DNA of 64,000 nt from Hormiphora californensis (lineage: Eukaryota; Animalia; Ctenophora). The stretch's first letter is position 1, and every line of letters begins with the position of its first letter. Below the pieces are notes generated by a model. It did no database searches, had not been told where the DNA came from, and was given only the letters and a program-made list of their open reading frames with translations. Below are positions 1-64,000 of the stretch, piece by piece. A program made the translations under genes and the position numbers. The stretch is from NCBI GenBank assembly GCA_020137815.1, contig CM035352.1, positions 2,232,001 through 2,296,000 on the forward strand, in the 5' to 3' direction.

Positions 1-3000
1 CTGACTTCTTAAAATACACCTTGATAACACCCTTAGAGAGACCCTGCATCTTCTCCTGGCTCCGTGTGATGTGTCTCTGGAGCAGGGTGAACCAGTGGAC
101 TCTGCTGACCTTGGAAGGGAAACTGAATATCACTCTGTGTAGGAGTTCATCGTCAACCGCAAAACCAATCCAAGTTGCCAGGAAGGCATTCTCAGGTCTC
201 TCAATGTGTTTGAATCCCGTACTATCTTTATACTCGCTGATACACATTTGTTTTAGTTTGACAACCCTCACAATTCTCATACTCCTGCCACGGACCTTGC
301 TGAAGATGAGCAACTGATCGAAAAGAAGGAGTTGGTATGTGTGGACCTCTGTTTCCCATCTCACTTTCACCTTTCCAATACTGTTCACATAATAGTCGGA
401 AGCATGGGTTGCTTTGGCAGCGTCCGGCCGTGGTGGTTTCACCCCTGTCAGAATGTTTACATGTTCTTCCTTCTTCAGGGCGTTCAAAATGTCTGGAGTT
501 AGTTCTGAGGCGTCATATTGATGGCCGCCTAACTCGAATTTCTCACTTGTAGTCGAGGTAGATGAGGTGGATGAGCGGTGATGATTGTTATTATTATTGG
601 ATCCACCGATCAGATCTGCAGATGTCCTGGATCGGTTAAAACTCTTCTTGATTTCCTTTCGTTTCCACCGTTTTCCCGTATCAGGTTCCTCGTGAAGAAG
701 TTTGATAAAGGTCGAGAATTCTCCTCCTGCAATATCTCCAAGCATTCCTTCAATCCGCCGGTATTCGTCAACCTGCAGTGTGCAATTAGTAAACCAAGTT
801 GGCTTCGTGTAGGGGTGACTGCGTCACCAATAAACCAAGCTACTCTCGGGATTCTCAAACCAGTAAGTAAACACAAACTCTAAATGATTTGCACCACCTA
901 GAATAACTGCATACCTCTCTCCGTCGGATAAGATCAGTGTAACTGTCAGGTAGGTTTTTTCCCCCCCCTTTTCTTGCTGCAAAAACCAAAATCGGGTTAA
1001 AATTAAATTGCTTGAGGGATTTTTCTAGAAACGCCTCAAAGAATTCTTTGTACCGTCGTAATCTTTCAATCTGAATGAAGGAGAAAATGGGAAAGTGAGA
1101 GGATTAAGAAAAAAATAAAAAGGAGAAGAGAGAGAAGAGAGAGAGGGGGAAGAAGGGGAAGGGGGGGCCCGAGGGGGGGGGAAGAGGGGAGGGGCCCCCC
1201 TTTTTTTTTGTTTTTTTTTTTTTCCCCCTTTTTTCCCTGTTTTTTTTTTTTTTTGCCCCCCCAGAAGACCTACAAAAAATTTTTTAATTCGGGGGTTCGT
1301 TATTTTTTCAACGATTGAGACAATTTTAAAATTTAAAATATTTTTCTCAAGGGTTGCAAAGGTTTTGAATAGACAGCACGCTAGGTTGGAATCGTAAGAG
1401 AGACCTGCGGGGAAACACGGGGGAAAAAAACCCCGGGGGAAGTCCGGGTTAAATGGCAATTGTTGGGTACCAAGCATAAAAATAAATGGGGGGGGGGCGG
1501 ACTCTAATAAAAGGGTCTCTTTGCCTACAAACCCAAAGAGGGTTTTAGGTCTAAACCAGTTTTATATTAGTCCCCCCGATTTAAGTGGTATCCAAAAAGG
1601 GGGGGAAAAAATGGACAAAGGGTCCCACAAATGGATCAAAAATTTTATTTTATTTGGAAAAAAATTTGCCATAAATTGCAAAAAAACGGGGGGCCAAAAA
1701 AGGCGGTCCACTGTGTTTTGTAAGTTTTAATCTTTAAAACCCCCACTAACTTTGAAATGAATTCCAAAGGATATTTATTTTTTGAAAGGGGAATAGCGGC
1801 AAATCTAAAACGTTATTTTTTTGTTATCAATAAATTTGTTGATTGTTATTGAAAACCTTTTTTATTGCCCTAAAATAGCACTGGATGGGGATGATACGGC
1901 AGTTTTCAAACAAACAACCGATTCTCTAAATTTGTATGGAATTTCCTTTCTCCTTTCTTCCTCTTCTCTCCTCTCCTTTTCCCTTTTTCACTCACCGGCA
2001 GAAAATTTAATTTTTAAAAAGAATTTTTTGGGTCCCCCCTTTTTGGAGGGGGGGCCGGAAATTTAACCTTTTTTTTTTTTTTGAAAATGCCTGGGGGGTA
2101 ACGAAAATTTTAAATCAATGGAGTAATAAAAATCTTCTTAGTCAACTCCCCTTTCAGAAAAATGTGGGTTTATTTAAAGAAAAAAAAAAAAAAGTAAATC
2201 GGGGAAACTAGAAAAAAGTTTTAAAACATTTTATTCTAAAAATGTCGAAAATTGAAGGAAATTAACCCACGGGCCTTCCCTTTTTACTCTTCTACAATAC
2301 CAATTACCTTTGGGTACCCAGTCCGGGATTTTGGGTTGTTAAACTAACCCCCTAAAAAAAACGGATATTAATTAAATTGTTGTTAAATCGCCTTTTTTAA
2401 AACCCGTATTCCTATTTTCCACAAACAATTGAAGATTTTTAAAAAGGGTTTGCCCCCGCTTCCCATAAATCTTGTTGGTTTTTTTTTTTTTGGAAAACGT
2501 GCCCTATGGTTTTAAGTATAAATAAAGGGTATTAGGGGGGTAATGCAAAAAGGGCAATCCTTCGAGAAATCAATATTTTTTTTTTTTAACCCCTTTGTGG
2601 TCAAAAGAAAAAAAAGGACAAATAGTTTTTTAAAAAAACCAAAACCCCTTTTTTAAAGTTTAAAATTTTTCTTTACGCTTTTCAATTAGTGGGAAAAAAT
2701 ATTGTACATAAAGATAAAACGAGATCCGGGTACGGGTACGGGGGATAAGCAACCCAAAAGACTCATGTTGGTGCTGCCGTACCCACTTTAAAATTAAATT
2801 TTAGCCTCGCAGAGAGAGAAAAGGAGAGAAAAAAAAGAGGAAAAAAAGGAGAGAGGGAAGAGAGAGAGAAAGGGGAAAAGAAAAGAAACCCCCTTTTGGG
2901 GGGTTTTCCTTTCCCCCAAAATTTCCCCCCCCTTTTCCCCTTTTTGCTTCTTCTCCTTTCTCTCCTCTCCCTCCCCCTCTTTTTTCCCCTTTTCCTCCCT

Positions 3001-6000
3001 TGTCCCTTTCCTCGCTCTCCTCCTTTCTTCCCCTTTTTTTCCCCCCCCCCACCCCCCTTTCCCCCCTTTTTCCCCCTCCCCCTCCCCTTTTTTCCCCCTT
3101 TTCCCCCCCCCCCCCGCCCCCGGGCCCGGGGGCCCCCCCCCTTTTCCCCGCCCCCCGGGGCCCCCCCCCCCTTTTCCCCCCCGGGGGAAAAAAAGGGGGG
3201 GGGGGGCCCCCAAAACCCCCCCCCCTTTTTTTTCCCTTTTTTTCCTTAAGCTTCCCCCTTTCTTTGGGGGGGGCCCCCAAGGCAAAAATTTAAAAAGAAA
3301 TTTTCAAAAAACCCCCCAAAGGGGGGGAAAAAAACCCCTTTTAAAGGAGTTTCACTAAAGGGTGGTATTTTAAAAGGCGGTTTAAAAACCAAAAACCCCC
3401 GGGAAATAAATTTAAAATTAACCCCCCCTTTATAATTTGGAATTTTTAAAAAGGGTCAAAAGACCGCTTTAAAACCCCCGGGGGGGGGGGAAAAAAAAGA
3501 AAAAAAGGGGAAAAGAGGAAAGGGGGAAAAAAAAGGGGGAAAATGAAAATTGGAAAAAGGAAAGGGGGAAAAGGGGAAAGTTGCAGGGTTTCCCCTTTTT
3601 TCCCCTTTTTCCCCCCCCCCCCCCAAAAAATCCAAAAAAAAGGGGGGAAAATACCCTTAAAACCCGGGAATCCTTAAAACCCGGGGTTTTCCCCCCTTCT
3701 TTAAACCCCCCAAAATTCGTCCATTTTTACAACCCCAATTAAATAAAAAAGGGGTAGAAAAGGCCTTTTACTAGGACCCCCGGTTTCCACGCCCTTCAAA
3801 AAAACCCAAAAAAAATTTTTTTCCCCACCCCCTTTTTTTTTTTTGGGGTTTTTCACCCCTTGGGGCCCTTTCTTGCCGCCCCTTTCCCTTCCCTCTTTTT
3901 CCCCCCTCTTCTCCCTTTTTCCCCAAAACCCTTTTTGGTTTAAAAAATTTTTTTAAATTAAAATTTTCTGGAGTTTTAACGTTCTCAATTAAAAATTTTT
4001 TTAAAAATTTTTTTTAAAAGAAAAAGGTCCAAAATAAAATGTAAGCTTTTAAATTTTTAAGTGAAAAAAAGAGGGTTTTTTTATTTAAAATTCCCCCTTT
4101 TTTGCCCCATATTTTGTAAAAAATTAAACCCCCTTTTTTTAAAATAATTTTTCCCCCCCTTTTTCCCTTTTAAAATTTTCCCCCCCTTTTTTTAAAATTA
4201 AAAAAAAATTTATCTAAAAGGGGAAAAAGGGGTACCCCCACCCCAAGTTTTTTCAAAGTAAGGAAACGTTCTAAGATAAAAGGATACCAAAAGAAAAAAA
4301 ATGGCCGGAAAAGGGTTTAAATATAAAAAATGGGAATTTGGGAATAAAAGAAAAGAAAAGGGGGAAAGGGGGGGGGAAAGAAAGAGGGGAAAAGGGGGAA
4401 AAAAATGGGGGTTAAAAAAAGGGGTAGAAAAGGAAAAAAAAAGGGGAAAAAAAGGGGAAAACCGGGGGAAAAAACCCCCCCCCAAAAATCCAAATTAAAA
4501 AAAATTAAAATTCTTAAAAAAAAAACGGGAAAATTTTAAAAAGGGGGCCCCCCCAAAAAAAAAAAAAAAAGGGGGGGGCAAAAAAAAAAAAACCTGCCTT
4601 TTTGGGGGAAATGCTTTTAAAAATTTTAAAGGGGTTTTTTAAAGTTTAACTCTTTTTTTTTTCTTTTTTTGGTTTTCACTATCACTATCTCGGCATGTTT
4701 ATGAGCAATACTTCTCTCACCTTCATGTACTTATAGACACTCACATGCGGAAACAGCTGCTAGAGCGAGAGATCAATCAAAAAAGAGAAAAGTTACTGCT
4801 TAGATCCATCTCTCCTTAGTCCAACGAGATATTTGTCACACTTTTTAGTAAAATGATGACAAGAAAGTGTACAATAATACATACATGCACAGGTGCTCAA
4901 AAAGCGTGTGGGGAAGGAAATTAAGTTACCCTGGCAACTTCAGAGTCCCATACTCTAACCACAGCCAGAAATAGCGTTATACACGCGGCAAAGAATGTAT
5001 TCATACTTCATACCCCATTGTATTAATACTTCATACCCCAATTCATGACTATCTATGTCAAGGGGTTGGAAGAAAGCTTTGGAGTTTTGGATAGTTGACA
5101 TAGTCAGCACATAGTTAAAAGAAGATGCGGTTAGAATGATCTCACCAAATAACCAATTGGTTATCATTGTACGACAACCGATTAACCGGAATGCAACATA
5201 TTTTCACCATGCAGCGACAACTAACTAACCGTAGTGCGGATTCGATGTTGATTGAAAAATATCCGTAGAGATCCCAAAACTCAGCGTTTTCCAAAAATAC
5301 ATCTCCTGAAAAAAAGAGGGATTATACCCGTTGTAGAGATGAGAGGTCCCCCTTTCTCTTTCTCTCTCCTGGGATGTTCTCTCACAGACTGTCGCAACCT
5401 CAGTAAGAGAAGGTGCACTGTTTTGACTCACCAACTTTTGAAGTTTCTTCACTCCAGTCGGTTAATCGTTTATCGAACTATAGCGGGAGAGAGAGAGAGG
5501 AATCAGATCAGACTATATAGAATTAGGAATTCAAGTTACTGCAGTCAACGTATCGCAACAAAGTTGTTGAGTAAAAGGGTGGTTGCACAAAAAAAAACAT
5601 TAAATGAACAAATATAAAAGTGTGAGTGAGACACGCACAAGACCATGGTTTGAAATGTGTTTCTGTTTTACAGGGGAAGCGAATCATTAATCAAATTATA
5701 TTTTACAGTGTTCAGGTTCTCCCATTTGTGAGCCCCTCTCTCTCGTAATCTCGATATCGTTATTTTGTGCTTTCCCTCCGTCTCACAACCCTCTCTTCCA
5801 TGACACCCTATCGCCCTTTCTCACTCTCACAATCTCTCTTATATTTCCCTCCCCTTCTTCTATTCCTCTGTATAATATCTCTCCCTCTCCAGTCTCCAGC
5901 CAGACAGGAAATAGAAATTGGTTGGTGATTCATGCGGGGGCGGGTCTGCGAGGCATCACCTTTCTACTGCTGCAGCAGTTGAGAGTGACATGAGAGATAC

Positions 6001-6911
6001 TAGAAGTTAGACGACAAATAAATATTCAACGCCGGGGGGGGGGAGTATAAAATTTTGTTGATGTTTTTATGATGAATTGAAGATTTAATTATGACTTCTA
6101 CAGATTGTGAATAATCCTTATTAATATGCCAGCGGGGGAGGCCGAGGAGGATCACGGACAGCATAAAATTTACAATTACATTGAAATTTACAAATCCTGC
6201 AGCAACTTGACGAAACAATATTTAATTTTGGTTGTTCACTTTGAGTTTTTGATAAACACGCTGAAGAATTAAAGGGCATATAGTCGAAGTGTGTCCCTTA
6301 AAATGATTACCTTTGAATACAGATCCTGTGATACTAGTATTATTTCCTTGATTTTCGTCAGAAGCATCTTTTCCAAATCAACACTAGTCGTCACATAGGT
6401 CCTGGAAAACAAATAATCATGTGAATAATATAACGGAAGGGATCCACAAGATCCCTGGTACTCAACTGCAAGTGGTCATGGAACTGATCAGGATCTGCAA
6501 CCAGCTGCAACAGAAACTCATTGCATATTTTCCCGCTGGTTGATCATTGCGCGACAGGCGCGCGAACCCGACATCATGTTCCCAAAGCGTTATGTACATC
6601 GCGCGTTACTGCAAGTGAGAGAGGTGGAGTTCTTCATTTATAACGCGGTTTTTGAGGCTCGCCTCGAATATTATATGGTGACATTAAACATGTAAAAGTT
6701 GACACTTACTTTAAATGTAATATGTAGAGATCAGATAGGGCATTTAGTTTTAGGAAATAGCTTTTCTCCGATTGTTGCAAGTCCAAGACACACTGGTGAA
6801 GGCCTGGAAACAAAACGTTAGTTCTATATGGAGCTGAAATAGTCTGGTGGAATATATAAATACCGCATAATATTAATTATAAAGAATATATTTACCGGCA
6901 CCACCTCCCAT
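1..6911 (-). CDS. Multi-exon Rho-regulator-like gene: Dbl-homology-like N-terminus plus PH domain (3' partial; middle exons probably lost in the corrupted block)
   Basis: Phase-consistent GT-AG exons 6911-6896, 6803-6710, 6401-6311 give MGGGAGLHQCVLDLQQSEKSYFLKLNALSDLYILHLKTYVTTSVDLEKMLLTKIKEIILVSQDLYSK (resembles the first DH helix ELxxTExxYxxxL). Exon 772-1 is open to the window edge: VDEYRRIEGMLG...YQLLLFDQLLIFSKVRG...VIFSFPSKVSRVHWFTLLQRHI, a PH fold with the C-terminal Trp helix, reminiscent of the ARHGAP20/RhoGEF type. Linkage of the two parts is inferred. Confidence 0.62.
950..4670. other. Homopolymer-inflated low-quality sequence (assembly/read artefact)
   Basis: Almost every base sits in A/C/G/T runs with abrupt transitions to normal sequence on both sides; ORFs here are G/K/P/F low-complexity strings. 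Confidence 0.9.
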
Positions 6912-7027
6912 CTCTTTGTGAAGGATCTATGACGATTGGAAGGAGTAACTGCAATTCCGATGGGTGGATTCTATTTGGACATTTGACCACCTAACTAGAC
7001 TGTAACAGGGGGAGAGTTATATAGTAC

Positions 7028-7193
7028 ATAACGTTCTGCACGCAGTGCAAGCGCGCCATATACGCTCTGCACTGCAGAGCGTATATGGAGGTGAAATGCA
7101 CGACAGCGAAGCTGGAGTGCATTTCACACCTATATTGCACGAGTGAAACGAGTGCGATATAGGAACGCTTGCACATGCCGTGCAGGACGTTAT
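7028..7193. mobile_element. Cloverleaf-forming short element, possibly a non-autonomous Crypton-like repeat
   Basis: Outer stem 7028-7053/7166-7193 encloses three hairpins (7056-7088, 7091-7127, 7129-7163). A related degenerate sequence lies at ~7595-7695. Family assignment is by resemblance only. Confidence 0.45.
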
Positions 7194-7921
7194 TGAGTAT
7201 ATATTCCGCGAGAAAACACATGACAAGCAAAACAATCATAATATTGGGTGATTACACACAGAGAGATGTGACAAAACAAAGCACAAACTAAGCAAAACAC
7301 ACTCAAAAATACTAACAGACACTACTGCAACTCTTACACACAAGGGGAACAAGTTCTGGCACGTTTTAACAATGGAATGAAGAGAGGGATAAAGAGAGAG
7401 ATACGAGAGAGGGAGATTGGAATTCTTGGAAATAGTGAACAACAAAACATGATAAGGGGATAATTAGTGAGAGAAAGAGAGAGAGAGTGAGTGTAAAATG
7501 TGTTGTGTGGTACCTTGTCAGTCATATTCTGTGTGTTTGTGTGTGAATAAGGTGTAAAAACACTGAGGGGACACTGTTCTTACTTATATCCCGCTACCCC
7601 TATATCTGCACGCTCCCGCGGAAGCAGAGTGCATATTTCACCGTGCAAATGGTCGCGCGAAGCGGGAGTGATATGTGCACTCGCGGTATATATATTCTGT
7701 AAGAAAGGGAGTGGGAACGAGAGCTGCATTTTTATATATCAACAATATTTGCAAGTTTAACATTCAACATGTTTATCCTTTTATCATACAGCCAAACCTC
7801 GATCTACCGTCTACCTCGATTAATCGGGCGGATAAATTTCCCCCAATAGAGAAAATTAGTGACCTCTATTTACCGTTTGCCTCGAACGCAATGATCCTGG
7901 TAAATCGAGTTTAGCTGCAGA

Positions 7922-8111
7922 TACAGTCGGACCCCGATTTAGTGGCACCCCGACTTAGTGGCAGGATTTTTTCCCCCGATATAGGAAATTAACATTATTT
8001 GACCCCGATTTAGTGGCACCCCGATTTAGTGGCAGGATTTTTTTCCCGCGAGGATGCCACTAAATCGGGGTGCCACGAAATCGGGGGCCGCTAAATCGGG
8101 GTCCGACTGTA
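7922..8111. mobile_element. Tc1/mariner-pogo-type MITE
   Basis: TA-cagtcggaccccgatttag ... ctaaatcggggtccgactg-TA terminal inverted repeats with internal ccccgatttagtggca sub-repeats. A decayed relative abuts it at ~7787-7920. Confidence 0.85.
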
Positions 8112-8701
8112 GTAAGGGACTAAAGCGTGGTACTGCAGGTAGAAAGAATGCATTATAAAAATCGATGTAAGATCATATTTCTACATTAAAATCATAAAGT
8201 TCTGCTTTCCCCTTTTCGTGAAAAAAATCATTATCCCGTTCTCTGTGATTAATTCTAGTGCATTAAGCTTTTTAAAATTCTGATTAAAACGATATATTCG
8301 TCACATTGCATGCATGCATCCCTCAACTTTTCTATTCTTTTCCAACCTCTAAAAGGCTAAAATTAATATAGATTTAGAGAAAGAAGTAGAGCTAGACAAA
8401 ACTAGGAGAATTTAAAGGATGCCGTCACACTGAGGAAATAGGGCAGACTGAATATTCTATGAGCTACTACTAATATAGTACTAGCATAAGAGATTGTAGA
8501 TAGTATTTAGTGGCCAAAAGGTATTCGAGTAGTGCTGCTACTAAAATATACTGGAATGGTGTGTTGAAAAACTGATATAATTATGAAACTTTCCTTTTTG
8601 GAACAACTGTAATATGTTGTACTGTATGCAGAGTTAAAAATACATTGCCATCACAATATGTAGCACGTACAAAAACACGCTGGTCCTTTGAAAGGCCCCC
8701 C

Positions 8702-8750
8702 CCCCACACAACACCGATGAAAGAACTCCTTTCATCGGTGTTGTGTGGGG
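8702..8750. repeat. Perfect 22-bp hairpin with 5-nt loop
   Basis: ccccacacaacaccgatgaaag-aactc-ctttcatcggtgttgtgtgggg. Confidence 0.9.
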
Positions 8751-9599
8751 TAGGGGTGTTCATCACAATTTCAGGATTGAAGAGAGAGATATGACACCAT
8801 GATGGTGACGTGATAGTACTAGACAGAAGGTACACCATATAATAACTTGTACAGCTCCCCCGTACCGCCCCATGACGAATCTTGCAATGGATACCATTCT
8901 TGTAGGCATTGCATGGTAAATTATTGCTTTGGAAAAACTCGTACTCACTCTAAATGATTCATCAAGATGAGGTAGAGAGGGATTTAGTTTTGATTATATG
9001 ACCTACATTATGACCTATATTATTATATTATACCGTTACACACACACACACACGCCCTTCAAAATACTAGTTATAGGGGGAACTGACAGCCAAGCTTAAT
9101 TGATTGTGAATGTAGTCATAAATATAGAATGTAGTCATTTATAGAGATATGCGCAAGAAAATAATTGGGACTTGGTGACGCAGCACACTAGCAGCCACTC
9201 GATGCTATAAATAATAAGTGGTTATATTATTGAGCATGTCTCTTATGTTGTTGAGAATTTGTGCACAAATATATGCAAGAAGATATTCCTGTCTCTAAAC
9301 TACTAAATCAACTACTCAACAAGTTTATTGGCTCGTGGGAGCGAAACATAATATTTGAGTGCACTCGAGTGGCGATTTAATATGTTGATCATAAAAAGTG
9401 GTATGTAAAGAAGGGGCAAACATGGATGTTTCTTGACAATGGGAGAAACAGTCATGTCAAAGCTGGCATAATTACAAACTTGACATTCAAATCAGAGAAC
9501 GCGAAAAGGTCTAATTTAGATTCGCTCTATGCACTTTTAAACTACAGAAACGTAATCTAGAAAGAGAGAAAGGGAGAGAGAGAAAGGGGGAGAGAGGGG

Positions 9600-9705
<106 letters not shown>

Positions 9706-11251
9706 TAGACGGAGAGATAGAGGGAGAGATAGAGGGAGAAAGAGTGTGTGTATAGACATTGAGAATTGACAAGAACGTTGACAGGATATAATTGAAAAGA
9801 GGGGCGCAAGTATCTAACTATTCCATGATCTATTAAGAAGATAAACCCCAATCATAACCTCGGAGCTATCGCATATCATGGGTGGGAACCAGTAGTTTGA
9901 AGTAAAGTCTTCATTTAACCAGTACGTATATATTCGAAACATTTAACTGCAGTGGACTTTCACTTTCAGCTCTTGCTATTCGTTTTCACTTTCTCACATT
10001 GTAACCACCATGTACCACACGAACTACTCTCCTACTGCAGTTGTAAAGTAAAACCCAAACTATGTAAAAAGACCCTCGTCCCTCATTTGGGTTTTGTGAA
10101 ATTTCCCACGGTCATAGATCCACCCCCAAATAGCTTTACGTTTTAAATCAAATTAGGTGGTTAAAACAAAGTTATGCTTTGCAGAATCGCTAAAGCTCCA
10201 TGCTGGGGATCCCTGGGAGTTAACTCAGGTAACACACTGATCAGATATAAACATGAAATGATACCAAGGCAAAACGTCCATATAATACTAGATATCAACT
10301 ATGAATTATCAAATCAAGATGTCACAATGTTGATCAAGATTGAAGATTTAAAAAGATAATAAAGATGCTGATGAACCCAATTTGGGATATGGTAAGAAAG
10401 AATTTGATGATCAATTATTATATGGGCCGAGGTATAGATGATAATATGATCGGGAGAGGGCTCTTAACTCATCTCGATATAATATGTTTCCCACACCCCT
10501 TATTCCTTCCTCTCCATTTAGTTGTCCCTTCTAATGAGTCCATCTGTCCTATCCTTCCCTCCCTTTCCTCCCTCCCTTTCTTCCCTCCCCCTCTTTCTAT
10601 CTCTCTCTCACAATCTCTCTTGTTCTTTCTATCTCTAGCTCTATCCGTTTTTTGTTTATCTCCCTCCCATCATATCAATATAATAGGAAGTATCGGACAT
10701 AGAGATTTTTTGTATACAGAGTACAGACTCCTTGCAAATCAGGTTGCGACTCAGATCAGACCTTTTTTAGTTCACAGAGTACGAACAGTATAACTGCGGA
10801 CACACGCATACAGATTACAGGAACTCTTTTTGATAGTTTAACTGGAAGATTTTTAATAAACAAAAGTCATAGTTAATTAAGCACCTTTCCATGTAATGTT
10901 CTAATCTTCCTTTACAAATAAGTTTCGTCGTGGGAGCGGGGGAGAGATAGTCGAGCAAGTCACCATACAACTTTGATGTAGAAGGTTTTTCTGTTGTGTT
11001 TGTACAAATGGAATTTTAATGAGGCCAAACATTTCAATTAGGACACGCTTCCGCAGTGCAGTTGCCACAGACAATTGTGGAGAACAAACAAATAGCAGAC
11101 AAAGAAATATTTAGGAAATATTTAGAAAAGAAAAAATCGTGAAGGACATAATGAATTGTTTGACAGGAAAAAATATAGGTATGAAGAAACAATGTGGAAG
11201 AGACATATTTTATATCGAGAGAGAAATAAATAGGGAGAGAGGGATAGAGAG

Positions 11252-11254
<3 letters not shown>

Positions 11255-11350
<96 letters not shown>

Positions 11351-11505
11351 CAGAGAGAAAGAGAGAGACAAAGGGGATGTGGGGAAGAAAAACCGGCGTG
11401 AGGTCTGAGTGTGGAAGTATACACGTGAAATGCACGCAACAAAATTAGACAAACACACACTCACTTACTTAGAGAAGGAGATTTATAGAAGGGAGAATGG
11501 AGAGT

Positions 11506-11579
<74 letters not shown>
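11255..11579. repeat. Two (GA)n microsatellite tracts
   Basis: Interrupted GA/GACA tract ~11255-11370 and pure tract ~11511-11579. Confidence 0.95.
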
Positions 11580-11581
<2 letters not shown>

Positions 11582-12619
11582 CAGCAACAAAACAATAGAA
11601 GTAGTCAGTCTCAGACGTAATATGAACTAATGACGAGGGAAGCGTTTAGATGTCCTATAATACGGTGTGCTTTGCTGGTTCTAAGGGGGCACGAGTGGGG
11701 GGAGGCACAGAGCTCCTATCCGACGAAGGAACTGTTTTTTGGAAGCTGGAAAGATAATGATCGTAACAATTGAGATAGGGGAACTAAGAATCATAGCATA
11801 TATTAACGAATATTCTCGAAAAACAAGGCCTACTACTATACCCAGAACTTTGCATCAAACAAATGCTGTACTAACAACTACACCGCACTGTGCGAGCTGT
11901 AAATCTTTACAGGGGGGTAAAGTAATAACTGGGAGTGTGTAAATCTGGTATTGGATATACGATTCTATCACACGATTCTATGGGAACCTGTCAGAGCATT
12001 GGCCTGACAGATGGGAACAAAAAATGTCGAGGCCCTGATTTTATAATCATGTACAGTGAGAGTCTGTTTAAACTGTGCTACTGCAGTTCCTCTACTACGT
12101 GTAGCTTGCTAATTAGACACTTTGTGTGGCTGGGAGCCTGACATCCGACACTATCTCAGAAGTCAGAAGGGATGGTATCTTTATAAAGTCTGGGTGTATT
12201 TTATATGAAGTGGGCGACCCCACATGAGACGTTATCTGCACACTGGACGCTGATAGAATATCATGGCGATAAAAAAGGTATTTATATCCCCTGAGATAAA
12301 ATCTTCGCGAGTCATTAGAAGTCCATAAAAAATATAATCTATTGTATTCAGACGTATGTGTTTCAACTTTCAAAGCGGTTCAAAGCAGTCGGTTGATATA
12401 ATATCGTTGGATAAAAAGAAACGGTGGCGAGTGAGAGATATGAATATGTTTGTCATGAAACCAGCTTCTTACCACAAGCAGGTTGTGTGTGTGTACGTTT
12501 TAATTCAGTTTGGTACCACTACACTTCCTACCAGAAAGCCACAAAAACTGAGCGAAATAATACTATGCACAGGTAGACGTATATAGAGTGACAAGAAAGA
12601 GGGAGATAGAGAGAGAGAG

Positions 12620-12656
<37 letters not shown>

Positions 12657-13204
12657 CGAGAAGAGAAAAAAAGGAACTCCTTGTCAAATGTCATATATAT
12701 GAGGCTCAGCAAGTGCCACAATAAACGTAGGCGGTGTATCCCCCTCCCTTTTTCTCCCGATCTCTTTACTATAATAATTCAACCTGTTTTTCTGTGTTTC
12801 CTTTCTCTCACTCCCTATTTTCTCTCTTTCCATCAGCAGCTGAGGTTCTCCCAAAATAAGCTCCATGCAACATGCAGCATATAAACAGGTGCTGCAATCA
12901 GATAGTCTCCATCTGTTCTACTCTCATGTCTTCTCTCGCTGTACTATACCATAAATAAATCAAGCCAAGTTCAACCCAGTTCCTTCTCTGGTCAAGGTCA
13001 TTTGTCAATCAACACAGGATCTTATTCTTTGAAGTTTGAAGCAAACATGTCTATATATCTCCCTCTCTCACACAGTCTCTCTCTATCTTTCTCTATCATT
13101 CTGTATCTATCCCACTCACGAAATGTCACAACTCTTTCTGTATCTCACCTTACTGGTCGACTACACTGCAACGACGTGATGCATTCTGACACTTTATCAT
13201 TATA

Positions 13205-13237
<33 letters not shown>

Positions 13238-13591
13238 ACTCTCTCTCTCACACTCACACTCCTACCTTTTTCTTCCATCTTTCTCACTTTCGTCGCTTCT
13301 ACTTAGTTCGATATCGGTTGTATCTTCAATAACACTTCAGAAAAGTCTTCTTTTCTCCATCTCTCTCTCTCACGTTTCTCGGTCTCTCTCCCTCCTTCAT
13401 TTGTCTCCCTCTCTCATCGTTCCTCCTTCACGTCTCTCCCTCCCGTATCCTCTCTCTCTCCTTCACGTCTCTTATTCAAGTCTCTATCTCTCTCTCCCTG
13501 GAGAGAGGGTGATGGAGCCCCGTGTTGGGTGATGACAACACTGTGTACAGTACACCGAGAGAGCTGTTACTCGTGTTTTGTTCTCAGCACC

Positions 13592-13746
<155 letters not shown>

Positions 13747-13895
13747 AGATAGAGTGTGCTGTAGTTATACACGTGTTCACTACTAGTACTCCCGCTGGGT
13801 CATGATTATGGTAATCAATATACCAGCCACCAACAATCGAGTAGTGAACTACTTCTTGAATATATATTGAGTAGTAAATTACTTCTAGAACATAG

Positions 13896-14865
13896 ACCCT
13901 CTACCCCACCATCGAACAGGAGTTCTTTATCATCTCGCAGATGTCGCCAGTCTAATCGCTCTCCTGCGGGTGGACTGGATTGGTGTTGTCTGTGTGTCTC
14001 TCAGTACTGCTGTTGTGGAAGCAGGACCTGTAGCAGACTTCCTCCTTCCGGATCGTCCAGGATTGTTGTTTTTGGAGTGGCCCTCGTCTGAAACTGTCCG
14101 ATGGATCTTTCTGCAGGACTTCTTGGATGGGGCATGGCGGCCAAACTTGATAAAGAACTCCTGTTCGATGGTGGGGTAGAGGGTGTTGGTTTCCTTCTTG
14201 AGCCAGATGAAGTTCCTCTGTTCGGGTGTAAAATGCATTGCAAGTAACGATTGGGAATGATTTTGATGAACATTTGAAGATTTAAATACCCCAGATCCCT
14301 TGGCTAGTGTAATGTGAGATGATAGGCTGATTAGTGACACAAGATGGCCCCTCCTTGATGAAATGATCTCGTATCACGGGCCGCTTGAGAACTTTGACAA
14401 GAACTGGTGACATGAACCCAATCAATCAGCATCACAAAGTGACTTGAGAGCATTGTGGAGGGATATTCAAGGGATATGAGAGCAATAATCCGTTATTGAG
14501 ACATGTTAACAGCACCCCAAACCCACTTTTCACCACGTGACCGGGCCTGGATCACATGTCAGGAGTGACGGTCGGAAAACCCTCCACTGTGTCTCTCCTG
14601 GTAATCAGATTATGCTCAAATTGGTCTCATTACAAAGATAATCGTTAGCCAAAGACGGGCAAAAAATTCTGAATGATGAGGGGGTCTCATATCGAAGGAA
14701 CGGAGAAGTTCATTCCGTTCATGAAAATGAATTTTGAGCTAGAGCTCTGATTTTTCTGTCAGGATCAAGATAGACATAGTGGAGCAACCCTGCCAAGTTA
14801 CAGCTCTCCACCACATCGGCAACTATGGTGGTCTAGGGGGGGCCTTTTTTTTGCCGCACACGGTA
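13896..14865 (-). mobile_element. 3'-truncated Tc1/mariner-superfamily transposon (left end plus transposase HTH only)
   Basis: MHFTPEQRNFIWLKK...EFFIKFGRHAPSKKSCRKIHRTVSDEGHSKNNNPGRSGRRKSA...STRR matches the N-terminal HTH / GRPR-like linker pattern of mariner-like transposases (DUF4817 type). Terminus TA-ccgtgtgcggcaaaaaaa at 14865. No DDD/E domain is present. Confidence 0.75.
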
Positions 14866-15389
14866 CCTATAATTTTTAGTTATTTTAAAGTATACCCCGG
14901 CACCCCTCCCCCCTTCGCAGATCGGGGTCCGGGGAGTATATGGTTTAGTTTCAGGCAATTCACAACTTCATAAACGTTGGATACACTGTAACATGAAAAA
15001 ACCAACCCCCACCGATGCATTGAAAATCGATATTACGAAACAGTCAGTACAGAACAGTAAAGACAGTGTCACAGTAAGTACGTGAGCCGATCAGAGGCCA
15101 GATCTGAGTTCTGAATCTGATTGGCTCACTCGAAAATGTATGTGTCAGATCCCGATGAAATTGAAGTTGAATTCCAGTTGCATTGGATTCAGTGCCTCAT
15201 TTCTAAACGGGGGTTTAGAACGGGAGCGGACTTTTGGCAAAGAGAAAACCGACACCGGGGACTCAGATATCAAATATACACCATTATTAGTCACATAGAT
15301 CTGAGCGGAATGCAGAATTTTGTCTTTTTTGTGTTTTTTCGAGATATTTTCTGAAATTTAAAAATCGCGACTTTTAAAATTTAAAAAAA

Positions 15390-15604
15390 TATTCAGCGCG
15401 CTGCTTCAATGCCGCGCATTCTTTTAAACTTGCTCGCCGAACCACAAAATTCTACCGATCGGCAGCGCGGCGACTCGATCGTCTCTCGCGCTCGCCGCGC
15501 GGATCGGGATTCAATTTTCAAATTTCTCAAAAAGTTCGCGAAAAACGTGAAACGTTTTTTGTTTGGTTCATTTTTTTGAGTTCGCAGGTCGTTTTTCACA
15601 AGAA
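15390..15604 (+). promoter_or_regulatory. CpG-rich upstream region and splice acceptor 5' of the carrier gene
   Basis: Dense cgcg motifs 15396-15540; tttttttgagttcgcag acceptor at ~15587 just before ATG 15605 (5'UTR intron or trans-splice site). Confidence 0.4.
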
Positions 15605-26559
<10,955 letters not shown>

Positions 26560-27573
26560 TATAATGACTCTTTTTCTTGGTCGTGTTTTTCTAGAATCTA
26601 GGACAAGACAGAAACTCTCTATATGTAAAATGTTTTATGACTACCTGTGGCTTTGAGTTTGTGTGCGAATCTTTTTTGTATCAGTGAATGAATATGTGTG
26701 AATGAATATGTAATACGTTAGTGGGCTACATAACTTTTTTTCAGTATGGCAAAACAAATATTGTGTCGTCTGATTTCTGGTGGAGAGTTTTGTCTCCCTC
26801 ACAACTTGACGTAACGCGCGGTGCTAATGTTTTGAACATCATCGCGCACTTCCCACCAACCACACTCAGCCAGACACAACACTGCAAGAGGGAGACCTCT
26901 GGCACGAGATCAGGTGATTCATCAGGCTGGCATGATGGGGAAGGGGCATGATGGGGAATAGAGAATCAGCTGAGACAATGATCTTGAAATCAACGTTTTT
27001 TTTACCGAACTATAACAGTGAGTGACAGGGGGATGCAAGTCCAGGTTTGCTGACTTTTCCCACGGTTGAGTCATTGGACGCGCGATCATCCTTCCCAAAA
27101 CACTTCCGCGCGTGACAGAACCGTGATTGGTTCCAATCGTGTGTGACAACTGATATGACAACCCCGAACCCCACCAACCAACATATCTGACATCGCCCCC
27201 AACCCGGCCCCCATCGCCACCCCCGTGTCACTCCCCCAATCCTCCCCCAATGATCATCATCCAACGCTCAAGGGCCGGCTCTTACGTGATGATCAAAATG
27301 GTCCGCACATTGCAGTTTTTGGCAGATGATGATGAACAAAAACATGAGCACACTTCATCTTTTTAACTGATGATGATCATCACGATCAGTATACTTAATA
27401 AGCATACTGATTTTGGGATATCTGTTGCAATAAAAAATCTCCCCAAAATAGCACCCCCTAATGCTTATAGCCTAAAGACTTTAAATTTGGAGGTAAGGAA
27501 AGTACGTTCTTCAGTCTGAAGTCTCTATCTAGTCAGGGGCGGACCGCGGAGCTATAATCGTGGGAAACAACAA

Positions 27574-28081
27574 GGGTGCGTACAGACTGTCCATGCGTTT
27601 TCGATATGTTTTTACTCTCCAAGCTTGGTCAAATGACCAAATTTTGTCAGTCTCAGTGGTCATCCGACATATCCCGACGTGAAATTCGACCTGAATCTCG
27701 ACCTGGAATGAGGCGCGCATCAGAGAGATGTGCCGCAGTAAGCAAATGGTGTCGCGCTTCAACTCTTCTCTCTCGCTCACTACGAATGCACGCCTCATTC
27801 CAGGTCGAGATTCAGGTCGAATTTCACGTCGAGGTATGGCAATTATGTCGGATGACCACTGTCTGTGCGACTTGGTCAAAATGCCCATGCCCATAATGTG
27901 GGCAAGATTTTGACCAAGTCGCACAGACTGACAAAACTTGGTCATTTGACCAAGCTTGGAGAGTAAAAACTGAAACTAATTCATAACATATCGAAAACCA
28001 CTGAACCCGACTAATTTTGATACGCTGGCGACTTGGTCAAAATAATGGACATGATCACGCATGGACAGTCTGTGCGTGCCC
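27574..28081. mobile_element. PIF/Harbinger-like MITE with segmented internal palindrome
   Basis: Ends gggtgcgtacagactgtccatgcg / cgcatggacagtctgtgcgtgccc flanked by 3-bp CAA direct repeat; several nested inverted blocks inside. Confidence 0.75.
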
Positions 28082-28998
28082 CAAGTAAATGAGGGCTGTC
28101 TTGCAGCGTCAGTCCCCATTTTTATTTTTTCGACAGTCGAATATGTCGAATGTTTGATTTGTGAGGACTGAGGTCCCCAAATTTGAGAGCATGCACCCTT
28201 CTAATAAATCTTCACATCTCACCCATTGAGTCGCCTGACACTGTGTCCACGCTCCGAAAGAATGAACATTTCAACTCACACAATCGCTTAATAAATAAAT
28301 CAAGCCTGGTTAAATTACATCCCTGTCTGGCGGTGCTGACCATAATTACACTTCCCATGAGACAGTCCTCACTGTGTAACCCGCCCACGTGAGATGCTGC
28401 CCACTTGCCACTTGGTTAGGTAATAGGTGCAAACCCATCACTAAGTAGGGGTTTCAAGATGCAAGAGAACTGCAAGTTGAAACATTCAACCTGCATGTTG
28501 TAGCGGCCTGCCAAGAAAAACTGCCGCGTTGATTGTGTGCCAAGAAATACAGTGCAGTCGGTGTGGACGTTTTCCCCAACACTTCTAAAAATATAAGTTG
28601 GAGTTTCCGATTGTTCAGTGCTCAGTGTATGTACTGTTTCTAATTGCTATCAGAAGTCTGTAATATAGTGCACTGTGTTGTAAAGTGTTGACTCTACCAA
28701 TGCTTCTTAGGTTCTAACCCTCTTTTACATTTGTTTCCCGGGTGGGGTGCGGGAAACAGGGTCGATCAATGCCTCTCAGTTGCCAATTTCATGATTAACT
28801 TGTGACTTTTTAGCAGGTAAATATAATAGTAATACCAGTTTGCATGTTCATGTCCTCATCGGAAGCGAGGGCCGAGGGCGTCTACCTGCTACTTTGGAAA
28901 ATTTGTTGTGAACATAAATTTTTTGAAAATGATAGACGATGATTCGGAAAAAAATAATCAGATAATCTACAAAATCATTCGGAAGCTATGAAATCATT

Positions 28999-29004
28999 TT
29001 TATT
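28999..29004 (-). terminator. Polyadenylation signal of the GGP-repeat gene
   Basis: AATAAA on the minus strand about 27 nt after the TAG at 29031. Confidence 0.65.
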
Positions 29005-29030
29005 TTTCCGAGTTCAACTCAGAGTCCACT

Positions 29031-32000
29031 CTATTGTCCATAGCCGTTTCCCCATCCATTGCCCCACCCAGAGCCATATCCAGCAGCAGAGCCACCTCCA
29101 GCACCACCGGCACCTCCGGCACCACCGCTGAGTCCTCCGCCAAAACCGGCTCCGAAACCGTTTCCAGCTCCAGCACCGGCTCCGAAACCGTTTCCTGCTC
29201 CAGCACCGGCTCCGAATCCGTTTCCGGCTCCAGCACCGGCTCCGAATCCGTTTCCGGCTCCAGCTCCAGCACCAAGGGGAGCTCCGCCCATATTCACAGA
29301 GATGTTAGCTCCAAAACCGGGATTGGCACCACCAGCATTAGGGAATGCAGGGGCACCTCCGGCATTAGGGAAGTTAGGGGCACCTCCACCATTAGGGAAG
29401 TTAGGGGCTCCTCCACCGTTGGGGAAGTTAGGGGCACCTCCGCCGTTGGGGAAGTTAGGGGCACCTCCAGCATTAGGGAAGTTAGGGGCACCTCCACCGT
29501 TGGGGAAGTTAGGGGCACCTCCGCCGTTGGGGAAGTTAGGGGCACCTCCAGCATTGGGGAAGTTAGGGGCACCTCCGCCGTTGGGGAAGTTAGGGGCACC
29601 TCCGGCAGGGGCGGCACGAGGAGTGTTGGTCCTAATGTTAATGTTAAGACCACCAGCGGGGGCAGCTCCAGGGAAAGTGATAGCGGTGTTAGGGACCATT
29701 CGGCGTCCACCGTTCAGTCGGACAACACTGTATCCGGGCCTGCTCTTGGATGGCCTAATGTTGGACTGGGGAACGGTAACAAGAGTTCCAGAAATGGCAA
29801 CTGTAACCGCAGGGATAGGTGCTGCGGGGATCGAGCTCAGGGGAGATCTGATCGGGGACCGCATGAACACGGGAGATCTAATGGGAGAGCCAGGAAGGGA
29901 GTGCAGTGGTGAGTAGATGCAAAGTGGAGTTCCACTCTCACCTGGGCCACCTGGTCCTCCAGGACCTCCTGGGCCACCAGGTCCACCGGGTCCGCCAGGA
30001 CCTCCGGGGCCACCAGGTCCTCCGGGTCCACATGGAAGGAAGGCGTGAGGAGGCTGCAGACAAGCTGGGCACTTATCCGCGGGGGTATTGGGCTGAGGGC
30101 CACTGACAGTAACCTCAATGATAATAACAGTGGGACAGATTGGTCTTCGCTCTCCCTTGATCTTCACAGAGAATCCAGTCTTGGGGGCCTTCCTTGGTCG
30201 GAAGTTCCTTCCGGGAACAGTGAAAGAGGTTCCGGCAACGGTGATTGTGTAGAACTTCTGAGGGTAGATAGGGGTACCATTGACCACGAATAGTGGCCTA
30301 CTGTGTGGCGCTCCAGAAGGCTCGTTCATCATCGTTTTAGGGAGGACCACAATAGGTCGCTTGTCCCCAACGAGGGGATCGTAGTGAGGCTTCACTGACT
30401 TGTCTGGGTTGAAGAGGACGTAGAGAGGGAAGTGTCGAACACCCTTAGGTAGCAACACTCCTTTGAGGGAGTCAGGAAGAGACTTGGGTTTCGTTCCTGG
30501 GAAGATAAGTTTGTAAGGGCAATCATCTTCATCAGAACTGGAGTCAGAAGAAGTGTAGTCTGGATCAGAATCACCGGGAAGGCCACCTGGACCTCCTGGA
30601 CCTCCAGGACCACCTGGACCACCTGGACCTCCAGGGCCACCATTACGAGGATCATCATCGGGATCGGGGCCACCGGGACCTCCTGGGCCTCCAGGTCCAC
30701 CGGGACCGCCAGGTCCTCCAGGTCCACCGGGACCTCCACGGTTTTTGGGACTGTAGGGACAGTCTTCGGGACTATGAGGACCTCGGCCTCCAGGTCCACC
30801 TGGACCTCCTGGACCACCTGGACCTCCAGGACCACCAGGACCACCTTGTCGAGGATCGTCATTGGGATCTCTTGGTCCACCGGGTCCACCTGGGCCTCCG
30901 GGTCCACCTGGACCTCCAGGTCCACCACGTCGAGGATCGTCGTTGGGATCTTTTGGGCCTCCTGGACCTCCTGGCCCACCAGGACCTCCTGGACCACCTC
31001 GTCGAGGATCGTCGTTGGGATCTCTTGGTCCACCTGGGCCTCCGGGTCCACCGGGACCTCCTGGACCTCCAGGTCCACCTCGTCGAGGATCGTCGTTGGG
31101 ATCTCTTGGTCCACCTGGGCCTCCGGGTCCACCAGGACCTCCTGGACCACCGGGACCTCCTGGGCCACCACATCTCCTAGGGCAACGAGGACCTCCGGGA
31201 CCTCCAGGACCACCTGGTCCGCCTGGGCCTCCAGGACCACCAGGACCACCTCGTCGAGGATCATCGTTGGGATCTCTTGGTCCACCTGGGCCTCCGGGTC
31301 CACCAGGACCTCCTGGACCACCAGGACCACCTCGTCGAGGATCGTCGTTGGGATCCCTTGGTCCACCTGGGCCTCCGGGTCCACCAGGGACCTCCTGGAC
31401 CTCCAGGTACCACCTCGTCGAGGATCAGTCGTTAGGGATCTTTTGGTCCACCAGGACTGCCACACAACGGGCAGTCATGTTTGGGATCTTTGGGACCTCC
31501 AGGACCACCAGGTCCACCGGGACCTCCTGGACCTCCAGGACCACCCCTTCGAGGATCATCGTTGGGATCTCTTGGTCCACCTGGGCCTCCGGGTCCACCA
31601 GGACCTCCTGGACCACCAGGACCACCTCTTCGAGGATCATCGTTGGGATCTCTTGGTCCACCTGGGCCTCCAGGTCCGCCGGGACCACCTGGACCTCCGG
31701 GACCACCTCTTCGAGGATCATCCCTGGGATCTTTAGGACCTCCAGGTCCGCCGGGACCTCCGGGGCCACCGGGACCACCCCTTCGAGGATCATCTCTGGG
31801 ATCTTTTGGTCCGTCTGGGCCTCCAGGTCCGCCGGGACCACCTGGACCTCCAGGTCCACCGGGACCACCGGGTCCACCACAGAATGGACATCTGTGTTTT
31901 TTAGGTCCTCCAGGACCTCCTGGACCTCCTGGACCTCCTGGTCCTCCGGGACCTCCTGGTCCAGCAGGCTTTTTAGGCGATTCTGGCTTCTTTGGAGCTG

Positions 32001-35000
32001 CTGGTTTTATAGGGGATTCTGGTTTCTTTGGAGTAGCAGGAGCACGGTTTCTTGGGCTGTAAGGACAATACTCTGGACTGTGTGGAGTAGGTCCTCCAGG
32101 TCCCCCGGGACCTCCTGGGCCACCTGGACCTCCTGGTCCTCCGGGACCTCCTGGTCCAGCTGGCTTTTTGGGAGATTCAGGTTTCTTTGGAGCTGCTGGT
32201 TTTTTTGGAGATTCTGGCTTTTTTGCTGGAGCTTGTTTCCTTGGGCTGTAAGGACAGTCCTCTGGGCTGTGAGGAGCAAAAGGTCCTCCAGGTCCACCGG
32301 GACCTCCAGGACCTCCTGGCCCACCAGGACCTCCAGGACCACCTGGACCACCACGTCGAGGATCATCCTTAGGCTTTTTGGGGCCACCTGGACCTCCAGG
32401 TCCGCCTGGGCCTCCAGGTCCTCCGGGGCCTCCAGGTCCGCCCCGTCGAGGATCGTCTCTGGGATCTTTAGGACCACCTTTTCGAGGATCATCTCGGGGA
32501 TCTTTAGGACCTCCGGGTCCTCCTGGGCCTCCGGGTCCGCCTGGGCCTCCTGGTCCACCTGGGCCTCCAGGACCTCCACGGTTCTTAGGGCTGTAAGGAC
32601 AATCTTCGGGGCTGTGGGGCGCACGAGGGCCTCCAGGTCCCCCGGGACCACCTGGACCTCCTGGGCCACCGGGACCTCCAGGACCACCTCTTCGGGGATC
32701 ATCCCTGGGATCTTTAGGACCACCGCGTCGAGGATCGTCTCGGGGATCTTTAGGACCTCCAGGTCCGCCAGGACCACCTGGACCTCCTGGGCCACCGGGA
32801 CCTCCAGGACCACCTCTTCGGGGATCATCCCTGGGATCTTTAGGACCACCGCGTCGAGGATCGTCTCGGGGATCTTTAGGACCTCCAGGTCCGCCGGGGC
32901 CACCGGGACCTCCTGGGCCACCGGGACCTCCAGGACCACCTCTTCGGGGATCATCCCTGGGATCTTTAGGACCACCGCGTCGAGGATCGTCTCGGGGATC
33001 TTTAGGACCTCCAGGTCCGCCGGGGCCTCCAGGACCTCCGGGTCCACCTGGGCCTCCAGGACCACCACGGTTCTTAGGGCTGTAAGGGCAATCTTCGGGG
33101 CTGTGTGGGCCACGAGGACCACCTGGTCCTCCAGGTCCTCCGGGACCACCTGGACCTCCAGGTCCGCCGCGTCGAGGATCGTCTCTTGGATCTTTAGGAC
33201 CTCCAGGTCCGCCGGGACCACCTGGTCCACCGGGACCTCCAGGACCACCTCTTCGGGGATCATCCCTGGGATCTTTAGGACCACCTCTTCGAGGATCATC
33301 TCGGGGATCTTTAGGACCGCCAGGTCCGCCTGGGCCTCCAGGTCCACCTGGGCCTCCTGGTCCACCTGGACCTCCACGGTTCTTAGGGCTGTAAGGGCAA
33401 TCTTCAGGGCTGTGTGGGCCACGAGGACCGCCTGGTCCTCCTGGTCCTCCAGGTCCTCCGGGACCACCTGGACCTCCAGGTCCGCCGCGTCGAGGATCGT
33501 CTCTTGGATCTTTAGGACCTCCAGGTCCGCCGGGACCACCTGGTCCACCGGGACCTCCAGGACCACCTCTTCGGGGATCATCCCTGGGATCTTTAGGACC
33601 ACCTCTTCGAGGATCATCTCGGGGATCTTTAGGACCGCCAGGTCCGCCTGGGCCTCCAGGTCCACCTGGGCCTCCAGGACCTCCAGGTCCGCCGCGTCGA
33701 GGATCATCTCTGGGATCTTTAGGACCACCTGGACCTCCGGGTCCACCTGGGCCACCGGGACCTCCGGGACCACCTGGACCGCCACGGTTCTTTGGGCTGT
33801 AAGGACAATCTTCGGGGCTATGGAGGCCACCAGGTCCACCTGGGCCTCCAGGACCTCCGGGTCCACCTGGGCCTCCAGGACCTCCGGGTCCACCAGGACC
33901 TCCGGGACTGCTACCAGGACTCGACCAAGTTGGGGTACTAGAACCACTATCCGGGGCCTCAAATTCAATAGTAATTGGATTCAATGGGCTATTGGGACAA
34001 AGTGGATGATGGGTAAGCTTGCCGTTGACCGATATAATAAATCCATTTGGGTCAGGAGAACCCCCTGGGCCACCAGGTCCTCCGGGACCTCCTGGACCTC
34101 CGGGTCCACCACCATTTGGAGATTTCGGTTTCTTGGGGCTTTCGGGTTTCTTTGGGCCACCAGGTCCACCTGGACCTCCAGGTCCACCTGGACCTCCGGG
34201 TCCACCTGGGCCTCCAGGACCACCATGTCGTGGATCGACACACAGAGGGCAGTAGGGTCCGCCAGGGGCCTCCAGGTCCTCCAGGACCTCCTGGGCCACC
34301 GGGACCTCCTGGGCCACCATCTTTAGGAGATTCGGGTTTCTTTGGACCTCCTGGGCCTCCGGGTCCACCTGGGCCTCCAGGACCTCCGGGTCCACCAGGA
34401 CCACCATGTCGTGGATCGATACACAGAGGGCAGTAGGGTCCGCCGGGGCCTCCAGGTCCACCAGGACCTCCTGGGCCACCGGGACCTCCTGGGCCACCAT
34501 CTTTAGGAGATTCGGGTTTCTTTGGGCCACCAGGTCCACCTGGGCCTCCAGGACCTCCGGGTCCACCTGGGCCTCCAGGACCACCATGTCGTGGATCGAT
34601 ACACAGAGGACAGTATGGTCCGCCGGGGCCTCCTGGGCCACCGGGACCTCCTGGGCCTCCGGGACCTCCTGGACCACCATCTTTAGGAGATTCGGGTTTC
34701 TTTGGGCCACCAGGTCCACCTGGGCCTCCAGGACCTCCGGGTCCACCTGGGCCTCCAGGACCACCATGTCGTGGATCGACACACAGAGGGCAGTATGGTC
34801 CGCCGGGGCCTCCTGGGCCACCGGGACCTCCTGGGCCACCGGGACCTCCTGGACCACCATCTTTAGGAGATTCGGGTTTCTTTGGGCCACCAGGTCCACC
34901 TGGGCCTCCAGGACCTCCGGGTCCACCTGGGCCTCCAGGACCACCATGTCGTGGATCGACACACAGAGGGCAGTAGGGTCCGCCGGGGCCTCCAGGTCCT

Positions 35001-36426
35001 CCGGGACCTCCTGGTCCACCGGGACCTCCTGGGCCGCCATCTTTAGGAGATTCGGGTTTCTTTGGACCTCCTGGGCCTTCGGGACCACCAGGACCCCCAG
35101 GTCCACCTGGGCCTCCAGGACCACCTGGACCACCATATCTAGGATCAAGTAAAAGAGGACAGAAAATGCCGCCAGGACCCCCGGGTCCACCAGGACCTCC
35201 AGGTCCACCTGGACCTCCTGGGCCACCAGGACCCCCTGGACCACCAGGACCTCCTGGGCTACCTGGTCTGGTAGGATCACGACATTCAGGATAGTATGGA
35301 CAACCTCCTGGGCCTCCATCGCCTCCTGGGCCACCATCACCTCCCGGGCCACCATCACCTCCCGGGCCACCATCGCCTCCTGGGCCTCCATCGCCTCCAT
35401 CGCCTCCTGGGCCACCATCGCCTCCTGGGCCTCCATCGCCTCCATCGCCTCCGGGACCCCCTGGTCCACCGGGACCGCCCTCCTTGCTTGGCAGAGCTGG
35501 TCCGAAGCAGTATGGACATACAAGTCCAGTGGGGCTTGATGGCCTACTGTTCATTATTCCGCAGATAGGACAAAAGATAAGGTTGTTGGGGAGTGGTTCA
35601 GGTTGGTTGGCAGGGGAAGATGGACAATCCCTACAGTGGATTCCAGGGCTCCCGGGTGCACCGGGACAACCGTTATCAGCAACAGCTGGTCGAACGTTAG
35701 TTCCAAAGTATGTCCTTCCGAACAGCTTGACCGTTACTGTTCCGGGTGTCGGGTTGGGGCTGATATCCACTCCCATCACGTTCTGGTCACGACCGATCTC
35801 TGGGATAAAAACAATAAACAGAGTGGTTGGGTTGAGTGTCTGAGGCTGGCCCTGAGGACTGGCGAAGGGGTTCACCATGTTAAGAATGGGAGAGCCACCA
35901 GCAGGAGCCCGAGCGTTGGGGTTCACCATGTTGAGGCTGGGTCGGGCGTTAACATTAAGGTTAACATTTGGTGCGCCCATGCCGATAACAGGTCCGCCCA
36001 TAGCAGGAGCTCGAGCGTTGGGATTTGCCATGTTGAGGTTTGGTCGGGCGTTAACATTAAGGTTAACATTCGGTGCGCCCATGCCCACAGCAGGTCCGCC
36101 CATAGCAGGTCCACCCATGCCCATAGCAGGTCCACCCATGCCCATAGCAGGTCCACCCATGCCCATAGCAGGTCCACCCATGCCCATAGCAGGTCCACCC
36201 ATGCCCATTAGCAGGCTCCGCCACGAGCGTTGATACTGATGTTGGCACCTAGACCACCGCCTGCAGCTGCTCCTCGAGAAGCGTTAGCCGCGGCAGCCCC
36301 AAAGTTAGCTGCATTGCCCATAGCACCCGATCGGGCGCCCATTGCCGCGTTAGACATGGCTCCGTTTCCGGAGCCGAATGCTGCATTTGCAGCTCCCCCG
36401 TTGAAGTTCCCGTAATTATATGCCAT
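29031..36426 (-). CDS. Giant (Gly-Gly-Pro)n / CxxC modular structural protein, ~2,460 aa, intronless CDS
   Basis: Four ORF segments join into one frame of 7389 nt after removing 7 single-base insertions (36216, 36209, 34264, 31434, 31427, 31409, 31386), each visible as a deviation from neighbouring repeat units. Upstream acceptor at 36456-36457, ATG 36426, stop 29031, AATAAA downstream. Spacer variants are synonymous on this strand. Confidence 0.85.
34223..35123 (-). repeat. 180-bp higher-order coding repeat, five units
   Basis: Anchor ccatgtcgtggatcga at 34223, 34404, 34584, 34764, 34944; unit = YCPLC(V/I)DPRH(GGP)7 KKPESPKD(GGP)7, 60 aa. Confidence 0.9.
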
Positions 36427-37198
36427 TATCAATCATTAGGCAAACACACGAGACACTGGACAAAAGAAAATGAAATTCAGATAACAAACAATGGACAATA
36501 TATACAGATTAAGCGAGGTCACTCTAGCTGCATATATTGTGTGTGTGACATCAAGGTGTCAGCCAATCAAGGGCCCTCCTTCTAGCGGCTAGACACAGGC
36601 AAACACCGCTACCAGATGAAAACTACATGTGAAACCATACCCCCTCTTATCATCACCCCGCTGAAAATTCCTCTCAAATTCACTAAATTTCAGCCTTTTT
36701 ACGCAGTTTAGAACTAAATTTGTTGTGAGAAAGTCACGTCCTTGATAAGGAATGTCAGGCTAATAATAGAAATGGCGAATAAGCCAAGTAGATAAGCGTT
36801 TTGACTTCTCGGATTGTGCCAGGGTAAGGTGGGCATGAGAGAGGGGGCGAGATGGATCCGGCCTTATGGCCGACAATATTCATTATAAATCATTCTATCT
36901 AGGAAGATATTATCATAACCACAAAGTGTCGTTATGATAATGAATAATCGACTGGTTATGATACTGGTTATGATAATTATTGGTATACCGATTTTGATAG
37001 AAACTAAGTCGTTCTACCTCAAAACGTCAAAATTATTAATTGTTTATAACTCAGCAAATACAAACAATAAAATATGTATCCTTAAAATCATCTCGATCCT
37101 CTACCGTTATAATCTTCAATGCTATTATTTTGTTCAATTATCATGAATGACTTGAATGCCATCGCGAGACTGTAACGATTATTCAATGATAATTCCAC

Positions 37199-37913
37199 TC
37201 ATCCCGTCTCTTCCAGTTCCCTTGTCAGTTTCTCGATAATGCATCGAAGTGAGGTATTCGTGCTTCTCAGCCACTCATTCTCTGATTCACGCTCTTTTTC
37301 CCACTGAAGTTTCCCAGAAAGCGTTGTTATGCGAATCATCAGCCTCTCGTGCTCCTGGAGAGAGGGAGAGAGCACGACCGAGTTAAATTTTAATTAAATA
37401 CCAGATTTGACAAACATGAATGTGGTTTAAGCTGCTGAAGATCATTGGCTTGCCCAGGAGGTACTTATTAAAAACTAAATGCATGGACTGAAGTCTTGCC
37501 TACGTTTTGTAATCGGTCGAGCTTCTGGTCCGCCAGTTCAATTCTCCTTTTAGTATTGCTACCCTTCTGCTTTTCTCGCTTCGTCATGGCCTTCATGTCC
37601 TCTAGATCCTGACTCAGGAATTAAGGTACAGATACAAAGTGAAAAAAGCAAAGACTGACTTTTCAATAACCTAGCGTACTTCTTCCTCATGTACCTTTTT
37701 GAGTCCAATGTTAGCCTTCCTGCATTCTGTGGGAGTTTCCACCGTCGTGGAGGGAGATAAATTCCCCCCATAACTGGGCGATAAATTACCCCCATAACTG
37801 GGTGATACAGCGTCACATGGAGAAGATTCCGAGCTGTCGGACAAGCTATCGTCGTCGGTACAAGAAGCAGAGTTAAGGCGTTCCCACTTACCCTCCCGTA
37901 GGACAAGTTTCAT
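37199..37913 (-). CDS. Small Ser-rich / C-terminal coiled-coil protein, 3 exons, ~164 aa
   Basis: Exons 37913-37680, 37608-37504, 37354-37199, GT-AG, phase 0; Leu heptads in RLQNEHERLMIRITTL. Could instead be the 3' part of the gene at 40358. Confidence 0.6.
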
Positions 37914-38938
37914 ATTTATGTACAAAGTATGTGAGCAAACGGTGATTTCTACACAATTAGCCAGGTTCAAATTCAGTGCTAAATTCTCTCTCTCTCTCTC
38001 TCCCTCTCTCTTTCTCTCTCTCCCTGTATTCCAATTCTTTCTCCACATGTGGGCCGCCGTACAGACAATTATCCCCACTGACGTCTCCGAAGCTATAATG
38101 CACTCACACACACACAGAAACGTCAGAGGCAGAGAGGGGAAGAGACATAGAGAATTAAGGAAAGATAGAGATAGATAGAGGGATAGAGAGAGAAAGGGAG
38201 GCTATAATAATAGTGGATGGTTCTAATATACCGCATTATAAAACTTATTGTGCGGGAAGTGACACCCTTCTACTGTAATGACAGCGGTAATGATAGTGTG
38301 GTGGGGTAGTTATAAAGAATTTATGTTCGGCAATGAGGTTCACCACACTTTTAGTGTAGCTCCAATTTTAGTGTAGCGATCTTTGCTGGTGCCCATGGTA
38401 GGCTTGGTCGACTGAGAACACTCGCACCCTTATTGAACTAAGAGACATGTAGTAACTAGCTGCAACACAACTACCAACCCACCATGATTTCCGTCTGGTA
38501 CAATTTGGAAAAGAAGCATCCATTAACATCATTGTGATTAACTCAACATGTCATTACATAACATCATTATTCCAATATCATATTAGTCAGGCATGCTACC
38601 ACCATACGATTATCTAGGTTTTCTCTAAAAAGATGCACATTATATATGACTGATGGGCTGACATAAAGTGCTCCAGACACACACACACTCTCTCTCTCTC
38701 TCTCTCTCTACATCAGTCCTCTCCATCTCTGTCTCACAGTGTCCCTCTTTGCAGACACAGATGCGATAAATATTCTCATGGAAATGTTCTCCGACCTCTG
38801 TTATATAGCAGGTCTCACACTGTCACCAAAATGAGCATCATCATCATCATCAGGTCTATTTAAGACCATTTAATGGCATAATCATCATGTAGATGTGCCA
38901 GCTGCTGCAGGGTCAAATATTGCACGTACTGTGTTATA

Positions 38939-40358
38939 TCACTTCACCTCAGTTTCCGAACGCCCCACGAACAATTTGGAAGCTTATAGCTGACCCATGT
39001 AGCAGCCTTGCTGGAAACCAGATCATCACCAGGCTTACCTGAAACAGCTGAATGTAAGGAAAGTGAAAGTAAGGACTTCAAACCACCGCACATCCATATT
39101 GAGGTACCGGATCAGCTATTTTTGGAATATAAACGGGGGCGTCTCAATTACAACGTGTAACTCAGCTATCTGTGTGGGAGTCTAGGACCCGGTGTGATAC
39201 TGGGGTTGCACTCTTTCCCCGATGCCCCGAAAAAATTTATCCCGGTAGTATTTCGCATATAATATTAATATCGTAGGGTTACAAAACCGCAGTGCTAATA
39301 ATGCTTGCACCTGGAATTTGGCCGTGAGGAATATAAATATATCTAAATGATACTGATTTGATATGCTGCCAGCTGGAAGAGAAAGGTCATAATTTATATA
39401 TCCCGATAGATAAGTAGCCACCTTTGTAACATATAATATTACATTCCAAATAGGTGAGCTAGTTAAGATATACAAATATCTATTTCGCTCCCAAGCCATA
39501 TTTCGGTAGTATAACATACTGCCTATGGAACGTTTGAGGACACATTGAGGACACATTAAGGACACATTGGGGACACATTGAGGACACATTGAGGACACAT
39601 CGTGGATAAAGTTCCGACGGAAATAAAAACCCAAAAATTAGGACCAGTATACTCAAATATTAGGACGACTTAGTTTACTAACAGTAACAGCATGTATTTT
39701 TGCATTTTTAAGGACCCTACATCTAGAAAGAGGTACTCACACGAAATAGGATGTCCTGAAAGTGTCCTTGCTGAACAATTAAGCCCCTGAAACATGCTGC
39801 ATTATTACAGACGTCTGTAAGTAAAGGAGCAATGAAGAGTTGAAAAGCAAATTGTGGTTTTCTGGACGACCGCAGGAATAAAAATAGCTTTCGTCTATCA
39901 GGGCATGAATCAATTATCTAGCATTAATTACTTACAAGCATCCAACAAACAAGCAAAAGATGTCTACAGATTTTATTAAAGCTTACTTTTCGACTGTTTT
40001 CTTTTCCGTGTACAGATGTGGCCTTAATAAACTGGGGTTTAATGGTGGTCAAAGCTGTTCTGTCTTCCTTAGGAAAGCGTATAGTTGGCCGATAGGATGT
40101 GTCGTATACCCGCTGTAGATCAATAGCGGGTTTATTTTGCAAATTCCTTAGTGATCTGGCTCTATACTCAAGGATAGCCCGAGATTCGTCCGCTAGTTGA
40201 GATCTCCTCCGCAGTGGTGAGGGTTGTGGTAGGACACTTTTGGGGAGAGGCGGGAGTCTGGAACACTCCGAGTCTGAGTTCCAACAGGGTAAACAATGAT
40301 CGGTCTTGGTGGCCCCGCCGCGGTGTCCACTTGATCGAATCTTAATCTTCTCCAGCAT
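38939..40358 (-). CDS. Hypothetical basic, Pro/Ser-rich protein, at least 3 exons
   Basis: Exons 40358-39987, 39786-39741 and 39038-(38948 or stop at 38939) are GT-AG and phase-consistent; no recognisable domain. Confidence 0.5.
39536..39600. repeat. 11-bp tandem repeat
   Basis: (gaggacacatt) about 6 copies with minor variants. Confidence 0.9.
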
Positions 40359-41582
40359 GATTAACAATAATTATGATCAATAAGGCCAAAGGAGGGATGT
40401 CATTGGGAAAGACAAGTTCACTCCGTGAGCTGCATGCCTGTATGTTAGAGAAAGCCTTAGTATGCTAGCAGCTTTAGCGCTTTTTAAAACCGTCAAACTA
40501 GCTTTCACGGAGTAAAGCTGAGAGATGCACGAGAGATATATGGAGAGAAAAAGATATAGATAGAGAGGGAATGAGAGAGAGAGAGAGGGAGATAGAGTGA
40601 GAAAGAGAGATATAAAAGATTTCCAATTACAAGGAGAAGGTCACTTTTTCTCAATCATGTCGGACCCTCCCCCACCCCCGCTGATTTAGCCAGCATGTAA
40701 GGACCAGGAACAAACTCTCTCGAGGGAGGAGGGTGGGAACTGAGAGAAATACATCACGAGAGTGCTACCACAAAACTCGATAACCACCGGGTCAAGTAAC
40801 ACTTCCACAGTACTACTGTACGCTGCTGACCTAGCAAGCACGTGAAATTGGTTGGAGTTTATGATGAGTAATATTACATGTTCTAACCACAGGCTAGTTT
40901 CACTTTCATACAGTGACATGCAGATTATATCTGGTCTGTTCTAAAGATTCCCCATTGACATGGAGATTATATTGGAATATACTGTTGGTGGATCAGGAAT
41001 TTGGAGGAAAATCGGGTATACCGTATTCTTAATCCTAGGTTTCGTTATGTTATATATGTATTACGTAGCCCTTTCTGTCTCTGGCAAGTGTCAACCCGCA
41101 AGTTTTATAATTTATTCTCTCCTTTTTGGTGGTTAAAATTATGTTTCCTCTGAAGGTAAAATATATTGCAGCTTTTAACAACACACCGTGCACTTCTAAG
41201 GAGCAGTTCCAAATTTTGTGTGCCTTTCCTTTCTTTCTGAATTTTTATAATTGGACCCAAATTTCAGCGGAAGTTTAAATTTGTCGGGTTTTGGAGCAGA
41301 AGGGCCGGGAATGGCTGGGATAGTGGTTATATTAATGTACTTACATTGACGCGTTTCCCTATATATGGCACCATAACATGTAAATAATGTCCCTGTTTGG
41401 CACCTCTTTAATTGGTATACCCCTTGTCAAAAAAAACCTCAGCGGATACACCAACTAACTATCCTTTTTAGTACAAAATGAAACAAATTAAGTGTTAACT
41501 TGTTTTAATTTGTTCTTCCACTCACAAGGATCCCGATAGTGCACTGTTTGTGGAAATTGAACCATCCTTTTTTACTTTTAGT

Positions 41583-42757
41583 ATGAATGTTACAGAATAC
41601 TCGGATGTGTACTCGGATTGGGAAAGTGTTACTTTCTCCATTGCCATCACCATTGGCACAATATTGGGTGAGTTAAATTGGTAACCATGGTAACCATGGT
41701 GAGTTACGGGTTAAAACAATTCGGATCGCTGCCAGGTTGATCTTTTTTCATTCCTAAACCTCCAATTACCCAAAATACATTGTTTCAGGTGTTGTTGGCA
41801 ATATCTTCCTCCTTTTTGTATCCAGGAGATATGATGTATTTGCCATTGACTACGTGACAGTCCATCTCATCCAGCAGCTTGCAATAGCGGATCTGATCTT
41901 CATTTTCATTTTCCTGATCCCCATCCTTGTGACTCACATCACCCGGAAGTGGGTTTTCGGACGGACAATCTGCTTTGTTTCCGGTATGATGGTTTCAATC
42001 CCTGCGTGTGCTAACATCAACTTTGTCCTCGCGGTATCCCTCCACAGATACGGGAGGTGCCGGTATCCCCTCTCCATTGGATGGCTGGATCGCAACAGAG
42101 TCCCCTTCGTCTCCTCCGCTCTCTGGCTCTACTCCAGCATATTCACTCTCTACGTCCTCCTCTCCCCCGAAACTGTGGAGTTCTTCCCTGGGTTGGCCGC
42201 TTGCCAGTTCAGTTTTGATATCTCCTACTTTAACTTTCTAGCCATCACGGCAACCACCCTGGTTCCCTTCGTAGTGATCACAACGATAAACATCGCTCTG
42301 TGGGTTCACGTTAGGGAGATACTCCGGAAGTCACACTTCCAAGTCCTACCAGGCCCTTCTCATAACCTCCTCCCTGACAGCATTTTTCATCCTGTGCTGG
42401 GCTCCCACCGTCGTTCCGTTTTATGTTCTCCTGCGGTGGTGGGAGAGGCAGGAGTGCCGAGACTGCCTTGAGAAGCTGCGTTATGTGTACTTTATAGGTG
42501 TGTGTGGGAATCCAATCCTGTACACCGCGGTCAGTGGACATTTCCGGCTCTTTGTACGGAACTTTATCAAGCTCTTATTGTTTGGAGATCACACGGTCAT
42601 CGAGCAACCACCACGGGATGTCCCACCACCACCATCCTCTAACAGGAGATTTGCCCGGCGTGCCAGTAGCAAGTGGCTCTCACTGGAGCACATTGACACC
42701 GTACCAAAAACTCCAATACGGGCTTACACGCCACGAGTTAGGGCATGTAGCACTTAG
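41583..42757 (+). CDS. Class A (rhodopsin-like) GPCR, 2 exons, with apparent indel errors
   Basis: Exons 41583-41667 and 41789-42757; N-glycosylation site NVT, TM1 GN, TM2 LAIADL, WVFG..C, TM3 SLHRY, TM6 CWAP, TM7 GNPILY. Frame change near 42338, plus probable mutually compensating insertions at ~42415-42462. Confidence 0.85.
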
Positions 42758-42858
42758 ATCAAGAATCTCAAGATACAGCTGGAAGTCGATGGTTACTCAC
42801 GATTCACAGTATAAGCCTGCTAGGAGCGCTCGACAGGATCAAGATTCTGGAGCTGATT

Positions 42859-42927
42859 ACAAAGTAATACAAGATTTAATAATAATAATAAAAAAATAAA
42901 CGATTATTAAATCTTGTATTACTTTGT
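42859..42927 (+). terminator. 25-bp perfect hairpin with AATAAA in its loop, 3' of the first GPCR
   Basis: acaaagtaatacaagatttaataat / attattaaatcttgtattactttgt around loop aataataaaaaaataaacg. Confidence 0.5.
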
Positions 42928-43264
42928 TATAGGCATACAGCTGCACGTGCAGCTGTTTTTGTGTTGCAGCTACATGACACACGGAGGTGTTAGTTGAAAG
43001 GTTTTAATCTAGTTATAAAGTTGTGTTGGAGGAGTTCATGTGTAGCAGCTTGAGAAGCTCATATTCTCACCTTAGTTATTGTAACTATCTCACTCTTTGG
43101 AAATTGACTTTGGCAGAAACTGTTTTATTAGCTGCCCCTAGCTACTCAGTTACAGCACCACTGAGGAAACGTGTGCCTGCCAGATACTATTGTTGTGACG
43201 TTGTTTATTTTCCTTTAATAACTTTACAGTTGATTGTTATCTCACTTGGTACAGCTAATAAACT

Positions 43265-43298
<34 letters not shown>

Positions 43299-44375
43299 AT
43301 AGAGAGATAAGTTGTAGAGATAAGTTGTAGAGAACAAGAAGAAAAGATAACAAAGATGACTATCAGATCACTGGCATGTGAGAGCGCCTTATAAAATGAG
43401 GCATGATGTTATTCTGAAATAAAGAATATCCTTTGTTCTATGAGTACAGCTGCAGGCTCGCCCATATCCCCGCAATTTCATTTAATGACACTTTAGAGAC
43501 CGGGTTTGATATAAAATTTCCCGTTGACCAAATTTTGGGCAATTTTATTTGTCCATGTTGTACTGCGTCAGAGTCTGAGATAGCCGTATCATCATGATCT
43601 CCAGTATAGACATTTCACAGACTCGCGATCTATTGACCCATTGAATCGATCATACTTTCTTCGGGAGCACGAAGACAGTGTCAGGCGAATCAAGTGGCCC
43701 ATATAGTGACCCATGGATCTAGTGACCCATATAATAGTGACCCATATAATTATAGCAGGCGCGGGATTGTTCTTCTTTCACTCATCCAACAAATATTATC
43801 CACTGTCTATAACACAGCTATTAGCTAGAACTGTCTACACCTTTGAATTCCGCTGTTACTCTTTGTACATTGCAAAGACTCGATTATTATATAGGAAAGA
43901 CCACTATTGATACTGTTATCGTTTTCCTTATAATGCGAAGCACACATTTTCTGTCTTGATATTATCTAGAAAGGAAATGATAAAGGAAATGATAAAATGT
44001 AACAATGCAAGATTCAACCAACCTCTTGCCAAAGCATTTCATTTAAGTGCTCGGACTGCGTGTGATTAATGAAGCAGAAAGCGGTGCCATTATCTGTCAT
44101 TCGAAGCTATGAAGAACGAAGGATATTAGGTTCGTAGACTCGCAGCTAGAGCTATGAGATCAGAGGAAGAGAGAGAAAACTCTAAGAGATGAATCTCATA
44201 GAGAATCACCGGCCTCTCACCTGCTACCTAGTGAAAGGAGAGAGAGACGATAAGAGCGTGACTGCAGATTTATCATTTTAGTATCTAAGTGCTGAGAGAT
44301 ATTACACGATATAGAACTAAATCTAAGAACTGTCATGCACTACTTAGTGGGTCATACTTCTCTCTATTAGAATCT

Positions 44376-44483
44376 AACCGACCGAATCAGGAAATACTGG
44401 TCCCTGATTGGCTGATAACCAGTCACATGACCTAAATAACGAGTTCTGATTGGTTGTTTACTTGTGTCGCTCAGTTCGTGCTA
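44376..44483. mobile_element. Short interspersed repeat (gattggctgataaccagtcacgtgacc family)
   Basis: A second, partial copy lies at ~59938-60013; imperfect terminal inverted repeat aaccgaccg / cggtcggtt. Confidence 0.7.
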
Positions 44484-44898
44484 ACCAGACCTTCACTACA
44501 CCTCTCAAGAAGCCATAGATCTGATATCACTTCCACGTGATTTCGCTTGTTATAGCTCTATATCAAGGATCTTGAAATCTATCGATCCAATCGTTCTCAG
44601 CTGTGTAATAGGAAATTATGTCGTTTACAGCCGGGCCATGAGAGAAGCTGTCTCCCTTGAGAGAGGAGGGATCTCCTCTCACACATGTCTCTCTCCCAGG
44701 TGTTTAGCCCGATCGACCAGCTGCAGATTTTTAGTCTTAGAGGGCGATTTTTCTTCTCACAATATTGTTGTAATCTTTTTCAAGCTTGTAAATAAAAGGT
44801 GTTGATTTTCTCACCTGGATCACAGGTGTCTAGTAATGTTATAGCGGGCTTTGTTTACTACGGCGATCCTCTGTTCACATTGTTACATAGTATACACA

Positions 44899-44969
44899 AC
44901 AACATCTGATTCCTGATGATTCCTCATGAATATCAACCCCATGAGGAATCGCCAGGAATCTGATGTTGT
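44899..44969. repeat. ~70-nt imperfect hairpin
   Basis: acaacatctgattcctgatgattcctcatg / catgaggaatcgccaggaatctgatgttgt. Confidence 0.8.
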
Positions 44970-46105
44970 GTAATACAACAAGATTTGCCAATAGTTAGGA
45001 ATTACTACTATTATATACCGCAAGATTGATCGTAATGAAAATTGCAATTTACGAGTGCAGCAGTTCCACTTTATTAGAGCGTTTACCTGCCTGCTCTTTT
45101 ATACTTAGGATCGTAATTTACCTAACGCATCATGAAAATTGGCATTCTTTATGCTGAATGTAAATTTAGAAGAGCATTTAAATTATGTGCTATGGAGGAT
45201 AAATGACAAGAATAATCTTATTTTTTTCGGCTTTCAAAGTACAATATCTAAATGCTCAAGAGCACTTTTTAAATAAAAGTTGTTTTCCTGAAATTTTTTT
45301 TGATACATTGTATCTTTGCGGAAATGAATGTAAATCGAAAGCAATTATGCGTTTCAAGATAGGCTACTTCTGAGCTGTGTTTGGTTCGTGTTGTTTACCT
45401 ATTTACCCGAGATATACATCATCATAGGCACATTTTTATGTTGCATTTTGTGACTTAAGTCACAAAGTTAATATAATGTGAGTCCACTTGTGTTCAGGGT
45501 TGCATTATTTAACTATTCATTGTTCATAATGCACACACTGTGACACATGTCATTGTTACACATACAACAACAGAAGAAAAGAATTGAAGTACTTTGGGTA
45601 GTTAGAGGTATACAACATAACGAGAGGATATTATATAATTATCCACCGGCCATTTGGGTAGTGGGTTCTTAAATGCCTATAATGCATTCTTGATTCTCTA
45701 ATGCTAAATTCATAATATAATACTGTTTGGTTTCCACTCCCTTATTTTCTTAAGTTAAAATTAGAGCTTGAACTTGTTCGGAAATCATTCCTTTTTTTCA
45801 TTAACTATTTGTCAATGAAGCTTCACTTTCCTCACTCTGTTTGAGATAATGTGTGTAATTATTGTCTGAGGCGTGTAATTAGCGACTGAGTAATTATTGT
45901 TATTCCTATTTTTTAAGAACAACGCTCGAAATCGTGGCGTTTAATCGTTGCTATAATTGACGTTTTAGACGAATCAGAAATTACTTCTGATTCTTTGCCT
46001 TTTACATTGAAGATGCATTGACTTAACATATTTCCTTATAAAAGGCAGTGTTGAAAATTAATATGAGTATATCTATGGCAATTATTCCCCTTATATCCCT
46101 AGAAC

Positions 46106-47092
46106 ATGATGCTGAATGTTACTGGGATTAACGATTCTGAGATCATCTACGCCCGCTACAACGCTGTCCCCTGGGAGGGTTACATTTGGTTCACACTGCT
46201 AACAACGGGGAACGTCTGTGGAATTATCGGCAATGCCCTTGTTATATACTGCTCAATGGAGTACGGCTCCTTCAAGATGGATGGTGCAACTATCGCCTTC
46301 GTCCGACAAATAGCCATAAGTGATATTCTGTTTATCCTGATTTACTCCGTCCCCATTGCCCTGACACACCTTTTTCGTCGGTGGGTGTTGGGCGGGTTGG
46401 TCTGCTTGATTCTCGGCCATGGGGTGACAGTGCCCGTTATGGCGAGTATAAACTTCATCCTGGCCGTATCCCTCCACCGGTATCTCCGGTGCAAATATCC
46501 AATCTCAGTTCGGGAAATTACCGCCACGAAGGCAACTCAGATCTCCATAGCCATTTGGTTGTTCTCCCTCGCCCTGGCGATTTATAACATAGCGAGTGGT
46601 AAAAGTGTTGAGTTCAATGGGAAGCTGGCCGCCTGTACATTCCATTTTGGACATTCCACCTACAACGTCGTGGTTATGATTCTATTGACACTGTTCCCCT
46701 TTATCGCCATAACTGTCATCAACATTATCCTATGGGTCTACGTCACAAACCTACTCAAACAACACTCTGGGAGCCCCACAGGACGGTCCAATGTGGCGCT
46801 ACTGACCACAGCCGCCGTTACAGGTCTCTTTTGGATATCATGGAGTGCCACCGTTGTGAGGTTTCATTACTCAGCCATAGTAGACGAACATGATGTGTCC
46901 GTGGGTATGGAGAAAGCAAGGTATTTGTACATGTTGGGAGCCTATGGGAATCCTCTTATTTACACCATGGTCAACCATGGGTTTAGGGACTTTATCAGGA
47001 ACTTGTTGAAGAGGATTTACACCAAATATATGCCGTTTGTTAAGGTCAGGAAGAATACAGTGAATATTGGGCAACAAAATAGTATTGCATAG
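46106..47092 (+). CDS. Class A (rhodopsin-like) GPCR, intronless, 328 aa
   Basis: Seven hydrophobic segments; NVT/NDS glycosylation sites, GN, IAISDIL, WVLG..C, SLHRY, GNPLIY; clear paralog of 41583-42757. Confidence 0.93.
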   Translation: MMLNVTGINDSEIIYARYNAVPWEGYIWFTLLTTGNVCGIIGNALVIYCSMEYGSFKMDGATIAFVRQIAISDILFILIYSVPIALTHLFRRWVLGGLVCLILGHGVTVPVMASINFILAVSLHRYLRCKYPISVREITATKATQISIAIWLFSLALAIYNIASGKSVEFNGKLAACTFHFGHSTYNVVVMILLTLFPFIAITVINIILWVYVTNLLKQHSGSPTGRSNVALLTTAAVTGLFWISWSATVVRFHYSAIVDEHDVSVGMEKARYLYMLGAYGNPLIYTMVNHGFRDFIRNLLKRIYTKYMPFVKVRKNTVNIGQQNSIA

Positions 47093-48236
47093 ATTTTATG
47101 TTTATTTTCAGTAATCTCCATTTCCAATTTTCCATTTCTCTAACAAAAAGGTTCTTTGTGGTCGATTCGCAGTTAGAGAACAGTAATCATATGCTCATGC
47201 TAATAGGGATATACCATGGTATATGTGTTTGCAAACACCAGTAAAATATATCAATTCACACTGAATAACCAATAACCATAAAGACTGTCTTGGCCGATGT
47301 GTGAGTGTCGGCAACCGATACAGTTTCTTTCAGCATCTTTGTTATTTACTTCACAGTGAATAACAAAGAATTAAATAGGACACTGGACAGTGAAGCTCAT
47401 CCTATTTAATAAAAGTTCTGTACTAAGCATTGTGTCATCACTCCATTGTCCAGAGTCCATATATCCGGGTTCTTTTGTTATTCTACTGAAGCTTACTCCG
47501 ATCACCCAAAATAGCACACTCTTCCACTTTCGATTTCATATTTTCATACTTCTCTTTCAATAAGTTATTGGTTCAGCTGGTATCGGTACTTCAGCTAGTT
47601 TTGTACTAACATCGCCACTACTGAATAACAGTCCTACCGAGTCATTGTCACGTTGGTGCTCCAAATTTCTAAAGAGCTGTGTGACTCACCACCAATGACC
47701 TCTACAACATCACTGGTTACACATCTGGTGCAGCACTATAGTAATATTTTACACACAATCGTGCTGTAGTCTAGTAAAGATCAATAATGTTTGTTTTCAT
47801 TCAATATTCCAATTCTTTACATTACAAAGAATCATATTATTCCAAATCTTTATTGCAAAGAATCATAGAAAATACGATATCATTGCTTGTTCATATAGTA
47901 CACGTTCTGAATATATTTAATATTGAATATTATTCTAATATCTATCTAACCCCCTCGTTATATAGCACACTCGGTGCGGTGTGGGTCACTATTCTCTCCC
48001 TCTCTCTCTCTCTTTCTCTCTCTCTAACAATCCTCCCCATGATACTAGGTACGCCATGGGTTGCGTGGGGGTGATTGCTTTTATATTGTTTATTGCGAGG
48101 CTTCTTAACACTTAATGAAAACCTTTGTTGAGTAAGCAAGGTTTTGCTCAACAAGAAAGCCTATGATATATGCATCTCAACTGTGTAACGTCGTGAGAGT
48201 AACGTGTGTATATGTAACTGTGCCCATGTCAGAGTG

Positions 48237-48313
48237 ATCGGACACCGATTTACCGGGCAAAGTTTTGCAAAACCCTTTCCCCGAGTATCCCGGTAAATCG
48301 GGGTCCGACTGTA
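48237..48313. mobile_element. Short MITE related to 7922-8111
   Basis: tcggacaccgatttaccggg ... cccggtaaatcggggtccgactg-TA. Confidence 0.7.
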
Positions 48314-48898
48314 TTGATGTTATTGTTCGAACTTCACCCTAATCCGTGTCTATGTCACCAAACCCTAATCCAGCACATCTTCAATGTGTTATTCATCCAG
48401 TGATGTGTGCAGTGTGCACTGTGCGACCACCCTGACCTGACACTCCATGGATGAGAGTGTGTTTTCATTGAACAAAAACAACACCTCCGTGTGTGATGCA
48501 GGGCAGGTAGTATCGTCACATCAGTTCTACATCATCGCATCAGCTTGGTAGAACAACAACATACACTATAGGCTTACACGTTGTCCGGAACTGCTCCCGA
48601 ACATATATCCTGTGTACTGTGCAGTAGTTGTTTCTAAGGAGTGAACTAAGAATATGATTTTTGGCAGCTTGTTTAGCATGTTTTATATTTATCGCTTCTT
48701 TCGAAATACAAATCAATGATTCCTTTTATGTCCCTTGAACCCCCATTTGGTCAAATTATACTGGTGACGGTGAGAGAGAGAGCAAGAGAGTACGTAACTA
48801 AAAAAGGGGTTCTCCCGTGTTTGCGGGTGTGCTTTGCTTTGTGCTGTCAATACATATATCTGCTACATCATTAAATGCGGCCTATCCAGTATCACGTG

Positions 48899-51354
48899 AT
48901 GGCCGGCCTCCGCAAGCAGGAGGAGTACAACTGGAAGGACTCTAATTTGGCCCTTTTTGGATCTGATGTTGAGAAGAAAGTGAAACTTGAATCTGCCCAG
49001 TCCGAGCCTGCATGGGCTAAATCTGGTTCGTACTGCCATGTCAATAATACACTTCTTCCTTGCTTTGATTTGTAATACTGCATTCAATTGTAATGTCACT
49101 GTCACGCCCGGTCCAGATAGGGCAGTCTTTTTGAGACAAACTTTGATACACGTGCAGGACGACTAATTCTTGTTTCTTTGCAGGCGAAAAGGTTGGCCTA
49201 GAGATCTGGCGGATAGTACAGTTTAAAGTAGTCCGATGGCCTGTTGATGACTATGGAAAGTTTTACGAGGGAGATTCTTACATCATTCTTAATACTTACA
49301 AGTAAATGAGAGAGGAAGATTGAGAAAGAGAGGGAGCTGGGAGAGAGAGATGGAGTAAATGAGCTTTGTAGTTTGTAAATAATCTTGCTTTGTCGGTAGA
49401 ATAATTAGCTCTCTTTAAACAATATCTCGGATTAGCTTCCTTTTCGTGTGCTACAAGCTACAACCGACACCGAGTCGCCTATTAATGGGATAGAATAGTG
49501 AAGTCAACTGATTCCCAGTGAATCAGAGTTTTCGCATAATCCTTGGGATATAATTCAGAATTAATTTCTGCAGGAGGGAGGATGAGGAAGGATTCCAGTA
49601 TGATGTTCATTTCTGGATTGGGAAGAACAGTACACAGGACGAATACGGAACCGCCGCTTATAAGACCGTAGAACTTGATACATTCCATCATGACAAGCCT
49701 ATCCAGCATAGAGAGGTTCGTTTTCGATAAAGATTCAAATACGAATCAAGAGTCCGGTAAATCGAGTTTTGACTTTAATTTCACCAAAATGCATTCTCCT
49801 ACAACAGGTTCAGATTTACGAGTCTCAGACATTCAAATCCTACTTCCCAGAGGGTATCAACTATTTGAAGGGTGGTGCGGAGAGTGGTTTCCGCCATGTC
49901 TCACCCACGGAGTACCAGCCTCGTCTTTTCCATGTCCATGGTAGGAGCATGGTTGGTGACACAGTCACCCCTAAACTACCAGCCGCGCGAACTGCGGCAA
50001 ACGAAGCCCACGAAGCATATTAGGTGATGGCATCACCAAGGTTTATGGTAGATTTTGGGCTTGTTAATCACCCCTTACTAAAAAATTTTGGGTAGTGATC
50101 TCCTAGTGTGTCATGTTTGTATTACTTTTGTATACTTTATAGTCTCCTGTGTGAGACCAAGGGGTTATATTTACCTCTAGGTTTCAAGGAGGTCACAAAT
50201 TACTGGTATTTGTATGTAGCAGCTGGCGTAGTCATTTAACCCTTAATTTTGCAGACATTAGTCATTTGCTCTAATATTTGGCTAGCTGACAAGCCTAGTT
50301 ATATTCCGCCAGGTGACACTGCTCAGAATACCGTCATAGAGGAGATGAGCCTGAAAAAGGGCAACATCAATGATGAAGATGTGTTCATCTTGGATGCGGG
50401 GCTCATTATTTACCAGATAAACGGGGAGAAATGTGACAAGGACGAAAAGGTAAAGATGAAGTTAATTCTACGTTCCACCGTTCGTTTTATATATGTTACA
50501 TCCCATTATGGCAGTCAGAACAAGTAAATGCGATTTGGGATCCTTAGGTATAATTTACATTAATTGTTAGGTCAAGGCCATGCAATTCGTGATAAAGATC
50601 AAAGAGGAAAGAAACGGAAAGGCGAAATCTTATGTCTATGATGGGGAAGTTCCTGACGAAGTTTATAGTGTGAGTTTAGTTGCTAAATGAGCAGAAATTA
50701 AAGGAAGATCTTGGTATTACATTTACAATTACAGTCGAAACCATAAAATATCTTGATCAAATGCTTTGTATCGATGATTGATGACAAAAACCTTCAGTTG
50801 CTCGAAGAGGGCGAGGGAGATGAGAAATCCTCAGCAGTGATTGAGAATGATACGAAACGGCTGATGAAGATTAGCGATCAAGACGGAGAGTTAAAGATGG
50901 AGAAGATAGCGGAGGGAGATGACGTCTCCAAGGATTTGTTGGACCCTAATGATGTCTTTCTGGTGGACGTTGGAACGCATCTCTATGTGTGGGTGGGAAA
51001 CGGTAAGAACTCACATCATAAGACCACAAAGTTCTTTTTTATACGGTTTTTCTCAGGAATTTGTGGTTAATGACACAAACCGTGTAACCATCCTATCACA
51101 AAATGTGACACATACGATTATAATTTTAATGACAGCATTCGCCTATCCTAAATAACAATTGTTTATAAAAAAGTGAGAGACAGTTACTTATAATAGCCAA
51201 TATACCCTTCATTATTACAGATGCCTCTCGAGACGAAAAGAAGAATGGAATGAGCTATGCGAGTAACTATCTAAATGGAGAGGATAGATTCCACTGCCCC
51301 ATCACTGTAGTCCTCCAGGAACAAGCTAAGGAATTGATCAATGATCTCATATAA
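48899..51354 (+). CDS. Three-domain gelsolin-like actin-severing protein (severin/fragmin type), 8 exons, ~364 aa
   Basis: Exons 48899-49025, 49184-49301, 49574-49715, 49808-49940, 50313-50449, 50571-50669, 50798-51002, 51221-51354 are phase-consistent (1095 nt). [65 protein letters not shown]. Confidence 0.94.
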
Positions 51355-52202
51355 ATGAGAGAAAAACATTTTGTTGTGTGTTACATAGTAGTTTGGGAGG
51401 GGCACACTAATTCTTCACTCTCCCAAAATCGCTATGTCATGTCTTGTTGAGTTACTCGACAAGTTATGTCTGTATTTTAAAATCTAGAGCAATTTGTATG
51501 ATGTATAATATTAACAGTTGGAGTGGTGAAAATATCATCTTTTGTGTACCAAAATGGCCTATAATTATAGTACGTACTACTTGGTCACCAAGTTGGTGTA
51601 CATGTTCTACTAAAACCTAACTGCACACATACATCTTCCCTTTGTCGTTCTTTCTACGCTATGTCTGTGTCTTTATCTATTCTTCCCATTCTCTCTCTGT
51701 AACTTTTCTATCCATCTTTCTCTACCTTCTCCAAGACGTCTAATTAAAGAATGGAATGTGCATGTAGGAAAGGCTCATACCGTACAACTCTCAAGGCGGT
51801 TTAATTAACACCATTTTTTAATCTGAACTGTACGTCGTTGTTTTGCTTTTTTTCCACGAAATATGTCAGGCGTCAGTCGATATTTGGGTATTGGAGATAA
51901 TTCATCCTGGGCCGTAGGAGAGAGAATTCGGTCTGGAGAAAGTGTAAGTCTTTGCCTACGTAAAATTGAATATATTACGCCATAGTTTTACTATGTAATT
52001 GTTTGGTGTCGAGCCTTCAAGTTCAAAAAAATACTTGATCCAATAATTCTCCCTCGTTAGCAGCTCTTATTTTCTTTCTTGAGGCAGCTTCATTCTATTT
52101 TCTGGATACTTTATTCTATTTTCTAGCTACTACCGGTAGGAATAAAGTTGACGTTTTCAGACCTCTCTGTCTCTCGACTCTCTACCTCTCTCTTCCTTTT
52201 TT

Positions 52203-52207
<5 letters not shown>

Positions 52208-52274
<67 letters not shown>

Positions 52275-52285
52275 CTCTCTCACTC
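52208..52285. repeat. (CT)n/(CA)n compound microsatellite
   Basis: Seen directly. Confidence 0.93.
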
Positions 52286-52921
52286 TTTTTCTCAAAGTTC
52301 TTTCCACTTGTTCAAACTGAGTCGCATACACCAATTAACTTGGGTCAGGAGTTCAAAATTAGACCGAATTTATCAACTTTATATGTTTCTCTCTTCTCTC
52401 TCTCTTCTCTCTCTCTCCCTCTCTCCCTTGCCTGTGTGTCAGGGCGTGCATTTGTATGTTGTGAGTGGCCCTCAATTAACTGTCTCTCACTATTCCTGCC
52501 TTCTAGCGCACCCCCTCTGTCTCTTGTAGTGTCCGCAAGATTTAATGCCTGATTAGTTGCGCCCGGTAACTGCCGTACAATTCCGTCGCGGGCCAACTCA
52601 ACTACATATCGACAACCACTTATCACCATCACCACCGCGGAGAAGTTCCTGCAGCAGATTTGATCCAGAGTGATAATTGTGAAACTTCCTCATTTGTCAC
52701 CTCTTCTACCGGTTCTAATTATAAACTCCAGCTCCCTCTCTGTGTCTGTGTGTGGTTCTCCTATCTACTGCTTCTGCACCGGTAAACCACCCCACCACAA
52801 CTAACTGTGTGAAACTCAGTTCGCCAACTCGACATCTTGTAATTCTGTGTCATTTTTGTGTTCTAACAAAAGGTGAATTTCACTGGTACCAGCTAGTTAG
52901 CTATTGTCGCCCACACACGTC

Positions 52922-55271
52922 ATGCCCCTGGCATCTTTTAGCGAGACTGAGGAGAATATAGCAGAGGTAAGAAAGAAATGTGCCAATTTTGTTGCCAAGT
53001 CTTTCAACTTGTTGCCTGGGGCTAGTGGATCTGGTGGGGTGGTTAGCAGGGGCAGTTCATCCAACAATAGGCCTCCACCACCCAAACTCCGTACCATCCG
53101 ATTCAAATTGGATGGAAATATGAAGGGAGATAAACGTATCAGGTCGAAGAAGCCCGTCCATTTTGCTTCAAGCTCCGGCTCCTCAAACTCCCTCAATGCT
53201 CCCCGGCCCCCGCCTCGACAGAGACGGCGATCCTCAACTCAATTGCAGTGTGTTAAAATGGTTGAAGCGTGTTCTCCCATATCAAATGCAGATGGCAAAC
53301 ATATCACAGAAACTAAACCTTCCTTACCAGATACTACTCCAGATAGATCTGTAAAGAAGCCTCCTCAACCCTCAACCACCACTACTCAACGACCGGCTAT
53401 CAAGAAGCCGATTCCTCACAAAACTGCTAGGACAGTTAGCTCTGTGCCAGCCAAAGCGGCTCCTTTGGTGAGACCAAAAACACTAGATACATCGGGGAGG
53501 AATAACACACCCAGCAGTCGAAATGTGGCAGCTTGCAACTGCAGCTACTCTTCCCTCCCAACTCCTGACAGATTCATGTATTCAGCCAATAGTACACCCC
53601 TTGGGAGTATGGACTCCCTGAACCCTTTCTTTGCTGAAGACATCAGGAAATTTGCCCCCTTGGCTGTTTCTGCATTGATTACCAGTTCGGAATTCGTCAA
53701 GAAAACTGAAGCACTTGGTATCTCAGGTTCACTTTCATCCATCAACACAGATATGCTCATACGACCAGCCAGTTCAAACAATTCGCTACAACGGAATCGC
53801 CCTCAGCATGGTTTTTATAATGCATACAACACCAGACGAGGAAGTGCCCCGGTTGTGAGTACCCGGCCTGTTGCTCAACTCGTCAGCAGCAAGTTGACAT
53901 CCTACAAAGAAGATTCATCCTCTGACTACACCTCAGATACGGGTTCCTCTTCAACAGAGTTTGGCGATGAAGAAGATGACACTCAATACAGTATGATGTA
54001 CTCCAGAGACATGTCCCATCCCCTACCGCTCGTTGATGCGACCATTAACCTCCCCTTTGGAAAGAAGATCCATGATTCGTGGGAGAACTCTACCCCACTC
54101 CACGACAACTCTGTTGTGAGGGTCTGTAATGAGGAGTCCGTTGTCATAGAGATAGAACCAAATGATGAGGATGATCAACGAGGAGAGGACACAAAAACTC
54201 CCGATTCGAATGATCCTTACTTTGTGAGCATGGCGGACATAAAGCGTTCACGATCTATTGCAAAACTAACTGAGATGGAGCCCCTCAACAATCAAATGAA
54301 CTGTCTTTGTTGTACGTGCAGGGAGCCGAAAACTATGGTTCCCTTGTATTGTATTATGGGTATAGCGATTGTAATCACTTTCATTGTTATGATCGACATG
54401 TTACCAAAAGAGTAGCTTCAAGGGGAACAGGGAATTAGATACCGGCCCTGCTGGTAGGGTAAGTAATCGTCACCGGACATTTTGGTGTAGCTCCACAATT
54501 ATCATTTAGTTCCTTGATCTAAAACTTATCATCAAACAATTCATTCGCTTGTTTCCTATCTCTTGTTTCCTTCAGGCTGTTGCAGATATCAGGGAGAGAC
54601 GGGAACAGCAGGATCTTATGTTGAGCATTACGATGGGGAAAATAAAACAGGCGGACAAAAGAGTTAACGACTTAGAAGAGGTATTTGACTACACTATGTA
54701 TCTGACAGATAATCGTTAACACTAACTGATAACCCTAAGCTAAGGCCTAACCAGACCCTGCAAGCTCTTAAACTAATCATTTAAACCATTGTCATTTAAA
54801 CCATTGTCATTTAATCATTTAAACCACTAACATACACTGACTGTACAATGTACATCACGCAACCTCGCTCACGTAGCCGCACCGGGCCTTCGGCCCGGTG
54901 CGAAGAGGAGGGTCTTATATGAGACAATTAAACCAATGGTGTTTGTACTGTCCACTAAATGTGATTATTTTTATCAGGAGCAGGAACAACTGCAAAAGAA
55001 ACTAACGAGCTTAGAAGCGAAAATGATGGTAGGATTAGAAATTAGCTTCGCAATTCTTCGTGTGTTATTATTGCCAAGCTAGACTGTGTTTCGGGGTACA
55101 AATTAAGGGAGGGTTTATTAGAACATAAAGTGATATTATACATGATAGTTAGGACCATAGATTCACTAAACACCCGTTTCCCTCCCACAGGCACTACGAT
55201 CCGATCAAGAGGGAATGAACAAGTTAAACAAGACTCTAAAAGCAACTATAACTGGACTTGTTTCTACCTAA
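52922..55271 (+). CDS. Single-pass membrane protein: long disordered N-terminus, Cys cluster, TM helix, C-terminal coiled coil
   Basis: Large exon from ATG 52922; CLCCTC then VPLYCIMGIAIVITFIVMI. Removing one A at ~54406-54409 reads through to donor 54458 and phase-0 exons 54576-54680, 54978-55028, 55191-55271 (QADKRVNDLEEEQEQLQKKLTSLEAKM). Confidence 0.72.
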
Positions 55272-56501
55272 TCAACAAATCTATCGATCATGTGTTTTAA
55301 AATAATTCCCCAGACTATATCAGCTTCTTAATTTCTCTCTGTACATTTTCGAAAGCTAGATGTTACGATGACTGATAAGACGTGGCGTGAATTTTGTGTA
55401 TTCCTAAACTTTTGAATTTTATTTTTTATATCCATTCGCATTCACAAGCAAGCATATTATCCTGTAATAAAAAGTAAAAGCAATCCACTCTTTCGTAAAA
55501 CAAATTAACGGTGCAAACACTAAAAAGCATGAAAAGTTTATACAATAACTTCTATTCAACATTCAGTGGTAAAGAAACCAAGCAGGTTCACTGAAGTCTG
55601 AACTCTGAAAGTTTCGCGAATTTGGACTTTACGATAAAATAAATACGAATTATTACGGGACGGTGAATCTACAAACGGACATCGAGGTCCAAGGGCTCAG
55701 ATATCAGAACACACATGACACATGAACGATTGATCACAGACACTAGATAGAGTGAACACTGAACTACAAATCTAAAATGGTACCAGGTACAGCTGCACCG
55801 AACGAGAAGTGTCAATCAATTTTATTTCAAGAGGACCTTGGCCTTCATGATCTGCTGTTGTGTGACGCGCATTAAGACTACTGAAACCTTCAACTTTCAT
55901 AGGACAAGACATCCGCGCACTCCAGCATTGGTATCTAACATATTTTCTTTCCTGTGGCTGAAAAGTGCTGCAAGTGACACGCGAATATGAGGGGTACTGT
56001 GAACCATAAAAGTGGTTCACGACCAGTGCCTAACCCTCCTGACCGGTTTAACTGCCGTATAATGCAGAAATTGCCTTGCGGCTTGTATCGCGGCAAAATC
56101 GCTTTTCTACGTACGGTTCTAGACACAAGAACTAAAGCTTTGTTATGTGATTGCTGACGGCTGATACAGAATTGACAACATAGATAAATATTTTCGTGTT
56201 TTGATTTCACCACCAATAATAAACTGAATATGATTTTACTGTACCAAGTTGCCTACTGCAGATTACAGTATGTTATCGGTGATCCGATTCTTTTTTATAT
56301 TTCTTTCAATATCATCATGGTTTTTTGATACCTAGCCTACAGAATGAATAAATGCTGCATAGTGTATATTGAATGAATCGCCACCCTCCCCTCTTGCTAT
56401 TCTTTTTGTTCTGTTAGAGCCCATCCCAATCTCATCACATATAATGATTTGTTGAGTAAGGGGTGGACAGTGACTGGACACCTTACTCACCAAATCATGA
56501 T

Positions 56502-57274
56502 AGTAACGGGTGACAACTAAAAATCTGGACAATTTTCTGTGAGCTCTAGCGCCGGCCCCCGCTTGAGATACAGCTTCAGGCCAGTGATAGAACGATTTTT
56601 CAGACAATTTTGAATCAGAATAACACAACGGGAAAAACTAAAAAGTTCATTTTCATTGCGATATCGCATCATTTCCTCTTGACCCACCAAAGCATGTAGT
56701 ACTTGAAATTTACACACTTTTCTAGCACCTCTAGCGCCTGTTCTTTTTGAGATACAGCTTCGGGGCAGCGATAGAATGATTTTTCAGACGATTTTGAACG
56801 AAATTAACTTTATTTCACACTCCGATAATCTCAATTCTAATCACAGAATCATCTGTAACAAACCCTTCAAAGCGTAGTTTACAGGTAATTTGAGAAATCG
56901 CCATTTTGACGATCTCTCGAAACATTTATGACGTGGAAAACCAACTTCCCGCTAAGCTAAAATGTTGAAACTTGGCAGTTATGTTGGTTATGGCATGAAC
57001 AACCATTATTTCAAATTTGAGAATTCTATGTCATCAGGAAGGTCGTTTCTGATCACACAGAAATCTCAAATCTCCGTACACATGCTTTGGTGGGTCAAGA
57101 GGACATGTTGCGATAACGCAATGAAAATGAACTTTTTAGTTTTTTCCGTTGTGTTATTCTGATTCAAAATTGTCTGAAAAATCGTTCTATCACTGGCCTG
57201 AAGCTGTATCTCAAGCGGGGCCGGCGCTAGAGCTCACAGAAAATTGTCCAGATTTTTAGTTGTCACCCGTTACT
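56502..57274. mobile_element. Long-TIR MITE, Tc1/mariner-like ends
   Basis: Inverted arms of ~195 bp, agtaacgggtgacaac... / ...gttgtcacccgttact; partial internal duplication of the arm at ~56730-56800. Confidence 0.85.
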
Positions 57275-57855
57275 GCACCCATACAGTTGCTCCCTCGTTT
57301 TATGTTCTAACCCGGATTGTGGTGAGTCGAGCAATGTTAAACTCCCTTCAATATTTCATTTAAATCCACATATGAAATTAATTTGTAAATTGAAACAAGG
57401 TGAGTTCAATCGTGGTTATTAACCGCGGTTATTAATTAAGAATCACGGAGACTGCATGGTAGATGAGATTGTTCTTGTATCGAGGTGTTTTCAGTGATGA
57501 GGACCACGTACCTCGTAATATTACGCGTAATATACCATATATGGTATACGAGGTAACCATATAATACGGTATGTTCCTCCTAGTATAATATACTGCCTTG
57601 CTCGGACTTGTTTCACCGTGCCCCGAACGGGAAGCCTCTTTTACAAATGTAAAGGAGGGTTAGAACATAACAAAGTATGCATTGAGCCATACTGAACTAG
57701 GCCAGTCATATGACGTTGTGAAATGGAACTAATTGATCTAAAAGCGATTCCACTTCCAGGGCACTCCAATGGGTCTCTACAACCACCAAAAAAATTTACC
57801 GCGGGTACCGCGATGGAGAAATCGGTCATTTCCGGGTTTATTTTGCACCTGCATA

Positions 57856-58882
57856 AATATAGCCTAGGACGAATGCGATATACGGTAAAAACCGTCTTTG
57901 GAAACAAGTAGAAAAGAAATCAAGGGCACTAAAGTGTGTAGCGTCCTCGCATTAGTGGGGGTAGGTGCTGGAATTAAGTCTCTATCTTATCAGGTTAATT
58001 AGATAATTGGATAATTAGATGCGCACATAGCCGTTTTATGGTTATACGGTAAAAACCATCCTTGGAAAGGAGTAGAGAAAAAACCGAGGGTACTAGAGTG
58101 ATCAGCGTCCTCGAATTAGTGGGGGTAGGTACCAAAATTAAGTTCCTATCTCATCGCGTTAATTAGATAATTGGATAATTAGGTATGCGCATGACCGTTT
58201 TTAGGTTACATGGCTATAGCCACTTAGGAATGGTTTAGAGACTTTTCATTGGTGCCATTTTGTAGGCAATAGCCAAGTTATGGGGGGTCGAAGTCGGACT
58301 TTTAAGCTCTATATTCAACCATTTAGCCGTTATATGGCTTTAAAGGTGCTCAAAATCGGTCTTTTTACCGCTTTTTTGCTCATTTTGAGCACCTTATATG
58401 CCAAATAACGGCTAAACGGTTGAATATAGAGCTTAAAAGTCCGACGTCGACCCCCAATAACTTGGCTATTGCCTACAAAATGGCACCAATGAAAAGTCTC
58501 TAAACCATTCCTAAGTGGCTATAGCCATGTAACCTAAAAACGGTCATGCGCATACCTAATTATCCAATTATCTAATTAACGCGATGAGATAGGAACTTAA
58601 TTTTGGTACCTACCCCCACTAATTCGAGGACGCTGATCACTCTAGTACCCTCGGTTTTTTCTCTACTCCTTTCCAAGGATGGTTTTTACCGTATAACCAT
58701 AAAACGGCTATGTGCGCATCTAATTATCCAATTATCTAATTAACCTGATAAGATAGAGACTTAATTCCAGCACCTACCCCCACTAATGCGAGGACGCTAC
58801 ACACTTTAGTGCCCTTGATTTCTTTTCTACTTGTTTCCAAAGACGGTTTTTACCGTATATCGCATTCGTCCTAGGCTATATT
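57856..58882. mobile_element. ~1-kb near-perfect palindromic (fold-back) element
   Basis: Arms of ~500 bp with a ~25-nt centre at ~58356-58381; each arm contains two diverged ~170-bp sub-repeats; inserted into the left TIR of the larger element. Confidence 0.9.
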
Positions 58883-59429
58883 CTGCCCCTTTTTTTTAGA
58901 ATGAAGTATTTGCATTTTTTAAGTTTCGAGAAAATCGACTTTAAAGTTTTTTAGAGGGTTTTTCGGAACTAAAATTGTCATAGAAGCCCAAATAGTACGT
59001 CAAACGATTTATGACTTATACCACAAGAATCCTGAAGGAATTCTGCAGGACTTCCAATTATCAGCTATCATCAAATTTGTCTCAAATTGATGTCAGGCAT
59101 CAAAATTGATGCCTTACTCTGTTGGTTACTTCACTTATATTACAGTTTTGAAAATACTTCCGTTGCTAGACTGATATCGACTGAAGCATAATTTTTCGTG
59201 GTAGATACTTCAGTAATTACTTCACTCAAAAAAATACTTCATCATAATAGCAACAAAAGCACCTAAAAAGTACTTCACTTGCATATACTTCAGTAATTAC
59301 TTCATTCCTAAAAATACTTCTTCAGAACTGTATTCAAAATGCCTAAAAGTAACTTAATCGAACAAAAGTGTACATGTGCTTCAAAATCGCAATCTTACTT
59401 CAATATTTTGGATAAAATCACAAACGAAG

Positions 59430-59627
59430 TTAATTTTCATTTAACACGCAGTGAAGTATAAAATGTGTTAGAATTCTTGCTAGTCTTGAAAGTAACTCCA
59501 GAGCAGCAGCTGCAGACAAACAGACGCACAGACAAACAGACGCACAAATTACAACTGCAGCAGCCTGCAGCAGCCTGCAGCAGCATAAAGAGATGGGCCG
59601 CCCGCCCTTCGGGCGGAATGTTAAAAT
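59430..59627 (-). mobile_element. Helentron/Helitron2-like non-autonomous fragment
   Basis: Minus strand: T-run, short GC hairpin ccgcccgaagggcgg, then a (tctg)-type microsatellite, the usual layout of HINE/DINE-1-like elements. Confidence 0.5.
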
Positions 59628-60354
59628 CATGGTGCTGATAAATTGAGCGAAAACAGAAAAACGCTATGGCAACCCTCAAACTAAGACGAACCTGCAGATA
59701 AAATCTGGAAGATTAATCTGTTCCGGTACGAGTCATACTTTGAAATTGGTTGAGTTCGGCTTGTAATATCAGAGTGAAACATGGAGATTGGAGATTCAAG
59801 AATTTTCTTCCGACCTCTACACAGGTCCGTGTTCATAAAATATGACAGACATACAAACAGATCACAGACATACAAACAGATCACAGACAGACACACAGAC
59901 AGACACACAGGCCAGTTCATTACATGTTTTAACAATCGATTGGCTGATAACCAGTCACGTGACCTGAATAATGAGCTCGGATTGGTTGTTTATTTGGTCC
60001 GGTCGGTTGCTGAGAGATAGAGAAAGGGTCTGACAGAGAGATAATATCGATGAGAGGGAACGGGAGTGAGATTGTCTCCATTCGGGTTATTCACGAAGAG
60101 GAGTATTTGTCTAGGAGTGTGGGAATGTAAGGACAGAACAGTTAGATGACAATATATTTTGTTAATATTTGGATGATTTGTATCCGTATTCTTTAATTTT
60201 TTACAAACATTTCAAATTCCCGTGAGTGTGATAGTTCAGTGACATGGGAGACAGTGGGAGGCAAAGTGACAGGGGTTACAATGGGAGGCAAAGTGACAGG
60301 GGTTACAATTGGAGATAAGGTGACAGGGGTGACAAAGGGATATAAGGTGACAGG

Positions 60355-60998
60355 CCCTCACTCACCCCCCTTCCCCAGGTCATCCTGCCTCCTAACTCAC
60401 CCCCTTCCCCAGGTCATCCTGACCCCTAACTCACCCCCCTTCCCCAGGTCATCCTGCCTCCTAACTCACCCCCCTTCCCTAGGTCATCCTGACCCCTAAC
60501 TCACCCCCCTTCCCTAGGTCATCCTGCCTCCTAACTCACCCCCTTCCCCAGGTCATCCTGCCTCCTAACTCACCCCCTTCCCCAGGTTATCCTGACCCCT
60601 AACTCACCCCCCTTCCCCAGGTCATCCTGCCTCCTAACTCACCCCCTTCCCCAGGTCATCCTGCCTCCTAACTCACCCCCTTCCCCAGGTCATCCTGCCT
60701 CGTAACTCACCCCCCTTCCCCAGGTTATCCTGACCCCTAACTCACCCCCCTTCCCCAGGTCATCCTGCCTCCTAACTCACCCCACTTCCTTAGGTTATCC
60801 TGACCCCTAACTCACCCCCTTCCCCAGGTCATCCTGCCTCCTAACTCACCCCCTTCCCCAGGTCATCCTGCCTCCTAACTCACCCCCTTCCCCAGGTCAT
60901 CCTGCCTCCTAACTCACCCCCTTCCCCAGGTCATCCTGCCTCCTAACTCACCTCCCTTCCCTAGGTTATCCTGCCTTCTAACTCACCCCCTTCCCCAG
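60355..60998. repeat. 34-35-bp C-rich minisatellite, ~18-19 copies
   Basis: Unit cctaactcacccccttccccaggtcatcctgcct with variants; followed by (TAGTCA)n at ~60997-61043 and preceded by a ~27-bp G-rich repeat at 60238-60355. Confidence 0.95.
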
Positions 60999-62976
60999 TC
61001 ATAGTCATAGTCATAGTCATAGTCATAGTCATAGTCATAGTCAATTAACCCTCGTGGCTCCGAAGTTTCATCAAAAACAGGGTAACGTGCTTTTAAATCA
61101 CGTCCTGATAACAATAATTATTATCATAATAAAAACGGTTTATTGTAATTGCAATAGGAGAGACAAAACGAAACGGGTATACATTCAATGTACATGGTGG
61201 CTAACTAAGCAGCAGCTGCGTGTGGTGGGAGAAATGGCTTACCCTATATTTTTTACTATTTTACAACAAATGTCTGAGAGTGACAGAAACATTGTACCGC
61301 TGCAGCATGATACGATACACACGGATGTCCGTTAGCTACTATTTGAACTCCAGACAGGTTGAGTTTTCAAACCAGCTGCAGCTGGCCCCCTAGCCTTTCG
61401 GAATGATGTAAATTTGAAACCAAACGCTAGGGCAATAACTTATAAAACCTTATGAGGTCAGTGTTTGACAACACTGTTTGTGGTGTCTCTCTCTCTTTGT
61501 CTCAGAGTGACACTCTTACATAGAGATAATCCCAGAATCATGATCACCCCGGCCCCCAGACATCTCTTCTCCACTTGTTGAGTTACCTAACAACTGGTTG
61601 TGTTGTGTCGTTACGACAGTACGGTACTGGAACATAATGCTACCTTTGAATGTGGGGTTCTAAGTTCGAAGAATGAGATTGGAGTGACGTAGTTGTGACG
61701 GTGAGGATGAGTAATTCGAGATGTGAACGATAATTATAATTACTCAGAATAGAATAATTATTATAGGGATCGCCTCCGTTCGACCTTCATCATGATGATG
61801 CTGCAGCAAAGAACAAATCTTGGAAATTACTTCATTTGGCCGGACTTGTGTTATAAATGGCACATATTATAATAAAAAATGAAGTATTCTTAAGTTATGA
61901 AGTATTTTTTCTGGATGCGACAAGAAGCATTTGAATTCCACAGATTTATGAAGCATTTTCAAATTGAAGTAAATGAAGTGAAGTATCTTCTGATTTGAAA
62001 ATACTTCAAACAAAATCTGCAACTGATTTATGAAGCATTTTCAAATTGAAGTAAATGAAGTGAAGTATCTTCTGAGTGGACAATACTTCAAACAAAATCT
62101 GCAGCTGATTGAAGTATTTCAATAGAATTTTTTAAATGAAGCAAACAACTGAAGCAAATTTTTCTGCGGTTATTACTTCTATGGTAGAAAAGTTTAACGA
62201 AGCAGTATTTATTTCCGAATTATATTAGCGAAGCAATTGCCATTTGCTTCACTTTTCTGCAGTTTTTCAAAAATAAAAGTACTTCACAAAAAACACTTCA
62301 CTCTATTTTTTGAAGATTGAGACACGAGACTTAGCCCATCTTGTAGATCTTTTTCTCCTGATCAAGATGGTATAAATAACTCAAAATCGCCAAAATTGCA
62401 AATACTTCATTCTAAAAAAAAGGGGCAGTATTTATGCAGGTGCAAAATAAACCCGGAAATGACCGATTTCTCCATCGCGGTACCCGCGGTAAATTTTTTT
62501 GGTGGTTGTAGAGACCCATTGGAGGGCCCTGGAAGTGGAATCGCTTTTAGATCAATTACTTCCTTTTTCAGCGATATATCGACGTCATATGACTAGCCTA
62601 AACAGTGAACACGTGTGGGGTCGCTTTTTGTACATACCATGATAGTGTCTTCTATACGGCCCGCTACATAACAATGAGTTCATGATACTTGGTAACAAAT
62701 TAAAAATATCAGAAACTTATTTTGAGTAAAAATGTAAAATATATTTACATAATATATTTGCATAAAAGCTAGCACTCTCATTCTGCTGAGCACCAAAATA
62801 GACGTAATTTGATCCCATGATCTATAGCTTCCACTATGTTCCCCCACTGAAAATACATCTCAGGACACACTTTCTCAAGTCGTAAAACCTTTTATTGCAT
62901 TTTACCAGGCGTTATAATGTAAAACAAAATAACGTAAAAATTCCTCCGAACACATTTACCATACAGCCTCACTCGT

Positions 62977-64000
62977 AGTAGAGTCGATAACTACATCAAC
63001 CTCTCCCAATTGTTCCAGTTTTTGTCACATCTGTTTGGAGCCTCGACACGACCTCTAAACAGGTGTTACTTTTTCACAAACTGTTTTCATCTTGGTGTAT
63101 AGTAGAGTCGATAACTACATCGACCTCTCCCAATTGTTCCAGTTTTTGTCACATCTGTTTGGAGCCTCGACACGACCTCTAAACAGGTGTTACTTTTTCA
63201 CAAACTGTTTTCATCTTGGTGTAATCAGCATTTGAAATGTTGCTGATCATAACAAAAACCTAACTATTTTTTTTCAACTTGGGGTAAAACCATGGGTGTC
63301 AAAAGTTAGCTCTAGGTCCCCTGAGTAACCATCCGGAGACTCTAAGAGATATTTCAAGCCGTTCTCCCGTAATCATTAATCCCGGTGGAGAAAAAAATAC
63401 AATGCGGACGTACGTGAGCGCTGGCAGGCTGTTTACATGTTATTGTATGTCTCTCACTCTCTCTGGAAAAACCGCACGTGCGGTTGCGCCGCGCGAGATA
63501 ACTCTTTCTCAAGGGGGAGAAAAGAGAGAGACGCACATTAACGTTATACATTAAAGTTGAGGTTGTAGGCAATTGCACGTACGTCCATACTCAAATATGT
63601 GCTCTACCGGGATTAATGATTACAGGAGAACGGCTGGAAATATCTCTTAGAGTCTCCGGATGGTTACTCAGGGGACCTAGAGCTAACTTTTGACACCCAT
63701 GGTTTTACCCCAAGTTGAAAAAAAATAGTTAGGTTTTTGTTATGATCAGCAACATTTCAAATGCTGATTACACCAAGATGAAAACAGTTTGTGAAAAAGT
63801 AACACCTGTTTAGAGGTCGTGTCGAGGCTCCAAACAGATGTGACAAAAACTGGAACAATTGGGAGAGGTCGATGTAGTTATCGACTCTACTAGTAATCAG
63901 CAGTTGAAATGTTGTTAATCATAACAAAAACCGAACTATTTTTTTTCAACTTGGGGTAAAACCATGGGTGTCAAAAGTTAGCTCTAGGTCCCCTGAGTAA
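62977..64000. mobile_element. Complex fold-back element with tandemly duplicated arm segments (runs off right edge)
   Basis: ~123-bp direct repeat (62977-63099 / 63100-63223); inverted arms 63100-63390 vs 63602-63892; 63893-64000 repeats 63221-63328. Confidence 0.82.

What the first reader, a model, noticed from the sequence alone, without database searches (positions are those of the whole stretch)
29031..36426. Giant intronless (Gly-Gly-Pro)n block-copolymer protein: candidate new silk/elastomer-like structural system
Seen: one ~2,460-aa frame (after removing 7 single-base insertions) with ordered blocks: G/A/N-rich head, (MGGPAMG)n, a small globular segment, ~1,650 aa of (GGP)4-9 runs separated by stereotyped spacers, two more globular segments, (GGAPNFPN)n, ([10 protein letters not shown])n and a [16 protein letters not shown] tail. 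Established: GPGGX repeats with spacers are the elastic motif of spider flagelliform silk, and Gly+Pro-rich repeats typify elastomeric proteins; Gly-Gly-X repeats can also pack as polyproline-II bundles. Unlike silks and collagens there is no signal peptide. Inference: a lineage-specific, probably intracellular elastic filament or scaffold protein; if the host is a cydippid ctenophore, candidates are the colloblast spiral filament, tentacle, comb plate or sperm structures. I recognise no described family.
Basis: partly seen in the sequence, partly recalled or inferred. Interest (0 to 1): 0.92.

Follow-up and report, generated by a model that had tools for sequence, protein, structure and literature searches.

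The report
New silk-like giant protein family
A marine animal, probably a comb jelly, carries a real gene for a 2,462-residue protein made mostly of Gly-Gly-Pro repeats; it belongs to an undescribed family whose members share one end domain but swap their repeat blocks, and it likely works as a stretchy filament inside cells.

Summary
One minus-strand frame (36426 to 29031) gives 2,462 aa once 7 single extra bases are left out. Other DNA runs lack three of them directly and bypass the other four indirectly, so they are most likely assembly errors. RNA contigs of three studies cover parts of the frame. The new result is that the gene is no orphan. Its C-terminal domain (30090-30524; no Pfam, PDB-sequence or ESM Atlas match) recurs in unnamed marine transcripts and contigs and is under strong purifying selection. 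Upstream of that shared domain the relatives carry different repeats: GGP, GPGGX, GPYGPSGPA, YPAAPS, or tandem copies of a 55-aa predicted small beta-barrel with Gly-rich linkers. This is a spidroin-like design but not a spidroin: the two full-length members seen lack a signal peptide and the domain is predicted all-beta. Best reading (0.5): an intracellular elastic filament, assembled through the end domain and cross-linked by Cys/His spacers; this is inferred, not shown. Rivals are a rigid polyproline-II sheet, an RNA-granule scaffold and a secreted fibre. Tissue is unknown and the ctenophore host is only weakly supported.

The parts
29031..36426 (-). Whole coding frame, 2,462 aa once 7 single extra bases are left out
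   Evidence: other DNA runs; RNA contigs
36456..36472 (-). Pyrimidine tract and AG acceptor 29 bases above the ATG (5'-UTR intron or trans-splice site, inferred)
   Evidence: best of 6 listed acceptors in 36150-36800, 13 of 15 pyrimidines; in-frame stops follow it
36217..36426 (-). G/A/N-rich head, no hydrophobic signal-like stretch
   Evidence: Kyte-Doolittle maximum 0.59 over 10 residues in the first 40
35900..36215 (-). (MGGPAMG)n block (21-base unit x5.6) and a 102-base unit x2.1; two extra bases at its upper edge
35480..35896 (-). N-terminal non-repetitive segment with three CxxC; at most a degenerate copy of the beta module
   Evidence: CxxC at aa 264, 285, 303; not hit by the module profile; pairwise E 0.044 to P0026
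30588..35479 (-). Repeat core, about 1,630 aa: (GGP)n runs, mostly n = 6-7, with spacers [13 protein letters not shown](V/I)DPRH, HSPE(D/Y)CPYSP, DP(R/N)DDPRR; G 41.9%, P 28.8%
33898..34065 (-). 54-aa non-GGP insert inside the core
   Evidence: no Pfam match
31387..31434 (-). Cluster of four extra single bases, probably assembly errors
   Evidence: joint 31645 to 31436 in X2 and X5, indirect
30522..30551 (-). Acidic Ser-rich motif directly before the family domain, kept in most relatives
30090..30524 (-). Conserved family domain (about 145 aa): FPLxVxF-PD-S-KP half plus the first beta module
30126..30293 (-). Beta module copy 1 (55 aa), predicted small beta-barrel
   Evidence: pLDDT 78-91 per block over model residues 81-140; best Z 4.4 to SH3/Sm/Tudor-like barrels, weak
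30030..30071 (-). C-x2-C-x4-H-x4-C motif; the C-x2-C-x4-H part is kept at this place in L001 and L002, the last Cys is not
29943..30023 (-). Last GGP run, between the two modules
29682..29840 (-). Beta module copy 2, after an SPIRSP-rich linker
   Evidence: E 3e-16 in the local set; reversed decoys score at most 3.5 bits
29349..29604 (-). ([10 protein letters not shown])n block, 27-base unit x9.4
29031..29264 (-). ([10 protein letters not shown])x4 and Gly/aromatic tail to the stop
28958..29030 (-). Probable 3' UTR with AATAAA at 29004-28999; one RNA contig (X9) stops at 28958
   Evidence: weak hint, one study only

Best explanation
This is a real 2,462-aa gene of an undescribed family that joins variable Gly/Pro-rich repeat blocks to a conserved C-terminal domain, and the protein likely forms an elastic filament or meshwork inside cells. 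Shown: the frame, its block order, the family, purifying selection on the domain, and different repeats in front of the same domain. Predicted: the 55-aa module folds as a small beta-barrel. Inferred: (1) the protein stays in the cytosol because it has no signal peptide; (2) the conserved domain and modules tie chains to each other or to an anchor, as spidroin end domains do; (3) the hydrated (GGP)n runs with their mixed-charge spacers act as entropic springs that Pro and Gly keep from forming beta-aggregates; (4) the C-x2-C-x4-H and H-x4-C spacers, each short of a full four-ligand site, cross-link chains through shared Zn2+ or disulfides; (5) SP/SPK sites and the acidic Ser motif tune assembly by phosphorylation; (6) paralogues with other repeats give fibres of other stiffness.
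For: Gene: one frame of 2,462 aa; insertions absent or bypassed in other runs; of the listed coding differences 27 of 33 (rows) and 21 of 28 (rows) are synonymous in this frame; organism B covers all 30 bins, and its listed coding indels (6, 3, 6, 3, 3, 9, and 1+2 side by side) all keep frame (12 of 80 indel rows shown); RNA contigs of three studies lie on the coding part, e.g. 29574-30569 with 13 other letters in 1,005. Family: 11 hits among 1.84 billion representatives, best E 4e-37, of which I judge 9 true and P0011, P0012 chance; 7 hits with the profile, 5 of them new; 8 loci among 166 candidate stretches. L001 and L002 are 73 and 70% identical with GGP runs; L003/L008 carry GPYGPSGPA, L005/L006 GPGGX, L004 YPAAPS; P0026 is a 2,868-aa protein with 22 module hits, Gly-rich linkers and the same end domain. 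Over 117 codons pS 0.73-0.87 against pN 0.13-0.16 among the window, L001 and L002. No signal-like stretch in the window protein or P0026. High Pro+Gly separates elastomers from amyloids (PMC5424786, passages); GPGGX plus charged spacers is the flagelliform design (PMC6168590, passages). C-x2-C-x4-H occurs 6 times (shuffles: mean 0.01, max 1), H-x4-C 10 times (mean 0.38, max 3), SP[KR] 16 times (mean 1.8, max 6) (repeat copies are not independent).
Against: No expression site, localisation or mechanical measurement. Some relatives with the same module (P0009, P0010: 9 modules each, Gly 5-7%) have no elastomer-like repeats, so the module is not tied to elasticity. 36 of 47 runs have n = 6-7, tighter than an entropic spring needs. 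Signal peptides were judged by a hydropathy scan only. All S/T-P sites together are barely above shuffles (50 against mean 29, max 48). The structural matches of the module are weak (Z at most 4.4). Only the 3' ends of most relatives were seen.
Confidence: 0.5

Rival explanations
1. The (GGP)6-7 runs fold back into an ordered two-layer polyproline-II sheet with Pro outside and the 8-10-aa spacers as turns, giving a long stiff ribbon rather than a spring.
For: (Pro-Gly-Gly)n peptides are reported to form double-layered PPII sheets, and natural Gly-rich PPII bundles use antiparallel helices joined by short loops (bioRxiv 10.1101/2023.11.25.568672, parts 1-2 of 4 read). 36 of 47 runs have n = 6-7 and most spacers are 8-10 aa.
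Against: Runs in the closest relatives are 2-5 (L001) and 3-8 (L002). Paralogues use repeats such as YPAAPS and GPYGPSGPA that are not GGX.
Confidence: 0.2
2. The protein scaffolds an RNA or chromatin granule (germ cells, sperm): low-complexity head and tail drive phase separation, while RRGG junctions, SPKK-like motifs, the CCHC-spaced motif and Sm/Tudor-like barrels bind nucleic acid or methyl-Arg.
For: About 25 DP(R/N)DDPR spacers run into GG to give RRGG; one exact C-x2-C-x4-H-x4-C and 9 [ST]P-x-[KR] sites; net charge +58; the weak fold matches include LSm, Tudor and WYL barrels. That RGG and SPKK motifs bind nucleic acids is recalled knowledge.
Against: The last Cys of the knuckle is missing in L001 and L002; RRGG is not seen in the parts of L001-L008 held, nor in P0026 (read by eye); Z at most 4.4 means only a common arrangement.
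Confidence: 0.15
3. It is a secreted or extruded fibre or adhesive component (tentacle, colloblast, egg coat), reaching the outside by an unseen signal exon or by cell rupture.
For: The layout parallels flagelliform silk and Cnidoin; 40 Cys could form disulfides; no RNA contig confirms the very 5' end (see Tried and rejected).
Against: In-frame stops lie between the strong acceptor and the ATG; P0026 also starts with a non-hydrophobic Gly/Ala-rich head in one frame. Colloblast candidates are enriched for signal peptides, though only 53 of 189 have one (PMC6278862, passages).
Confidence: 0.12
4. Artefact, pseudogene, or a plus-strand (Gly-Pro-Pro)n collagen read from the wrong strand.
For: The window sequence has 7 frameshifts; four lack a direct indel row; contigs cannot show strand.
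Against: The plus-strand GPP frame has 29 stops and no open stretch over 426 aa; homologues match the minus frame; selection and synonymous bias fit the minus frame.
Confidence: 0.03

Closest known systems
Spider flagelliform spidroin (Flag) and the spidroin family
   Same: Very long Gly/Pro repeat core with charged spacers between non-repetitive ends; a family that keeps an end domain and varies the repeats. GGP runs read as GPGGP, and L005/L006 carry true GPGGX.
   Different: No spidroin Pfam match; end domain predicted all-beta, whereas Flag's ends are described as helical; no signal peptide; Cys/His-rich spacers.
Cnidoin and minicollagens (nematocyst wall)
   Same: Gly-rich elastomer in an early-branching animal with Cys for cross-linking.
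   Different: Cnidoin has a signal peptide, propeptide, GXGQQ repeats and minicollagen CRDs and is about 42 kDa; this protein is about 225 kDa, has 0.5% Gln and no such features.
Titin PEVK and related intracellular springs
   Same: Giant, presumed intracellular, small beta modules alternating with Pro-rich extensible segments; [12 protein letters not shown] spacers resemble PEVK (recalled).
   Different: No Ig or Fn3 match; repeats are Gly-rich; sequence unrelated by Pfam and PDB searches.
Gly-rich polyproline-II bundles (springtail antifreeze proteins, ALK, phage gp38) and synthetic (Pro-Gly-Gly)n
   Same: Two Gly per triplet in short runs joined by loops.
   Different: 47 runs with Pro at every third place in one 2,462-aa chain; fold not shown.
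Ctenophore comb-plate protein CTENO189
   Same: Large lineage-specific structural protein credited with elastic links between cilia.
   Different: CTENO189 is 1,582 aa with a metalloprotease and two death domains; none is found here.

Membership tests
Spidroins (Flag) | Spidroin N- and C-terminal helical domains | tested here: not met
   No Pfam family at E up to 1 for the head, N-terminal segment or C-terminal 516 aa or for the domain; model of the domain is beta
Spidroins (Flag) | GPGGX/GGX repeats with charged spacers | tested here: met
   337 GGP, 47 runs, charged spacers; motif definition from PMC6168590 passages
Spidroins (Flag) | Signal peptide and secretion from a gland (recalled) | tested here: not met
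   Hydropathy maximum 0.59 in the first 40 residues; no SignalP available, secretion itself not testable
Collagens | Uninterrupted (Gly-X-Y)n with imino-rich X and Y, signal peptide, collagen Pfam | tested here: not met
   Runs of at most 9 triplets with two Gly each, no collagen Pfam hit; plus-strand GPP frame has 29 stops
Cnidoin/minicollagen | Signal peptide, Lys-Arg propeptide, GXGQQ, six-Cys CRDs | tested here: not met
   Features from PMC4321713 passages; absent from the translation
Elastomeric proteins (functional class) | Pro+Gly content above the elastomer threshold | tested here: met
   Core G 41.9%, P 28.8%; principle from PMC5424786 passages; the numerical threshold line was not seen
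Elastomeric proteins (functional class) | Measured reversible extension and recoil, cross-linked network | not testable with these tools
   needs mechanics on protein
Gly-rich PPII bundles | Folded bundle or sheet of PPII helices | tested here: inconclusive
   Single-sequence AlphaFold2 of 381 repeat residues: mean pLDDT 42.9, pTM 0.13
SH3/Sm/Tudor-like small beta-barrels | Five-stranded barrel fold | tested here: inconclusive
   Confident strands; Foldseek none at E 0.001; best Z 4.4, rmsd 2.5 over 55 residues
CCHC zinc knuckle | C-x2-C-x4-H-x4-C with conservation | tested here: inconclusive
   Exact spacing once but no zf-CCHC Pfam hit and last Cys not kept in L001, L002
CTENO189 | Metalloprotease and death domains, 1,582 aa | tested here: not met

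The most novel reading that the evidence does not exclude
Comb jellies have their own spidroin-like radiation of giant intracellular fibre proteins: one undescribed end domain and beta module reused with interchangeable elastomer repeats (GGP, GPGGX, GPYGPS, YPAAPS, bead-on-a-string modules) and cross-linked by split Zn sites. These would be the unknown molecular basis of recoil in tentacles, colloblast tethers or titin-free muscle, and this member would be a natural long (Pro-Gly-Gly)n polymer of a kind known mainly from synthetic peptides.
Probability: 0.3. Interest if true: 0.88.

Novelty: new variant of a known kind. Interest (0 to 1): 0.68.

Why it matters
If it is an elastomer, it is an independent invention of the silk-type design (conserved end domain plus swappable Gly/Pro repeats) that seems to work inside cells, with a domain that no family library holds. 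The domain gives a handle to list the whole family in ctenophore genomes and single-cell atlases, which makes the question of what gives these animals' tentacles, tethers or muscles their recoil directly testable. The repeat-plus-spacer units are ready templates for protein materials and a natural test of whether (Pro-Gly-Gly)n folds into sheets.

Tried and rejected
No whole genome is held for the window, so paralogues in this species could not be listed. A single-sequence search of 290-2,000-aa proteins found none of 266 candidates, although P0006 (310 aa) is a true relative, so that search is insensitive. Word-based searches stopped at 2,000 aa, so full-length annotated members could be missed. 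P0011 and P0012 were dropped as chance (repetitive, unrelated context), and their cluster mates and near-duplicates were left out of profile building. Prokaryote genomes gave 1 of 52 candidates, a 19-residue match judged chance; viral contigs 0 of 153. PDB sequence search: 0. ESM Atlas for the C-terminal 308 aa: no usable hit, which shows neither absence nor novelty. AlphaFold2 of the repeats was uninformative. The two-copy complex prediction of the domain gave no answer, score 0.00. RNA runs X7, X8, X9 have no cover in five bins over 36308-37892, where DNA run X18 has cover, so the ATG region is not RNA-confirmed; X9 contig depth falls from about 200-250 near the stop to 3-5 in the core; neither is counted as evidence, since contig depth and gaps cannot rank parts of a gene. 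Exact look-up of the flanking GPCR and the 504-aa ORF: not in the collection. Rfam: 0. The module profile finds no third copy in the window. Five look-ups of earlier findings returned nothing. Ten paper searches (listings seen) showed no description of this family; the library lacks most subscription papers, and supplements (such as the candidate lists of PMC6278862) were not opened. Passages read in PMC11184263 and bioRxiv 10.1101/2020.06.27.175059 did not bear on the family.
Full report
Observation. Leaving out seven single bases gives 2,462 aa with one terminal stop, 34.7% Gly and 24.0% Pro. The core (aa 316-1945) holds runs of GGP, 36 of 47 with six or seven triplets, split by four main spacer types. 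The plus-strand (GPP)n frame has 29 stops, so this is not a collagen read backwards.

Are the frameshifts real? Four DNA runs from at most two samples were laid. X5 lacks single bases at 36214, 36210 and 34265; X2 lacks 23 bases at 36194, one repeat unit plus two. The four at 31387-31434 have no indel row, but contigs in X2 and X5 run from 31436 into a clean repeat unit for at least 51 letters, which covers them if the join is read literally; the tool marks the letters between as not known. Of the 40 difference rows shown (of 78), 33 coding rows were classified (6 non-coding and 1 beside the insertions dropped): 27 synonymous, 6 not. Of 40 rows shown (of 461), 28 were coding: 21 synonymous, 7 not. 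Rows inside repeats may be mis-mapped units and are not independent. A second species label (X18) covers all 30 bins, with a 1,248-base piece at 93 differences, and its listed coding indels keep frame.

Expression. Ten of the 20 holder rows are on record as RNA. Contigs from three RNA studies lie on the coding part at 97-100% identity in the unique stretches, colinear with the DNA. They cannot show strand or level, and none spans the gene. A strong acceptor 29 bases above the ATG, followed by in-frame stops, points to a 5'-UTR intron or trans-splice site rather than a coding upstream exon.

Host. Eukaryotic context (LINE element, two 7tm_1 GPCR frames). The GPCR at 46103-47092 has as nearest Atlas cluster one that is commonest in Ctenophora (score 0.98; phylum known for 15 of 100 members), but clusters from other phyla follow at 0.97. 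Ctenophore is likely, not shown. The hosts of the relatives are unknown.

The family. The segment 30030-30524 found 11 proteins among 1.84 billion representatives, 9 of them credible on inspection; a profile added five more short ones and P0024, whose cluster holds the 2,868-aa P0026. All are unnamed. JGI contigs gave 8 loci. Their translations show the same acidic Ser motif and domain behind different repeats: GGP with other spacers (L001, L002), GPYGPSGPA (L003, L008), GPGGX (L005, L006), YPAAPS (L004). L007 has stop-containing inserts at two places relative to L005, as introns would give. A tree of 15 domain cores groups the window protein with L001 and L002 (92/93, not starred), apart from the other repeat types. 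Among those three, synonymous sites are near saturation while pN is 0.13-0.16. Within the domain sits a 55-aa module: two copies in the window protein, 9 each in P0009 and P0010, 22 in P0026 (profile built before P0026 was added; reversed decoys at most 3.5 bits). AlphaFold2 with 9 sequences models the module confidently as beta strands and the first half poorly; the matches to SH3/Sm/Tudor-like barrels are weak. Pfam, PDB sequences and the Atlas give nothing.

Mechanism. I commit, at 0.5, to an intracellular elastic filament or mesh. The family logic, a fixed end domain with exchangeable Gly/Pro blocks, is what one expects when repeats supply material properties and the domain supplies assembly. 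High Pro plus Gly marks elastomers (PMC5424786, passages) and GPGGX with charged spacers is the flagelliform pattern (PMC6168590, passages). The window protein and P0026 lack a hydrophobic leader. The spacers carry C-x2-C-x4-H five times and H-x4-C repeatedly, with one full C-x2-C-x4-H-x4-C after the domain, whose first three ligands are kept in L001 and L002; incomplete sites could share Zn2+ between chains. All these steps are inference. Against it: module-only relatives without Gly repeats exist, run length is oddly uniform, and nothing shows location. The PPII-sheet rival rests on the report that (Pro-Gly-Gly)n forms double-layered sheets (bioRxiv 10.1101/2023.11.25.568672, parts 1-2 of 4 read) and is weakened by variable runs in the relatives. 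The granule-scaffold rival rests on RRGG, SPKK-like and knuckle motifs, which are not conserved in the relatives seen.

Comparison and novelty. It resembles flagelliform spidroin, Cnidoin (PMC4321713, passages) and titin PEVK (recalled) in design, and fails membership of each. It is not CTENO189 (bioRxiv 10.1101/2022.03.27.486007, passages). The passages of the colloblast candidate study mention no such protein (PMC6278862; supplements not opened). Ten searches of the open library found no description; uncharacterised gene models over 2,000 aa may exist unseen. Verdict: real gene, new family, new variant of the elastomeric block-protein kind, function untested; interest 0.68.

Noticed in passing
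window 19311-23503 (-): Two-ORF LINE retrotransposon that looks intact: 406-aa ORF1 with a weak zinc knuckle and 1,011-aa endonuclease/reverse transcriptase ORF2.
   Followed up: partly
window 46103-47092 (+) and 41758-42471 (+): Two related single-frame rhodopsin-family GPCRs; the second seems to lose frame before its last helices.
   Followed up: partly
window 52901-54415 (+): 504-aa Ser/Pro-rich open frame with a hydrophobic C-terminal tail and no Pfam match.
   Followed up: partly
window about 1000-4500: Sequence made of short homopolymer runs that looks like poor long-read consensus, in line with the indel errors in the gene.
   Followed up: no
window 30628, 31546, 34856 (loose ends): Contigs of the same species label share GGP-coding DNA and then run into other spacer-like coding sequence (read by eye), hinting at further GGP/GPY paralogues in this genome.
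   Followed up: no
P0026 (2,868 aa): Bead-on-a-string paralogue: near-identical beta modules alternating with Gly-rich linkers and IDIDI spacers; a good target for solving the module.
   Followed up: partly
P0009, P0010: Long relatives with nine modules each, no Gly repeats, and a shared C-terminal region of about 130 aa with no Pfam match.
   Followed up: no
L003, L004, L005, L008: A short IDIDI-type spacer recurs among different repeat types, a possible beta-zipper cross-link; the window protein has NININ/NISVN-like counterparts.
   Followed up: no

Follow-up and report, generated by a model that had tools for sequence, protein, structure and literature searches.

Cys/His linkers along a giant Gly-Gly-Pro repeat protein of a comb jelly as candidate zinc staples

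The locus examined here is predicted to encode a giant (Gly-Gly-Pro)n polymer of the comb jelly (ctenophore) Hormiphora californensis, and the question it raises is whether the Cys motifs recurring within this polymer serve as metal ligands. The window, i.e., the whole stretch of DNA analyzed, is 64,000 nucleotides in length. A sequence-only reading of it had proposed that CxxC motifs, each supplying half of a zinc site and spaced every 60 residues, act as zinc clasps or redox-switchable disulfides that cross-link an elastic chain reversibly at fixed distances. The gene and two of its frame breaks were located as follows.

29031..36426, minus strand: gene of the giant (Gly-Gly-Pro)n protein, apparently one coding exon
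36209..36215, minus strand: frame break close to the N-terminus, probably due to assembly insertions; the contig of public run X6 ends at 36215 with two letters unaligned
31388..31435, minus strand: frame break with several bases more than the sister repeats, likely an assembly error as judged from the repeats

The predicted product (36426-29031, minus strand) was about 2,450 residues in length, with X placed at three frame breaks, and was rich in Gly (34.6%) and Pro (23.9%), the two together accounting for 66% of the core. The protein was found to have 47 GGP runs (median length 21 residues), 40 Cys, dispersed His (0.9%), 30 RGG motifs, and low-complexity termini rich in Asn, Gly, and Tyr. 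No signal peptide was detected in the predicted N-terminus, which had no hydrophobic stretch (best 10-residue mean 0.59), and two in-frame stops were present just 5′ of the ATG. Public RNA runs covered the 3′ part of the gene; since their contigs do not reach the start codon, a spliced secreted form may exist. Judged from its sequence, the protein is likely an intracellular Gly/Pro-rich structural polymer with a flexible chain. No Pfam family (including RRM) was matched at E ≤ 0.1 by any of four ORF pieces or two unique regions of the gene, and identity as a collagen was rejected based on GGP tracts of only 3 to 9 triplets, the absence of a Pfam match, and the absence of a signal peptide. The Cys/His motifs were spread over three ORF pieces, and their membership in a single chain depends on the frame breaks being errors. 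A single extra base near 34264 was absent from the contigs of public runs X1, X2, and X6 and is likely an assembly error. Contig cover was interrupted at 33900-34049 in X2 and X6 and at the 5′ end in the RNA runs; no evidential weight was given to these gaps.

All of the motifs named in the sequence-only reading were found on the minus strand where it had placed them, with first Cys codons from 35635 to 30071. The five YCPLC(V/I)DPRH units belonged to a tandem array, and a degenerate sixth copy, absent from the earlier listing, was also detected.

34141..35125, no strand assigned: 180-bp tandem array of 5.4 copies (91% matches), each (GGP)7, Cys/His linker, (GGP)7, KKPESPKD
34946..34975, minus strand: ten-residue linker of unit 1 (C-P-x-C-x-x-P-x-H), first Cys codon 34972
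34766..34795, minus strand: ten-residue linker of unit 2, first Cys codon 34792
34586..34615, minus strand: ten-residue linker of unit 3, first Cys codon 34612
34406..34435, minus strand: ten-residue linker of unit 4, first Cys codon 34432
34225..34254, minus strand: ten-residue linker of unit 5, first Cys codon 34251, out of frame in the window
35135..35164, minus strand: ten-residue linker of the degenerate sixth copy, start 35164, second Cys and His lost

The 180-bp period reported for these units was borne out for the first three intervals (180, 180, and 180 bp) but not for the last, which was 181 bp, with units 1 to 4 in frame and the fifth thrown into another frame within the window by the extra base near 34264. 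The units were 87 to 98% identical in DNA, and 26 of the 27 variable columns in units 1 to 4 were third-position and silent, the remaining one being the V/I difference. Five of six substitutions in other public runs were likewise silent. As read from this substitution pattern, protein-level constraint acts on the GGP protein; constraint on the Cys codons within the array was no greater than in the rest of the linker, where 18 codons with only two variable columns are insufficient to reveal Cys-specific selection.

The remaining Cys/His motifs were distributed on both sides of the array and included seven H-x4-C linkers that had not been listed before, interspersed with (K/R)DP(R/N)DDPRR-GG linkers.

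35624..35635, minus strand: CRDC with a His before it, first Cys codon 35635
35507..35572, minus strand: CPIC-x14-CPYC, zinc-ribbon spacing, predicted intramolecular Cys4 site, first Cys codons 35572 and 35518
35282..35302, minus strand: CPYYPEC (C-x5-C), first Cys codon 35302
30749..33822, minus strand: seven HSPE(D/Y)CPYSP linkers (H-x4-C), starts 33822, 33414, 33105, 32616, 32271, 32082, and 30776
31879..31896, minus strand: HRCPFC(G), first Cys codon 31890
31462..31479, minus strand: HDCPLC(G), first Cys codon 31473
31170..31184, minus strand: CPRRC (C-x3-C), first Cys codon 31184
30030..30071, minus strand: 14-residue complete CX2CX4HX4C site whose first nine residues fit the unit motif and homolog L001

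A 60-residue period held for the five tandem units and failed elsewhere, with 4 of the 10 CxxC-to-CxxC spacings at 60 residues and the rest at 21, 18, 182, 787, 139, and 453 residues. On the DNA evidence, the period is the product of recent tandem duplication and the periodic Cys motifs are only these five units; fixed distances along the chain do not stand as a design feature. The abundance of CxxC itself was unusual: 11 motifs, 10 of them CPxC, were counted compared with a mean of 0.64 (maximum 4) when the whole protein was shuffled 2,000 times and 1.05 (maximum 5) when only the non-GGP residues were shuffled 2,000 times, with the limit that five are copies of one unit and about seven are independent. 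Similarly, 18 of the 22 His were no more than five residues from a Cys (mean 5, maximum 13, in 1,000 shuffles), an excess that is inflated by the repeats.

Two of the sites do not fit the description of lone half-sites, as CPIC-x14-CPYC and CPAC-x4-H-x4-C each own four ligands. The former is more likely to close within one chain because of its zinc-ribbon spacing; zinc-ribbon families made up six of its nine Pfam rows, all weak and below cut-off (E 0.5 to 3.7). The latter, near the C-terminus with its first Cys codon at 30071, combines C-P-x-C-x-x-P-x-H with a fourth Cys, and CX2CX4HX4C is the spacing of the gag CCHC knuckle and of the second IBR site. Both sites, in terms of their predicted ligands, likely fold on their own. 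Short-peptide searches returned one rubredoxin-like Pfam row, weak and below cut-off (E 0.029), and no zf-CCHC family was matched at E ≤ 10 by any of the four peptides. The likeness to the CCHC knuckle was exact in spacing at 30071 and extended to the first three ligands in the five units and L001; unlike the knuckle, the units and L001 have no fourth ligand, and H-x4-C occurs separately, in seven linkers. The full pattern was present at one of six window sites.

Conservation was examined with homolog L001, in which 103 of 138 residues were identical to the C-terminal region of the GGP protein and 38 of 53 four-fold sites differed from the window gene, such that synonymous sites are saturated. 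At the level of the aligned residues, C-P-x-C-x-x-P-x-H was shown to be conserved at one site in L001, with all four x residues changed; a match to this pattern given a CxxC has a chance of about 6e-4, calculated post hoc with the pattern already known. In L001, the motif follows the GGP runs instead of preceding them. Cys conservation in L001 was partial, with the CPxC motif and the DCPY Cys retained and three other Cys in the aligned region not kept. The N-terminal and five-unit regions yielded no match among 411 candidates at E ≤ 1 (proteins of 259 to 2,000 residues). When these regions were compared with 7,988 scored shorter proteins, 53 matches were returned, none with a GGP run of more than nine residues and one with an unrelated CxxC, and these were treated as compositional. 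As these searches uncovered no homolog for the five-unit region, conservation was checkable at only one CxxC site.

Based on these features, we regard it as plausible, if somewhat short of probable, that the Cys/His linkers would be stapled by zinc, mostly to neighbors within their own chain except where the protein is densely packed. The proposal that the CxxC motifs are metal ligands is made credible by (i) the retention of C, P, C, P, and H in L001; (ii) the predominance of CPxC; and (iii) the chemistry of the bare CPVC peptide, which is reported to form Zn(peptide)2 with a logK12 of 14.93, stabilized by the Pro and the hydrophobic residue (PMC5093744). Every unit would supply three ligands (Cys2His) and leave one coordination site open, which may be completed by a neighboring unit, by one of the seven H-x4-C linkers, or by another chain. 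The effective concentration for neighbors 56 residues apart was 1 to 9 mM by a Gaussian-chain estimate; thus, staples would close loops of about 20 nm within the chain, and inter-chain links would become competitive only at densities approaching or exceeding 100 mg/ml, such as those of a fiber or condensate. The staples would be reversible, and their opening under load may provide sacrificial bonds with hidden length. Counting against the staple reading, the sixth array copy is without the second Cys and the His. An extension in which split zinc knuckles form, C-x2-C-x4-H half-sites pairing with H-x4-C half-sites of another block or chain, is decidedly unlikely; under it, a hitherto undescribed elastomer inside ctenophore cells would be a self-healing zinc-stapled spring serving a structure peculiar to comb jellies, for example the spiral filament of colloblasts or comb-plate linkers.

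The comparison with the Rad50 zinc hook extended no further than chemistry. Most sites of the GGP protein share CPxC with a hydrophobic third residue, and the minimal CPVC peptide dimerizes on zinc (PMC5093744); however, Rad50 has one hook per chain, a β-hairpin at the apex of an antiparallel coiled coil on an ABC ATPase, whereas the GGP protein has 11 CxxC flanked by (GGP)7, no coiled coil, an extra His, and, in the five units, no Gly after the second Cys. The analogy to mussel byssus also failed. Byssal preCols are secreted Gly/Pro-rich collagens with terminal His-rich blocks and proposed reversible metal cross-links, whereas the GGP protein has no signal peptide, its sparse His is dispersed, and its ligands are mostly Cys. 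The protein is, thus, neither a Rad50 hook nor a byssal collagen.

A rather unlikely alternative is that a Gly/Pro elastomer is hardened by disulfides between the Cys, comparable to Cnidoin-minicollagen networks, in an oxidizing compartment or after cell extrusion or death. The 40 Cys include seven single-Cys linkers usable as inter-chain disulfides, and Cnidoin, the Hydra nematocyst elastomer, is described as a Gly/Pro-rich repetitive chain with periodic Cys, polymerized by disulfides, in a non-bilaterian animal (PMC4321713). Cnidoin as described there is, however, a secreted protein of 403 residues with a signal peptide and a GxGQQ repeat, whereas no signal peptide, terminal minicollagen CRD, or GxGQQ repeat was seen in the GGP protein. 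Moreover, the His fixed five residues past the second Cys and kept in L001 is expected of a metal site and needless for disulfides.

It is unlikely that the protein is instead an RNA-binding condensate scaffold working in the manner of the FET proteins, its zinc knuckles contacting RNA rather than serving as mechanical staples. The RGG motifs, the complete CX2CX4HX4C, and the Asn/Gly/Tyr-rich termini are consistent with such a role, and EWS is described as carrying a ten-residue GGP tract, RGG motifs, and a zinc finger, together with low-complexity ends (PMC12329705). Weak fold matches to Sm/Hfq/LSm and Tudor barrels were also obtained for a C-terminal module.

30108..30302, minus strand: predicted small SH3-like β-barrel module, common to a family of unnamed proteins
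29682-29807, minus strand: second, weaker copy of the β-barrel module

These matches (best VIA Z 4.2) are silent on function, Foldseek returned no match at E ≤ 0.001, and PDB sequence searches returned no significant match. Unlike the FET proteins, the GGP protein has no RRM, is about four times longer, and has 47 GGP runs; its RGGs arise at the junctions of DDPRR linkers with GGP runs, where Asp neutralizes the charge (net 0 to +1).

The repeated CxxC may alternatively have no role of its own, with one linker carried along in the recent 180-bp expansion and both number and spacing incidental, which we consider improbable. The near identity of the units, the degenerate sixth copy, the two variable columns in the linker codons, and the minority of 60-residue spacings all fit this explanation, but the five-position motif recurs, with spacer residues changed, in L001 and 4 kb downstream, and His is paired with Cys in several unrelated linker types. 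Very improbable is an arrangement in which the GGP runs, instead of serving as an entropic spring, pack as two-layer antiparallel polyproline-II bundles, such that every second loop, and with it each of the YCPLC linkers, would share one face and line up there in an ordered series of zinc sites: 6 to 8 triplets in 40 of 47 pure tracts across different linker types, arms of 21 residues on both sides of each unit linker, and the Cys-bearing short loops recall small solved domains such as the snow flea antifreeze protein, and two-thirds-Gly sequences are reported to form such bundles with 96% of successive helices antiparallel (10.1101/2023.11.25.568672), yet runs in L001 are 40 to 41 residues, the H-x4-C linkers follow both odd and even loop numbers, inconsistent with same-face parity, and a single-sequence AlphaFold2 model of the repeat block (pLDDT 39.7, uninformative) was without such a fold.

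To our knowledge, the animal elastomers that are cross-linked by metal or disulfides are secreted proteins. If the zinc-staple reading is true, thiolate-zinc staples on a giant (GGP)n chain inside the cell would depart from that design; the 60-residue unit of this chain lends itself to expression and testing. Little is known of the structural proteins that underlie mechanics specific to ctenophores, with two named in a comb-plate paper. Identity with the comb-plate protein CTENO189 was rejected, as that protein is 1,582 residues and described as having a metalloprotease and two death domains, which are absent here. No published description of the GGP protein was found in the mostly open literature; a bioRxiv supplement with 21 comb-plate candidates may hold an ortholog. 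The C-terminal β module defines an unnamed protein family and, thus, offers a handle on orthologs and tissue. This family had 11 representative hits, of which P0019 and P0020 were probable chance matches omitted from the alignments (alignment A2, six sequences), and the top ESM Atlas score for the C-terminal region, 0.80, was taken as a lead only.

All of the cysteine motifs named in the sequence-only reading were found in the window, although the CxxC motifs proved less periodic than that reading had proposed, with a spacing of 60 aa in only 4 of 10 cases. The predicted GGP protein carries 11 CxxC motifs compared with maxima of 4-5 after shuffling (2,000 shuffles each), and five of the 11 are copies of one 180-bp unit (DNA identity 87-98%) with the linker pattern C-P-x-C-x-x-P-x-H; a degenerate sixth copy has lost Cys2 and the His. 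Units 1-4 differ at 27 columns, of which 26 are third positions with silent changes. Most of these fall in GGP tracts, to which slippage may have added variation, so the pattern shows constraint at the protein level, not on the cysteines in particular. CPxCxxPxH was also detected at 30071, where an extra Cys completes CX2CX4HX4C, and seven linkers include H-x4-C. Most His residues (18 of 22) have a Cys no more than five residues away; shuffles gave a mean of 5 and a maximum of 13, and the repeats inflate the observed figure. CPIC-x14-CPYC has zinc-ribbon spacing, with Pfam ribbon rows that were weak and below threshold. The CX2CX4HX4C and CPIC-x14-CPYC spacings are here labeled 'CCHC knuckle' and 'zinc ribbon', respectively; neither label was confirmed by a profile match in Pfam or short-peptide profile searches.

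The GGP gene begins at a minus-strand ATG at 36426, preceded by two in-frame stops, and its frame closes at 29031. The product spans 2,449 positions with X placed at three frame breaks (computed mass ~224 kDa; 34.6% Gly, 23.9% Pro, 40 Cys), is organized as 47 GGP runs (median 21 aa) with short charged linkers in between, and had no match in Pfam. The unique 3' stretch of the gene was found, whole or in part, in 20 of the 24 public runs listed (11 recorded as RNA; 7 studies), the CPIC/CPYC region was partly covered by RNA contigs, and five of the six substitutions seen in other runs were silent. This is a genuine gene, with expression probable and its 5' end outside the RNA contig cover. At 31960-35062 (minus strand) are ten KKPESP and nine S/T-P-x-K/R motifs, possible proline-directed kinase sites by consensus.

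One extra base precedes the fifth unit in the window. Among the matches listed, this base was absent from contigs of three public sequencing runs, X1 (3 contigs, depth 339.5/598.9), X2 (5 contigs, 90.6/167.8), and X6 (1 contig, 3,333/7,447), an indirect test of the fifth unit in that its sister copies are without the base anyway. The base-less depth in X6, again among the matches listed, was 3.7-5.1 times the single-copy depth of 657-912, a ratio that fits the absence of the extra base from about all five copies. A weak sign comes from the N-terminal break, where a contig of X6 ends with two letters unaligned. Homopolymer runs of five or more make up 35% of bases at 1000-4600, which looks like unpolished long-read sequence and indicates that the assembly is error-prone; the frame breaks of the GGP gene (including 31390-31435) are likely errors. 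Single-copy-depth contigs of X1, X2, and X6 matching 33900-34345 were GGP-coding DNA with flanks unlike the GGP gene, which suggests that the genome holds further GGP-repeat genes.

A homolog of the five-unit region was sought and none was found. For the C-terminal region, one homologous locus, contig L001, was confirmed among 142 pattern matches. L001 carries CPxCxxPxH with all four x positions different from those of the window, while the adjacent region is identical at 103 of 138 aa and differs at 38 of 53 four-fold sites; synonymous sites are thus saturated. This single ortholog comparison supports conservation of the motif, subject to three limits: the fourth Cys of CX2CX4HX4C is absent from L001, three other window Cys of the adjacent region are not conserved there, and the L001 motif lies on the opposite side of the GGP runs relative to the window. 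The C-terminal unique region had 11 representatives at E ≤ 0.001 (four at 1e-10 or better), no names for the 10 looked up, and GGP runs only in L001. It includes the following feature.

29682-30302, minus strand: predicted beta module and its family (members P0011-P0018 and P0021, all proteins)

This 65-residue predicted module (pLDDT in the 70s-80s) weakly resembles small SH3-like barrels (best Z 4.2), with no Foldseek match at E ≤ 0.001. It is present twice in the GGP protein and in L001, and is weakly repeated several times in P0017 and P0018 (shuffled maximum 3.2 bits). This unnamed ~65-aa predicted SH3-like module is the defining feature of a family of proteins without annotation.

The cytosol is reducing, and a hydrophobic leader was looked for in the GGP protein and not found. 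With no signal peptide the thiols would reside in the reducing cytosol, a location favoring zinc over disulfides; disulfide hardening resembling that of Cnidoin (PMC4321713) is an unlikely alternative. The proposal that the motifs are metal ligands is supported by the one conserved site and by known peptide chemistry: the CPVC peptide by itself binds zinc as Zn(peptide)2 (logK12 14.93), and the Rad50 hairpin and coiled coil, neither of which the GGP protein has, add about 6 log units (PMC5093744). Each unit with its His may be a three-ligand site instead of a half-site, with H-x4-C linkers as candidate partners. On our own assumptions, a Gaussian-chain estimate places the effective concentration of neighboring units at 1.3-8.7 mM; the closed form is estimated to be favored 9- to 850-fold at 1 mM (free zinc assumed at 10-1,000 pM), and total CxxC to reach 5 mM only once the protein is at 100 mg/ml. 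By these estimates staples would be mostly intra-chain, predicted to shut ~20-nm loops, with inter-chain links limited to dense material. We infer such stapling from sequence and modeling; the likening to Rad50 and to byssus holds as analogy and no further, and features of byssal preCols and the colloblast spiral filament serve as general background. The 30 RGG of the protein fit an RNA scaffold of the FET type (PMC12329705), slightly less probable still than disulfide hardening. A two-layer PPII bundle is a possible reading of low probability: 40 of the 47 tracts are 6-8 triplets (compare 10.1101/2023.11.25.568672), but the structure model of the repeat was uninformative. CTENO189 was rejected as the identity of the protein (10.1101/2022.03.27.486007, available portion), no such protein is described in the accessible parts of the colloblast and tentacle literature (PMC6278862; 10.1101/2020.06.27.175059; PMC13091417), and none was found in a literature search with most subscription journals outside its scope.

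Besides the GGP gene, the window, which is animal DNA, contains GPCR genes of one exon each, a LINE element, and the split exons of a gelsolin and a mitochondrial carrier.

19311-23503, minus strand: LINE element, ORF1 406 aa, ORF2 (endonuclease plus reverse transcriptase) 1,011 aa
24509-26216, plus strand: mitochondrial carrier exons, Mito_carr (Pfam)
41758-42754, plus strand: first rhodopsin-family GPCR gene, broken over two frames near 42300-42470
46103-47092, plus strand: second rhodopsin-family GPCR gene
52901-54415, plus strand: Ser-rich open frame, 504 aa, no Pfam match

The LINE element, apparently intact, sits among exons near the plus-strand mitochondrial carrier gene, whose exons lie 3 kb from the GGP gene on the opposite strand. 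The frame split in the first GPCR gene is possibly another assembly indel. The gelsolin-like gene (48875-51351, plus strand) is in eight pieces, and its nearest relatives group with Pleurobrachia bachei proteins, which places the organism as a Pleurobrachia-like ctenophore; by tblastn, with intron flanks included, 370 of 447 aligned residues were identical to protein P0003 and 256 of 387 to a Bolinopsis protein.
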